This document shows, in pieces, positions 1 through 64,000 of a stretch of 64,000 nt of DNA (the stretch's first letter is position 1; each line of letters begins with the position of its first letter). A program made the position numbers and the translations under genes. The notes below the pieces were generated by a model. The model had not been told where the DNA came from, did no database searches, and saw only the letters and a program-made list of their open reading frames with translations. This DNA comes from Takakia lepidozioides (taxonomy: Eukaryota > Plantae > Bryophyta): the NCBI GenBank assembly GCA_030704615.1, contig CM060732.1, positions 57,288,001 through 57,352,000 on the forward strand, read 5' to 3'.

Positions 1-2324
1 GCTCCATATCCGCCTCTAGCTCTGCCCAACATCAGTGGCTGAGCTCCCGAGTCCAACAAGACCCGCAGTGGCCGATACCTCTTGCCTGCCGGTCCACTCA
101 AAGAGAAAATGTCATCCTGGTTGTCTAACAAGACAACTCCAGGTGTCACCATGGCGGGCTCAAAGGCTAGCCTAGCTGGCAGCTCCGTCAACATGGCAGC
201 TGCAGCTTGCTATGGCGCAGCCGTGGCAGTCTTGACCCTCAAATCCGAGGATTCCTCTGCCACTACACCTTCCACCAACTCTGCAGAAGATGAAGTGACC
301 TCCCCACTCTCGCAGAGTGTTGCTGCTAGTCTGAACATTGCAGCTGGTCTTACCCCCGGCGTCGCGATCATGGTTGCCGAGAACAGTGGGGCTTGACACA
401 CAGAGGTGACTGCCCCCAACAACACACTGGCTACACTAGCATTGGCAGCAGGTGTCAGTGCTGCACGTGTAGCTCTCCCCAATGGCACAATAACGGCCTT
501 TGTATCTGTCGGGCGAGAACTAGGTGCCATGGATGTCGTCGACACTGTCTCCCCCAAGATGAATGATTGAGGCAACCTAGCCTGACGGCTTGCCTCCCCA
601 CGCTGTGGATCTAACTCCACCTCTGCACCTCGTGGCTCAGGAACTCGTGTTGCTCCTCAAGTGACGGCTGCAGCAGACTCCACCTACACTAGTGGTAGTG
701 TTGCCCCACATATAAATCCCATGCCTCCCATGTCTCCTCCGTCAGGATGACGCTGCTGAGGAGAAACATGAGGTGGACCCTCAGGTCTTGGAGCTGGTAC
801 CACCTGAGCTGTGGCCATGGCAGCAAGCCTTTGCTCTAGTTGCTGAAGCCGGTTGGCCATGCCTTGGTCAACGCCCTGACCTCCACGTCCTTGGCCATAC
901 TGTGCTTGCCCTTGTCCTACACCTTGTGCCTGACCACCTCGTCCTCTTTGAGGTGCTCTACCTCGCCCTCGGCCACCATTGTTCCCTTGGAACTGGCTTT
1001 GCCGCAACTCAGGGTGCAAGTCATAACACTGGGCATCTCCATGCCTATACTTGCCACAATGCCCACACTGCAACTGTGCAGGCTGTGCTTGTGTCGGCCT
1101 TTTGCCACTCTCTAGGCAATCTTTCTTGACATGGGGTCCTCCGCATGTCCAACATATCACCCCTGGTTGCTGTTGGCTTGCAAAAGATGCTACTGGCCTC
1201 TGCACCTGAGGTCCCCTGTAAGCTTCATGGAATTTGGGTTGGGAAACCTTGCCCCCCAGACCACGCTGTTGGGCAGTCCCTTGTGCCTGTGGGCTAGCAG
1301 CTGCGCCTCGTGCAGGCATGTCCTTGCCAAATCCAATGGTAACAACTCAGTCCTCACCCATGTTGAGCTCAATCCGCTCAGCCAGCAGAAATACATCTGC
1401 TAATGTGGGTTGGGCTGCTTATAACAGGGTTGCATCCCGCACCCTTCTCCTGAGCTCCTTGTCCAAAATTCCATACCAGAACTGGATTTCCTGAGCTTCA
1501 GTAACCCCTTGGGTCACACTTATCAAGCGCCTCATACGAGTGTAGGCCTCTCGCAGGCTCTCACTGGATTTGCGCTGGAAGTCTTGCAAACTTCGCAGCT
1601 TCTCTGTCCGTACGCCTTGGTAGTTCCTCCGCAACTCCTGGAAGAACTCCACCACCGGGCTGAATCTAGACACGTGAGTTGTAGTCGTGGCAGGAGGAAT
1701 AGTAGCACCTTCTGCAGAAGTACCGGCACTACTTGTTCCACTACTAGTGCTGGCAGTGGGAGGTATTGGTACTGATGCCGCTACTGGTCGCATCGTGCCT
1801 CGAGTAATGGAGACGTAGTCAGGTGACCAATACATCCTCCACTCCTCAATCTCCGCTTCTTGTCCTCGCCTGAACTCGTGGTAATCGTCCATAGGCCGGC
1901 CTTCCAAATGCTGGAACAATCCCTTCCACGCCATGAATGGGGTGAACAGCTGTGGATTGCGCATCTGCTGCAAATCACACCAGCTGTCGAACTCCTGGAT
2001 AAAGTCATCCAGCTCAATTGTGCCCACAGCTCCAGAGTACCTGCGATGCCCCTTGGTAGCTCCATACATCTCCTTCATGTCGTCCCACAATAATGGCGAA
2101 GAAGACTGCACACCTGTTGATGAAGCCTCCGGGTCTGTGTCAGACTCTACAGTAGTTGAGGGTGGAGGTGAAGGTGGTCTGAACCGAATACCTCGTCTTG
2201 TAAACCCACTCTCACTGTTATTGCCTGTAGCCGTACTCCCCTCAGAACCCTTGGGTAACTCCGTGATGACACTCACAACGTGCACCTCCCCTACGTGACC
2301 TATAACTAATTCTAATAGTGACAT
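1..2324 (-). mobile_element. Ty3/gypsy-like LTR retrotransposon gag-protease region, degenerate, continues off the left edge
   Basis: ORFs 1419-2324, 684-1319 and 210-620 and the first 209 bp share one minus frame broken only by stops. Gag-like core (LDDFIQEFDSWC...LRSLQDFQRKSSESLREAYTRMRRL), two zinc knuckles (CWTCGGPHVKKDC, CGHCGKYRHGDAQC) and an aspartic protease motif RVLLDSGAQ at ~40-66. Confidence 0.88.
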
Positions 2325-2802
2325 GGGTGGGCACCTGTTGCAATTTAAGGGTCATATCCCAGTGGCTCAGGGCACCTGCACCTGCATCCACCGCAAGAAC
2401 TCCTATGGTTGGCTGGTCATCAACCCGTCTCACCATAGAAGAAACACTGGTGGTCTTGCTGGTCATCACTCCAGCCTTACCACCGACAGCATACTCTAGG
2501 ATTGACCAGTGATCAAATCCGGCCTAATCTTTATGAAAGCAAGCGCCCACACAAAACCAACATGGCGCACAGTCAAGCATGCAAGTGTTGGGGGGGATCC
2601 AAACACAAGAAATCAAAACATCAACATCCCCACACCTAAATCCATCTGCAGTGTTGATCCTACAGAATATCCTAGCCCAAAACCCCGGACTGACTGGCCT
2701 CCACCAAGAGAGGCTTTGGCAACTACAAGTACAAAGTAATGAAAATAGTAAAAAGAGGGAGGGGAAGAATAGAGGCATGACCAAGCAAGATCTAATCCTG
2801 AT

Positions 2803-3501
2803 CTATGCTATCAACTGCCAGACTTCTCTCAAAGTGCCTCGCTCTGCATGATGGTAAGGTGTAGGAGGTATATCTATGTCCAGAAACCTGTTACTAACCT
2901 TATCCCAAGCTATAGTAGCTCGTTCTAACCAACCCTCCTCCTCTTTCTGCCAGGTAGAGACAAAACAATACTTCCCTATCTCCCGCTCACTGAATACTAA
3001 AGAAAATAAAGGTAGGGTTTGACAGTCTCTCAACTCGAAAGCTTTGAGACGGTTGCGGGTGTCCTCATTGTGAATGACTGCATCTCCTTCAAGCAGCACA
3101 AATTTTTCATTGCTAATGAACCCCCGCTCGTGGTTGCCTCGTGTAGAGCGTGTCTAGTTGCAACCATGTCTGATAGCAAAAACTTGTGTAGCTCCTGCTC
3201 CTCTACTCCAGTACACCACGGCCTTGTGTCTGAACACCTTGGTCCCCGGGGCTGTCTTTGGCTGTGTTCCAAACCTAGCTTCCACCCACTTTGGTATTTC
3301 ACCTACAGCTGCAGAACTGCTTGATCTAACAGAGTTCTGACTGTCCAAAGCAATATTGAGGCCCTCAACGCCAACTACTGCAGTTTGTTGTCTATTGCCA
3401 ATGCCTGACTCCAAGTATGCAATCAACTCGTCCAACTGCTCTCCACTCAAATCAGTCTGAGTTCCTTGAGAAACATAAATCTTGTCCCCTTGTGTGCACA
3501 T
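2803..3501 (-). pseudogene. Extra ORF (~230 codons, one internal TAG) upstream of gag, probably a retroelement accessory ORF
   Basis: ORFs 3154-3501 and 2803-3099 are in the same frame separated by one TAG. Same strand as gag and ~480 bp upstream of it. No recognised domain. Confidence 0.5.
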
Positions 3502-3954
3502 GCTAAGAGAAGAGACGTGCCCTTCAATTACGTCATCATTTCCCCCAGCGATACAAGGAGGACATCCCCAGATTTGTCTCTCATGTAGACCACAACAGGT
3601 TCTAGAAACAGAATTGTGGATCTTTCATAGCACACTCACACTCAAAAAATTCCATAGATTTTTAGCAAAGTCCAAAAAAACTAAAACCACGTCTAGATAG
3701 GTAGATTTCCCTTTTCTGCAGCTATCCCCCCAAAAACTGAGTCAAACGGAGTCCATTTGACAAAGATATGACCAATTAGGCTCTAAATAATTTAAATTAG
3801 ATTAAAAAAGGGTTTTTTTTTATTTTTTAACACCACAACGTTCTCGCCATTAAAAACTATTCCCAGGTTATCTACGGGTTCTGAACATGTTCATGTAGTT
3901 CTCACAGTCTGGATTCACCCCTCCTCTCGTTCTGTGCTCTTATGCTGTAGCAAA

Positions 3955-4120
3955 GCGTGGGATGTGAAGGTCGGTGATGTGGGTCTTGGCCTTTCTGTCA
4001 AGGAGAACGCGAGAAGGCTTCAGATCACAGTACACCCTGTGCTCTGGGCACTCATGATGCAGGTACACCAGCGCGTTTGCCACACCGATGGCAACGTTGA
4101 GTCGATCCTTTCAGCTCATA
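3955..4120 (-). pseudogene. Receptor-like kinase (RLK/Pelle) fragment, subdomains VIa-VII
   Basis: Manual minus-strand translation: MS*KDRLNVAIGVANALVYLHHECPEHRVYCDLKPSRVLLDRKAKTHITDL, the typical W..RL.IA..VA..L.YLHH.C...IVHCDLKPSNVLLD pattern. The rest of the kinase is absent. Confidence 0.85.
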
Positions 4121-5489
4121 TCACGCTCATACACCAAGTGTTACCTGGTAAGTCCATAGTCTCCCACTCTCATGCTCTCCTGCAACAAACACAACCTTGA
4201 GGTTCAATCCTCCAAAACCTGAGGATCGCCAGCCTCCCGCTGGACTATCAGGATCCTAGAGACCCTTCTGTTTTTTCACCAGCGCCAGTGCGTCAGGGTG
4301 GTGGGGCCAGGCTTGCCTACCCAGCCTCCAGCCCTATGTAGGTGACAATGTGGTTTCAGTTGAGGTTTCCCAACATAAACCTGCCTGCACTTCGGAAGAA
4401 TCTACTTCTCAAATTCAAGGCATAATTGAGTATGTTGAGAAGCTCCCGCCCAAACTTATGAGCACCGATTTATTGTGCATTCCACAAGCTGATCAAGACA
4501 CATCTAGTTGTGATATTCTTTGCAGAAGCCATAAGCATGGTTGTCGATTAGGAGATGGCAGGCAGTGTGCGGGTATGTAGGAGAGCAGGTCGGCACTCCC
4601 CTTGTCGACACTTCCTTCGGAATCTCTAAAAGATCTCTTCCCTGCTTGCGTTCATATCAGTGCAGATGAATCCCCTGTGGCCATCCTGCAGGATCTTCTC
4701 TACAGCATGCAAGCTGCATCGTTTGCCCATATTTTTCCTGTTCCATTGCCAACCAGAAAGAAATAGAGAGGAATATGTGGAAATTTCAAGAACAACGGGC
4801 TCCGCACCCGCGCGGTAGAGTCTGAATGCTGCTTTGTACCCAGTTGAGCGGCCAATATCGCATTCACTTTCCCCACCAAGGCAGCTGCATGAATACTATG
4901 AATACCATCACAGCTCCCATCTTCCACTCGCTTCCACCACAGGACGACTGGAAGGCGGCCCCCAACTGACGCCAACGATGGACGGTGACTTCGTGGAACG
5001 ACGGCAGAAGAGGAGCGACGACATGCAACAATTCTCAACCATCTTAGCAGCTGGAGATACGATTGAGGCCAGAAAACATCTGCATGCTGGCTTGAATCAC
5101 GAGCCCCTTCAACAACAATTTCCACATCATACAGGAAGATTGCACCCCCTTATCAGTGTCCCACCATTGCGACTGAGGATGTGAGACGAACTCAAGCCAG
5201 AGCCGTTCTATGCTCATTGCTTGAGTTGTGTGCAAGAAGATGAGAACCGTGCCACCTCTCTGCGGGCAATCTCATTGCGAAGTTGCAGCCCTCACCTCTC
5301 TTCTGGCAACCTTTCGTCTCCACCATCCAAAACCAAGAAGCAGGAGCCCTCCTCTGATTGCTATGCTTCCCATGACCATCTATATACCCAGAAACCAGAG
5401 ATGATCGAAACTTGCATGTTTTTTTTTTTTTTTTTTTTTTTTTTTTGTTTTTTTTAAAAACTTCTCAAACTAAGCACTACTCACACACA

Positions 5490-5914
5490 GGCAATCATAC
5501 AAGTGCTTACCCTCAACTCCTACCTTGCACTCACAGGTAAGAGCTCATCTCTCTCGAGTGATTGAAAGAACTAACCTCACATGTCTGATAACAAAGAAAC
5601 ACAAAACACAACACAATCACTCATTAAAACTAAGAGTCGAGCCAGGGGCACCCCAAGCTATGGGGACTCCACCCCACAACGTCCTATTCTCCCTTCATAA
5701 ACACACTCAGATTCTAAGCAGTGAAGGAGCTCGGTCGTGCAGGCTCAACTCGAGAGAGATGAGCCGCACGACTAACGCTCTCGTGAAGATAAGACGATTC
5801 AGGTGTCAAACTAAACTTGACACCTGACTTAACACTTGAACTAAACCCAAGTGTTAAATACAAATAACTAGATTTATTCTAGTTAGTTTCACACTGTGTT
5901 TATTTAACTCGACA
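5490..5914 (-). mobile_element. LTR-like terminal repeat, copy 1
   Basis: Highly similar to 63310-63634 in the same orientation. Homology stops sharply at ...GACA (TGTC start on minus) in both copies. Same orientation as gag. A poly-T tract lies at ~5419-5455. No PBS or inner LTR end identified. Confidence 0.65.
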
Positions 5915-5984
5915 GAGGCTTTGCAGACCTATTCTTGAGCTACTGATGCAGGAGGGGCGAAGCACAACCTGCACCGCAACCGCA

Positions 5985-7140
5985 ATGGGCTCTTGGCTCA
6001 TGTTTAGTACCATGATTTGGTATTCTTCTTGATGTTTACAAGGTTATTGGGAGAGACAACTTGGTCTTAGCAGTCCGTGTTTCAATCGATGCCCGCTCAG
6101 CTGCACCGTGGTGGTTCTCACAGACCAATACGACATTACCTGACTACAGACACAAGCAACACACACAAGAGGTCATATTGTGTTCATGGTCAGTCAAATC
6201 CTCCATGGGTCATGACATAAGGTCGAGGACAATGTGGTGAGGGCACCTTCTTCTCGACCTATTTCAGCCTGTTTTGACCTCTCATCAGACTCGGCCTTGA
6301 TTTTCTTCACGATGGTGGGACAACCGCAATCACAAGGTGTGGCTTTTTCTTAATGTTCCATGTAAAGTTCTAAGTTAGTCCATCCTGCAAATGTGGGCTC
6401 TTGGCTCCTCTTATGATTTGGTATTCTTTCTAATGTTTACAAGGTTCAGAGTCAGCTTGGTCTTAGCACGCCGCGTTTCAATATCTGTCCGTTCAGCTGT
6501 GGAAATCGCAGCAATGGCATAGGCATGGATAGCTGAAGGAGCAGGGATAGAGTGTGGGTCCAGAATCATCGAAGAGGGCCGGACTTCAAGCTCCTATGAT
6601 TCCCTGTGGATCAATAGCTACTAGCAACCTGCATGGATAGATGGTCAACTGGAAGCTGCAGCAGTAGCGGTGGAATTGATAAATCAGGCACTGCTAATGA
6701 AGGCACCTTCTTCAACACATTTCACCCTATTTTTCTTTCTTATCAGAATCGACCCTAAGTTTTCATGTTGAATTCTGCATGTTAGCTGGTTGAGTGAACC
6801 TTTGATAGTTTGGAGTGACTTTGACATGATACTGCCAATGTGACAACAGGAAAGTATCCAGAAATAGGTAACAGAGATGAGGAGAAGCTGTGGAATGCAA
6901 ACTTTTCTTACCCAGTCAATGGTGGGACAATCGAGGCAAGAAGGTGAATGTCTGTCTGATTATAGAGAGTAGTAGATGCAATTGAGCATAGGAACTAGTG
7001 TGATAAGTTGAGTTAGGTGTTTCCTAGAACAAATCTAGACTGTCATCGTCAGCTGCTAGCAGCAAGGCAAAGATGTATGCATGATTTGTGCATAGGCATG
7101 GATAGCTGAAGGAGCAGGGATAGTGGGTCCAGATTCATCC
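5985..7140. repeat. Mosaic of short local direct duplications
   Basis: gggctcttggctc...atgatttggtattc...gtttacaaggtt at ~5986-6100 and ~6395-6500; ggcaccttcttc... at ~6242 and ~6702; ataggcatggatagctgaaggagcagggatag at ~6519 and ~7092. Confidence 0.7.
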
Positions 7141-7532
7141 AAGAGGGGCAGAAAGAGGTCCATGGTGACATCGTCAAAGTTGGAATTGTACTAGATGTCA
7201 TTCTGAACACTGCCCTGGTGGATATGTATGCCAAATGTGGGTGCATTAAGGATGCGAAGGGAGTTTTCAACACTATGGCTGAACAAGATGTGGTGTCATG
7301 GATTGCTTGCAGGGTATGCACAGCAGGGCGGACGCGGTATGGAGGCTTTGGAGACCTATGATCAAATGATGGGGGAATGGGTGAAGCCCGACCACATCAC
7401 GTTTTTGTGCATTTGCAATGCATGTGCAAGCCTGGCAGCTCTGGAAAGTGTCCATGGCAACATTGTCAGAGTTGTTTACCAAATGTCATTCTGAACAATA
7501 CCCTCGTGGACATGTACATGCAAAATGTGGGT
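7140..7532 (+). pseudogene. PLS-class PPR protein fragment, frameshifted
   Basis: Pieces translate as KEVHGDIVKVG..DVILNTALVDMYAKCGCIKDAKGVFNTMAEQDVVSW / LLAGYAQQG..MEALETYDQM..VKPDHITFLCICNACASLAALE / NVILNNTLVDMY. These are L-S-P-L-S motifs with several indels. Confidence 0.9.
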
Positions 7533-7979
7533 GCACCCTATCCTGCTGATTTGTTGTTGTGCTGGAACAGTAGCAAACGAAGAAAGGCATATGCATTTTA
7601 CATCTGTTGCTATCTTCAGTGCATATGTAGTGTCATTTAAACTTTGTCATACTATTGTTTGAGAAGCAGATTTTGGGACTCCGGTGCTATATTGTAAATT
7701 TGACTGGCAGCAGTTTAAGAGAAGCTCTTACATCTACTGCTGTCTTTAAGTGCCTATGTTTTGTCCTTTGCACTTGCTGACTTTGTTCGTTCCTGTGATT
7801 CTTGCCTGTGAATAAAACATTGATTTACAGAGTCATTTTTTGTCTCTTTGTTCTTACCTTTGTTCTTCTTTTTGTTTAGTATTGAATAATACTAACCCTA
7901 ATCTCTACTAACCCTAACGACATAAGCATAGTCGTGGCTCTGACTGTCCAATACATTTAAAAGTTCAAAACAACCCCTT

Positions 7980-8498
7980 TTATGACACCACGTGTCCATA
8001 TATCAGCATGTCATGGTCAGGATCATGACTGCAAGACCTCCTCAATACATGCCACGTGTCCACATATCATGATGTCTGTAGTCAGGACAATGACTGTAAG
8101 ACCTCTCATTATATGCCACGTGTCCAGATATTAGCATGGTTGTAGTCAGGATGATGACTGCAGATCTTCCTCATGGATATGCCACGTGGCAGTTTCGGGA
8201 GACGCCATATGGCACATCCACAAAACCTCCTGGACTTATTAAAAAGAGACACGTGTAAAGTTTGCAGCAACACACTAAGTCATGTATGGTAGAAGTACAT
8301 ATGACTGCCACATGACAGTGAGATGTATCACTTGGTTCATCTGACTGCAGTCATTCATGACCGACCATACTGTACTCATTGTATTCACTTGGTTTGCCCG
8401 ACTTAAGGTCATTACAGTCATATGTACCATTTACGACTACGGGAAAGTCATATATACAGTCATATATACAGTCATATATACCGCGATCTGTTGTAGTG
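7980..8498. mobile_element. CACTA-like right terminus with subterminal repeats
   Basis: Ends in tctgttgtagtg at 8487-8498 (reverse complement CACTACAACAGA). Preceded by many cagtcat/atgactg motifs and a ~64-bp tandem array (units at ~7988, 8052, 8116, 8182). No matching left end seen. Confidence 0.55.
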
Positions 8499-9000
8499 AG
8501 CTTACCAGGGATGGTGAGGATGACGGTGCGTAAGGAGACAACTGGGCCCTCTTGGTTGTCTTGACATATGGGAGGAACCCTACTTCCTCTTCTTTAACAG
8601 GTAGAGGCGACGAGTGGGGAAAAGGGGACGCTCCAAGGATTGCGTTCACCAACCTGAAGCCAGCGTATAAAACTCTGATGTTTCTTGGAAAACCACCAAC
8701 AGAGCCTTCCTGAAGGTCCTGTTCAGAGATCCATGTGAAGTCTTTGGGACTCTCACTGTCGCTCACAATATCCTCCCAGCGGAAAGCCAACAAGGTGTGG
8801 ACTGTAGAGGCTGAGTCGAATTCAGTTGAGTTTTCCCAAAATGCTCCAAAGTGCACGTTGGTGTCATTAGATAGCTGAAATTTGAATGCTTGCTTTGCAA
8901 AAATGTTCCCCACAAGTTTAAGTGAGAGCTCTACTTCTTTGGAGGCAGGATAATAGGTTGCATGATGAGCGGTGATCCAGGCTCTTGTGAGGCCTTCCAA
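8499..9000 (-). other. Uncharacterised ORF remnant running into the CACTA-like end
   Basis: 187-aa ORF with globular-looking composition whose tail (AVYMTVYMTVYMT) is only the subterminal repeat. No domain recognised. Confidence 0.3.
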
Positions 9001-9163
9001 TCCGTTAGTTAGCAGGATCGACGGAGGATAGTCAGGACCCTCCAGGAATCCATAAATGACAGGAGTGACCTTGAGGCTCGACGGACTGCATTATCTGGTG
9101 TCCACTCACAAAGCCTGAGGTGTGGGAATGATTTGAGCTCCAAGCATCTCGTAGCTAGATTGA

Positions 9164-9900
9164 TCATAGGCTCATCAAGAGAGCTAGAGAAATGGCAGAA
9201 ATAAAAAATTGCTGGAGGGTGGGGGGGGGGGACACCGTGGGCGACCCAGTTCGTTTGCGATTGCTACGCGACCACTTGGAAAAGTGAGGAGCGAAGGTGT
9301 AACCGTGTTGGCTCCCCGGGAGCCTGCGGGGGAAACCACCTACAGGTGCTCGTATTTTGACTGAAATAAAAGAAGGTCCATCTAAAGTTTGAAGTTTGAT
9401 GACATTCCCTATCTTAGCGTTTTCTGGCATCATCACTACAACTTTAGGCACCCCACTGTCTTTGTTGGAATCAAACAACCTAGGATCCTGATCAACGCTG
9501 AGTACCGCGTCGTCTATAGGGTTGTAGACATTGAGGCTCCCTATGAAGGAGCCAAAGTGCGCACCAATCTCTGGGAGTGACGCAAGATAGTTGTTTGGCA
9601 AGTAAGGAAGGGCTATGATTCGTGGCTTGCATGTTGCACCATCCTTGTGCACCAATCCGGTGACCATGGATATATGTGAACCTTGAAGCGCGACGTGCGA
9701 GTGTTGAAATCCAATGGCCGATCCGCCTCCTCCTTTGAGCCAAAGTTCACTGTGTAGAAGCCCCTTCCCATGGAGTGGCAGAAGTGATGTGTGAGCCCAC
9801 CTTCCGCCCCCAAGTGATTGATGATCCATATCCTTGCCCAATCCTTGTAGCTTGGACGCCCTGGAAAGTGCACAAGAATGCCATGACTTTATACAACCAC
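9164..9900 (-). pseudogene. DUF4283-like (plant L1 LINE ORF1-type) remnant
   Basis: MGRGFYTVNFGSKEEADRPL...VHIYPWSPDW (ORF 9613-9873), then after a frameshift IIALPYLPNNYLASLPEIGAHFGSFIG (ORF 9164-9925). This follows the G.F...F.S.E.A..L...W.P....LP.LP......IG...G pattern. No RT or endonuclease nearby. Confidence 0.6.
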
Positions 9901-10544
9901 CCCATCCATGCGGAGAGAGCCTCAAGGCAGTACATCAGAGGTCTGGTTTGAAGTATTGAGTTCTAGTCGTAGATAAATCCTAAGGTAGAGATGAGGCCAG
10001 CGTTGCCTGTAGCAAGTGGAGGATTGTAGCGTATAATTAGAGCGGTTATACAACGGTAGGCCGTCAAAGTAGAGCAATACATATTAATGGACCTGGTTCT
10101 CATCATCAGTTGCTGCGGTAGCAGATGAAGGCTCGTTAATGACAATGCTTCTTGCTCTGGTTGCTAGAGGGGGGCCTAGTGGCCTCATTTGTGCTACACG
10201 GTCCACCTTGCCATCAAACGTAGCGTTACAGGCGAATATTGCTCTTGACTGAATTGAGTTTGCTGTTGTGTAGCACGGGGCAAGTTGATTTCCGTTTCAT
10301 CATTGAAACCGAAGGCTGCCATCAACGCCACAGTTAATGTTGGACCATCAATCCTTTGGGGATGGGCATCACCACGAATCTGAATCCACACGGCAGTTCC
10401 AGTCATCCACTATTCCCTTAATATTGTTGTGCATCTGTTGTAAAATGTCAACGATGTCTGGTTCTTCATCCCCGCCATAGCCCAGCCTATCCACGTACAT
10501 CGTGGTAGGGACCAATGTTGGGCGGTTATTTATTCTTGTCTCTA

Positions 10545-11010
10545 ATAATAGTTGGTTATCTATCCGGTTATATATATATATATATATATAACCGCATGAG
10601 ATGAAAATTTGAAATAACTGGTCCCGTTAGGAACCGACAGAGTGTAGGCATACAAATAACCGGTCCCAATAGTAACCGGCGGAGGCCAAAATTTTAAAAA
10701 TTGATGTAGACAACGGTTGGGTGTTTTTAAAGTGCACGGTTATATATATATATATATATATATATTGGGTCTAATAACCTAAGGTTATGAGTGGCGGTTA
10801 TGAGGTGTGAGTCCTTGGCTAGATTCATGAATGAGCTTGCGGGCTTCATATTTTGAAGCACATATTGCTTTAAATATATATATATATATATATATACATA
10901 ACCGGTTGTATAACCCTCAGTTATAGCAAAAATGATAACCAGATTTATGGATACCCGGCCAAAAAAACATGTCACTCTTAACCGCAACCGGCAGGTTATT
11001 AGCCCCTAAT
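10545..11010. repeat. AACCG/CGGTT-rich MITE-like repeat with three (TA)n tracts
   Basis: Many aaccg/cggtt motifs. Imperfect inverted pair ttgggtctaataacc (10765) and ggttattagccccta (ends 11008). No TSD found. Confidence 0.4.
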
Positions 11011-12081
11011 AACGGGTCGCGTCAGATTACTTGCCACGCTCCAATTCCCATGGATGATAGTGGATGGAAGTGAAGATGAATTGTAGATGTCATAGAGGAG
11101 CATATGTGGGAATTTATAGTGCCAAAAACTCATAAAAGCTGCTCCCTAGAATTTTGCAAAGTGCCAGGGTTTCAGGAAATCCAATGTTAGAGCACCATTG
11201 ACTACTCTGCACCATGAAATGTTATTGTGCACTTACTTACCAGAGGAATTGGAAAACAAATGTCACCTCATGGGTGTACTTGGGAAAGAAGCCAAAACAA
11301 GATTTTTTACCCCCCAGATTTCACATACAAAGCAGCCCCCCATATTTTTTGGCATTTTGGTCTGAGATTGTGGGAGATGACCTCTTGGTTGCCCCTTATC
11401 CGGATTCTGGAGGCCATTTCTTCAAGAAAAAATGTAAAATCACCAAAATATGTAGAGCAGTTTCATTTGGCGCCGATTCTAGAGTGGTCCAGGAATTAGT
11501 GTGGTCTAGGAGTTAAAAGAGAGGGCCAATGTTATAAGGCCACTTGTATTATTTAATGAAATGAAGGGTCCAAAAATTAAGGATTGACTTTCTAGCGTGG
11601 GCTTTCTAGATAATTCTAGTTCTAGTTGACTTTCTAGATAGTTCTAGTTGACTTTCCAGTTTCTAGATAGTTCTACTAATATGTGGGAAGCAACTACTAG
11701 TTGCTTGTAACTTGTGTCTTCAACATGCGGGCACATGCACTAGTAGCGTGTCTCACTAGTGGTTTGAGAGCCTGAGCTAACGTGAGTAGATGTTTGTTAT
11801 GACAGGTAGGATCAAAGTGGCTTCAAGAGGGAAAGACAAGGTGGCGGAGGGTGTAGGGAAGTTCATAGAGGCAAGTGTTACTATGGGCGTGGGTGGAGCA
11901 GATATCGACGCCACATCTGGTCCCTTTTATTCCAAGTAAAAGGGAGTTAGAGCTCAGCAATGGAGGGTATGGCCCACTTTTTGGTTAGCTCGTCCTTTAG
12001 GGGTTAGAAAGTCAATAAATTGAAGTAACGTACCTACTAGGTTATTTCAATATTGAGTTCCAATGTAACCGCAACCGGCTG

Positions 12082-13330
12082 TTAGCAAAAAATATAAACC
12101 TCAGGTGGTGCCTCCACATAAGCAAGAGGAGCTGCTGCTAGCTGCTCCTTCCCTTTCCGTTTCTCCCTCTTCTGCCTCGTAGAAGTGGTCTGAACTATGG
12201 GCTCTTTTGCAGCAAGGTTTCGGAGATTGCGTTCGTGAATCTCCTTGTCGGTGAGAGGGGCAAGAGATGCCACATTGTCATTCATGTTTTTCAGCACATT
12301 TTCTTGGATAGGGGTATCCCCGGGAGGGCAGTCAAGGTACCAGCCACAATCTGCCATATGGGCTCGACCCCAGTCTTTCAGGATTCCTGCTGTAAACATT
12401 GTGGAAGTGGAGGCAGGGTTTGACCAAAGGTCCATGAAGTCGGGGTACTGGCCGAGAAACTTCCCAGGGATAAGAATGGTCCTGATATACCTCAATGCGA
12501 AGAAAGACATAGTTCTGTAAGTTTACCTCAACGAAAATATCAGAGAACATGCAAGAAGAACACTTGATGACTACAAGAACAAAAAGCAGACATGACCCCA
12601 GGAAATGTGTGCGCCAACGCACCTATTTTCCTAGTGTGTAGAGTGTGTATTGCAGCCCGTTCTGGATGAGACTAGATTCACAGATCAACCCTCATAGTCG
12701 GCCCCCCAGACGCACGCAATTGAAGTGCCTTAAGGGAAGGGAAGAGCATTCTACACAATGCACCCGGTTTGTGGTGACGTGGGATGTTTCGGTTCCCCTA
12801 CAAAAACACAGCAAGAGATGAGGAGAGTATTAAAGGGTACAGAAGGCTGAATTACAAGAAACATTGAATGACATGGAATAGAGCAGAACAATATATCTTA
12901 CTTGTTAATGTCACTAGCTGAGAAATATTTCCACGAGGGTCCAGGACGATGGAGGCCACAAAGTAAAGCCAGTCCCTCTCCAATGAGCGTTGCTTCGAAA
13001 TGCAATTCATCCATGCAAGCAACCGATGGTTGCCATCCTAGACACGGAGCATTTCCCGGAGAAAACCTGAGTTGATTGTCTTTGGAGGTATTGCTCAAAT
13101 TCCTCATTTACCTCATGCCAGATTGGATCCCAATTGGCCATGGCAACCTCATCAACAGGCGACTCTTTTCCATTTGCATCAGCCAATGACACATAGAATA
13201 CCTGTGACCCGTCACGGTATCCATGTACAAAATCACCCTTTAACTTTGTGATGTCATTGTTGAGGGCAGGTCGGACCGCAGGCATTGAAATCATGCGACA
13301 GAGAAGGATCATTAGCCACCAGGTACCCCC
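12082..13330 (-). pseudogene. Decayed multi-exon gene with ParB/Sulfiredoxin-like DGNHR motif
   Basis: LCRMISMPAVRPAL..DITKLKGDFVHGYRDGSQVFYVS...WDPIW...FEQYL, then in the adjacent frame KMLRV*DGNHRLLAWM at ~13010-13055. Further minus-strand coding-like pieces extend to 12082. Confidence 0.5.
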
Positions 13331-13833
13331 ATGGCCTTGATAACCTGTTCACATTTTGGAAGCCCATGACCTCCTGGGCATTGTCTTCGTTAGCAAAATC
13401 ATCCCCATCAGCCTCTTGATTCCCCGACAATACAAGCAGGTGAGTTCGAAACAGCTACTTAATTTGTTCTTTCTTTGTTTTTTTTCCTGCCGTGCAAAAA
13501 ACGAAAAAGATTTCTAGCTCTAAGTAGTGAATGGGTTCATAATCATTAAAGAAGGGAGGGCAGCAGAAATCCGTGCGTTGAAGGAAGCAATTCCCTTGCC
13601 TCATTTTGTTTCCATTTCTGGGCAAGCATGCTGTTTTTTCCAATAGAGTTGGTGTCCAATATGGGCACTCAAAAAGTAAGTGGGTCAGCGCACGCTCTGT
13701 AACCTGCCCTCCAACGGCTTCATCCTCTAATCTATGATTGGAAAAATCTACATCTAAATCATAGATTACATCTAGATCTAGATCGATAGATTAGATCATA
13801 GACTATGGATCATAGATCTAGATCTAATTTTAA

Positions 13834-13949
13834 AGATCTAATTTCAGATCTCATGACCTTATAGATTTTAATTTCAGAATAGATTAGACCTCTTGATCTA
13901 GATTGTTCATACAACCTCTACTGGATGACAGCTCTCCTGCAGTGCATTC
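13834..13949. repeat. Inverted repeat, left copy (pairs with 16895-17015)
   Basis: agatctaatttcagatct...tatagattttaatttc...gatctagattgttcata...ggatgacagctctcctgcagtgcattc aligns with the reverse complement of 16895-17015, roughly 80% by eye. Preceded by a TAGATC-rich tract from ~13745. Confidence 0.85.
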
Positions 13950-15013
13950 GATCACGATCACAGGGGGGTTTTGTCAGATCACCGTATAGTGAAACTGGAC
14001 ATATGCCCTCTTTCTCCAGGTGCTGATTCTCGTCCACTTGGTGAATTAAATTCTCCACTGACAGATTTGCTCATATTTCTCCACTTCGAGAATGTGGCAC
14101 ATCGGCTGGTACGTAGCTCAGGCAGGCGTAGCCCTCAGCGCTAAGTCCCCGTCCGTTGTTGTCCGCTTTCATCCCGTCCGGCTCTTCTCATCTTTCATCT
14201 CTCTCTTTTCCATCATTCCCATGATGGTTTCCCTTCCCTCCCAACTATTTTGAGACAGGGCGGCGTTGACGTGGCGATCTCCCAGTCGTGGCTTATGGTG
14301 TAATGCCGGCGAGTTATTTGGTACAGTCTACCGTCCTGCAAGTGCTGGAAAAGACTCCATTCTTGTGCCGGGCACATGCGCAGTTCGCTGCATCCTAAGC
14401 GGCGGCTGGATGTGGTGGGCCCCTAGGGAATTCCAAAAAGGCCTTGATGTGAAATGCATCGCAATTCATATTGAGTGGAAGGTGTCGTTTTGCTGCGATC
14501 ATAACTGCATGTCATGGCAGTGGAGGACATTGAGTGTGAGTTTTATCTCAGGCTTCAGCCCCCTAAATAGAATCATTCTTTGCTGACCAATTGTTATTGA
14601 CCTGTGAGAGAGAATGATTGTATGAAATCATGATGTCCCACGATTCGCATACAACACAGGTTAGATGCTCCAAAAGCCAAGATGCCTTCGTTGACTGCGA
14701 TCCACCCTCCATGCCGCCAACCCTTCCTTTGATTGTGGGCTTTTGCTGCTCCACAGATCCATAGTGGATAAGATCCAAATTATTCCCTAAAAAGCGGGCG
14801 CAAAAAACCAACCCGTTTTTACGTGTGGGAGTCGACAGTTGCAGCTCCGCAAGTTGTCGTGATGCAGGGCGAGGGCGATGAGAGGATATACCAATAGATA
14901 CAACATCAATATTCCACCTCCACTCTCACCTACTCACAGCTCCACGGATGGTACTCGTGCACTTTCTCCGCCGATGATCGGGTTGTGAGCTGAGATCACG
15001 AGACTGCAGCAGA

Positions 15014-16201
15014 ATGGTTCCCCAGCTCCAGCGCCCGTCTGAACATCTACCCACGAACGATGAGACCCAACCTCCACCTCTCGTCCCTTCCATGGCCATC
15101 AGAGGCCTCCCACCTCTTCGGCAGAGCAAGTTTCACGTTGAAGTCGAGGAACGCCTCTTGAAAATTCCAGAGCACCGCAAGATCAACTCGTATGATCCCT
15201 ATTGTCGTCTTTCCAACTCATGTGCCAGCTTTTTCTACAGCGAAGTCGTCAGTTATGATCATTTGGTAGCCATCTCTACGATATACACCCTCCTGTGGAT
15301 CCTGGATGACCTTTTGTTTGATATTCCAAGCGACTTGCTCCTCCAGGAGTATGGCATCGATCGCAGCAACAGAATCCATGAGAGCCCTCACAAAATCGGA
15401 GAGTTCCTCAACAACTTGAACATCCTCTTCCGGAACCAAGAGCCTCCGCGCGATCCCATCAAGATCGAGGCGATGTGGTGGAAAGCGGGTCAGGAATTGC
15501 GACGCTTGTCCAACCCACAATGGTTCGATACTTTTGCAGACTCTGTCATGATGCACCACAGATGGTGCGTTTCCAGCCAAGCCGACATTGCAAGCGACCG
15601 CTTCGCCAGCTTATATGTGCAAGACTTGGAGTCTTTCACCAAAATGCGCGCCTGGAACGCTGGATCCTTGTTTATGGTGAATCTCGTGGAGTTTGCCAAG
15701 AACGCCTTTCTTCCAGACGAGGTGCGCGAGCAACCCGTCATTCAACAGATGACCAACGCGGCCGGCGTTCATTGCGCTTTCGTTAACGATATTTTCTCCT
15801 ACGACTGTGAAGTGAAGGAAAGGAATCCGCGCAATATAATCATGGTGTTGATGGAACGTGAAGACATACCGCTACCCCAAGCTGTGTGGAGAACCGTGGA
15901 GTTGGTGAACTGTTGGGCTCGCATCTTCCTGGAGCTGGAGACGCAGTTGGGCGTGTGGGATGCGGAACCTTGGGCCGATGCTCTGCGCCGCTATGTGGAA
16001 GGTATGAAGGAGTTTATGGCTGGCAGTCTTTACTGGCACAGCCTGCATAAGCGCTATCGGAATTCTGACTCAGTTTTCCCAGAGCTCAGGGTCATCACCA
16101 ATGTCCATCACGAACTACAAGACATTTACCTGATCAGATGCAGCACCTGCGTCAACTGTACCCAACAATGCGTCACAACACTTCCAACGTTCAATAATTA
16201 G
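15014..16201 (+). CDS. MTPSL: Microbial terpene synthase-like protein (class I, alpha-domain only), 395 aa, intronless
   Basis: Asp-rich WILDDLLFD (DDxxxD), effector Arg in KMRAWNAG, NSE/DTE motif FVNDIFSYDCE, and C-terminal WHSLHKRY (WxxxxxRY). Single uninterrupted ORF with no beta/gamma domains. Confidence 0.93.
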   Translation: MVPQLQRPSEHLPTNDETQPPPLVPSMAIRGLPPLRQSKFHVEVEERLLKIPEHRKINSYDPYCRLSNSCASFFYSEVVSYDHLVAISTIYTLLWILDDLLFDIPSDLLLQEYGIDRSNRIHESPHKIGEFLNNLNILFRNQEPPRDPIKIEAMWWKAGQELRRLSNPQWFDTFADSVMMHHRWCVSSQADIASDRFASLYVQDLESFTKMRAWNAGSLFMVNLVEFAKNAFLPDEVREQPVIQQMTNAAGVHCAFVNDIFSYDCEVKERNPRNIIMVLMEREDIPLPQAVWRTVELVNCWARIFLELETQLGVWDAEPWADALRRYVEGMKEFMAGSLYWHSLHKRYRNSDSVFPELRVITNVHHELQDIYLIRCSTCVNCTQQCVTTLPTFNN

Positions 16202-16576
16202 TACGGTTTCTCATACGTCCGCATGCTTGATCTTCATATAAGGACTTAATGATCTATATTTTCGTATGTAAAGTCTGTTGTAACAGTTGATTATAGCAAA
16301 CTTGTTTAGGATTTGGAACATACTGTTCTGCTGCTTTTGATCTGCCATCTAGCGAAGAAGAAATGGGAGAAAGCGGAGAGGCAAATCGGTGTCCAAAGTT
16401 GAGTAGAAATGATCCAATTGAGCGCACCTATTTTCGGAGCCCATGTAAAACTACTGTCATGGTATCAAACAGGTGTTTTCAAAACTTTATATCTCTAAAC
16501 GTAGGAATCCGAATGGCATACGAAACCTTCCTTCAGTCTCAGTTATCCTAATCCTACATAAATATGTCAGTGCTCA

Positions 16577-16804
16577 TTTTGTATTTTATTTTTTAATAAG
16601 GGAAACACCTGGGAGCGACAGCTCCCGAATCAGGCCCCTTGATAGTGAGATGAGAAAATATCCTCGTCGTAAGGCTTTCTGATGCGACACCGCGCAGAGA
16701 AGGGGGAGAAGAGCGTACCACACCGGTCAAGTAGCAGGATTTGACCCCAGGATCATCCGGATGGCACTCAGTGCACTTTACCAACTGAGCTACTAACTGT
16801 TGGT
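16577..16804 (-). mobile_element. tRNA-derived SINE, family 1 copy 1
   Basis: Minus strand: accaacagttagTAGCTCAGTTGGtaaag (A box), GGGTCAAATCC (B box), body ...aaggggcctgattcgggagctgtcgctcccaggtgtttccc, A-rich tail. Head and tail both match 61511-61890. Confidence 0.8.
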
Positions 16805-16813
16805 GTGTTCGTA

Positions 16814-17479
16814 GGGTATCATTAATGGAAAATAAACGGTAAGCACTTGAAAGTGCTGAAAATGCAGCATCAGTGGTAACCAGCTGTTATGAGGGAATGC
16901 GCTCCAGGAGAGCTGCCATCCATTAGAGGATCTATGAACAATCTAGATCTAGATCTAATCTATAGATTCAGAAATTAAAATCTATACTGTGTACATTAGA
17001 TCTGAAATTAGATCTATAGACCCAAATTGTTAGAATTACATCTAGCCTAGGGTTGTATTGAGATCAGAACTCCCTCTAAAAATAATAATAATAAAAATTC
17101 CCAGTTTGAACATTTTCCTTCTAAGCAGTGTAGGTACTGTTTATCGTATTCACATTGGTGCGAGGAGTGAAACAAACAAATATGGAATAGATATCTACTT
17201 TAGTACAAGGTCTACAGGTGCGGTACCTTTCTGCCCTAAAAGAAGGCATACAAGGAAGAAGGATACACTTTTCATCTGGCCTATCTCTTCCTGCCCTAAA
17301 AGAAAGGCATACAAGGAAGAAGGATACACTTTTCATCTGGCCTATCTCTTCTTGTTACGTGGAATGTGCAAAATACTCACCTAGTTATCCTAAGCCTACA
17401 GCAAGATGTTAGTATTCATGGGGTATCATCAGTGGACAATAAACGGTAAGCACTTGAAAGTACTGAAAATGCATCATCA
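16814..17479 (+). repeat. 59-bp direct repeats (16814-16872, 17421-17479) enclosing a ~61-bp tandem duplication (17229-17351)
   Basis: gggtatcat.a.tgga.aataaacggtaagcacttgaaagt.ctgaaaatgca.catca, 54/59 identical. ctgccctaaaaga(a)aggcatacaaggaagaaggatacacttttcatctggcctatctcttc occurs twice in tandem. Confidence 0.85.
16895..17015. repeat. Inverted repeat, right copy (pairs with 13834-13949)
   Basis: gaatgcgctccaggagagctgccatcc...atgaacaatctagatc...gaaattaaaatctata...agatctgaaattagatct. Confidence 0.85.
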
Positions 17480-17735
17480 AGGAGGTTTGAAGTTTCTCCA
17501 CCGGAGATTTTGAACAGAAATCCACATAAATCTCCAGGAGATTTACACTAAGTGAGAGAATTTGAAATTCTTCCATCTCCAGGTGGAGAATGTGGATTGT
17601 TCTTCAAAATCCCCAGGTGGAGAACAGGTGGAGATATGGGGAGGTTCTCCATCAACGAGTTTGGGGAAGTAGAGAAACTCTCCACCCTGGATTTTGGAGT
17701 AATTCAGAACATCTCCACCTGGAGATTTGAAACTG
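17480..17735. repeat. TCTCCA/TGGAGA-motif foldback, MITE-like
   Basis: About ten tctcca/tggaga motifs in both orientations, with degenerate inverted ends gtttgaa...tctcca and tggagatttgaaac. Confidence 0.4.
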
Positions 17736-18864
17736 GGCGAGAGATTTGCTAGGACATATGCAACTAGACATCCCACAAAAGCATATATGGAGGACAACAG
17801 AGACATTACTATACCATCTCCCCCATATGCAACTGGACATTTCCTACAAACATATTACATCCTCCATGCAATGGAATGAAGTGAAACGAAATTGACTTTT
17901 ATAAGGACATGGAAGGAAGACAAATTTTGTTTTTGATTTACATGTCCACAAGGTGCACAAAGTACAGAGAATCTGCGTTCAATTTACTATGTAGGACTAG
18001 AGAGAGAGGACTGCCAACACAACTCCAGAAAACATGTCAAGTCCATATACCCCAAAATTGCCCAAGGTTCATGCTGCTCGCCCCTAACTCTCTTACTCAG
18101 GGGCACAACAAAAGGCCATTTATTTCTAAATGTTCCACACAGGACTGCTATACTATAAATACTAAATGCAAACTACTACAGCATCCCCCAACTTGCAAAA
18201 AGCTTAACTGCAGGCATGTGTAACTGTGACTGTTAGTGGTGAGCCCTGTAAGGAGTCTAGACTGCTTTGTACAGTCATCAGAAAAGAAGACTGAATCAAA
18301 TTGAACTCCTTACATAAATACACAAGGAGGCAACCGCACAATCTACTCATAAAACACTTCATACCTTATCGTCAATCCCATACTCAGCTTGGGATCAAAA
18401 GAAAAGTGACAAGTAAGCAGAAATAGGATGGAGAGGACCAAAGGCAACAACCAATGACAAAACGAAAAATACAGGTACACATGGATACATGGTATACATG
18501 GATACCGATTGTTACCAAAGCACATATGTGTTTATACTTTATATGAGATATATGCGCGCATATTGCAAGGGAAAGCTGCAAAGGATCCACAACATGCCCT
18601 TCCCATGTTCCCAAACTATGAGTATATCATACGAGAGCAATAGCGAGCGAGCGAACGAGAGAGAGAGAGAGAGAGAGAAGATACTCATGTCATGTCAAGA
18701 CATAGACAAGACCCTACTAGGGTCATTGTCAATTAAAGACATAAACAACCCATAAACAGGGCACCGTCTAACACTTCCAGTCTTGTCATAGCAGACCTAG
18801 TGACAACACCCATTCAATCATGATAAAACATGGTGGGAGGGCGGGGTTTATTCATGTTCAAATT

Positions 18865-19530
18865 CCTGTAAGTAACCCAAGACATGCACCATGCAAAGCT
18901 CCTTGGGTAGGTAAGAACAGCCTGCCCTGCTACAGATTCAGGGTATGTTCATTCAAGCACCTTGAAAGACCAGCCTGCAATTTACCAGATTTCAAACATG
19001 CAACCAAGTAATCTTCTTGGGCATGACAAAACATATTGCAGCTTCACTCTTTGCCATTTGTAAGTACCCCAAGACATGCATCATGCAAGGCTCCTTGGGT
19101 AGGTAAGAACAGCCTGTTCTACTTCAGATTCAGGATATGTTCATACAAGTACCTTGAAGGACCAGCCTGCAATTAATCAGATTTCAAGCATGCAACCAAG
19201 TAAACTTCTTGGGCATGACAAAACATATTGCAGCTTCATTCTTTGCCATTTGTAAGTATCCTAAGACATGCATCATGCAAGGCCTCTTGGGTAGATAAGA
19301 ACAGTCTGCCATACTACAGATTCAAGACATGTATACACAAACATCTTGATTGACCAGCCTGTAGTTTATTAGATTCCAAACATGCAACCAAGTGACCCAC
19401 TTGGGCATGACAAGACAGACTGCAACTTCATTCTACACCATGTATAATTGCCCCAAGACATGCATCATGTAAGGCATTTTGGCATGGAAGAAAGGCTCGC
19501 CATGTTACAGATTCAAGATATGGACACACA
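18865..19530. repeat. Tandem array, ~192-bp unit, ~3.5 copies
   Basis: gtaagta.cc.aagacatgca.catgcaa recurs at ~18868, 19059, 19252 and 19442. Confidence 0.9.
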
Positions 19531-22329
19531 AACACTTTGAGTGCCCGAGACCAAGCCCTACTTGGCCAAAAAATAAATCATACATTGCAGGTGCCTGGTC
19601 TGATGGCAAAATAAGGCAAATAATCTCTGGCAACGGTCCAGTAGAGCTTACCAACACTGTTTTCCAGGAGGCTTATGCCAGGTTTTGCAAATAAAACCTC
19701 ACTATGCTCCATTCCACACCAAATACAGGCCTGAAAGAGGCATGTCATTGCCTTATCAGGCTGCCATCTTTAAAAACAGGGCCTGCTCTTCCTTAGAACC
19801 TAACAGCCATTGATGCCTTACCCATAAACCATAACTCATCTTTTAAGGCCAAAACAGTACCTAGCTTAAAATCCACAAGCAATGCTGTCAAAGATTCAAG
19901 ACAAAGGTAAGGTCCAGATGCTGGGCTTCAAGAGACAAGTCTGCCAGGCCGAAGTGCTCCATCAAAGGCAGCAGAACATAAGTCAAAAGTAAGCATCAGC
20001 ATGCCAAACCAAGAGCAAGCGGGCCGAAATCGGGGCTGCAGGCAACAACCAAGTCAAGACGCCATACACAATAGGTTCCATTTGCCCACATCCTTATCTG
20101 CCAGCTCAAGAGAATTCAAAGCAAGTAGGGATCTTCCCATCACAAGCCCCCACAAAAACCAACAGGTTAGTGAGGATTGTGGAACCCCAGGTGAATCACA
20201 GACCCCTACACTTGTCATCGATGTCAACTAAGAACCTCAAAAGCAAGAGAGAAAGACATAAAGCAAAATGAACCCTAATCACCAAAAGCACCTTGAGCGA
20301 TTAGGGAAACAACAGGTCTAGCGGATACAAAAAAGTCTGATGATTTTTTCCCTGATTTTGCTTACTTGATATTGAGTCTAGTGCACCAGCAAATCATAGT
20401 CAGAGAGAACTCCAACATGTACCAAAGAGGAGACCCAACACACAGATCACCCCCATGCCAAACACTCGATGAGATACTGCTAGGCACTGGTGGAGTATAA
20501 TTACAACCATTGACACAAGCCAGCTACCACCGCATTGAAAGGAGAAACATGTAGCAACTTCCATGTCCTCTGATAGTTCCAGCATCACCTTTACACTCCT
20601 TTCAAACTCCCTACGGTGAACTTGGTATTCCAATACTTTAAAGACTATAGTCCAGGTAAGTGTCAATAAGGATGCACCAATTACCATAAGAATGCTAAAG
20701 GTCACCCTTCACTTTTCCCAAAAAAGAATGAGCAAGTTTCATGGTTCAAACTACAGTCATTTCTTCCTACACACAATGGGAGACTCATTGAATGCCTGAT
20801 TCCATTCCTCTAGCTTCATCTAAGATCAACATCACACAATTTCCTATTTTACAAGCATTGCCACAGTCATTGTGACAACCAGCTAGACTACAATTGCCTT
20901 GATAACTTGAAAAACGAGGCACAAGACTGCAAAGGGCCTGTGTGAGTACCCCCAGTGAAGCTCAAAGATTCTATGCCATAATCAAGCCAGATAAACCCTA
21001 AACTCTAGAGAGGCCTGCTTCAACCAGACATCAAGGAAATATTGCTTGAGGAATAAGAAATAGACAACATACCAGCACGGCCTAACACTATTAGCAGAGT
21101 GATAAAGTATCATCACCCCCTGCATGCTTCTATCTTTGTAGATCGTTTCAAAATAATTTCACTAAGCATGTCGGATTGGTAGAATTGACTTATGTTTGGC
21201 CTTCAGCACTTCTCCACGTCACTTTGACGTGATGAACGACCAGCTCACTCTGTTCTGGGCACGAACTGAAGAACTCTAAACCTAGACAAGGTAAATGCTT
21301 GGCAACACTGTCAAGAATCTAATCCTATTAGAACAAGGGAATGGATCTTTGCCCATGATTTCAGACCTGCTATTGATGTGATGACTGCTTCTTCCACCCG
21401 ATTCCCGGGTCTTGAGCATCTGGACTTCGGAGGGGGCCCGCTTTTGCCAACAATCAGATATTTACACCGCTTCCTGATCCATTTTACACCGCTTCACAAA
21501 GATGGCACCGTAAAGATAATCTTCAAATTGCCCCACGATGTTGCCAAGAGACTGCAGCAAGACGCAGACTTCACGTCTTGTGTATTGACTGTCACCACGT
21601 TACATTCACATAGTGCTACCACACTTCCATCTTTGACGATCACAGAAACAAAAGAGTTATCTAACATCGGCAGCTCTAAAGCCAGCACAGCGATCCCAGA
21701 ACACAGAAAGCCAAGAGACAGGGGGTGAAGAAGAGGGAAGCCGTGAAGGAAGATAAGGAACATAAGGAAGATAATGAGGGGAGAGAGAGCGCGGAAGGAT
21801 CCTTTCAGCAGACCCGAGGAGCAGGGGTGTCGCTTGACAGCGCCGAAATGGGGAAGACAGAGAAGCACTTGCAGAAGTGCCGGGCACATGAGCCAAATTA
21901 GGCCCCAAAAGAGCCGCCCAGGTTGCGCGCGGCCGCCTAGGGGGCAGAAACAGGGGCAGCCAAGGACGTGGGGCCTCGTGGGGGCAGGCGAGCCGCTTGG
22001 GAAGGATGCGCCCCCACGGAAGCACCTGCGGTAACTAATAGCCCTGTTTTCATCTAAAACCCTAGTAAAATAAATAATTATTACTGCGCCACCGACTTTT
22101 TACTGTGGTTGCAGTTTAGGGTCATATGGCTAGAAAGGGTTTTCACTATACTAAAAAAGAGGAGAAGCTTGGATCAATTTTTGGAGGTGCTTGTTACATA
22201 CAAGTGTGAGGTTGCAATTAAGAGGAAGTGCTCAAGATGGGTGATGAGAGTTTGCCAAGCTCATTTTTGCAAATGCTCGATGAAGATTCTCATTCTCCCT
22301 ATGCTCTTGTCATTGCTATTGCCATTTTT

Positions 22330-23030
22330 CCTCATGATGTCGGAATCCAATGAAACAAATTGATATGAGTAGGTAGCTTGATAATGAATACTCTCTGATT
22401 GAAAGAAGTACAAAAAAAATTTGTGTGCCAAAATGGGAGCATCTGGTATGGGGCTGTGCATTTTGTTAAAGCACTATGTTGGCCACTTCCATGTTCATTG
22501 CAAGGGTGACCGCCATTTTCCCTCAGGATGTCGGAATCCAATGAGACAAGTTGGTATGGGTAGCCACCTTGATAATGAACATTCTCTAATTGAAATAAGT
22601 AAAAAAAACATTTTGTGTGCTAAAATGGGAGCACCTGGTATGGGCCTATGTATTTTGTTAAAGCACTATGTTGGCAACTTTCATGTTAATTGCAAGGGTG
22701 GGCGCAATTTCCGCTCACGATGTCGGAATTGAATGAGGGTAGTTGGTATGGGTAGCTAGCTAGATAATAAACACTTTCTGCTTGAAAGAATTGAAAAATA
22801 ATGTTTTGTGGTGAAATGGGGCACCTGGTATAGGGCTGGCCTTAACAACCTCTATGCTAACCACTTGTGTGCTCATTGGAAAATATGTGCCAATCTTTGT
22901 CACAAAGTCGGAATTGAATGAGGGAAGTTGGTATGGGTAGCTAGCTTGATCATAAACACTCTCTACTTAAAAGAATTATAAAATATTTATGTGGTGAAAT
23001 GGGAGCACCTGGTATGGAGTTGGCCATTTT
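22330..23030. repeat. Tandem array, ~185-192-bp unit, ~3.7 copies (unrelated to the 18.9-kb array)
   Basis: gtcggaat..aatga...ttggtatgggtag...gataat recurs at ~22339, 22530, 22723 and 22907. aaatgggagca.ctggtat is present in each unit. Confidence 0.9.
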
Positions 23031-23455
23031 GACCAACCTCGGAAGTATAAGAGTTGTTTTCCTTTTTTTGGAATGATGGAAACGATGTGGGAGACCCTCG
23101 TGGAACAAAAAGAGAACACAAAGTACAACAACAAGTTCAACATCCTCCATGTTCACCTATAAATCTTTCTCAAATTAACTTAGCCTCCAATGTAAACCAC
23201 CATCCAACCAAAACCCCATACCCTAATCCTCAAACCCTAGCTTGAGGTAATTCTCAAGCTCTCAATCTTTGGTTGGCTAGTGAAAATAATTGGGCCTTTA
23301 TTTCTTAGAGGCACTATGGTGGCCACTTCTTAAGCCCAGGCTAGCTTGCTTGGAGTAATTCTCAAGCTCACCATATTTTATTGACTAAATGGGCCTTTAT
23401 TCATTAGTAACTCTTATCCCTCCACAACTGCCCCGGGGTAGAATTCCGTGCACAT

Positions 23456-23638
23456 GTGTCCACCCGCGGGGGCTGCCCCTTGGAAGCAGGGACCGCCCAG
23501 GCTGCAGCCGCTGGCGGGGCCCACCACATCCAGCCGCCGCTTAGGATGCCCGCTCTGTATCATACGGATTCAAGCATTGACAGGGCCGTTATGGAAGTGC
23601 TGCCCTTGTTCACATATGAATCATTGCAGGGTATGAAG
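23456..23638 (+). pseudogene. ATL-family RING-H2 E3 ligase fragment (GLD motif only)
   Basis: HTDSSIDRAVMEVLPLFTYESLQGMK matches the ATL DSG(L/I)D..V...LP.F.Y motif. No RING-H2 cysteines follow. Confidence 0.65.
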
Positions 23639-24028
23639 GTACGTTTTCTTGCCAAATTTTGATGTAGCATGTGTAATTGATGGGGTGCAAGGTCCCGTTG
23701 GTTAGGTGATGGAAATAAACTTCTCACTTCTTTCACTGTCCTTTCTACTGAGATCCGTGGGAGATAATATTGTCTATACTGAAATAGCCAATCATGCGCT
23801 TCAAGGATGCCGGGACATCATCCCTTCTCTGCGCTGCAAGACACCTTTCACGGTTGTCTTGGGGGCATTTCGGGCATTATCCAAAGAATTTGACGACGAT
23901 GACGTGGTTACGAAACGTGGCAACGATGACGTGGCACTATGGCACCCTATACCTGCTCTACGCTAAACTAACTTCGACCTTCGGTCATCGCTAGAATTAT
24001 TATTTAAGCCAAATGAACCCTCTAATTA

Positions 24029-25607
24029 CACTACAAGAGACCTCCTGTCATTAATGTGATTCTCCTTTTACCCAAATACACTACGAAGGCCGTGCATATT
24101 AGAGGAAAGTAGGGGAGATCTACCGTCGTCACATATAGTCCCAGATAAATGTCAATAGGGAATGCATCTCCATGTACATAGAAAACTGAAACCCTAAAAC
24201 TTGCATATACATAAAAGGCGGACAGCCTTCTGCCTGGGGGTCTAAAAAACAAATACTATTTTCAAATAAAATCCACACACAAACAAACGTTTGCATTATA
24301 TTGAGGCACGGGGGACCTCCCATCCTCAAGAGTGGCAATATATGAGAAAGATTGCATTGTAAAACTAATAAAATGACACACATGCACATGGCTGAAAGAT
24401 CGATCAAACGTTCCATTGAATAAGTCAACAAACCATTACACAAGTGAACGGTGTTCATTGTGGAAGTAAGAGAAAAGTGAAAGTGCTGAGAAGATCATTA
24501 AAAATGTCACTGCAGATATCAGGTCAAAGCGTTTCGTAAAATTCTATGCGCGTGGTAACCTAGGATAATTTCGAACAGACTGAGGAGTATTATCCGATCA
24601 GTAAGACACACTCGGCCCTAAGGGAATCTATGGCATTTCTGGCATCCATGGCATTTCTGCGGGGTACATCATAACCTTTTTTTTCTGCATCCACCGTCAT
24701 CCGCACGAAAGGCTCTCGTACCTCCACTTAAGCTCCAGTGCCTTTCCGGACTGACTTGCACCCTTGTTCCTCCTTGATTTCCGTTTCCGAGACTATGGCT
24801 TCACTGCAGGAAACAAAAACTAAATTCAGAAAATATCATCAAACATGAGGACCTCCCTTCGTGTCCTTAATATGTTAAACAAAAACAAAAGTCAAATACT
24901 TTCATTAACATGAGGAAGCCAGACTGTTCACAAAATATCGACGGAGTCAGAAAATGGAAATTAGAAAGATAGAGAATATACAAATAGAGAGTATCGGGAG
25001 ATTAGACGAGGGGAAACATACCCAAGTAAATCATCGGGTCAGTTATCCCTAGAGGATTTGCATATTTCCCTAGCCAATTCCAATCACAGTAAATACTATC
25101 AATAGGTTTCTGGACATTAGGACACTTGGAATAGTTCTCCTCCATGTACTCTTCCACAATCGGCGAGGAAAACATGCCAGAGCGGAATGGCCACATGGCA
25201 TCAACAAGATCCTCGGCAAAGGTGCTTTGACCATTCATGATAGGCATGAGGGTGCCATCAAAAGACTTTGGGAAAAAATCAGTGTTCACTGGGTTCCTTA
25301 GAGCCTTTGAAGCCCCATAGTCAATCAGGAGGGTCTCGCCTTTCTTACCATAGTGCTCAGAGGTCTTTCCACAATACTTCGAGAGAGCAACGATGTCTTT
25401 AAGCACGAAAGGCATTAGAGGAGAGATGTAGCCTGGTGTTTGAGTGCAAGTATCTCCACACCAGATAAACGCCAATCTCTTGACAATCTCCTTGAGTCCC
25501 TCCCCTTGAACGCCACAACTGCCCAACTTTAGTATTGACGCGCTCGATCCTTCAAAGCTCTTCCACCATGACCCATGTCGTTTGCAGGATATGATTTGTG
25601 GTGCCAC
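24029..25607. mobile_element. Possible CACTA left terminus followed by an uncharacterised 201-aa minus-strand ORF (25002-25607)
   Basis: cactacaagaga at 24029 resembles the CACTA TIR consensus. Right end not found. ORF has no recognisable domain. Confidence 0.3.
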
Positions 25608-26498
25608 ACTACAAAACCTATTTACCTTAGATGTGCCACTTCAACTAATTTATGTTACTCTAATGAAAACCTTAAAACCTTATCTAGCCTATCAACGTCT
25701 ATACCATAAGAGAAGGTTGGCTGGGATGTTCTTCCTCCTTGTGTACAACGGGTTTGGGCATGTTGCAATGCTTGAAATCTGACTTCCTAGAAAGGACTAG
25801 GTCCGGAGGAACTCTCAAATCCTCACTTTCGTTTGCATGAAATACCACCAAAGATACACAGAAGAACACAAAGAACACTAACCCTTACCACTATACGGTG
25901 ACAGACTTCACACAAAAATGCATTAGCGGTTGGCCTTGCAGAGCCCCCGAGCACTGATCAAAGCAGTAGATAGAACCATAGGTCAGGGTCAGGCACGGAA
26001 AATGTAGCAGCCAGTTGGTAGAGACATATAAGAACTGTTGGGCAATGGTAGGCCAGCAAAATCCTTAATGAATAAGGCACAAGTGGCCAAAGGTGAATCT
26101 CATGCACTACATCTTGTTACTCATGGTGTTGCTGGAATTCCTTATTTTGAAGACCCTCTGTCCCTTTTCATCTACTGTATACTAGAGTAAAGAATAGTAA
26201 CTCTGTGAGCTGCTGGGGTCTGAAGCCCAAACCCATAGGTATGGGCGCCACACGGCGTTACGGTACTGTGCCAAAGTTTGTGGACATTATGTCTCCTTGC
26301 TTCCCAAGTATTTGCTATCACCTTTGCAGGTTGGAGGTTTTCAAAACTGAGAAACCTGGGTTCCTATGGCACAATCAATTGAACACGTTTGCTGGAAATG
26401 GGGAGCGGGGTGGAGGTGACACCTCTGTCCTTGGTATGGTTTGCAAGTTCAAACATCTTTGGGAAAAGTTACAAGTATACATCCCACTTGCAAATCCT

Positions 26499-29400
26499 TC
26501 ACTTTCTCGGTGCTGTGGGGCTTTCTATGGTCTGCTTGTTCCCTCTATCTACAGGGCCATCTGGCAGACTTTCAATCGCCGCAGAATGGGGTGGCTCCCA
26601 GGAAGATGGGTTGACTTCAATTGAGTCCTTTCCTAAGTCAGATTCCTGCTCCTGGACGTGGGGGAATGGTGTGGGCAGGGGAAGCAACTCAGCCTTGTGC
26701 GCCTGCAGACCTGTCAGTCTAGCTAGATCCACCCATTGCTGCATTCATCCAAGCTCCATCAGGTTTTTCTTGAAAACTGTCTTAAACTTCTGACTGAGAG
26801 ATGTCTGGTTTAGCAAAACAACCTTTCAATGGAACCTGTGTGTCTTGTCACACACCGAGGAAAGAAAACTCAGATAAGAGTTGCAAGGGACAAAAGGTGT
26901 CATGGAAAGTGAATCAGCAAATGCAAGATAAAGATTGCAAAGCTGCATACCTGAGTGCCCCAATAAGAGTTAGCAATACGGGTGGTGAAAGAGAGCACAT
27001 TGCCCGCTAAAGGTTGTGAAGCCAGGAAATAGTCTGCTACCCAATGCTCCACTATTCCGGCTATTACCTGCATTCATCCATGCACTTTAATCAGCATAGA
27101 GCCATGCACTTAAAGAGACATTTTTTGTAGATTTCTCGTCAAGTCGTCCTTCAATGAGTACAATTAGGTGCATACTGACTACCATTCCCAAAGGTCTAAA
27201 ACTAGTTCTAAGACTTTAGAGACAAGCTTCTGGAGTTGAATAGAGACAAAATCCTTCTGTGGTCTCACCTGATAACGCAAATTGGCAGACGTTCCTAGAA
27301 AGGACCCATAAATGAAAGCACTCTTCATAATTGGGGACCGTTTGTTGCTGGACTTTTGAGCCACCTCAGGGTTGAGTTGTTGCTTCAATGCCAGAACGAA
27401 GTTGGACACAGTGAGAGTGCCAATGCTCGAGATAAAACCTACACCAAAAAGCTTCATACCTCCCGCAACTATGGCTGCCCCTCTGGCAGTCAAGTCCCAG
27501 TTCTCTCCCACCCGTGCCCTTTGAAAGGCGTTGTCCGGCAGAGATCCCAGGAATCCTGTCAAGCCTTCGAAGCCACCTGGTCCACCAACCTGACAAGATA
27601 ATAGTATCAACGGTAAGTTAGCTGCTGTGTTTGATATCAAGCAAATTTACATAGAGCACTTGTAAAAAATGGAGTACTCTAAAGCAGCAAATTTTTAACA
27701 CATACGAAATCAAATGGGCTTTTCTTCAAGAAACTGCACATAATAGGTACGGTCAACCATTCTTCAGGAGATAAGATCTAGGCCTTGATTAATAATAAGG
27801 ACATGTTGATACCTGCGAGTCGGAGCGGAAGGACAGTGTGGGTGCTGGTAGCCAGACTGTGAAAAAGTCTACGACGGCCCCCCGCACTGAATCTGTTATC
27901 ACATAGTCGAGCTCTGACCAGAAGCGCTCCTTACGTCGCTCATACTGGGCCATTAGAGTCGTAGTTATGGAAATGCTTTCCTCAATAGCTAGTCGTTGTA
28001 GGAATCGGGGATCCGCAAGCCATCTCTCCCGCAACCCCTGTGAGGGAGGTTCAAAGTTGTGACAATTTGGGAAGATGCAAAAGCAAAGGGAAAGGTCAAC
28101 ATCACTACAGAGAAGAGCGAGGTTTAGTCAGGAAATAGAGGGTGAAGTGTGGACAGAGGCGAGCAGAGGCAGCCAATAAATGTAAGGAAGGCTGCCCCAG
28201 TAACGGAACTTGCCCACTAAAAGGAAGCTGACTTTGGTCTTCCAGATTCTGTCAAAAGTACTTCGCCAAGTTTGATATGCATACTCACCAGACCCAAGGA
28301 TGGAGAGATACATCTTGCACTCAAAATACTTTCTAGCCTTTTTGGCCCTGGAACCCACCTGAATTGGATGGAGTAGGAAACTAAAAGCAACTTGCTCCGT
28401 CACACCACCTATATCTAACTTGAAAAACTGACAACTGGAAGAATGATGGCATGAGGATGTAGTACCTGAAAGCGCCGGGTCAACTCTGCAATAAAAGGTT
28501 GCTTGTCGAGCTCAAAAAAGCTCTGCAGTACCTCTGGATCCACTAGACCTCTCTCAAGGCCTACCTGCATGTCCTGCTCTCCGACCACAAAATGCACTGC
28601 ATTTCTCTTCAGAGCCAGGAAGCTAGTTCACATGGTTACAAATTTGAGCAGGCCGCCAGAGAAAAAGAAGACGAAGAAGAAGAAGAGACTTGTTTAAACT
28701 TTACATTGCATTAGCATGTCCAGTACTAAAGCCTGAAAGAATTAAGCCAGAGGAGGTAGGGTGGGTAGATTGCCTCGGAAATAAAGAGCTAAACTAGTTT
28801 TCAAAGGAAATTACATCTATGGATATCTCTCGCAAACCCAATTGTGGTAGCAAGAATGATGGATTGTCTTAGAAACATTTAAAGAACTGGGAAGATGGGG
28901 AGATTTATTGCATCAGGGGAAAGGGGTGGGGGGGATTTTGCAGAGGACCACGGGGAGAAAGATAGCTGGGAACTTATATGGGTTTGCTCAAGTTCACTCA
29001 TTAGCAGGGGCAAAGACAGTCCTGATCTACCAACCTGAGGCAGACCATCACGCCGTCTCCCCGCAGCACCCATGACTCGGGCAACCTCTGCACGATCAAA
29101 GCAATTTCGAACACATGCCTTGGCTGCTGAATACCACATGAAGTCTGCCTGCACGGCCAAGTCATGGGATTGAACTCTCTTACTATGTAGGGAGAGCAGT
29201 CCAGATTATGATGCGTGTAGCTTATGTTTAAGAGTGTCCAACACGAGCTTCACATAATGTAGATTGGCAGACTATGCAGAATATTTGTTATTATGCTTGG
29301 TCACAGTTGCAACACAAGATCAAATTAGAGATTCCTGATACCATAAGGAGGAGAAGGATGAGTGAGGCTTAAAAGACTAACCATATTACCTCTGGCACAT

Positions 29401-32352
29401 CACCCTCTTTCCTCATATGCTGCCGCTCTGGGTTAAGCAAAACCACAGCCTGGGTTTTCTTTTGCAACTTCTTCGCAATCCTGGCAGGCAGTCCTGTGCC
29501 TCGTGACCCAAATCGCACATGAGAAGCCCCTGTGATCACAACCAGCAACCCAACTGACCCTCCGTCTGCCATACCTTGAGTGACTACCTGAGCAGAAGAC
29601 CGGGCAACACGTTGAGCCATTTGCCCCATCCAGTATGCTACAATTTAAGTTCACACTTTTCCCACAGCCAGGTTTAGGCAGGGAGTTTCAACCTTCCCTC
29701 ACTAAGGGACTGCATTTGAAACCGGGAGAAGATAAAAATATGCACAAATCTGAGACTCTAAACGAGTCTAAGTACTTCATCTCTCTACTCTAAAGGCTAC
29801 GGCAAACATCTCATTAGTACAATCTCTACACTCAAAAGATTCTCTTCCTAATACTGAACACTTCAGCCATAAAGTGAATTATCTAAGATGCCCAAATTCT
29901 ATGCCATAGAATTTGAGGTCGATAATGCTGACAAAGAGGAGATGTTGGGATTTGGGTGAAACCTGTGCCATGGTATGATCTGCCACAATGCGTGCCTGGG
30001 CAAACTGATAGGGCCCAGGTCCATAGGGAGCTGATGCGTTAGGCAGAAGCTCAGCCAGTGCTACTTGCTCCGTGAGTGGGATGGAAGTGGCCCCATAGCC
30101 TCCACCAATTGGTGGGACGTACTTCTGCTTCTCAACATTCGTCAAACCTTGCACTCCTTTGGCTTGAACTTTGCGCAGCACCTGCACTTAGTACAACTGT
30201 AAAAAGAAAGGCTAACAAATAGTTTTTGGCAATTACTGGGATTTGACTGGAACACTATTACATGAATTTGAACACTGAAACACCTAATCAGAGTAGCCAA
30301 GCAAAATGCTCGAGTCGTCTCATCCTTCTGTTGGACAAGACCATCGGTACTGGAGGAAATAAGGGAGAGATACACAAACACACCTCGAGAGGAGTGCCAC
30401 AGGCCATGAGCCGAACCCCACCTGTACAGCAATAACGCAAGAGAGGCAAGTATTCTTGCCAGCGCCCTTCCGGCCAAAATGTCACAAAATCTTTCAGTTC
30501 ATCTTCACTCAACCTGCCACTCAGAAAGCAGCAAAAGGGAATCTTCAGTAGGTATCTCCACATTCTTTGCAAGGGCTGAGCATTTCACTTTGGTCCTCCC
30601 CAGCCTAGACCGATGTTTAAAAGTGAGATCTTGAGCCCAAACTGAAACAGACGGATTCTAGTTCACTAGACTCTGCCAAAGATCCAGACCACATGTTAAA
30701 TTTGATATTCAGTAGCTGAAGCTTTTGTAGATGTGCAGCTATATGTAAGCTTCTGCTCATTGTATGGTTCTCACATGCACTTCAAAAGCTTTGTTGAACT
30801 GAAGAGAAAAGGCAATGTTTTGAGGAGGCCACTGAAGTCATGTGGCTATACCTCTTACTCATGAACTTATCCAACTGTGGTTGGAGAGGGACTGGAAATG
30901 CATCCAAGGCTAGCGATACCGGCCGTTTCTGCTCAAAGCATTTGTCCCGTAGCGTGCGCAGGACCTCCAACTCTAGCAACTGCCATTCCCTTCCCATATC
31001 CAGGCCCTGTTTTAGCAAGCAAGTCGATCTACTGCTAGTGACACCTCTACCAGGGATTTGAACAGCTACATACACATCAACCTTTCACCCCCTTGCAATC
31101 CTTCCCCACCTCTCACAGATATAGGGAGCTAAAACCCCAACCAGTTCCTACCACAATTTTTATCCTTGAGAAGCCCAGCTAACTTGGAACCATTTCCAAG
31201 TGTTGAATTGGAGACCCAGCACACATTATTGAGAATAGATACCTTATCATCAGGGTCTGGAACCCGCTCCGCTTCCCCAAGATAAACAACCCGAGCAGCA
31301 AGCAACTTCTGCCACACACGCCCCTTTTCCCTTCCCACAGCAGCTGGCTCCCCCAGCACCGACGCATCATAAATCCTCGATCCCTTCCCCTGCTCCTCAC
31401 TTGCAGATGAGGCATTCGATCCCATCTCTCCCAAAAACCACCGCGGTTCTGTACCTACTTTCACTTCAGCCTGGGCCATGTCTGACGTACCCCAAGAGGA
31501 CAGAGCAATGGAGGAAAAAGTTGCTCCCAACAGCATTCTCCTTCCTAGCTGAAAACTGACTTGTTTTGATTGTTCTCTGCCTGATAAATTCTCTACCCCT
31601 GTATCCTGTCGACTCGGTACATCTCCTCTGAAACACTTGAAATCGAATTTTGAGGCACCTAATTGAGAACATTGACCCACCTTCCCATTTGAATTTGATT
31701 CCCCTTGCATCCCTTGGTCATCAATTCTCCCTGTAATTTCATCTAGTCTCGCTCCCCTGTCATCTGCTGATGCTATTACCCCTGAGGCAATAAATAAACC
31801 CGGAGGGTCAACACCACCACAGTGTTGTTGTTTTCGCTCCAAATGCTCTCCTCTGGCCTCTATAATATGGCTAGCATCCTCTACACCTTCCTCATCATTA
31901 CCGCCGGAGATTCTTACAAAAAAAATTAATTTAGACGTCGACGAAATTATTAAGCTCCTTCCAGCCAACAGTGTCCTCTGTGTCCGTCGCCTAATCATCT
32001 GACGCGAAAGGGGAATTCCCCTAACATCCCTCCGCTTTCCAAAACACGACTTCACCATACCTTCAAGCACTTGCTTATCCCCCACCACATAGTTTTTCAC
32101 CCTTCTTAATCTCAAATTTTGGAGATTACGTCGTCTTAAAATGAGTCTTCTAGTCACAATCCTCGGAACAGAAGGAACCTCAAGGCATAATCGAGCACGG
32201 AGAGAAACGGATAGCGACTGTTGTTGCTGGCGCCATCGATTCGGCCTGTGTGCCAAACTGGCACATAGATTCATTTGCAAGGGCCACGACATCGCAGCAT
32301 GTGATTGTACCATCGTTTCCAGCATTTCGGCCTCAAAACGCAAAGCTCGCAT
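26499..32352 (-). CDS. RER5/RER6-like: RETICULATA-RELATED 5/6-like chloroplast protein (DUF399/Tiki-like + DUF3411), 11 exons, ~969 aa
   Basis: GT-AG exons that splice in frame: 32352-31243, 30979-30852, 30513-30384, 30181-29963, 29587-29390, 29148-29035, 28573-28466, 28037-27813, 27589-27269, 27067-26951, 26738-26499. Motifs [79 protein letters not shown]. Confidence 0.93.
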
Positions 32353-32782
32353 CTACCTCAACACCCGCATCTGCAAATCATTCCTTCGCCCTAAGTTCCT
32401 CCAATCTACCTCTCCCACCGATCCCTCCTCCACCACCTCCTTACCCCTCTCTCTCTCTGAATTTACAGAGCAGTAGGCTCTGTAAATTCACTGGACGTTA
32501 AAGAAACTTTATCTTTATCTTTATCTCTACATGCCGAGGGTAAAATTGGTCGGAAGTCAAATATGCGTTTTGATGGTCTGATTTAGACTACACAATTAAT
32601 TGCAGAGATAGAGCGTAAGTGGACGAACGGAGGACAGGTTGTTATATAGCGGCGCGTGGCAGAAAGCTGGGCAAACATTATGGGATAATTAATGCGATCG
32701 AGACAGAGGGCGAAATAACGGCCACAACCTTGCTCTCGGCCCCATCCTTATCGCACTATCCATTTTGTCAGAAGGTTTCATC

Positions 32783-33694
32783 CAGTGTTGTGCGGGTTCT
32801 GCCTTTTTAAGGAACCCGCCGGGCCGGGTGCGGGTTTTTTTTCGGAACCAAGTCCGGGTCCGGATCCGGGTTTTTGAAATTTGGAAAATCCGGGTCCGGG
32901 TTCGGGTCAGGGTTTGTCAACACGGACTCGGGTTAGGGTCCGGGTAGCTGTTGGGAAATATTAGCGAGTTCACGGGTTCGATCCGGGTCCTAATTTATTG
33001 ATTAAATAAATTAGAAAAATAAGATTAATTAGGGATAAAATTATTATTGGCTTGAAAAAACTTTAAATCCTAATAATGAATTTTGTCTTAAGAGACATTC
33101 CTTCAAAATATACCATGAATATGAATATGTATACCACGAATAATAATTAAAATAGAAGTTTGAGTTCAACATGTTAAGAATAGTAATATGCCCCAAGGGT
33201 AGATCACTATAGCATGGATGTGTGGATCTGGCCTAATAATAATATATGACGCCTCCTTTGGGAGGTGTAAATTATGGTCCCATAGGGCACAACTTTGTGA
33301 CACCACTCCGTGGATTGAACCCACAACCGCTTTTGAGGTGGTATGTGGGCTTTACCACTGGGCTACAACGTGGTGGGGCTGGCTGCTGCAGTGGCCTATC
33401 GCTGCTCGTCCCCTCCGCACATATGACAAAACCTACCAGATCTAAGGTGGACCCCGCATGCCCCATCTAAAATTAAGACCCGGACCCTGACCCGCTACAT
33501 TGGCCCTCGGGTAGCGGGTTTAACGGTTCTGGACCCAGCAGCGGGTCCGGTTCCGGGTCCGGTTCCGGGTTCATTTTAGAAATGAACCCGGGTCAGGGTC
33601 CGGGTTTTTTGTGATAGCACGGGTCCGGGTACGGGTAACCCGGATCCTAACCCGCCGGGTACCCGCCTTCAAAACCCGGACCCGCACAACACTG
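32783..33694. mobile_element. Non-autonomous hAT element (MITE), 912 bp
   Basis: TIRs cagtgttgtgcgggt / acccgcacaacactg. Perfect 8-bp TSD gtttcatc at 32775-32782 and 33695-33702. Dense cgggt/acccg subterminal repeats. Confidence 0.95.
33233..33372 (-). mobile_element. tRNA-like SINE (second family) nested in the hAT MITE
   Basis: Minus strand gttgTAGCCCAGTGGtaaag (A box), gtgGGTTCAATCCac (B box with T-stem), and a short (tat)n tail. Anticodon arm is not canonical. Confidence 0.55.
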
Positions 33695-35533
33695 GTTTCA
33701 TCCTATTTTTAGATGTTTAATCGACTCTTAAAAAACTGGTCCGTGAAACTTGAAACCTGACTGAATGAATGAAAAATGTCGAGTATATAGACGGACGTTC
33801 ATCCGTGATTTGTGTTTGAATACAGCGGGAAGTCGCCCCATTAGTGCTGGGCCAAGGCAACCTACGTGGCGTGGCTGATCTGTAGCTGACTCAGCAGCAG
33901 ACATTTGACGTCATCAAGGCGCCACGTCAATGGAACATAGGGAACATGGTACTGTGTTGGAGAACGGGAGGGGATCAAGCGTGGATCAAAGAAAAGAAGA
34001 AGGGCCAGAGAGTTTCTTTGCATTTATAATCCGTTCTGTGTATGTTGCGGAGTATTTGTGTGTATGAGGGTTCTGTTGAAATCAAATGCTGGAAACTGGG
34101 CAGAGTGGACAAGTGCTGTGCTCTTGAGAGTGTTTCCTGTCACTTCTCTCCCTGCCGATCTTGACTCCGTATAGAATCGTCTCTACCCTTCTTGTGTACA
34201 TAATTATGGACGCTATAGATAGTGGCTGATTTTACTGGGTTTAGATGAGGTCGTTAGTATTTGGGTTCAGCCCCCATAGAATGGACGGACTTCATTGCAT
34301 GTTTTGGTGGAGTCAAGTATGTGCACAAAGAGTAGCGGTTCAGCTGGGACTTGGCCGATGGAGAGAGCGCTCCTGTGTTTTGTGGCTCTGCCTCACAAGT
34401 GGCCGGGTCTAAATGCATGATCCTAAACTACAGTGTGGTGGTCAGGGTCCCGCAGTCGACCTTGTGTCCAAAAGGGCTAGCTAATCATGCTGATCATCGT
34501 GGCCGGGACGATATTGAGAGTGGATCACTCCAGTTATGCCGCTGACAATTGTATTTCTTGTGTTGTAGCTTTGGAATCACATTGAATGTTCAAGTGTTGC
34601 ATGAAGGCCATCATGGCCCTCGCCTAAGTTATCAAGTACGTGTACCTTAGTATTTCCAACTTGGCGAACCCTCGGCAGGCCCCAGTTCATGCAGAGGATT
34701 TTGATATATGACAACATTTGCTTCATAACAAGGTTTAGCACAGCCATCTAGATCAATCCGATCATTAAATATATATATCCATTAAATGAGCATTAAACAG
34801 AGGTGTTGGTCACTCAAGAGTGTACTGTATAAACGATGTTCTCCAACCCTCTACCTACATCCAAGTTAGTACCCTGAATCCTTGGACCCGCCTAAATCCG
34901 TGTGCATACAACCTCCAATCCCGACATTTCAAATGCAGACAGTTTCTCTGGTTTTATTGTGCATAGCCTTGGATCCATTCAGCTGTGGATTAAATTCTTG
35001 ACTCTCTTGAGACTCTCGAGAATCTCCTAGATCTCAGTTCACTCAATTTCTCTCGCAAATCTGAGCTCTTTCTTTCTCACGGTGAGGGTCTAGTTTTCAC
35101 GATTCACACCTCTCTACTTCAGAGTAGTTACTATTGTAGTTAGAAGTCTGCCTGTTTGTCCCATACTTCCATCTATACTAATATCCATACTTGTTTTTCA
35201 CTCATTTGAGACCTTGGCAACTAGCTCGACTACTGTATCTAGAGAAGTCATTACAGGCCTCTCCGTCTCCCTCTCTTCGATAACTGACAACTCGCTCCTC
35301 TGAACTACTGAGTTTATAAGATACCTCTTTCTCTATCATATGAGCAAGCTACTCAACCACCAGGCGTGCTTCGACTTCCTCCAAGTTGCGACCGAAAATA
35401 CCTCTAGTCTGATATCGATTCCAAGCCAACAAGTTGAACTAAGAAACGAGTGGATCCAGAGCGCAACCTTATTTGGTGATGTCTCACTGCAGATTCTTCT
35501 GCGCAAGTTTCTTGAAGCAGTAACCAAGTAAAG

Positions 35534-35959
35534 ATGTCGCGCCTCGCACTAGTCCCATCCATCACTCGAGTACTGCTCATACTAGTTCTAGAAGCCTTTT
35601 TTGGTACACTCCATGGAGTGATGATCACTATCCAGAATGACACAGGGCATAACATGAAGGTTAGCTGTGATGATCTAGCCGAGACAGTTACACTGCAAAA
35701 TAAGGCGGCTGTGTTCCTACTAGATCCACCAAAGAGTCCACAGAACTGCTATGTTGCTTGGAAGGGTCGTGCCTTGTACTTCGTCGCAGACAACGCCCTT
35801 GCTGCGGATGAGGCCAACTGGGACTTCATAGGACCAGACACCTATCTGAATAATCAAAAGCTCACCGATGAGCAAGCTAACACCTGGAATGCCACAGTGA
35901 TAAGCACAACACCAGATTATTCAGAAACAGTGAATGCTACGAGTCCTACACCGTACTGA
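35534..35959 (+). CDS. Secreted S-protein homologue (plant self-incompatibility S1 / SPH)-like protein, 141 aa
   Basis: Signal-peptide-like N-terminus (VLLILVLEAFFGTLHG). ITIQNDTG.NMKVSCDD...NCYVAW...F...NWDF...W follows the SPH strand pattern. Intronless, with a S/T/P-rich tail and NxT sequons. Confidence 0.6.
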   Translation: MSRLALVPSITRVLLILVLEAFFGTLHGVMITIQNDTGHNMKVSCDDLAETVTLQNKAAVFLLDPPKSPQNCYVAWKGRALYFVADNALAADEANWDFIGPDTYLNNQKLTDEQANTWNATVISTTPDYSETVNATSPTPY

Positions 35960-38742
35960 CGTTCCAGGCTTCAACTCTGCCCCTGGAGAATAACTGATGA
36001 CTTTATTACGCGCATCATCCCTGTTGAAATGACGTTGAATTATACACATGTAACTTAAGGTCCCCTGAGACCTTATAATTATTTTGTCAACCTTGAAGTT
36101 TATTGAAGATCAGCAGCTGGGAGAGATCCGAAATCTAAAAGTTCACGGTTTCGTTGTTCGGAGAAACAGCTGGTGCTTGTAACTGCTTCTCGATGACCTA
36201 GCTAGATTCATGTGTGGGTTCTCCTTATCCTATGGACTAGTTAGGCCAGCTGATCATCAGCTGCGGGGTCCTGTGATCCTTTACGATTCTAAGGATGCTT
36301 TTCGAAATGTCTCAAATGACATTTATGTGTCATAGTTGCTTCTCACCCCATGGATGATGCAGGGTGAGGTGGTGGTTGGCAACAAATGTACCAAGGAATA
36401 TAGCATAGTGCGCCGGCGCATTGGCCTGGACACACGTACTCTTCCTACTGAAGAGCGTTGAGCAGGGTAGCTCTATGAATCGCGTGTAAATAATTTCCAA
36501 AGCTGGCCATGGCATGAAGATTGAATAAATTTTTCTATGTATCTGTTCGTCTACTTGTACTCTCTCTCACCATACTTTTCAGTTGAAGATGCCAAGATAA
36601 GTGTTCCGGCGCCCGCATTGAAGTTCTGTTTTGCATTCAAGCTTTGTTTTCCCACTTGCAAGCAAATTAGAGCCTTAAGAGATTGGATTTCTGGTAAGAA
36701 CCGAAGACAGGGGGATCGGGATGGATCTGTAAGGCATGCGGAGGAATCGAGTAGCGAGAGAATGCAGAGGCTTGAACGACTTGTGGGCCTTGAATGACAA
36801 CAAAGAAAAAAAATCCAAAGAGAAACCAATCTGTAGACATGCTTAAATTCAGTTCTGGGCAAGAGGAGACAATGACACTGGCCAGGAAAGGAAACTAACC
36901 CTGGCTGTGGCCCAATTCATTGACCAGCCCTCCAGCTCCGTTCAATTTATCTCCAATACGTGTAGTGGGAGTCTGGAGACAACCACGATTGAATTCTCAC
37001 TTAATATCAGTACTACATGATCAGTTGCTGGCCAGCCAATTGACCATGCTACCCCGAGTTTCACCTAGGGTCCTGACCATGATATTAATTCATGTGCCCT
37101 CCTCACCACTTCCTGCTTGCTTCCTTGCAAAATACTTGGAAGTACATTGTCTGCTCTCTCCTATCTTTCATGAGTGGGACAGAGCCCCCCTTGTGGATGA
37201 TTGCTGGATTGTGTCCCGAAAAAGATATCAATAATTTCCAACGAAGTGAGTACTCATCTATGCCTCGCCACAACTGACGGCAGCAATCGTTGACAAGAAA
37301 CATCCCAAGGCTTCAATTTTAATTGTGCTTTGATCATCAGCTGTGCTTTTCACAGTTAGAACTACAGAACGCCCCCAGATACAAGGTCCCATGAAGGAAC
37401 TTGATGGTCTTTCGGCTTTTTACACTTAGAAACATGAAGTGTGTTCACTACTCTGATCAGTCTCTTGTTCACCTGAGGCCCACCATCTTTTGCTCTCCAG
37501 CATCAACCTGCTAAGATTTCTGTTTCCAGAAATACATTCCATACTGCATCCTCAATGTGCTATTTCACGCAGCCCCATAGGGCAAATAGCTTTTCTCTTC
37601 AGCGCAATCAATCCATTAATGCCATTGCCTTACATTGCATTTCAATCATGCAATATGGTGCAACACATGTCATATGACTTTATCTGACCATTGTGATGCT
37701 CCCTGGATATTACCACATCTCACCTCACATCCATGAATCTCCACAACCCAACTGACACAGCACATCCCCCTTTCTCCATCACAGAACTCTCATAAGATAC
37801 CCAACAGACTTTACCAGCCTCAATCAATACCTGCTTGCAGGATGTTAGAATCCCCTCAAATTGTTTCTACACCAACATCTCATAAGCAATCCTTTTGCAT
37901 CAAGTTTCTTACCTGAAATGGTATCTTAACTAGCAAAATCTTGGAATATATCCATTTGATGAGTGTGGAGTAAACTGCAGACTTATAGTTGAAAGGTACA
38001 TAAAAGTACCCTCTTAACGTTATAAGGGTCACCCTGTATATAACTAGCAAAATCTTAAGAGTACCTTTTCAAATGCGCAAGTGAGGAAGGTTGACAAGGT
38101 TTCACCCCTCAACTCCCAACACATCCTGGCTCCAGGTAGGTCATAGTAACTGAAGTTCACTGTCTATGAATGGTGTTCAACTGTATTGGTACAAATCAAA
38201 GCAATGAAGAGGATCCATCACAGCTTGTTTATGTGGTACTCACAGGATCAAAGGCCTCAAAGGCCTGCAGCAAGTAAGAGACACTTAGGCCACGCTTGGA
38301 GTGCTTGAACCTTGCAGCAACTGTGGAAAGACTCACGAACACGACAAATGTTAAGATGGCACTTGCATAAACCTTAATAATTCTGCATATATAGGATCAT
38401 TTGCACCAAAACATGCCAACAACTGGCACAAGAATAGGATTTCACTTAAACGCCTGATTCTTGTATGAAGTAACTATGGATTAAGTGGCCCAGGAGGAAG
38501 GGGTAGAAAGCAGTGGGGGTGTCAAAGGCACCTAAGGAGAATAAACATTTGCTTTCAAGTTGTGCAAGGTTAGCCAACTCATTTGCAGATACCCTTTGAA
38601 GACTGGCTCTGTACCCTTGAGGGTCTCCCCACTGTATGCTAACCCTCCCACAGGGCTACGAGTGGTATCATGTCTCATCCCAGAAATGCAAAACAGATGA
38701 GACATGGCTGGGATCGCAACAGTAGAGAGCTGACACTTACCC

Positions 38743-40045
38743 TCAAACAAAGGCATCCAGTCTTGGGGGAAAGGGGAACCCAAGCCATGCCACAGAGCTA
38801 TGGTTGGGACCCTTGTAGAACTTGTCCAGCCAGTGCCATGACCCTTGCTCTTTTGTGAAATCGTAAAGCAAAACATTCCTCAGAGCCGGGCTTGAAAAGC
38901 ACATGTAATCGCCAACCCCAGTGCACTCAAAATTGGAGAACCCCTGCTTGAATAGCTGGTTGAAGGGCTTCGCAGGCATGTGTGTCAGTTTCTTCCACTC
39001 CCTGTTTTTGTGATTGTACTCCCATATACGAAGGCTCCAAGATGTACGGTTTTTGATTGCACCGGCCATTAGCAGATGTCCCTGATGAAACAACCAAATC
39101 CATTATGAACCTTCCTTGACATGGAAGAAACTGAGTTGAGGTCACAGAATTAAACGTGGAGGAACCAGGCTAGATTCAGCTTAATGAGAAAATCGACGAA
39201 GCCTAGTCCTATGTTATCAAATTGCTCGGCATGAAGGCAAACTCACCCCGATATACATTCGATGGCAACGGGTTTCCAGGGTTCAAGAATCACACCTTGC
39301 GCTCTGCGAGATGCGGGGATGCCACTGGTAATGCTCCCTCGGGAACAGGTATTTCCCTCCAGTGCTTTCGCTCAATATCGAATGACATGATGGACTGTAG
39401 GTAACAAATTTCAAATGGAGCATTTGGCCGTGGGTGGATCAAGAAGTAGAAGACCCCATTCAAGAAGAAAGCTTTGGCGGGCCTTCGAGGCGCCTTACCC
39501 ACCACTTTCCAGCGATCGGTCCTGGAATCGTAAAGCTCCATGGACGAGTCATACTGTGGAGAATTTTGTATATCGGCCCCAGTTGCAAGGATCTTGTAGT
39601 GCTTTCTGTCCTTATCTTCAAAAAAACATACCAGAGGATCGACGCGCTTGCGCAGCATATGGGGCAACCTTCTTGAGGTTTTGGTCAGAGGATTACAGAC
39701 ACAAATTGTCCCCTCTTCCGTACCAGTAATGCAGAGCAAACCACCAGCCCCGGCAACCGGATGCAAGAAATCGTCCGGGAGGTAATCCAGCGGCACAGAA
39801 CACCACGTATTCAGAATTGGGTTGTATGGAAACACCCCATTCCAGCTAAACCCGTAGTCCAAGAGCATGATCCATTCTTCCCGGTTAGGTATTTCTGCCC
39901 TCAATTCAAGAAACGCGGGCGTGAATGGCAGTGCATTCCATCGTCTACACACCACTCGAAAGTGGAAGAATCTGTGCACCGGCAGTTGTGCCAGCACCCT
40001 GTCCATGATCGCATCTGGCAGCAAAGCCCATACTCTTGGATCCAT
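38743..40045 (-). CDS. F-box/kelch-like beta-propeller protein, 2 exons (40045-39296, 39081-38743), 362 aa
   Basis: F-box WALLPDAIMDRVLAQLP...FRVVCRRWN; GGLLC...CVCNPLTK..RRLP; ELYDSRTDRW; C-terminal GFPFPPRLD as in the UFO/HWS-like clade. In-frame GT-AG intron. Confidence 0.92.
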
Positions 40046-41174
40046 GCCAGCTTTATCTATCTAGGCTGCCACCATCTCCTTCTCCAACAAAAATTCCCCT
40101 CACCCAACCTCTTTGTTGTTCAGCCCATATACCTCACCATCACCTCCTTAACTCAACTTCAATGCTTCTTGAAATTTAAAGCCCACAACGAAAGAGGTTG
40201 TCAAGAGCTCTCACAGACTCTCAAGAAACACTCACCTACACAAAGAAGGGAGACAGGTATTCTCTAGTCGATGAACGTTTCTGTCTCAGGTCTGAGTGAT
40301 CATCCGCATACTGTACAAGTAAGAGGTGCACCAATCATAAAGCGATCACTGACATTCTTTGCTTTGCCTACAGTGCAAGTGAGACTGTGCACTGGTCAGC
40401 AGAGCTTTTACTTTATACCGCCCACCTAAAGGTCAAACTCCACACCCACCTGCCCACCCCAGATTGGGCTCCATAGCTTAGTTCCTCGTATCCCGTCTTT
40501 ACATAAAGACGATGAACAAGGAGCTAGCTAGGAGACAACAACATGAGAGGGAGATAAGTTGACAACACAAGTCTGTCAATGTGATTTTGAGCTCTCTCTC
40601 TTATTCTCTATTGTATATGCTTCTCTCTCGATTTCGTTTGGTCCTGTATCGTCACTTTGAGTGGCAATTCGCCTAGTCAGTGAAGTAGGTTAGCCATGAG
40701 TGGAACGGGCAAGCGGGGGACAACTGGCGCACATGTATCAGACCGAACAAGCGCGGTCTACAGTCAGACCGAATCTTGAGCTTCTCTCAGGCGAGAATTT
40801 CCTAGATGCTCGTTCCTTTCTTTTTTACCTTTCTCTGTGCGCGAGCAAATCCAGGATAGGTGGTGGGTCTTGACTCTTGAGAGTTGAGCTTGACTCTTGA
40901 GAGTTGAGAGGGGACTGGAGGTTGTGCATACGTGTGATTCGGGGAGGAGGGGCCAGGTGTTGGAGAGGCTATAGAAAGTAAACAAGGATATACTGGTACA
41001 CTTCCCTACGCGGTACACAATCTCTCTGTCGGAGGTTACAGAATCCGGAGAGAAGCCACGGTTCCAAGGTTCCAGTTAACTGCCGAACGTACCACACTGC
41101 CTGATGTATCAAGGAAACTTGAGCTTGTGGATTGACAGACCATTTCGGAAAGATCTTGGAGATCTGTGGACAAT

Positions 41175-43023
41175 ATGTTGATCGAACCAAGCTCGGAGTT
41201 TCATGGAGTCCACGTTGTCGTCTTCCCTTTCCCGGCACAAGGCCACACTGGCCCAGCCTTTCAACTTTCGAAGATCTTGGCCAGATATGGCGTCACTGTT
41301 ACCTTCGTCAGCGTGACCCCAAGTCTGGCTAGTGCGAGACAGATTTTGTTTGAAGATCCAGGATTCCAATCACGCAACATGATCCGCTTGGTAGCTCTTG
41401 ATGTCCCTGAGGAATTATGTGGTCGGGACTTCACTCTTGCAAAGTTCCACGACTTAAGACTGATCACAGATAACATGAACGGAGTATTTGAAGACCTCAT
41501 AAGGTCATTGGTGGAGTCAGCTGAAGCTTCCGAATTACCCGGCCCTCCTACTTGCATCATTTCTGATATGTTTTTGGGTTGGACTCAGGTATCAGCTCGG
41601 AACCGAGCAAGTCGTGACATTGTTTCTCTGAAGATTCTACAATGTGTAGATCAAGTTGTCCGTAAGGATTTTGATATCCATATTTATGAACTCTCTTGAA
41701 CTCTCCCCCTCCGACGATCGATGAGTGTGCATCTCTCTCTCTGTCTCTCTGTCTCTCTCATAACACGTTCCGTTGAGGGAATTGCATGGGGTGCAGGATA
41801 TAGCCAACAAGTTTCAAATACCCAGATATTGTCTGTTTTCGTCGCCAGCGCTATTTCTTTCATTAATGTGTCACCTTCCCAGTTTTGAAGCGCAGGGCCT
41901 AATCCCTGTTAAGTCCGATGCGAAGCCCTTGATCATTCCAGGTTTCCCTCCAATTATGTATGGTGATTTGGCGGATTCCCTTTTGGAGACTGGAATAAAG
42001 AAGAACAGAGACTTCCTCGTGTATCATTCAAAGCGGTTACTGGAAGCTGCTGGAATACTCGTGAATAGTGTTTATGAAGTGGAATATGAAGTTATTGAAG
42101 GCTTACGGAACACACTTTCTAGCGATTCAAAGTTGACCCAGGTGGATTGGCATCTCTACAAATACCGTGCAATTAGTTCTTGATTTCTTTCTTTTGGCTT
42201 GGCCAGTCTGCTCTTTCCCTGTTTTCCAAACTACCGGTCGCACAGTCTTGGCTTAACATGTCCAAAATGATCATGTGATTTTTGGCAGGTACCGAGCGTC
42301 TTGACAATCGGCCCTTTGATGGATGGCATCAACAGCGGCATTCGCGAAAACATCACAAAGGTGACTCCAAAAGGGGATGAGTGCTTAGAATGGTTGAACA
42401 GACATCCTCCGTCATCTGTTCTCTATATTGCCTTTGGAACCGTAGCACTACTCACTGCCACACAGATTGATCAGCTAGCTCTTGGACTCGAAGCCAGTGG
42501 GCAACGTTTTCTTTGGGTTCTGAGAGCCCCTGCCATTACGCAAGGATCGGAATCGATTCCCCAAGTCTGGGATTTCCTCCCCGCAGGTTTCGTGGAAAGA
42601 ACAAAGGACAGGGGTCTAGTTTTCTCAAACTGGGCGCCACAGCTCCATATCCTGGGCCACCCTGCCGTTGGAGCTTTCCTAACCCACTGTGGATGGAATT
42701 CCGCAATGGAAAGCATTCTGATTGGTGTGCCGATGATAGCATGGCCAATGATAGCTGACCAGATGATGAATGCACGGCTCATCGTGGATGTTCGCAAGAT
42801 TGGAGTCGGAGTTCACAGGCAAGGATATGGAGCGCATGCGTTGCTTGCAAAAGAGGAGATCGAGAGGGCGATCAGGCTGTTGATGCAAGACGAGCATACA
42901 GATGGCGTAAGGAAGAAGGTCGGGGAGGCGAGCAGGACGGTGGAGAGAGCGGTGGCCGTCGGTGGATCGTCCCACACCAATTTGCACCTGTTTTTGAATT
43001 CCCTCCGTCCAACAAAACACTAA
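41175..43023 (+). CDS. UGT: Family-1 UDP-glycosyltransferase, 3 exons (41175-41588, 41797-42141, 42289-43023), 497 aa
   Basis: HVVVFPFPAQGH (catalytic His), CIISDMF (catalytic Asp), CLEWL...SVLYIAFGT, and a full PSPG box WAPQLHILGHPAVGAFLTHCGWNSAMESILIGVPMIAWPMIADQ. Two phase-0 GT-AG introns. Confidence 0.96.
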
Positions 43024-45110
43024 CACGTCACAAGACGGATTTTTTATATTATTTGTTTTTGTAATTTTTGTATTTTTGTATTTTTATTTTTTTTGCAGAA
43101 CAGGGGACAGAGGCCTTGGGGACCTCTCATTTTAAGATAATAGGGTCTTCAATGGGCATGTGCGATGTGGCCGGTGGGCGGGCCCACCGACCCCAGCACC
43201 CGGCCCGCCCAGCCGCGGGCGTGGCTGCAGCAACCGCGCCCCCGTCCGCCACGCGGTCAGTCCCGCCCATGAGTCCGCTGCCCTCCAGTCTGCCAGTCTG
43301 CTGCCCAGCAGTCTGTCAGTCCGGTGCTGGCCAGTCCGCTGACGGCGCAGGATCGTCACCGTCAATTCCCGTAACCCATCCGAGCCCTCCATTTTTAGGG
43401 CTGCAAAAATGGCAATGATCTTTCTACCAAATCCCGGCCGCTCTCTTTTGACGGTTGTTTGTTGTCCGATGTTGCGGTAGGCATTTCCATGCACGCGACT
43501 GTTCTTCTTTTGCGCGCGATGTTCATGATGATGATGAAGCGTGTGCTTGAACATGAGAGGACTGTCTCGGCACTACAGCCACCATCGTGGATATGCTTCC
43601 ACTATTTTTGCCTTCTTGTTGTGCTTTCGGGAACCTTCGTTTTATGGTTTGGTTCTATGTCATAAATGGAAAATGCGGACATCTGTCGTCGATAACGTCC
43701 TCTGCTTGTGATCCGTCATGATACGTTTAGCCCCTTCGTACTGCATCCCTCATGAGAGCCTTCACAAGTTTAGTTCGTTAAAGAAACCCATGGGTAACAT
43801 GGGCGCGAAAATGGCGGAAGCGTATACACATGGGGGCGTGTATTGCAGATTTCGTATCGGACGATGGGATTGTTTATGTGACCAAGTATAGCGGCTTGCA
43901 TCCGTCGTGCATAAGTTGTGGAAAAGGGTGGAGAATCTGAAGAAACCCAGCTTTGTGATGGATCTACATGGTATTATATAAGGGATGGCAACACAAAAAA
44001 GCAATTCGAGTCGTCACGGAACACCATCCAGTCCTAAGGTCCTCAAACATCCACACGCACCTGCTGAATGCAGATGTCTGAGCCACGACGGGAGATGTCT
44101 GAGACAATTGCATCTGCAAATGCGCGTGGATGTTTGAGGTCCGTTGTGTCGCGAGTCTGTTCACAGTGGGTCCGCTGGCCCGTCAGTGCTCCGGATATTC
44201 CCCTTATCGCGTGCATAACAGTCAGTTTGGAGGCGGTCTGCTGGAAGTCCGTCTGTTGGGATATCAGTCTGTTGCACTTGTGAATTTGTCAGTCTGTTGT
44301 GTCGGAAGTCTGTTGCACTAAGTCTGTTTGACTTCTTATTTTCCCTCCGGTCAGTCTTTTGGCTTGTTCTCCCGCCAGTCTGGCGAAACGTCCGTCTGCT
44401 GGACAATTCTCCTCTATGGATATCAGTCTGTTGGACTGTGCATACATTAGTCTGTTGTGTCGCGAGTCTGTTCGCAATGGGTGTGTTCGACTTTCCTGTT
44501 CTCCCCTTACCCTCTTTTGTCTTCATTCCGCTAGCAGGGAAGTGCCTCCAATATGAAGCCGCTTCGCCTCAGCAAAGCGAATAGTCCGCTGGACTGGCGG
44601 TCCGCTGGACTCTCGGCCCGATGGGAAATGAGTCTGTTGCACTTGCGAGGACCGTGGATGAATTTAGTACGATGCGTTCGTTTGGTGGACGTATTCAATG
44701 CGATGACGGCGGATAGTTGGCGCCTGTGAAATCGCACCACGTTGGCAGTGCCATGCCCGCTTTCCCCCTTCTACTTCTACTTCTTCTCATGTTCCCTGTG
44801 CAATCGACTCCATTCTCTTCGCGCCTGTTTCTTCGCACTGTTTTGCACTGTTTTGTTTTCCTCTTTGCGTTTCCATCACCATAACGAAAGACGGCCGTTC
44901 TTCCCCAGGTGTGGAGAGTCGTGATGAGCCGCGAAGCGTCGCAAACACGCTCGCCTTCATAACAACTCGAAATTCATCGGCTCGGTGAGGTTCTCACTTG
45001 CTACGGTGTTTCCATTCCATTCTGTGTCCTCTTCTTGCTTAGGGTGAGTCTTTTCATAGGACTTCTATTTGTCGCTCATTGTCCTTGCACCCTCGTTTCA
45101 TTCTGCAGCG

Positions 45111-48100
45111 ATGGAGGATGCTTGTGAAAAGGGTGGAGCGGACTGGGTGGATTTTGTGCACCAAACCAGACTGAAGAAGGAGCGAAGGTACTGGTACTCA
45201 CCAAACAAGTTTGATCATAAAATAGTGGAAGCATTTGTAGACCTCCGCGCCCGGAAGCCCAAAAACTCGAATTGGCAGAAGGACAAGCTCTTATGTCCCT
45301 TCTGTGAAGAGGTTATCAAGGACAAAATCCAACTAAATCGGCATTGTGTTGACACGGGTTGCAAGGAGACTGTTGCAATGATTCCACGGGATTTCAAGCC
45401 TTGGCCGATACTGAAAGAAATGTCGATTTTCAAAGAGGCCACAATGCGCTTGCGCGGATCAGTGCTTGACCCCCGCACTTTGGAATTAGACGAAGTCCGC
45501 GCACGGTATGGCGTCCATTCTGGTGGCCCGTCAATGGAGGATTTGCAAGTGCAGGGAACGCCGGATGCTGCCAGAAAACGTAAACTGAGTGATGGGGCCC
45601 AAAAAAAGGAGAGGCAAAAAAAGGAGAAGGCTGCAAGGTCTGCTCGCGAGGCAAGGGCAAAATCCACACAACAGACTAAACCCCATCCTGGGCGGCAGAC
45701 CCACACCATCAGTACTGATACTGAAAGTGAATTTGCTCAGGGCCTGGAAGGGGTGACAAGTCTAGTGGACATTGACTTGCCTGACCAGACTCGGCAGCAG
45801 ACTCACACAAATATCGCGACCCATGCCATCGATTTAGGGTCAAAACCAAAAACTCAACAGAGCACTGAAGGGCCAGTCTGCCCTGGCACATTGCGCCTCA
45901 TTGACTTTGGGCTTTTCCCACCAGAGTGCCCACCAATCGGGGATCCAGACTTCTTCCGTTATTTCTATAGAGTTGCCCAGTCAGGTCTGCTACGCACATT
46001 CATCCGACAGGCGGAACAGAAGTGGTTGAACAGCTTTGAAGATGAAGATGACGATGATGAAGTAGAGGAGGTAATGGTCAGTCTGACCGCCCAGTCTGTT
46101 CTCTGTGCTGTTTGAGTCCATCATCGGGGTCACGTTGCCTATTCAGTCTGGTCAGTCCGCTGCGTTCTCTCCTCAGTCCGCTGGCTCACTCCGCTCGTCA
46201 GTTAGTTTGTTTTATATTGCTGCATTACTTACTAAGTCCGTTTGTCAGTCCGCTGGTACAGCCTACAAGTTGCCTCCACCCTACGTACGCACGTTACGTC
46301 TGTCAGTCTGCTGGTCTGTGAGTCCAGTCCGCTGCATGAGGTGAATATAGAGTCCACGTCCAAGTTCTTGACGTCCAAGTTCTGTGCGTGTACCCAGGAT
46401 GAACGTGTTTCTATTCGTAGGGCCATTCAGGCTTGGCGGATACCTAGCAATGATGCTCATTTACAAGCGACTGCAGTGCGTGCGGAAGTGGACCGCGTGC
46501 GAGAGTATATATTATTGAAGTATCCTGGGTCATCTGCTGCTATAGCGGCATTACATATTGAAGACGCGTCGGGGGGGAATGCGTCTGGGACAGCCGAGTC
46601 TGCCATCCAGCAGACTCCCATTCAGCAGGCCGTTATCCAGCAGACTCCCGTTCAGCAGCCTGTCATCCAGCAGACTCCAACGGAGCAGACTCCCAACGAG
46701 CAACCTGTCATCTTGCAGACTTCTCTCCAAGAGCCCATCATGCAGCCCATGCCAATGGGAAGTCTTGTCATCCAACAGACTGCGGACCAGCAGACTGACC
46801 TGCAGACTGCCTTTCTCTCACATAGCACGGCGTTTTTTGCAGTTTGGCGATCGCCATCACCGGTAATTCGACCCGGAGCTGAAGACCTCACACTTCCCCG
46901 GCTTAGGGTGGGAGAAAATTAATCCCCATTTGGATTGGCATAATAAGCTCCACCGGATTGTTGCGGACCGCCGGTGGTCATTTGTACCCTTTCATTATTC
47001 CATGGAGTTTTCTATTGAGGAAGCCAACCATGTTCTGGAAGCCGCCTTTGCTGTTGCCATTGAAGCCACAAGCGTCCAAAATGCGCCGCCTCTACTTGTG
47101 CAGCTGATTCTCATGGATGACCCACGGCCTGAAGACCTCAGAACATATTCCTATGGCACATCCAACCTTTGGGGTGCGAAGAAAGCACTTGTTTGGATTG
47201 ACTGAGGAGGACTTTGAGCGCATGGCAGCTTCCTTCCTACAACACAGATGGATGCAATTTGGCAATTTCCGCTCATACAACAAGTTGATGAAGGATCTGC
47301 ATAGTTTGAGGATGGACTTACTCCATGGAACAGACCATTCACAAAAGTTTGTGGTGGATGACGCATTGCACTGGTTTGCATTGGTGATGGAGCGAGCAGT
47401 ATTCGACATTGTTTTGCAGAATCCCAATGTCTTCAAAGTCATGTGGTGTGGGATCCCAACTGAAGACCGCATCGGCGCCATTGCTCATCTCGATGGGGCA
47501 TGCCTGTGCCGGAAAATCAAGGACATTGGCCTCGTCGGAAATCTCTTGGAAGGTAAAATGCTATGGGCAACTTTCGTGTTTCAGCTCAATTTCTTTTGCC
47601 AACTTTTTTAGAAGTTCACATTTGCATAAACATGTGTTGCAAGGCGAGTTGATCTGGGAGACAGGCTGCTTTCGACTCTTTTGCCAGAAGTGCAAGGGAC
47701 CTTGTCCTGGCTTTACAAGGAGTTCGGGAGACTGTCCAGCAGACTGGCCACAAGAATGTCCAACAACATATTCCCCACGACACATGTGGGCAGACTGCCC
47801 AAGTGCTGGAGACCGTGCTGGACGAATTTCTGCTGAGTTCTCAACAACATGGTTTTGGATCTGCCAGAGTGTTTTGACCGAGTCCACTTTTCCCCCAGGC
47901 ACATTCGCTGACGACGTCATCAGGTCACCGGTAAAGCATTCTTATCCAGCTCCCCGTGGCCTGCCTTCTATGATCTTCCAGCTTAGTCCCGTTTTCGTGC
48001 GCTCAGTGGCGAAAGCCATAGATGAGTTACGTGATGACCGAACTCAATCTGGGAACGCAAAACCGTATCATAGATCTTACAGAAGAGTCTGAGGAAGCAA

Positions 48101-48630
48101 TTGCCGGTGGGTCTTCCATACATGTTCTTAATGTTTCCCAAGTCCATGGAGATCCGAACACCCAGCCGGCTGTCCACCAGACTGACCAGCACACTGAACA
48201 GTGGACACATGGAAGGACTGCCGAGCAACCTGTGGCGGGGCAGCATACTGTCTTCATTGATGAGGAGACTGAACCGCAGACTAACTAGCAGACTGCACAG
48301 GTCACAGATGGAAAGACTGACCAAGATGGCTCGGAGCGGCAGACTGCACAGCTCAGCTCTGACTACACAGTTCAGACTGCACGGCCTGACCAGCACACTG
48401 CACACTTCACAGAGGGAAGGACTGACGACCAACCTGCCACCGAGCACACTGCCCACATTGAGGAAGAGACTGAACCGCAGAGTTGCCAACAGACTACACA
48501 GTTCACAGACGAAAGGACTGACGAAGAACCGGCGGCCGAGCAGACTGCCCACATTGAGCAACAGACTGAACATGCTGGCAGGCACACTGACAAGGAACCA
48601 CATGCAACGCAGACACCATCTGGTATAGCG
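45111..48630 (+). pseudogene. Second, convergent gene of element A, uncharacterised, multi-exon, partly disrupted
   Basis: Long first ORF from ATG 45111 with CPFC-x12-H-x5-C zinc-finger-like motif, basic NLS-like stretch (ARKRKL) and acidic tract. Later pieces contain QQTP repeats, Cys-rich segments and a ~204-bp repeat. A diverged paralogue at 56520-58060 conserves peptide blocks. Confidence 0.65.
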
Positions 48631-50699
48631 CTGGATTACATGGAGTCTGCTCCCTCACCCTTTGGGCAGGTTGTGCCATTTCCTCTTTCAGCACTGTTGT
48701 TTATGTTTTAGCACATTGTGAAATTGGGCTAATTCGCCATTTTGCTCGATATCCTCACAGGATGTTCGTCCCTCCGTCGGCAGACTGTCTACTTCTGAGG
48801 ACATGACATCTTTCGCCCATGCTGCAAACGTGGGATCGACAACCAAAAAGGTGTGGGGGTGAGCACGCCCCCCGATCCCAACGGACTCCTCCAGTCTCCC
48901 AACTGACTCCCACACAGTCTCCCAAGCATAGTCTCCCAACGGACTCACGCACAGTCTCCCAACAGAGTCACAGTCAACAGACTGCGAGCGCCAGTAAGCC
49001 AGTCTGCTGGTCAATCTGCTGCCCATCCAAAAGTCTGCTCACCACACTTCCACCTCATCCCTGCAACTCTTCCAGCAGACTGCTGGACAGACTAAGTCTC
49101 AAGCAGACTCATCCACAACAGCAGACTCAAAATGGACAGGCTCCAGTGGACTACCTCCCTAACGACTCATGCCAATCCAGCATCCCAGCGGACTCATGGA
49201 CATGGTGCCTACCAGACTAGGTACCAGACCCACCAGTCCTAGCCTCGGCAGCGTACTGCTCGCACATTCAAGCTCAGCAGACTCGGGTGCACAGTGCATG
49301 GAAAAATTGACACCATTGTGTCTATTGAGTTTAGTGACAACATTACAAAACATGCCAGCACCCACAGTACACAAAAGTGCTCATCACCACTGGAATAGAA
49401 AGACTAAAGACTCGCATTTTTATTTCGTACATAGACTTTCATAGGACAAGTACATCATACTCATGGAGCAGTTTCTCTACATCCTCTCACATGCCCCCCA
49501 CGCACGATATACTGGTCACACTGCATTCGCTGCCCTCAAGTGCAAACTGAAGTAAACCAGTCCTTCGTGAAAGTGTTCCTCTCTCTTCTCTGGCTTTGCA
49601 GTCCTGGAGACATTTGCTCTGACTTTTACCCACTCATAAAACACTTGAATGAATGAATGACGTAAAAACCACACTCCCAGCTGATGGTTTTTTGGGCACA
49701 TCAGGCTCGTGGAACTGAAATGCTTGGACATCTCATGCCACTCCGGTGAGTCCATCGAGTACCCTAAGCACTCAGCATGAAGCTTCCGAATCCACCCTAG
49801 AACAAAGGGACTTTATGTCGAGTCCCTGATAGAGTTCAGTGAGTGGACACAGCCCTTGCGGAGGTTGATGATACAAACACTCCAGTGCCCCCTGCAATGG
49901 TATCAAACAACATGGCGTCATTGCACAATCATGATGGGCAGACTCAGCAGACTGACACTCTCAGCAGACCGACCACTCAGCAGACTCAATCTTCAACCTA
50001 GTCCACTCCACACAATACATGAGGGTCAACTTGATCCCTCAGAGTCAGACGACACTGCGAAACCCGACTATGACTCAGGAGACATTCTCAGCAGACTCCA
50101 AAGTGTGCTTACTCTCGTCCCCAATTGGCACCAAAATGAAATCGCACTCTTTCAAGTCCACCACCCATCGTTTAGTGCTAAGGCAATTTCAAGACCTCCA
50201 GAAGGCTTTCACGTTGCCCGTTTGCCCCCACCCCCAATGACTTAAACACCGTCCACGTCGCCGTTGGAACAGAGCACAGCAATAATGTTGGTGAACGCAG
50301 CCTCAACCGACTTCTCATAGAATCGACACCACAGCTCTAGGAGTCTATCTGTGCACTCCAACTCAACCTTGGGCGCCTTTATGTCATCCGGCGACAGTCC
50401 ACATTCAAACCGTGGTGTCCCCTTCAAAAAACATCAGCATGGAATTACCCCACCCACCCGCCTTGACGTGCAGAGCATGTGCTTTGCCAAACCGAGCACC
50501 CATCCTGCACAGAGCAGACCATCCTTCGGGAAGCCTCATGTACTGAACAGACCGACGTCAACATGGTACCAAATACTCTACAGACTTACAGTTCATCAAA
50601 CTGACAAGACTAACCACAACAGACAATGATGAAACCAGCAGCAGACTGACCAGCGTGCAGACTGACCACAACAGAGCGCAAAGCACTTAACGACAAAGA

Positions 50700-53600
50700 C
50701 AGACGAGGAGACTGAGCACAGTACTCACCTGTGCTGCTCAAGAAACACCCACACTCGTTTGTCCATGTCCAAGGCCAGCTTGCGTTCTTGTTCATAAAGA
50801 CGCCAGACCTTTCTTCGCCGGTCTCTTGGTACTCGACCCTCCTCGACCTCCTCAGCATGGTCCACGAGAGTCCGCTTCTTGGCTTTGCCTCTCCCCTGGG
50901 AAGCAAGGACAGCTGTAGGCGGGGGCTGATAGAACAGACAAACGCAAATCTGCCTGCCCGCCTACTTCGCAACAGAGGCTGGTCACGGTTTTGTTTACTT
51001 GCTGGACCGTCTTTGCAGCTTCGTGGGTCGCATGCATAGAACTGACCCGCGCATCGGAGACTGTGCATTAGTCTATTGCGGACTTGTATTTCAGAAAGGG
51101 ACAATGCTACCAGAGGAATTACAGACTTATATTTTCTTCTTCGTGACACCTACACAACGTGAAACCTTGTCTCTTTTCGAGGCATTGCAGACTTATATTG
51201 TCTTCTTCGTGACATCTACACAACCTGAAACCTTGCGAATTTTCGAGTATATTGTGCTGCAGGTGCAGGTGCAGACACCCCTCTTGTGGTTCTCTTCGCA
51301 AAACCCTAGGCCGGGTGTTTTCCAGGCCCCACGAAATCTCTTCTCCTTTTCAGAGACATGTTGTTGTTGTCGTTCAGAAGGACGGAAAGCCTTCGCCTGC
51401 CCCATGGTGCAACATTTCAGCCGCACTTTTCGCCAGGATATCAACGAGCTACCCTCTGCACATACGAAGAGCAGATCGGGCATGTGCCTCCAGGTATTTG
51501 TCATCATCTACAATGCGAAGTATGTCCGCGAATTCTTGTTCCATTTAGGCTGAGACCTCCAGAGGTGCTTCGTCGTAGGGGAAGTCATCCGGAGGATGTC
51601 TTTCCATGAACTGATTGGGATTCGTCGTTGCCGCCGGCACCATTGCCCAAGAGCAATTAGGTAATACTCCATGAATGGTTCCCAGCGCCGTGCCACAAGC
51701 GCGCACAAGGAGGCCATCCTGCAGGTCAGGGTGAAGCATCTTCAGGACACGGACCTGATGCTTGCATAAGTTTCCCCTTCATTGCCTATGGGCACGTGCA
51801 ACAACCCCAATCGCAATCAGGTTGTAAACAATGTATGTTGTGCCGGGGTGGTTGCTGCTGAGAACGTAGGCTGGTTCACCACGACCCAGGGAAGATGTAC
51901 ACTCTCAGCAGAGAATGTCTCGTGCCGCAAGTATAGAACTGGATATGTATTTTTTGTGTTTGTCATTTCTTTATGAACCCGTGGGTCTTCAAATGGATTG
52001 CGTACCAGTAGTGTATTAGCACACGGCAGTGAGTTCCCATATAGCCAGTCCACTCTACGACCACTCATCTTGCCTTCCTCATGGCCAGTCTTGCCTTCAG
52101 ATTTTCCATGGTATTGCCTCAATGCTTGCGTTTTGTGTCTTGGCTCGCATGAGGGACTGGCGGGCTGCTGTACACCACATTGCTATTTTGGGCTTTCCAG
52201 TACTGTTCGATATAGTCAATAAATTCATGTCCTTTCGGATTTTTTGACCTCATACGACGGATTCTCCTTGCAACCCACCGAAGCGCAATTTTCTCGTGCT
52301 GGTCCCCCTCTACCGTACATGAGGTCTCCCATATCCTTCAACAAGTTTATTAGCGGTCACCCGGCTCCTTCGTTTTCTTGCATGATTGCTTCACCATGCC
52401 TTGCGGACATGCCAAAGGCAGAGGAAATGAGTATTCCTTTCAAAAACAATTCTGCCCACACATGGTACACATTAGAGTCTTGTGATCGGACTGCAATGGT
52501 GGACTGCCGGAGTGGGACTGTAACAGCGACCTGTATCAGCGGGCAGAGCCACTGGACTCTCCCAGTGGACAGTACAATGCCATGACGTTGATGTGCTGAA
52601 TTACCCATTGGACTACCCAATGGACTTCCCCATTGGACTTCCCCTAGCTAGGACTGGGCAAACAGCGGACTGCATCACAGACCCACAAACAGCGGACTTC
52701 CCGACGGACTTGCTAGGGATTGCCGATGGACTTGGCAGCGGACGGCCGACCCCAGGGACTGCTGAGTGGACTTGGCAGCGGACTTGGCCGGACTGCCGAG
52801 CTGACTTGCCAGGACCTGCCGAGTGGATTTGCCAGCGGACTGCGTGAGCACTTGCTGGGGACTGCCACAGCGGACTTGCCAGGGACTGATGAGCGGACTT
52901 GACAGCGGACTACCAGTGGATTTGCCTAGCGATGCCATCGGTTTTGCCACAGGAATCTGCCAGTGGACTGTAGCAATGGACTGCTGCAGTGGACCTTGAC
53001 AATGGACCTGTGCTGTGGACCAACAGACTTACCGAATAGCGTTGATTTCTGCTTCGGCATTGTCCACATGAAGGCATTGGTCACCAGCTCGGCAAATCTG
53101 CGAGGAGTGAATCGCGCAAGGCTCTCGCCACGGAACCAGGTCTCTTTGTCCGATTCCTCGGCGGATAGGATATAGACACACTGGTATAAACCGTTCAACC
53201 ACTCGTCGAGAGACCATCAACGTGTACAATGGGAACTGTTGGAATGCACAATGTAAGATGGTCAGAGCATGCAAATTCCGCTCATTCTGCACGAGAAGAC
53301 TTCATAAGAGTGATGAGGTCTGCAGCGGTTCACAATGGGTCTGCCCCAAGTCCATGGAATCGTTCAAATAGTACCTTGTCATGATTTGTCCCAAAGGTTG
53401 CATCACACATGCAACGATACGGTCATGTCCTAGTTCCAACATTCGTCGTTTCTGGCACGGAGTCTGTATGGCCAATAGTGAATGTCAAATCTCCATCAAA
53501 ATGCTCGATGTTGGCTCTAATTTCTCCTCTTGATAGAAAAAAACGGACGCGGGATTCTGGTCTCTCCACCTCCCATGCACACACTCTCCGCATCATTGGC

Positions 53601-54530
53601 GTGTTTTTGAAGGTTTGGCCACGCACTTTTCTCGGCAAGGTTGCAAACATCTTGCCCAACAAGAAATCACGCGGTCCATGCATCGCCCAAGCCGTTGTTG
53701 TTCATCATGTTCTCTTTATATGCTCCATCATGATTTGGGCGACCGACAGGCCTCGGCACAAAACTCGACGACCCAGGCTTTTCAAATCGCACTTGCTAAT
53801 TGTGGCGTAGGCGCGGCGGGTGTTCCTGAACCCTCGGACTTCCCATGCGAGGGTTTCCCTTGCGCATCTGTATGCTCCATGTTGTGTAGTACGTGAGGAC
53901 ACAGATGTCAGGGGGAGATAGCATTGCTGGACCTTGAAAACAGCATTGGCAACCACGCTTGTAAGACTCTCCATACTCCGACTTCTTCTCCTTGGGCCTT
54001 TGTGAGGACAAGATGTTCCAGTTCCAGCACCCACAAGAGGTCCTCCACGCTTCTGTTTTGGATCCTCCATATTGCCTTGTTGGTACGATTGTCATCAGGA
54101 CCGTAGCAGCATTGATAACCTGGATAGAAAAATTCTAAATCGATATCCAACGACTTGAGGAGCATAAAATCAGAGAACTCATGAAACAAAAATGGCAACA
54201 GATATGCAATGAAACATCAAAAGGACTGAGGATGGTGCACACATAATACTGGACAGAATTTGTTGGCTCTGGGTGCTTTTCGCGAGCCGGGTTCCACTTT
54301 AGAATGGACATTCACCCAAAACTGAGTGGGGTAGTCATCCAAACTCTCCTCTCCCAGGACAAAGTCACCAACTCTATCCCAAGGAATGCAGGCCTTTTCA
54401 ACATTCACTCGCACACCCATAAACCCATATTGCGTCTCACTCTTCCAATGGAGATCCTTCCTGTTGGAAGGGTCCTGGTTTTGTTGTTTGCAAACATTGT
54501 CGAAGAGGCCGTTATAAGCGGGCTTTTCAT
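50700..54530 (-). pseudogene. MULE-type DDE transposase with SWIM finger, frameshifted
   Basis: Ordered minus-strand motifs: DLHW...ACIPWDRVGDFVLGEE..YPTQF; YQCCYGPDDNR; KRGCQCCF; RGLSVAQIMMEH; RDFLL; DATFGTNHDK/FPLYTLMV; VDNAEAEINAIR; SIE/QYHG...RRVDWL; SWIM CTCP*AMKGNLCKH (~51765-51805). Confidence 0.85.
52590..53030. repeat. GCGGACT(TGCC) motif array inside a transposase intron
   Basis: More than 15 ggact-containing short repeats between two transposase exons. Confidence 0.7.
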
Positions 54531-55125
54531 GATCAGTATATCATCGGGTTTGGCTTCCATGTCCATGCCCTATACAGTACAAAGGACACACTTCTAAACA
54601 TGCAAGAAACACGCGCTGCAGTACAGGCACGATCGACAACGTGCCAGGAGAACAGTGCGCATTTCGCGGCTGCTGCTGGCAAATGGCAGGCGGCAGGGAT
54701 AAAGGTTTTGAATGCAGCCCTAAAAAAAGGGAGGGTTCGAATGGTTATGGGAATGGACGGTGGCGATCCTACGCCGTCAGCGGACTGGATGGCAGGGGAC
54801 TGGCCAGCGACTGGCAGACTGTGGCAGCGGACTGGCGGGCAGACTGCGGTACTGGTGGCAAACTGCTGGGCAGCAACTGGCCAGCAGTGGACTGGCAGAC
54901 TTGAGGGCAACAGACTCATGGCGGGGGACTGGCCGGCGCGGGCGGACGTGGGCGCAGGCGCGATTGCTGCAGCTGCGCCCCCGCGGCTAGGCGACCGCGC
55001 GCATGCGGCGAGCGGGGCTGGGGCGTGTGCTGTGCAGCCGGTCCCGCATCCGTGCGTGGGACCCCCCGCCACATCGCACGTGCCCATTGAAGACCCTATT
55101 ATCTTAAAATGAGAGGCGCCCTGGG

Positions 55126-58100
55126 GCCTCTCATTTTACAATAATTGGGACGTTACGCGGCGCACTGCGCGAGCTGACCGTGGGCTCCCGCGCACAGATG
55201 CCCGGCTCCCCCGCCGCTGCGCGCATCGCCCCCGGCAGCACCCCCCTTGTGCGCGGCCCACCAGCCGCACCCACGGCAGCCCCCCCGCAGTCCGCCCAGC
55301 CATCCCTGCCCCTGAGTCCAGTTCCCCTCAGTCCGCCAAACCGCCAGTCTGTCGGCCAGTCCCTGCAAGTCCACCCAACAGTCCGTTGTGCCCGTCTGTT
55401 GCCCCCTAGTCTGTCAGCCCGCGCCGGCTGAAGGATCTGGATCGTCCATTTTGAGAAACCTATCCGCGCCATCCATGTTTAGGGCATGGGAAATTGCAAC
55501 ATCTTGCCACGAACTCGCCCCCTCGTTCTTGCATCTCTTTGTTGTCTGTCCAATCAGGCGGAGTTGACTTTGCACGCATGCGGCTGGTTCTTCTTGTTTA
55601 GGGCAATTTTAATGACGATGAAGGGTGTGCTGAACATGAGAGGGCTGGCGGGGCTCTACATCCACCATCGTGCATATGCTTCCACTATTTTCGCCTTCAT
55701 TTTGTGCTGACGTGGTTATTTTTTAGGACGATATGTGGAAAAATTGCATGCGTTTACAGTTTGTGGTGTGTGTCTAATTCCGAGCTCTTTCGTATGGAGC
55801 AGGAAACCATTGGTAACAAGATAGCGGAAATCGCGAAAGCATGTGCACGTGGGGGCATGTATACATTTCAGAATTTATGTCCACTGATGAGACTGTTCAG
55901 GGGAGGACTTCTTTGCCACCACACCTTCTGGTAACTACTGGCGGAGAGTGTGAATGAAACAGGATCCACCGAAAGTCCTCAAACATCCAGATGCACCTCC
56001 TGAATCATCATATCTCAACCACTACTGGCTCCTTGAAAATTGGACAATGGGAAAGGAGACGTAGCCTGAGAGATGTGGATTCACGTTGCTTGTGGATGTT
56101 CGAGGTCCTTACGACTGCAAATGCGCGTGGATGAACAGGCTCTTCGACTGCGTCTTTGTCAATACTTTCTCTAAGCAGTGTGTTGGGCCATGAGTATGGG
56201 CATATGTAAGTCTGCTGGACGGATGAAATGCAACCACGGCATGACAAACGTGGTTCTGATGGGATATCAGTTTGGTCTGCTGGACTGTTGGTATGTAGGT
56301 ATACCAGTCTGTGTTGGCGCGAGTCTGTTCTTCACTGGACTACTGGGTCGTCATTTTGGAAACAAATCAGGAAGAGGGCAAGTCACATCCCAAACTTGAT
56401 CTAATCCTGAATGAATATAAAGATATGTTTCATGATGGGAGTCTGCTGGGAAAGAGTCTGCTGGGCAAGAGTCTGCTGGATGCCAGATTGAGTGGGCTCT
56501 GTGTCCACCGAGTCTGCAAGTCAGTATGGTGTTGACCAGAGAGTTGGTGCATGCCTTGTCTGCAAAGTCCACTGCTGCTATGGCGTCTGCTGAGCCAGGA
56601 TACTTGAACAAGATGTATTCCCGCACCCGCTCCACTTCCCAGTGCACCGCATTCAATGCTAAAGGAGGGTCGGAGCTCGCCGTCCGCCAAGCACACTTGG
56701 CCTCCCGAATACTGGCTTTGGTATATGACATAAAACCCAAAAACTCAACATCGGACTCACCAGCAACAGACTCATGGCAGCAGACTCACCAGCAGACTCA
56801 CCAACATCGTGGCAACAAACAAATGAACCGTCGGACTCCAGCAGACTCAACGGCAAGAGACACCTGCGCACGTATAGTAGACTGAACCAGCAGACTCTAT
56901 GACAACAGACACCTACGCACCTACAGTGGACTGCGGGAGGGGACTATACTACTGGACTCAGGAAGCAAGATGAGCAAACTCATGGGACTGACCAGCAAGT
57001 CCACAAGCAGACTGATGCAGCAGACCGAGCAGGTAGACTACCAACTGTGGGGACAGACTGGGCATTACCTCGTCGTCGTCGACACAGATGTCCTCCTCAT
57101 CTTCAAGGGAGCTCAACCAATTTTCCTCCGCCGCTCGGATGGTTCTGCTGAGCTGTCCGGACTGGGCAAAACTGTAGAAAAAATGGAAGAACTTTGGATC
57201 GTCCACTGGTGGGCGTACCGATGGGAGAAGCCCAAATGGTATCAGGTGCAATGTGCCAGGACAGACTCCACTGCTAGTCTCTTTTTACTGCACTTTGTCC
57301 ACATGAACCCTCGACTGGTCAGGCAAGACAATGTCGACGAGAGATTAGACCCCTCCCTAACCTGCGAATTCATCATTTCAGATGATGTCTGCAGACGGCT
57401 CAGCAGACTGACTCTCACTTGAACTACTGATGGTTTGCGTCTACTGCGTAGACCGTCTCCCTGGCATAGCCCGTGACACTTCCCGACTGTCTTGGGGACG
57501 AGTCTGCTGTTGAGATTTTGCCCTCGCCTCCCGAGCAGAACTTGCAACCTTTTCTCTTTCCTTCTTCTGGGCCCCATCACTAAGTTTCTTTTTTTCTGGG
57601 AGCCATAGGCAATGGCGATGTTAGGTCATGCATATCTTGCATTGCAACAGTAGAACCCACCCCATACCATGCACGCACTTCCGCCAAAGTACGGGCCTTT
57701 GGGTTTGCGCCGCGGAGTCTGGCGGTGGCCGCATTCACCATCCTCATTGAACTTTGAACTGGCCATGGCTTGAAGCCAGGTGGGATGTGGCGCTTGTTTT
57801 TTTTTTGGCAACCCTGTCAACACAATGGCGGTTTAGCTCGCACTTTGTCCTTGATAATTTCACTACAGAAGGACAGTGGAGCTTATCCTTCTGCCAGTTG
57901 GAGTCTGTAGGCTTGATTACGCGTAGGTCTAAGAATGCTTTGACTTTTTTTGCATCATACTCCTCAGGTGAAGTACCATCCTTCGCTCCTTAGCCTGGAC
58001 TTGTGGCACGAAATGCAACCATTCTGCTCCACCCTTTTCACAAGCATCCTCTATGGCTACAGAATCAGACAAGAGATGCAGCGGCAATGAGCGACAGACA

Positions 58101-60200
58101 TACGAAGAATAAGAAAGCAGAGAAGACCGAAAAAAGAAATGGAAAGAAACCAAAACACAAAGAAGAAAGTTCACCGGGCGTGTTGCGGAGACGATGGTTG
58201 TTGCGACGATTCGGTGTTCATAGCGACTGTCCGCCGCCTCGAAAGCTACCACACAAAAGAAAGCGGGCTCGCACAAATGGGAGGTGGACGGGCCTAAAAC
58301 GAAACAGTGCGAAAGAAGTCCGCGGAAGTGGGACAACAGGTCATAACCCTGCATGCCGACCATGCCACGAGTGACGTGACGAGATTTCACTGGCGCCCCT
58401 TTTTGGCCGCCATCGCAGTAATAGTTTCAGACCCCTCACACGTGCTGTCGGTATGCCACGTCAAGCACGACATCCAGCAGACGGAAGGTTCAACAGAAGA
58501 AGAAGAGATTGAGGCAGACGAAATGAGTGGGACTATCGTCAGTTTGTCGTGGCCGCATTCATTAAGACCAGCTTGGCTGGCTTTACTCCTGATGACAAAG
58601 AACGCCGAGCAGACCCATTCCCCTCGACAATAGACTCATATGCCCGCCAGCAAGGATGGACTGACACTGAGGTTAAGCGAACTGACAAAGAGACTCAGGC
58701 AAGTCGGAGTCTTGTGCGGAGATTGATGATGTGGCGCGATGTGACTGGGCCTCATTACCACCGTCGTTGCATTTATTGCGTCCAGCAGACTTACACCGAA
58801 TGACATACGCCGACAGACCCACGGCAAACAACTTGCTCAACAATAACTCAGATTCCACTGCAACGGACATCCAGTAGACGGAAGGTTCAACAGACTGACG
58901 AAGAGACTGGCACAGAGTACTTGCGCGACAACATACTGATTTTCTAACAGACTAATATCCCAAAAGACAAAGTATCCCCTAGGCGGCCGGGTGATACAGG
59001 AGTAGACCTTGAACCGTAAACCGCACTTTCTGTCCGAGTTCGGACGCGGCGCGAGATCACTGGCGCCCCTTCCCGCCATCGTTGCATTAATAGGTCCAGC
59101 AAACTTACACGTGATCATAATGACGACTCAACAGACCTAGCGCAAACAGACTTGCGCCACAGCAGACGGACTTCATGACAATCTAGCTGACTGATATCAG
59201 AAAGAGCGGACAAACCAGTAGTCCGACGGCTCAGCAACTCACGACAATGCGGATAATTAAAAGGTAGTAGTTAAACGGACTCATATCCAAAGAAACGGAC
59301 TTCCAGCTGTCTGACGGTTCAACAAACTGACGAGAGAAGAGACTTCGAGGATAAGACGAGAGAAGACGCTTCGGAATTCGACATGTATGTGGAAGGGGAA
59401 TGCTCAGTCTGGTTAGCATACTAACGCTGAACATGGATAAACTAAGGGCCAACATGCCGTTCCGCCCGCCCACGAGAGTGTCCACCAGACTCGACAGCAG
59501 ACTGACCAGAGTGACGAGCAGACTAATCACCAGGCTGACCATACTGAGGATACTGAGCAGCAGACTGACGCTAACATTTGCCAGACTGAGGGCCAACATG
59601 TCCGTCAACAGAGTCTGTCATAGTGCCCTTGGCTACAGCAGGTCCGGACTTGGGCGTTAAGCAGGGGAGCAGTACCCCATGCGCTTCCTTCCAATGACGC
59701 CCTACATGTTGTGCCCTAACGTCTTTCACCTCTATGATTTCAGATTTATTTTCAATTTCCGTGTATTGACAGGATCTGTTGTACCTACAGGATGTCCGCC
59801 CCACAGACCTCAGGACACCATTTCCCTCCCAGGCAATTCCACAACCCGTCCATGGTTCTCACGTTGGCTCCACAACCAGAAAATGTGGCTTTTTTACAAC
59901 GCCAACAGATGCACGGATTAGTTCAACGCATGCGACCCGTGAGGCTGCCAAGACAGGTCCTGCAAGTGTGAACAAACCTGCAGACACAGTCGTGTTGCGA
60001 AGCAGGACCGCATCACTTCGTCAGTCTGCTGAATCGAACCCGGCCACAGTAGTCGCCGAATCCCAGGGCACAAGTAGAGCGAAGAAGCGGACTGTCGTGG
60101 AGCAGACTCATGAAGTTTGGGAGGGTCCTGTTGTGAAGAAACCTGCGAAGTGCTCACACACTACACAACCTTTGAGAATAGTGCTTCGGGAGTCATAGTT
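55126..60200. mobile_element. Mutator-like element B, rearranged sister of A
   Basis: Starts with a related TIR gcctctcattttacaataattggg. 55560-56300 parallels A 43480-44300 directly. 56520-59220 parallels A 44300-46560 inverted (EDACEKGGAEW, PPVDDPKFFHFFY..AQSG, EVERVREYILFKYPGS). 59900-60140 parallels A 50815-51060 inverted. Right TIR not seen. Confidence 0.8.
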
Positions 60201-61510
60201 TCGTTTTGCGAAAATATGTGTGGGTGCGGGATTTTAAAAAAGAATCATGATAGTTGGTGTGATGTTGAAATTATTCACATATTGGCATCACAGTTAGTAG
60301 GGGTTAGTGTACATGTACATGTTCCTGCATATGATAGGATAATCCGGGTATCTGCAGTTTAAGCCCTATAGATTTACAATTTCGCATTGTGAAATTAAAA
60401 TTAAAAATTAAAGTGTCAGAAGTGAGAGTTTCGTCTCGTTAAATTATCCATGGGACATGACAACGTTCGCATTAAATTAATCAAACACACGCTGGCCTTA
60501 CAATTCTCTGGACAATCTTCTTACAACATTCAAGGTCTCTTGGAGTCTCAGCGCCCTTTTCTCAAGTCTATCATGGAAAGGGCCTAGTATCAAGTTCGCA
60601 TAACGTGAGAAAATCCCACACCTATAGGGTAACATATTTATCGTGTATAGGTGTTACTTGTTTATTAAGTGATGTTGTGAGGGCCTATGTGAGCAGTTAA
60701 AAATAGTTTCACCATTTTTTTAGTTTCTCAATTTTAGTTTCACTGAAAAATATTCGAAATACATCTTAGGAATATTCGCTTGTGCTCACTCACGACCCAA
60801 CCTCCATGGTAAAGACATACAGCGCCAATCTTGTCGGCCCGCCGCAAAGGGTGGGGCCCAAATCAAACCCCAAGGGTAGAATAAGGCCAAATAATTTGTG
60901 GTGGGCCACTCAAATTTACATTTCTATTCTCACCATTTTTTCGCACTATATGGGTCTCCAAACCTGGCCCGCGAGTATGTTTGGATCCTTTTGTGACACA
61001 TATTTGCAACCCAGCCCAGCCAGCCTAGCTACTACGCGCAAGTTGCCCTAGCAGCGACTCCACCCAAGCTCTCGAGAGCACCAAAATACCTAGGGCAACA
61101 AAAGCACCTGGGACGACAGCGAAGGGGAAAAAATTATGTGGAAGACGAGGAGATGACTACGTAGCAAGGTGGCCCCAAACTTGCCAGCAAGGCCAAGGTA
61201 ACAAGGCACCCGCTTGCACGACATGGGGTTTTTTCCTACTCTTCCCCTAGCTTGGAAACTGGCCCTTGCGAACGGGCTGGTACAATGCATTGGGGCATTT
61301 TGGCTTGCACCTTAGGATATGCTCTTCCCTAAGTTATGTACTTCCATGAGGCCAAGGTGTACACCTTCCCATCAGAAGGCAATAACTCGGGCCTTAGGAG
61401 GGTTACGTGATACCATAATTTACGGCTGTGGCACGAAAAGTCCTCCATTTTTTTTTTTTTGGCCCCTATGGCCTTGGGCAGGAAATAAATTGAATGGGTT
61501 CCATTTTGTT

Positions 61511-61890
61511 ACCAACAGTCGGTTAGTTGGATAGTACACTCAGTGCCACCCATATGATTCTGGGGTCAAATCCTGCTACCTTGATGGCTGTGGTATGTTC
61601 TTCTCCCCTTCCCCTTGGGCGGTGTCTCGTGTGGAAGCCTTCATAGTGAGGTTACTCCGAAAGATATAGGGCCCACCCTCGAAAGGGGGCAGTAGCCATG
61701 AGGCGAAGTGGCTCTTAGTTACGCCGGCCGTAGGCCGGCGTCTTCTCTCTCTTCTCTCTTCCCTCTCTCTCTCTCTCTCTCTCTACTCTGAAAGAGATTA
61801 TTTTTTCCTCTCACTATAATTAAGGGGCCTGATTTGTGAGCTCTCGCTCCCAAGGTGTTTCCCCTTTACTGGGAAAAGAGAACAAAAAAA
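61511..61890 (+). mobile_element. tRNA-derived SINE, family 1 copy 2 (longer, with extra ~145-bp middle including (CT)n)
   Basis: accaacagt...ctggggtcaaatcctgctac...ttctccccttc...gaagcctt...gagg and ctcactat...aaggggcctgatt...cgctccc.aggtgtttccc plus A-rich tail match the reverse complement of 16577-16804. Confidence 0.8.
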
Positions 61891-63309
61891 TGTTGTTAAC
61901 CCTTAAACAATGAGCTGCCTTTTTGTGGCCCACCCCTAAAATAATACTAGGGTAGTCTGTGCCGTTGGCCCAAGTGTCCGGTGTCATTTAAGCCCAGCGT
62001 AAGGTCTTCTATGTATCCCACTACGTCTCCTATGTCGAGGCCCAAGTGCGATCTCTAGGGTAGCATGTGCCATTGGCCCATGTGTGAAGAATTGAAATCT
62101 AAAGTGCAATCTCCTATACATCCAAGCGCTTCTCCCCTGTATAGGCCAAAGTGCAACCTCTACTGTCCAATGTCATCTAAGTCCAAGTGCAATCCCAAAG
62201 CCCACTTTGCTATTTTTGCAATCTCCCCTGTCCAGTGTTGACATATTGACATCCCAGTTTGCTATTTTTCATGAATTTCCAGTGACCAAAAATACTTAAA
62301 ATTTCAAATCTCCCACATGAAGGGCCAATCATTGCTCCAGGTAAGCCCACTTTGCCATTTTTCACGAATTTCCAACGACCAAAAGTACTTGAAATTCGAC
62401 ATCTCCCACACCGCAGGTCCAAAAATCATAACTACGTGGGATCTTACCTTCACCTAAATTTCATGGTATTTTGCCGTCGGAATGAAAGTCTTATAATTTT
62501 TTTTCTTCTAATTGTTTTGTGAGCATGAAATGTTTTTGCAACCTCTCCAAAGTAGGAAACAAATTCACAAATCTGTTCAAATATGGTCAAACCAATTGAA
62601 ACCCCATTCAACGTGGTTTGAATGTCACACGACTCTGTTGACCAACTTCTCTTGATTTTTCAGAGTTTTTGGGTCGATTGTGTAACATTTTATGAAATTG
62701 TCAAGAACCCTGAGCAATTAACTGCACATTATATTGACTTTGCAACTAGCCTAGACCATAGCAATCAGGCTTATAATGGTCATGAGGATTTCTTGCTGTT
62801 CAACACCACAATTGCAGGGTGATCAGTTGGAAATGTGCCTGGATCTCTGCAAAGTATCTCAAGCTTACCCTTGAAGTTGTTGTCTCTCTACAGCTGCGGC
62901 TATGGCAGCCAGCTCGATAAAGGCTCTACTCATCCTGGTGGGCCCACCAACAGCACAACTGCAGCCGCAGGCGACTCGGGACCGGTTTCTCCCACTCAAC
63001 AGTTGCAGTCACCTCGTGGAAGGCAGTCGCCGCTTAGACCACAGTCACCATCTGTGTCTCTTGCGCGCCCTCAATCACCGGCTGCATCCGTCCCAAGTGG
63101 ATCTGCTCGATACCCCTCACCTAAGAAGGCCCACAATCCCTCAGCCCCTCGGTCTCCTCGTGATGCACAAACATGCAGTAAAGGACACGGCCGAGCTACT
63201 CCAAGGACGTCCCCCACTCGATTGCCATCTCAGTCCCCCACCTGCACTTGCACACCCTTCCAAGCATTGCTCACCTTCTTTCGACAAATCGCTTCTCTCA
63301 CTTTTAAAA

Positions 63310-63634
63310 CAAAAACCACAAGTGCTAAAACTAAACTCACCTCTGGCACTCATAGATGCAAGATCATCTCTCTCGAGTGATAGAAAACTAAAACCCACAA
63401 CAACCTATTCTCCCTACATAGCACACTCAGATTCTAAAGCGTGAAGGAGCTCGGTCATGCAGGCTCAACTCGAGAGAGATGAGCCACACGGCTGACGCTC
63501 TCGTGAAGATAAGACGGTTCAGGTGTCAAACTAAACTTGACACCTGACTTAACACTTGAACTAAATCCAAGTGTTAAATACAAATAACTAGCTTTATTCT
63601 AGTTAGTTTCACACTGTGTTTATTTAACTTGACA
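63310..63634 (-). mobile_element. LTR-like terminal repeat, copy 2
   Basis: Last ~240 bp are close to 5675-5914 and end at the same ...GACA. Confidence 0.65.
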
Positions 63635-64000
63635 CCGTTCAGCAGACTGCTGACGACGCCATTACTCAGCAGACTGACCCACTGCAACAAAAAGAGCATG
63701 GACAGACTGTCAACACTATCCCAACCACTGTTCAAGAGAGTGGGCGCACTATAGGCCACACCGAGGACGAGGAGACTCATGAGCAGACCGGCGAGCAAAC
63801 TGAAGGACTGCCTCTGCACCAGACCGTGCAACATACCGATGACGTCGCGGTCAAGCAGACCGTCCACCATACCAATGAGCAGACCGGGCTGCAGACGGAT
63901 GACCTGGCTGTGCACCAGCAGACTGTGCAGCATACCATTGAGCAGACCGTCCAGCAAACTGAAAGCAGTCACCACAATGACAGTGCCCTGCAGACTGTCC
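63635..64000 (+). repeat. CAGAC(T/C)G-rich repeats of the element A/B family, truncated by the window edge
   Basis: gagcagaccg/cagcagactg motifs resemble 48170-48600 and 59470-59620. Confidence 0.5.

Follow-up and report, generated by a model that had tools for sequence, protein, structure and literature searches.

Does the repeat-bounded segment of about 12 kb in this window (the whole 64-kb stretch of DNA analyzed) represent a transposon that encodes its own transposase, and how does its gene relate to the stationary SWIM zinc-finger genes of seed plants? To address these questions, we examined the ends of the segment, the two genes that it carries, and the distribution of related sequences. 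Taken together, the evidence indicates that positions 43122-55117 very probably hold a Mutator-like (MULE) DNA transposon of a non-seed land plant, a dead member of a two-gene family with a high copy number.

The 36-bp core of the terminal inverted repeats (TIRs), CCTCTCATTTTAAGATAATAGGGTCTTCAATGGGCA, has exactly two matches in the 64 kb, at 43123-43158 on the plus strand and 55081-55116 on the minus strand, where 0 would be expected; both are perfect. From this core, similarity reaches inward to ~43405 on the left and ~54713 on the right, giving a left TIR of ~284 nt (43122-43405, plus strand) and a right TIR of ~405 nt (54713-55117, minus strand). Across 319 aligned positions, with 124 gap columns, the arms share 77% identity, which rises to 86% in the first ~80 columns. 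The right TIR is longer than the left because it contains extra repeats with a short word, of which the subterminal part of the left TIR has three copies (AGTC[CT]GCT); as in MULEs, the TIRs are long and have subterminal repeats, with the word in both arms in inverted orientation. Directly at the TIR tips lie the 9-mers GCCTTGGGG (43113-43121) and GCCCTGGGG (55118-55126), which agree imperfectly, at 8 of 9 positions. They are the sole exact GCCYTGGGG sites within the window, and agreement at 8 or more of 9 positions would arise by chance with a probability of ~1e-4 for one fixed pair. MULE target site duplications (TSDs) are 8 to 10 bp long (PMC5499845), typically 9 bp. Thus, the TIRs of ~285 and 405 bp and the 9-bp TSD with an 8/9 match proposed in the initial annotation are borne out. 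The span that it gave, 43113-55126, marks a real element and takes in the TSD as well; the element proper is therefore 43122-55117.

The right TSD also forms the entire spacer to a sister element (55127-60150, plus strand), whose TIR is ~61% identical and stands head-to-head with the right TIR. The facing tips of the two elements are 9 to 10 nt apart, and the 9-bp target sequence occurs just once in between. Such a head-to-head pair across one target sequence hints at insertion beside resident ends. Two stretches are common to the sister and the element: the left subterminal region, in direct orientation, and the 5' part of a second, partner gene, in inverted orientation, the latter segment being flanked by 35-nt inverted repeats. 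The sister showed no transposase homologue, and no far end could be located for it within the window. Alternatively, element and sister could be one rearranged composite, produced by aberrant or alternative transposition or by inverted duplication, in which case the 9-bp TSD would be a mere spacer. This model would explain tips that face one another over 9 to 10 nt only, as well as the inverted partner-gene segment between 35-nt repeats. We nevertheless consider it very unlikely: the spacer agrees at 8 of 9 positions with the 9-mer at the far left flank, as an ordinary TSD would, and the identity of ~61% in the TIR and 55% at the protein level indicates old, separate lineages rather than a recent duplication. 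The element itself lies ~100 bp downstream of an open frame for a UDP-glycosyltransferase.

Within the element, a decayed, multi-exon gene occupies 51548-54566 on the minus strand, with an ATG at 54566 and a stop after ..PLEVSA at 51548. It holds many indels of 1 to 2 nt plus in-frame stops. In the order of translation, it contains the N-terminal string IPWDRVGDFVLGE (54349-54387); CYGPDDNR (54085-54108), a candidate coding string in a stretch, 53985-54134, over which all three frames are open; KRGCQCCF (53937-53960); DATFGTN (53384-53404); VDNAEAEINAIR (53032-53067); GRRVDWL (52042-52062); and the C-terminal strings C-x-C (51789-51815) and LCKH (51734-51769), all on the minus strand. These strings switch among all three frames, and there are several candidate frame paths between 54134 and 53884. 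A frameshifted gene on this strand had been proposed earlier; every motif quoted for it is present in the stated order, but not every frame jump is a frameshift, since at least three can be accounted for by predicted canonical GT-AG introns.

The first of these three putative introns, of 139 nt and phase 0 (53236-53374; AAG/GTACTA ... CAACAG/TTC), lies between ..DATFGTNHDK and FPLYTLMV.. and would account for the frame change from DATFGTN to the next motif, which therefore needs no indel. The second, of 581 nt and phase 2 (52452-53032; CG/GTAAGT ... GGGCAG/A), falls within the R of ..EINAIR; its splicing puts this string in frame with IVFERNTHFLCLWHVRKAW. Small tandem arrays inside it hold AGCGGACT on the plus strand, in seven copies altogether. 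The third, of 59 nt and phase 2 (52336-52394; TG/GTGAAG ... TTGAAG/G), falls within the W of ..RKAW, which after splicing is in frame with IWETSC... All three are read on the minus strand.

Read in this way, the motifs resemble the catalytic layout of a MULE transposase. The D of DATFGTN (53402-53404) is the candidate for the first catalytic Asp, and the D of VDNAEAEINAIR (53062-53064), ~66 residues further on, for the second. MULE transposases have a (C/D)(2)H motif 15 to 45 aa past the second D (PMC5499845); in the spliced reading, the CLWH of FLCLWHVRKAW (52394-52426) is such a motif, 21 residues past the second Asp candidate, so that a DDE core with (C/D)(2)H at the expected distance is found at the level of motif reading. 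The candidate catalytic Glu (52118-52120), in NASIEAI (52112-52132), follows ~101 residues past the second Asp, and GRRVDWL lies after it. On either side of this core are two zinc-binding-like strings, each split by frame changes: an N-terminal string, KRGCQCCF ... MEHTDAQGKPSHG (53842-53960), with the pattern C-x-C ... H-x8-H, which by reading alone looks WRKY-GCM1-like; and a SWIM-type string, C-x-C-x(~8)-C-x-H (..CCTCP / ..GNLCKH.., 51734-51815). Neither gave a match to PF03101, PF03108, or PF04434, the last of these being tried on both halves of the SWIM-type string. With its long TIRs, its 9-bp TSD, and this decayed DDE/SWIM-type gene, the locus agrees with the earlier description of a TIR- and TSD-bounded transposon with Mutator hallmarks, and the protein itself probably belongs to the Mutator superfamily.

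Searches for relatives of the transposase were made with separate pieces, all of 128 aa or less and partly out of frame. Ten stop-free pieces had no Pfam match at an E value of ≤1, including PF10551, PF03101, PF03108, and PF04434; because the pieces are short and partly out of frame, this blank profile result carries little weight. An exhaustive HMMER search with the piece 53426-53701 (minus strand), a poorly conserved linker, returned only two spurious repeat proteins, and a word-indexed protein search with 54220-54519 and 53032-53301 (both minus strand) found no relative. The pieces had no match in a phmmer search of the PDB, and a feature search of the ESM Atlas gave only unrelated clusters below the threshold. 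A search for related loci in viral, bacterial/archaeal, and metagenome collections gave only a chance bacterial match (L002); the TIR core had 0 matches among metagenome contigs. None of ten open reading frames of the window was found by exact look-up in the collection searched (0/10), and no other MULE genes were found within the window. No search recognized a piece as MULE, SWIM, or FAR1; short motifs and their spacing, judged by eye, are thus the basis for placing the protein in a superfamily.

The missing profile match could also be expected if the element belonged to another cut-and-paste superfamily, for instance hAT, because the (C/D)(2)H motif and a conserved W are common to MULEs and hATs (PMC5499845). 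This seems extremely unlikely given that hAT TSDs are typically 8 bp (PMC5499845), while the element has a 9-bp TSD and TIRs of several hundred base pairs with subterminal repeats. In addition, the protein ends in a SWIM-type C-x-C..C-x-H and has no region recognizable as the hAT dimerization region.

We then considered whether the gene belongs to the transposon at all. Motifs like this series are presumably also present in the stationary host genes At4g13970 and At1g60560, as the initial annotation noted, and the pieces lack a Pfam MULE match; both points would suit a Pack-MULE, in which Mutator TIRs enclose a captured host gene or pseudogene with a SWIM string instead of the element's own transposase. 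Read contigs matching 51400-55126 at ≥80% numbered 2238, 1013, and 789 in three runs from one sample of one plant species, and a further 71 contigs from a plant metagenome match at the same threshold. Contigs in the thousands thus match the gene region, which is therefore part of a repeated family and not a one-off captured host gene. The summed word depth of the transposase gene is similar to that of the TIR tip, a measure of contig depth rather than copy number that was counted irrespective of flanking TIRs. As in an autonomous type of element, both the internal gene and the ends recur, with contig matches over the whole gene. Had a single-copy gene been captured, it would not yield thousands of diverged contigs at a depth near that of the TIR tip. 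Moreover, the DDE/C(2)H/SWIM layout of the gene is typical of a transposase, and the word found in the TIRs is located within the gene's predicted intron. We therefore regard the Pack-MULE alternative, which the initial annotation had itself raised, as exceedingly improbable, the highly repeated gene region in the reads counting against it.

The transposase gene shows private damage. Indels of 1 to 2 nt set other members of the family apart from the present copy at 12 listed sites, and the indel-differing share amounts to ~40% to >99% of the summed depth, varying with site and run. With the family indels put in by a local script, open frames become longer; the one across ..FTIG/IQTPCQK../DATFGTN, for instance, grows from 92 to 122 aa. 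These corrected frames served only to assess open-frame continuity; the searches for relatives described above used the uncorrected pieces. Neither an intact copy nor RNA evidence was seen.

The second gene of the element is convergent with the minus-strand transposase gene. Its first open frame (45069-46112, plus strand) has 348 aa in the present copy, most likely starts at the methionine of MEDACEKGG, and carries a C-x2-C...H-C zinc-finger-like string. Its second open frame (46242-47608, plus strand) is broken here and intact, with 418 aa, in the Logan contig L001. A word-indexed search with the partner open frame found one relative only (P0003/L001, 96% identical), and a second look-up with L001 as the query returned the same contig and no other. 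Compared with its counterpart in the sister element, the partner has 55% amino acid identity, with a Ka of 0.36, a Ks of 0.95, and a Ka/Ks ratio of 0.38 over 329 codons. The partner is thus a real accessory gene of the family that is selectively maintained. It matched no Pfam family, VANC-type included, and an AlphaFold2 model of its C-terminal part had a pLDDT of 48 and was unusable. Peptidase_C48 (Ulp1, PF02902) was absent from 34 stop-free segments on both strands of 46.9-51.5 kb, where decay could hide a signal, and from the second open frame of L001; the element-encoded Ulp1 peptidase of KI-MULEs was accordingly not found.

One short word is massed across the whole element. There are 41 matches to AGC(A/G)GACT in the 12 kb of the element and 3 in the adjoining 43 kb on the left, an enrichment of ~50-fold. 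It is found in both TIRs, in inverted orientation, in a predicted intron of the transposase gene, and in coding sequence, where CAGCAGACT encodes the QQT repeats (46600-46800) of the partner's second frame. Between the two genes lie further internal tandem repeats with periods of 96 and 201 nt (48182-48571). VANDAL21 (Hiun), a MULE of Arabidopsis, has accessory genes, including VANC, and many copies of a target motif, also in tandem arrays. The present element resembles it in having an accessory gene and one short word massed across its length, partly in tandem arrays; no family was detected for its partner gene. In contrast to VANDAL21, no VANC-type homology was found in the partner, and the word also occurs in both TIRs (inverted) and in the coding QQT repeats.

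Long TIRs with subterminal repeats and a 9-bp TSD are shared with Muta1 and with the MURA-type elements MuDR, Jittery, and AtMu1. MURA-type MULEs also have a zinc-finger region, a DDE core with C(2)H, and a C-terminal SWIM-type string, here at the motif level, and MuDR carries a second gene inside the element, mudrB. Unlike in MURA-type MULEs, the pieces of the present transposase match no Pfam profile for MULE, SWIM, or a DNA-binding domain, and the partner gene falls into no family known so far; IPWDRVGDFVLGE and other N-terminal strings, as well as the GRRVDWL block after the catalytic Glu, cannot be placed in MURA. KI-MULEs and other Ulp1-carrying MULEs likewise have two genes and a similar size but differ in the Ulp1 signal, which was not found in 46.9-51.5 kb of the element or in the L001 frame. 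Lastly, FAR1/FHY3/FRS, MUSTANG, and At4g13970/At1g60560 share the general layout of an N-terminal zinc finger, a MULE-type core, and a SWIM finger; these are stationary host genes without TIRs, whereas the element is bounded by TIRs and a TSD and is highly repeated.

The following history best explains these results. Where relatives are intact, the product of the minus-strand gene would be a transposase built of a zinc-finger region for DNA binding at its N terminus, a DDE core containing C(2)H, and a SWIM finger at its C terminus. Its binding sites would be the long TIRs, probably the AGC(A/G)GACT word within them; it would then excise the element and reinsert it by cutting the target with a stagger of 9 bp, the partner acting as an accessory gene of the family. 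Muta1 makes double-strand breaks with a hairpin on the flanking DNA, followed by joining of the 3'-OH to the target (PMC5499845), and the mechanism of the element would be expected to follow it. The present copy would have inserted ~100 bp downstream of the UDP-glycosyltransferase open frame, after which frameshifts and stops piled up. The diverged, transposase-less sister abuts it head-to-head, presumably through a separate insertion.

Judged by these results, the present copy is itself ordinary, being a decayed representative of an established type of transposon. Less ordinary are traits of its family: a divergent transposase that, in fragments, evades profiles; a conserved orphan partner; and a word ~50-fold above background. 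We tentatively propose, with slightly less than even confidence, that the transposase lineage is a still-mobile relative of the seed-plant SWIM genes At1g60560 and At4g13970, combined with VANDAL-like reading of the word by the partner or the transposase. In the literature searched, including the accessible lists of exapted transposons, neither gene was found named as transposon-derived, and the two turned up only in two papers on unrelated matters; SAME1 is an unrelated, Brassicaceae-specific MULE-derived gene. If the proposal is true, At1g60560 and At4g13970 would represent an unrecognized ancient MULE domestication, beside FAR1/FHY3 and MUSTANG. Real kinship would give initial insight into where this conserved seed-plant gene family, whose function is unknown, came from, and would supply a mobile outgroup with which to study it.

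The element is bounded by terminal inverted repeats (TIRs) and flanked by a 9-bp target site duplication (TSD), as the initial annotation had claimed. A perfect 36-bp TIR core is present at 43123-43158 on the plus strand and at 55081-55116 on the minus strand, with no third match in the 64-kb window and 0 expected. According to inverted-repeat detection, BLASTN, and MAFFT, the similarity runs inward to ~43405 on the left and ~54713 on the right. The two arms share 77% identity across 319 aligned positions (86% in the first ~80 columns), the alignment having 124 gap columns; extra short repeats account for the greater length of the right arm. The 9-mers abutting the tips on the outside, GCCTTGGGG (43113-43121) and GCCCTGGGG (55118-55126), agree at 8 of 9 positions, for which the chance probability is ~1e-4 for a fixed pair, and they are the only exact GCCYTGGGG sites in the window. 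The span originally given, 43113-55126, includes the TSD; the element proper occupies 43122-55117. A UDP-glycosyltransferase open frame (42301-43020; PF00201, E 2e-24) stops ~100 bp short of the element, with a T-rich microsatellite (43040-43095) in between. The window also contains an F-box/Kelch open reading frame (ORF; 39293-40045) and a microbial-type terpene synthase-like ORF (15014-16198; PF19086, E 7e-24), the latter being consistent with a non-seed land plant.

A second TIR (CCTCTCATTTTACAAT...), ~61% identical to the arms of the 12-kb element, begins at 55127 and marks a diverged sister element extending rightward. The TIR tips of both elements lie head-to-head with a single 9-mer between them (55117-55127). 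The simplest reading of this arrangement is serial insertion of the two elements at one target site, and a head-to-head pair over a single target copy hints at insertion beside resident ends. Two regions are common to the sister and the 12-kb element: the left subterminal region, which has the same orientation in both, and the 5' part of the partner gene, which is inverted. The inverted segment is bracketed by 35-nt inverted repeats (56205-56239 and 58761-58795; 89% complementary), suggesting that it was inverted through recombination between these repeats. The sister has no transposase homologue in the window. Immediately 3' of the transposase, a segment that looks non-coding and has no Pfam family (50813-51055) matches 59908-60150 of the sister in inverted orientation, with 70% nucleotide identity.

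All of the protein strings quoted for the transposase are present on the minus strand in the order claimed, spread over all three frames. The gene had been described as frameshifted; three of the frame changes are instead explained by canonical introns predicted from the DNA. The first (53374->53236, 139 nt, phase 0, AAG|GTACTA...CAACAG|) would join ..DATFGTNHDK to FPLYTLMV..; the second (53032->52452, 581 nt, phase 2, CG|GTAAGT...GGGCAG|), ..EINAIR to IVFERNTHFLCLWHVRKAW; and the third (52394->52336, 59 nt, phase 2), ..RKAW to IWETSC... The remaining frame changes are damage. We aligned contigs from public runs on 51400-55126 to compare other family copies with the window copy. Relative to it, these copies carry 1-2-nt indels at 12 listed positions (51617, 51970, 52131, 53160, 53210, 53404, 53470, 53884, 53937, 53985, 54466, and 54512), and the variants make up ~40% to >99% of summed depth, depending on site and run. 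When the indels are applied by a local script, open frames lengthen; the one over FTIG/IQTPCQK/DATFGTN, for instance, grows from 92 aa to 122 aa. The window's transposase-bearing copy is dead.

The 5' part of the gene can be read in two ways. All three frames are open at 53985-54134, and a phase-0 exon 1 donor with an acceptor at 54120 would lead directly into the KRGCQCCF frame, leaving CYGPDDNR out of frame; an alternative path retains CYGPDDNR in frame at the cost of additional indels. Exactly 109 nt (54118-54226) are missing from some other copies (X1 depth 906); this deletion lies near a possible GT..AG intron and joins exon 1 in frame with the KRGCQCCF frame. A paired +1/-1 indel at 53937-53985, present in about half of the family read depth, shifts 16 codons, including the KRGCQCC string, to another frame; this may reflect two subfamilies distinguished from each other by a compensated double frameshift within the zinc-finger region.

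In the spliced reading, candidate catalytic aspartates lie at 53402-53404 and, ~66 aa farther on, at 53062-53064, followed by a CLWH motif 21 aa past the second and a candidate catalytic glutamate ~101 aa past it (52118-52120), all on the minus strand. After the glutamate come GRRVDWL and C-x-C-x(~8)-C-x-H (51734-51815, minus strand). MULEs and hATs have in common a (C/D)(2)H motif located 15-45 aa past the second aspartate, and MULE TSDs measure 8-10 bp (PMC5499845). Because of the (C/D)(2)H geometry, the TIRs of several hundred base pairs, and the 9-bp TSD, protein and ends together favor Mutator over hAT as the superfamily, the protein side being at motif level. The transposase was searched as stop-free pieces of at most 128 aa each. 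Ten such pieces had no match in Pfam, word-indexed searches with two pieces returned none, and no relative came from PDB, Atlas, exact look-ups, or the three contig collections; exhaustive HMMER with the piece at 53426-53701 (minus strand) retrieved only two spurious repeat proteins. The Arabidopsis host SWIM genes At4g13970 and At1g60560, to which the transposase may be related as initially proposed, appear in the searchable literature only in two unrelated papers, and they are missing from the lists of exapted transposons consulted.

The partner gene is convergent with the transposase gene and comprises two plus-strand open frames (45069-46112 and 46242-47608). A Logan contig (SRR15431198_3284909, 2862 nt), the only sequence found in the protein collection to be related to any portion of the element, aligns colinearly with 44909-47760 (96% identity), and both frames are intact across its positions 1-2862 (362 and 418 aa, the latter being the second frame). 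Ka/Ks between this contig and the window copy is 0.2-0.5, from few changes. In comparison with the sister, 329 alignable codons show 55% identity; Ka is 0.36 and Ks is 0.95 (ratio 0.38), so the partner gene was under purifying selection as the two lineages diverged. Pfam and PDB yielded no family or relative for it, structure prediction gave no usable fold, and no Ulp1 was detected on either strand of the window copy.

Both elements are rich in the 8-nt word AGC(A/G)GACT: the 12-kb element has 41 copies and the 8.9 kb on its right side 21, compared with 3 in the 43 kb on its left side, about the chance rate; the enrichment across 43122-64000 is ~50-fold. Seven copies lie within the predicted 581-nt transposase intron (52452-53032), and the word also occurs in partner-gene coding sequence, where CAGCAGACT codes for QQT repeats. 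It sits in both TIRs in inverted orientation as well, a placement suggesting that either the transposase or the partner gene's product may bind it. The spread of this word through the 12-kb element resembles the motif arrays of VANDAL21.

If the SWIM gene were a one-off captured host gene inside Mutator ends (a Pack-MULE), it would not be expected to be highly repeated in reads. Counted regardless of flanking TIRs, contigs that match the gene region at ≥80% number 2238, 1013, and 789 in three runs from a single sample of one species; in a plant metagenome, 71 contigs match at the same level. Matching contigs span every bin of the gene region, and the gene and the TIR tip have summed word depths of the same order, which makes the Pack-MULE explanation unlikely. 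Long low-depth contigs have depths of ~50-75, whereas the summed depths are 10^4. This suggests hundreds of copy-equivalents of the gene region, although such depth does not measure copy number. The window copy is a genuine member of a repeated, two-gene Mutator-like family, its gene copies being counted by matches to the gene region.
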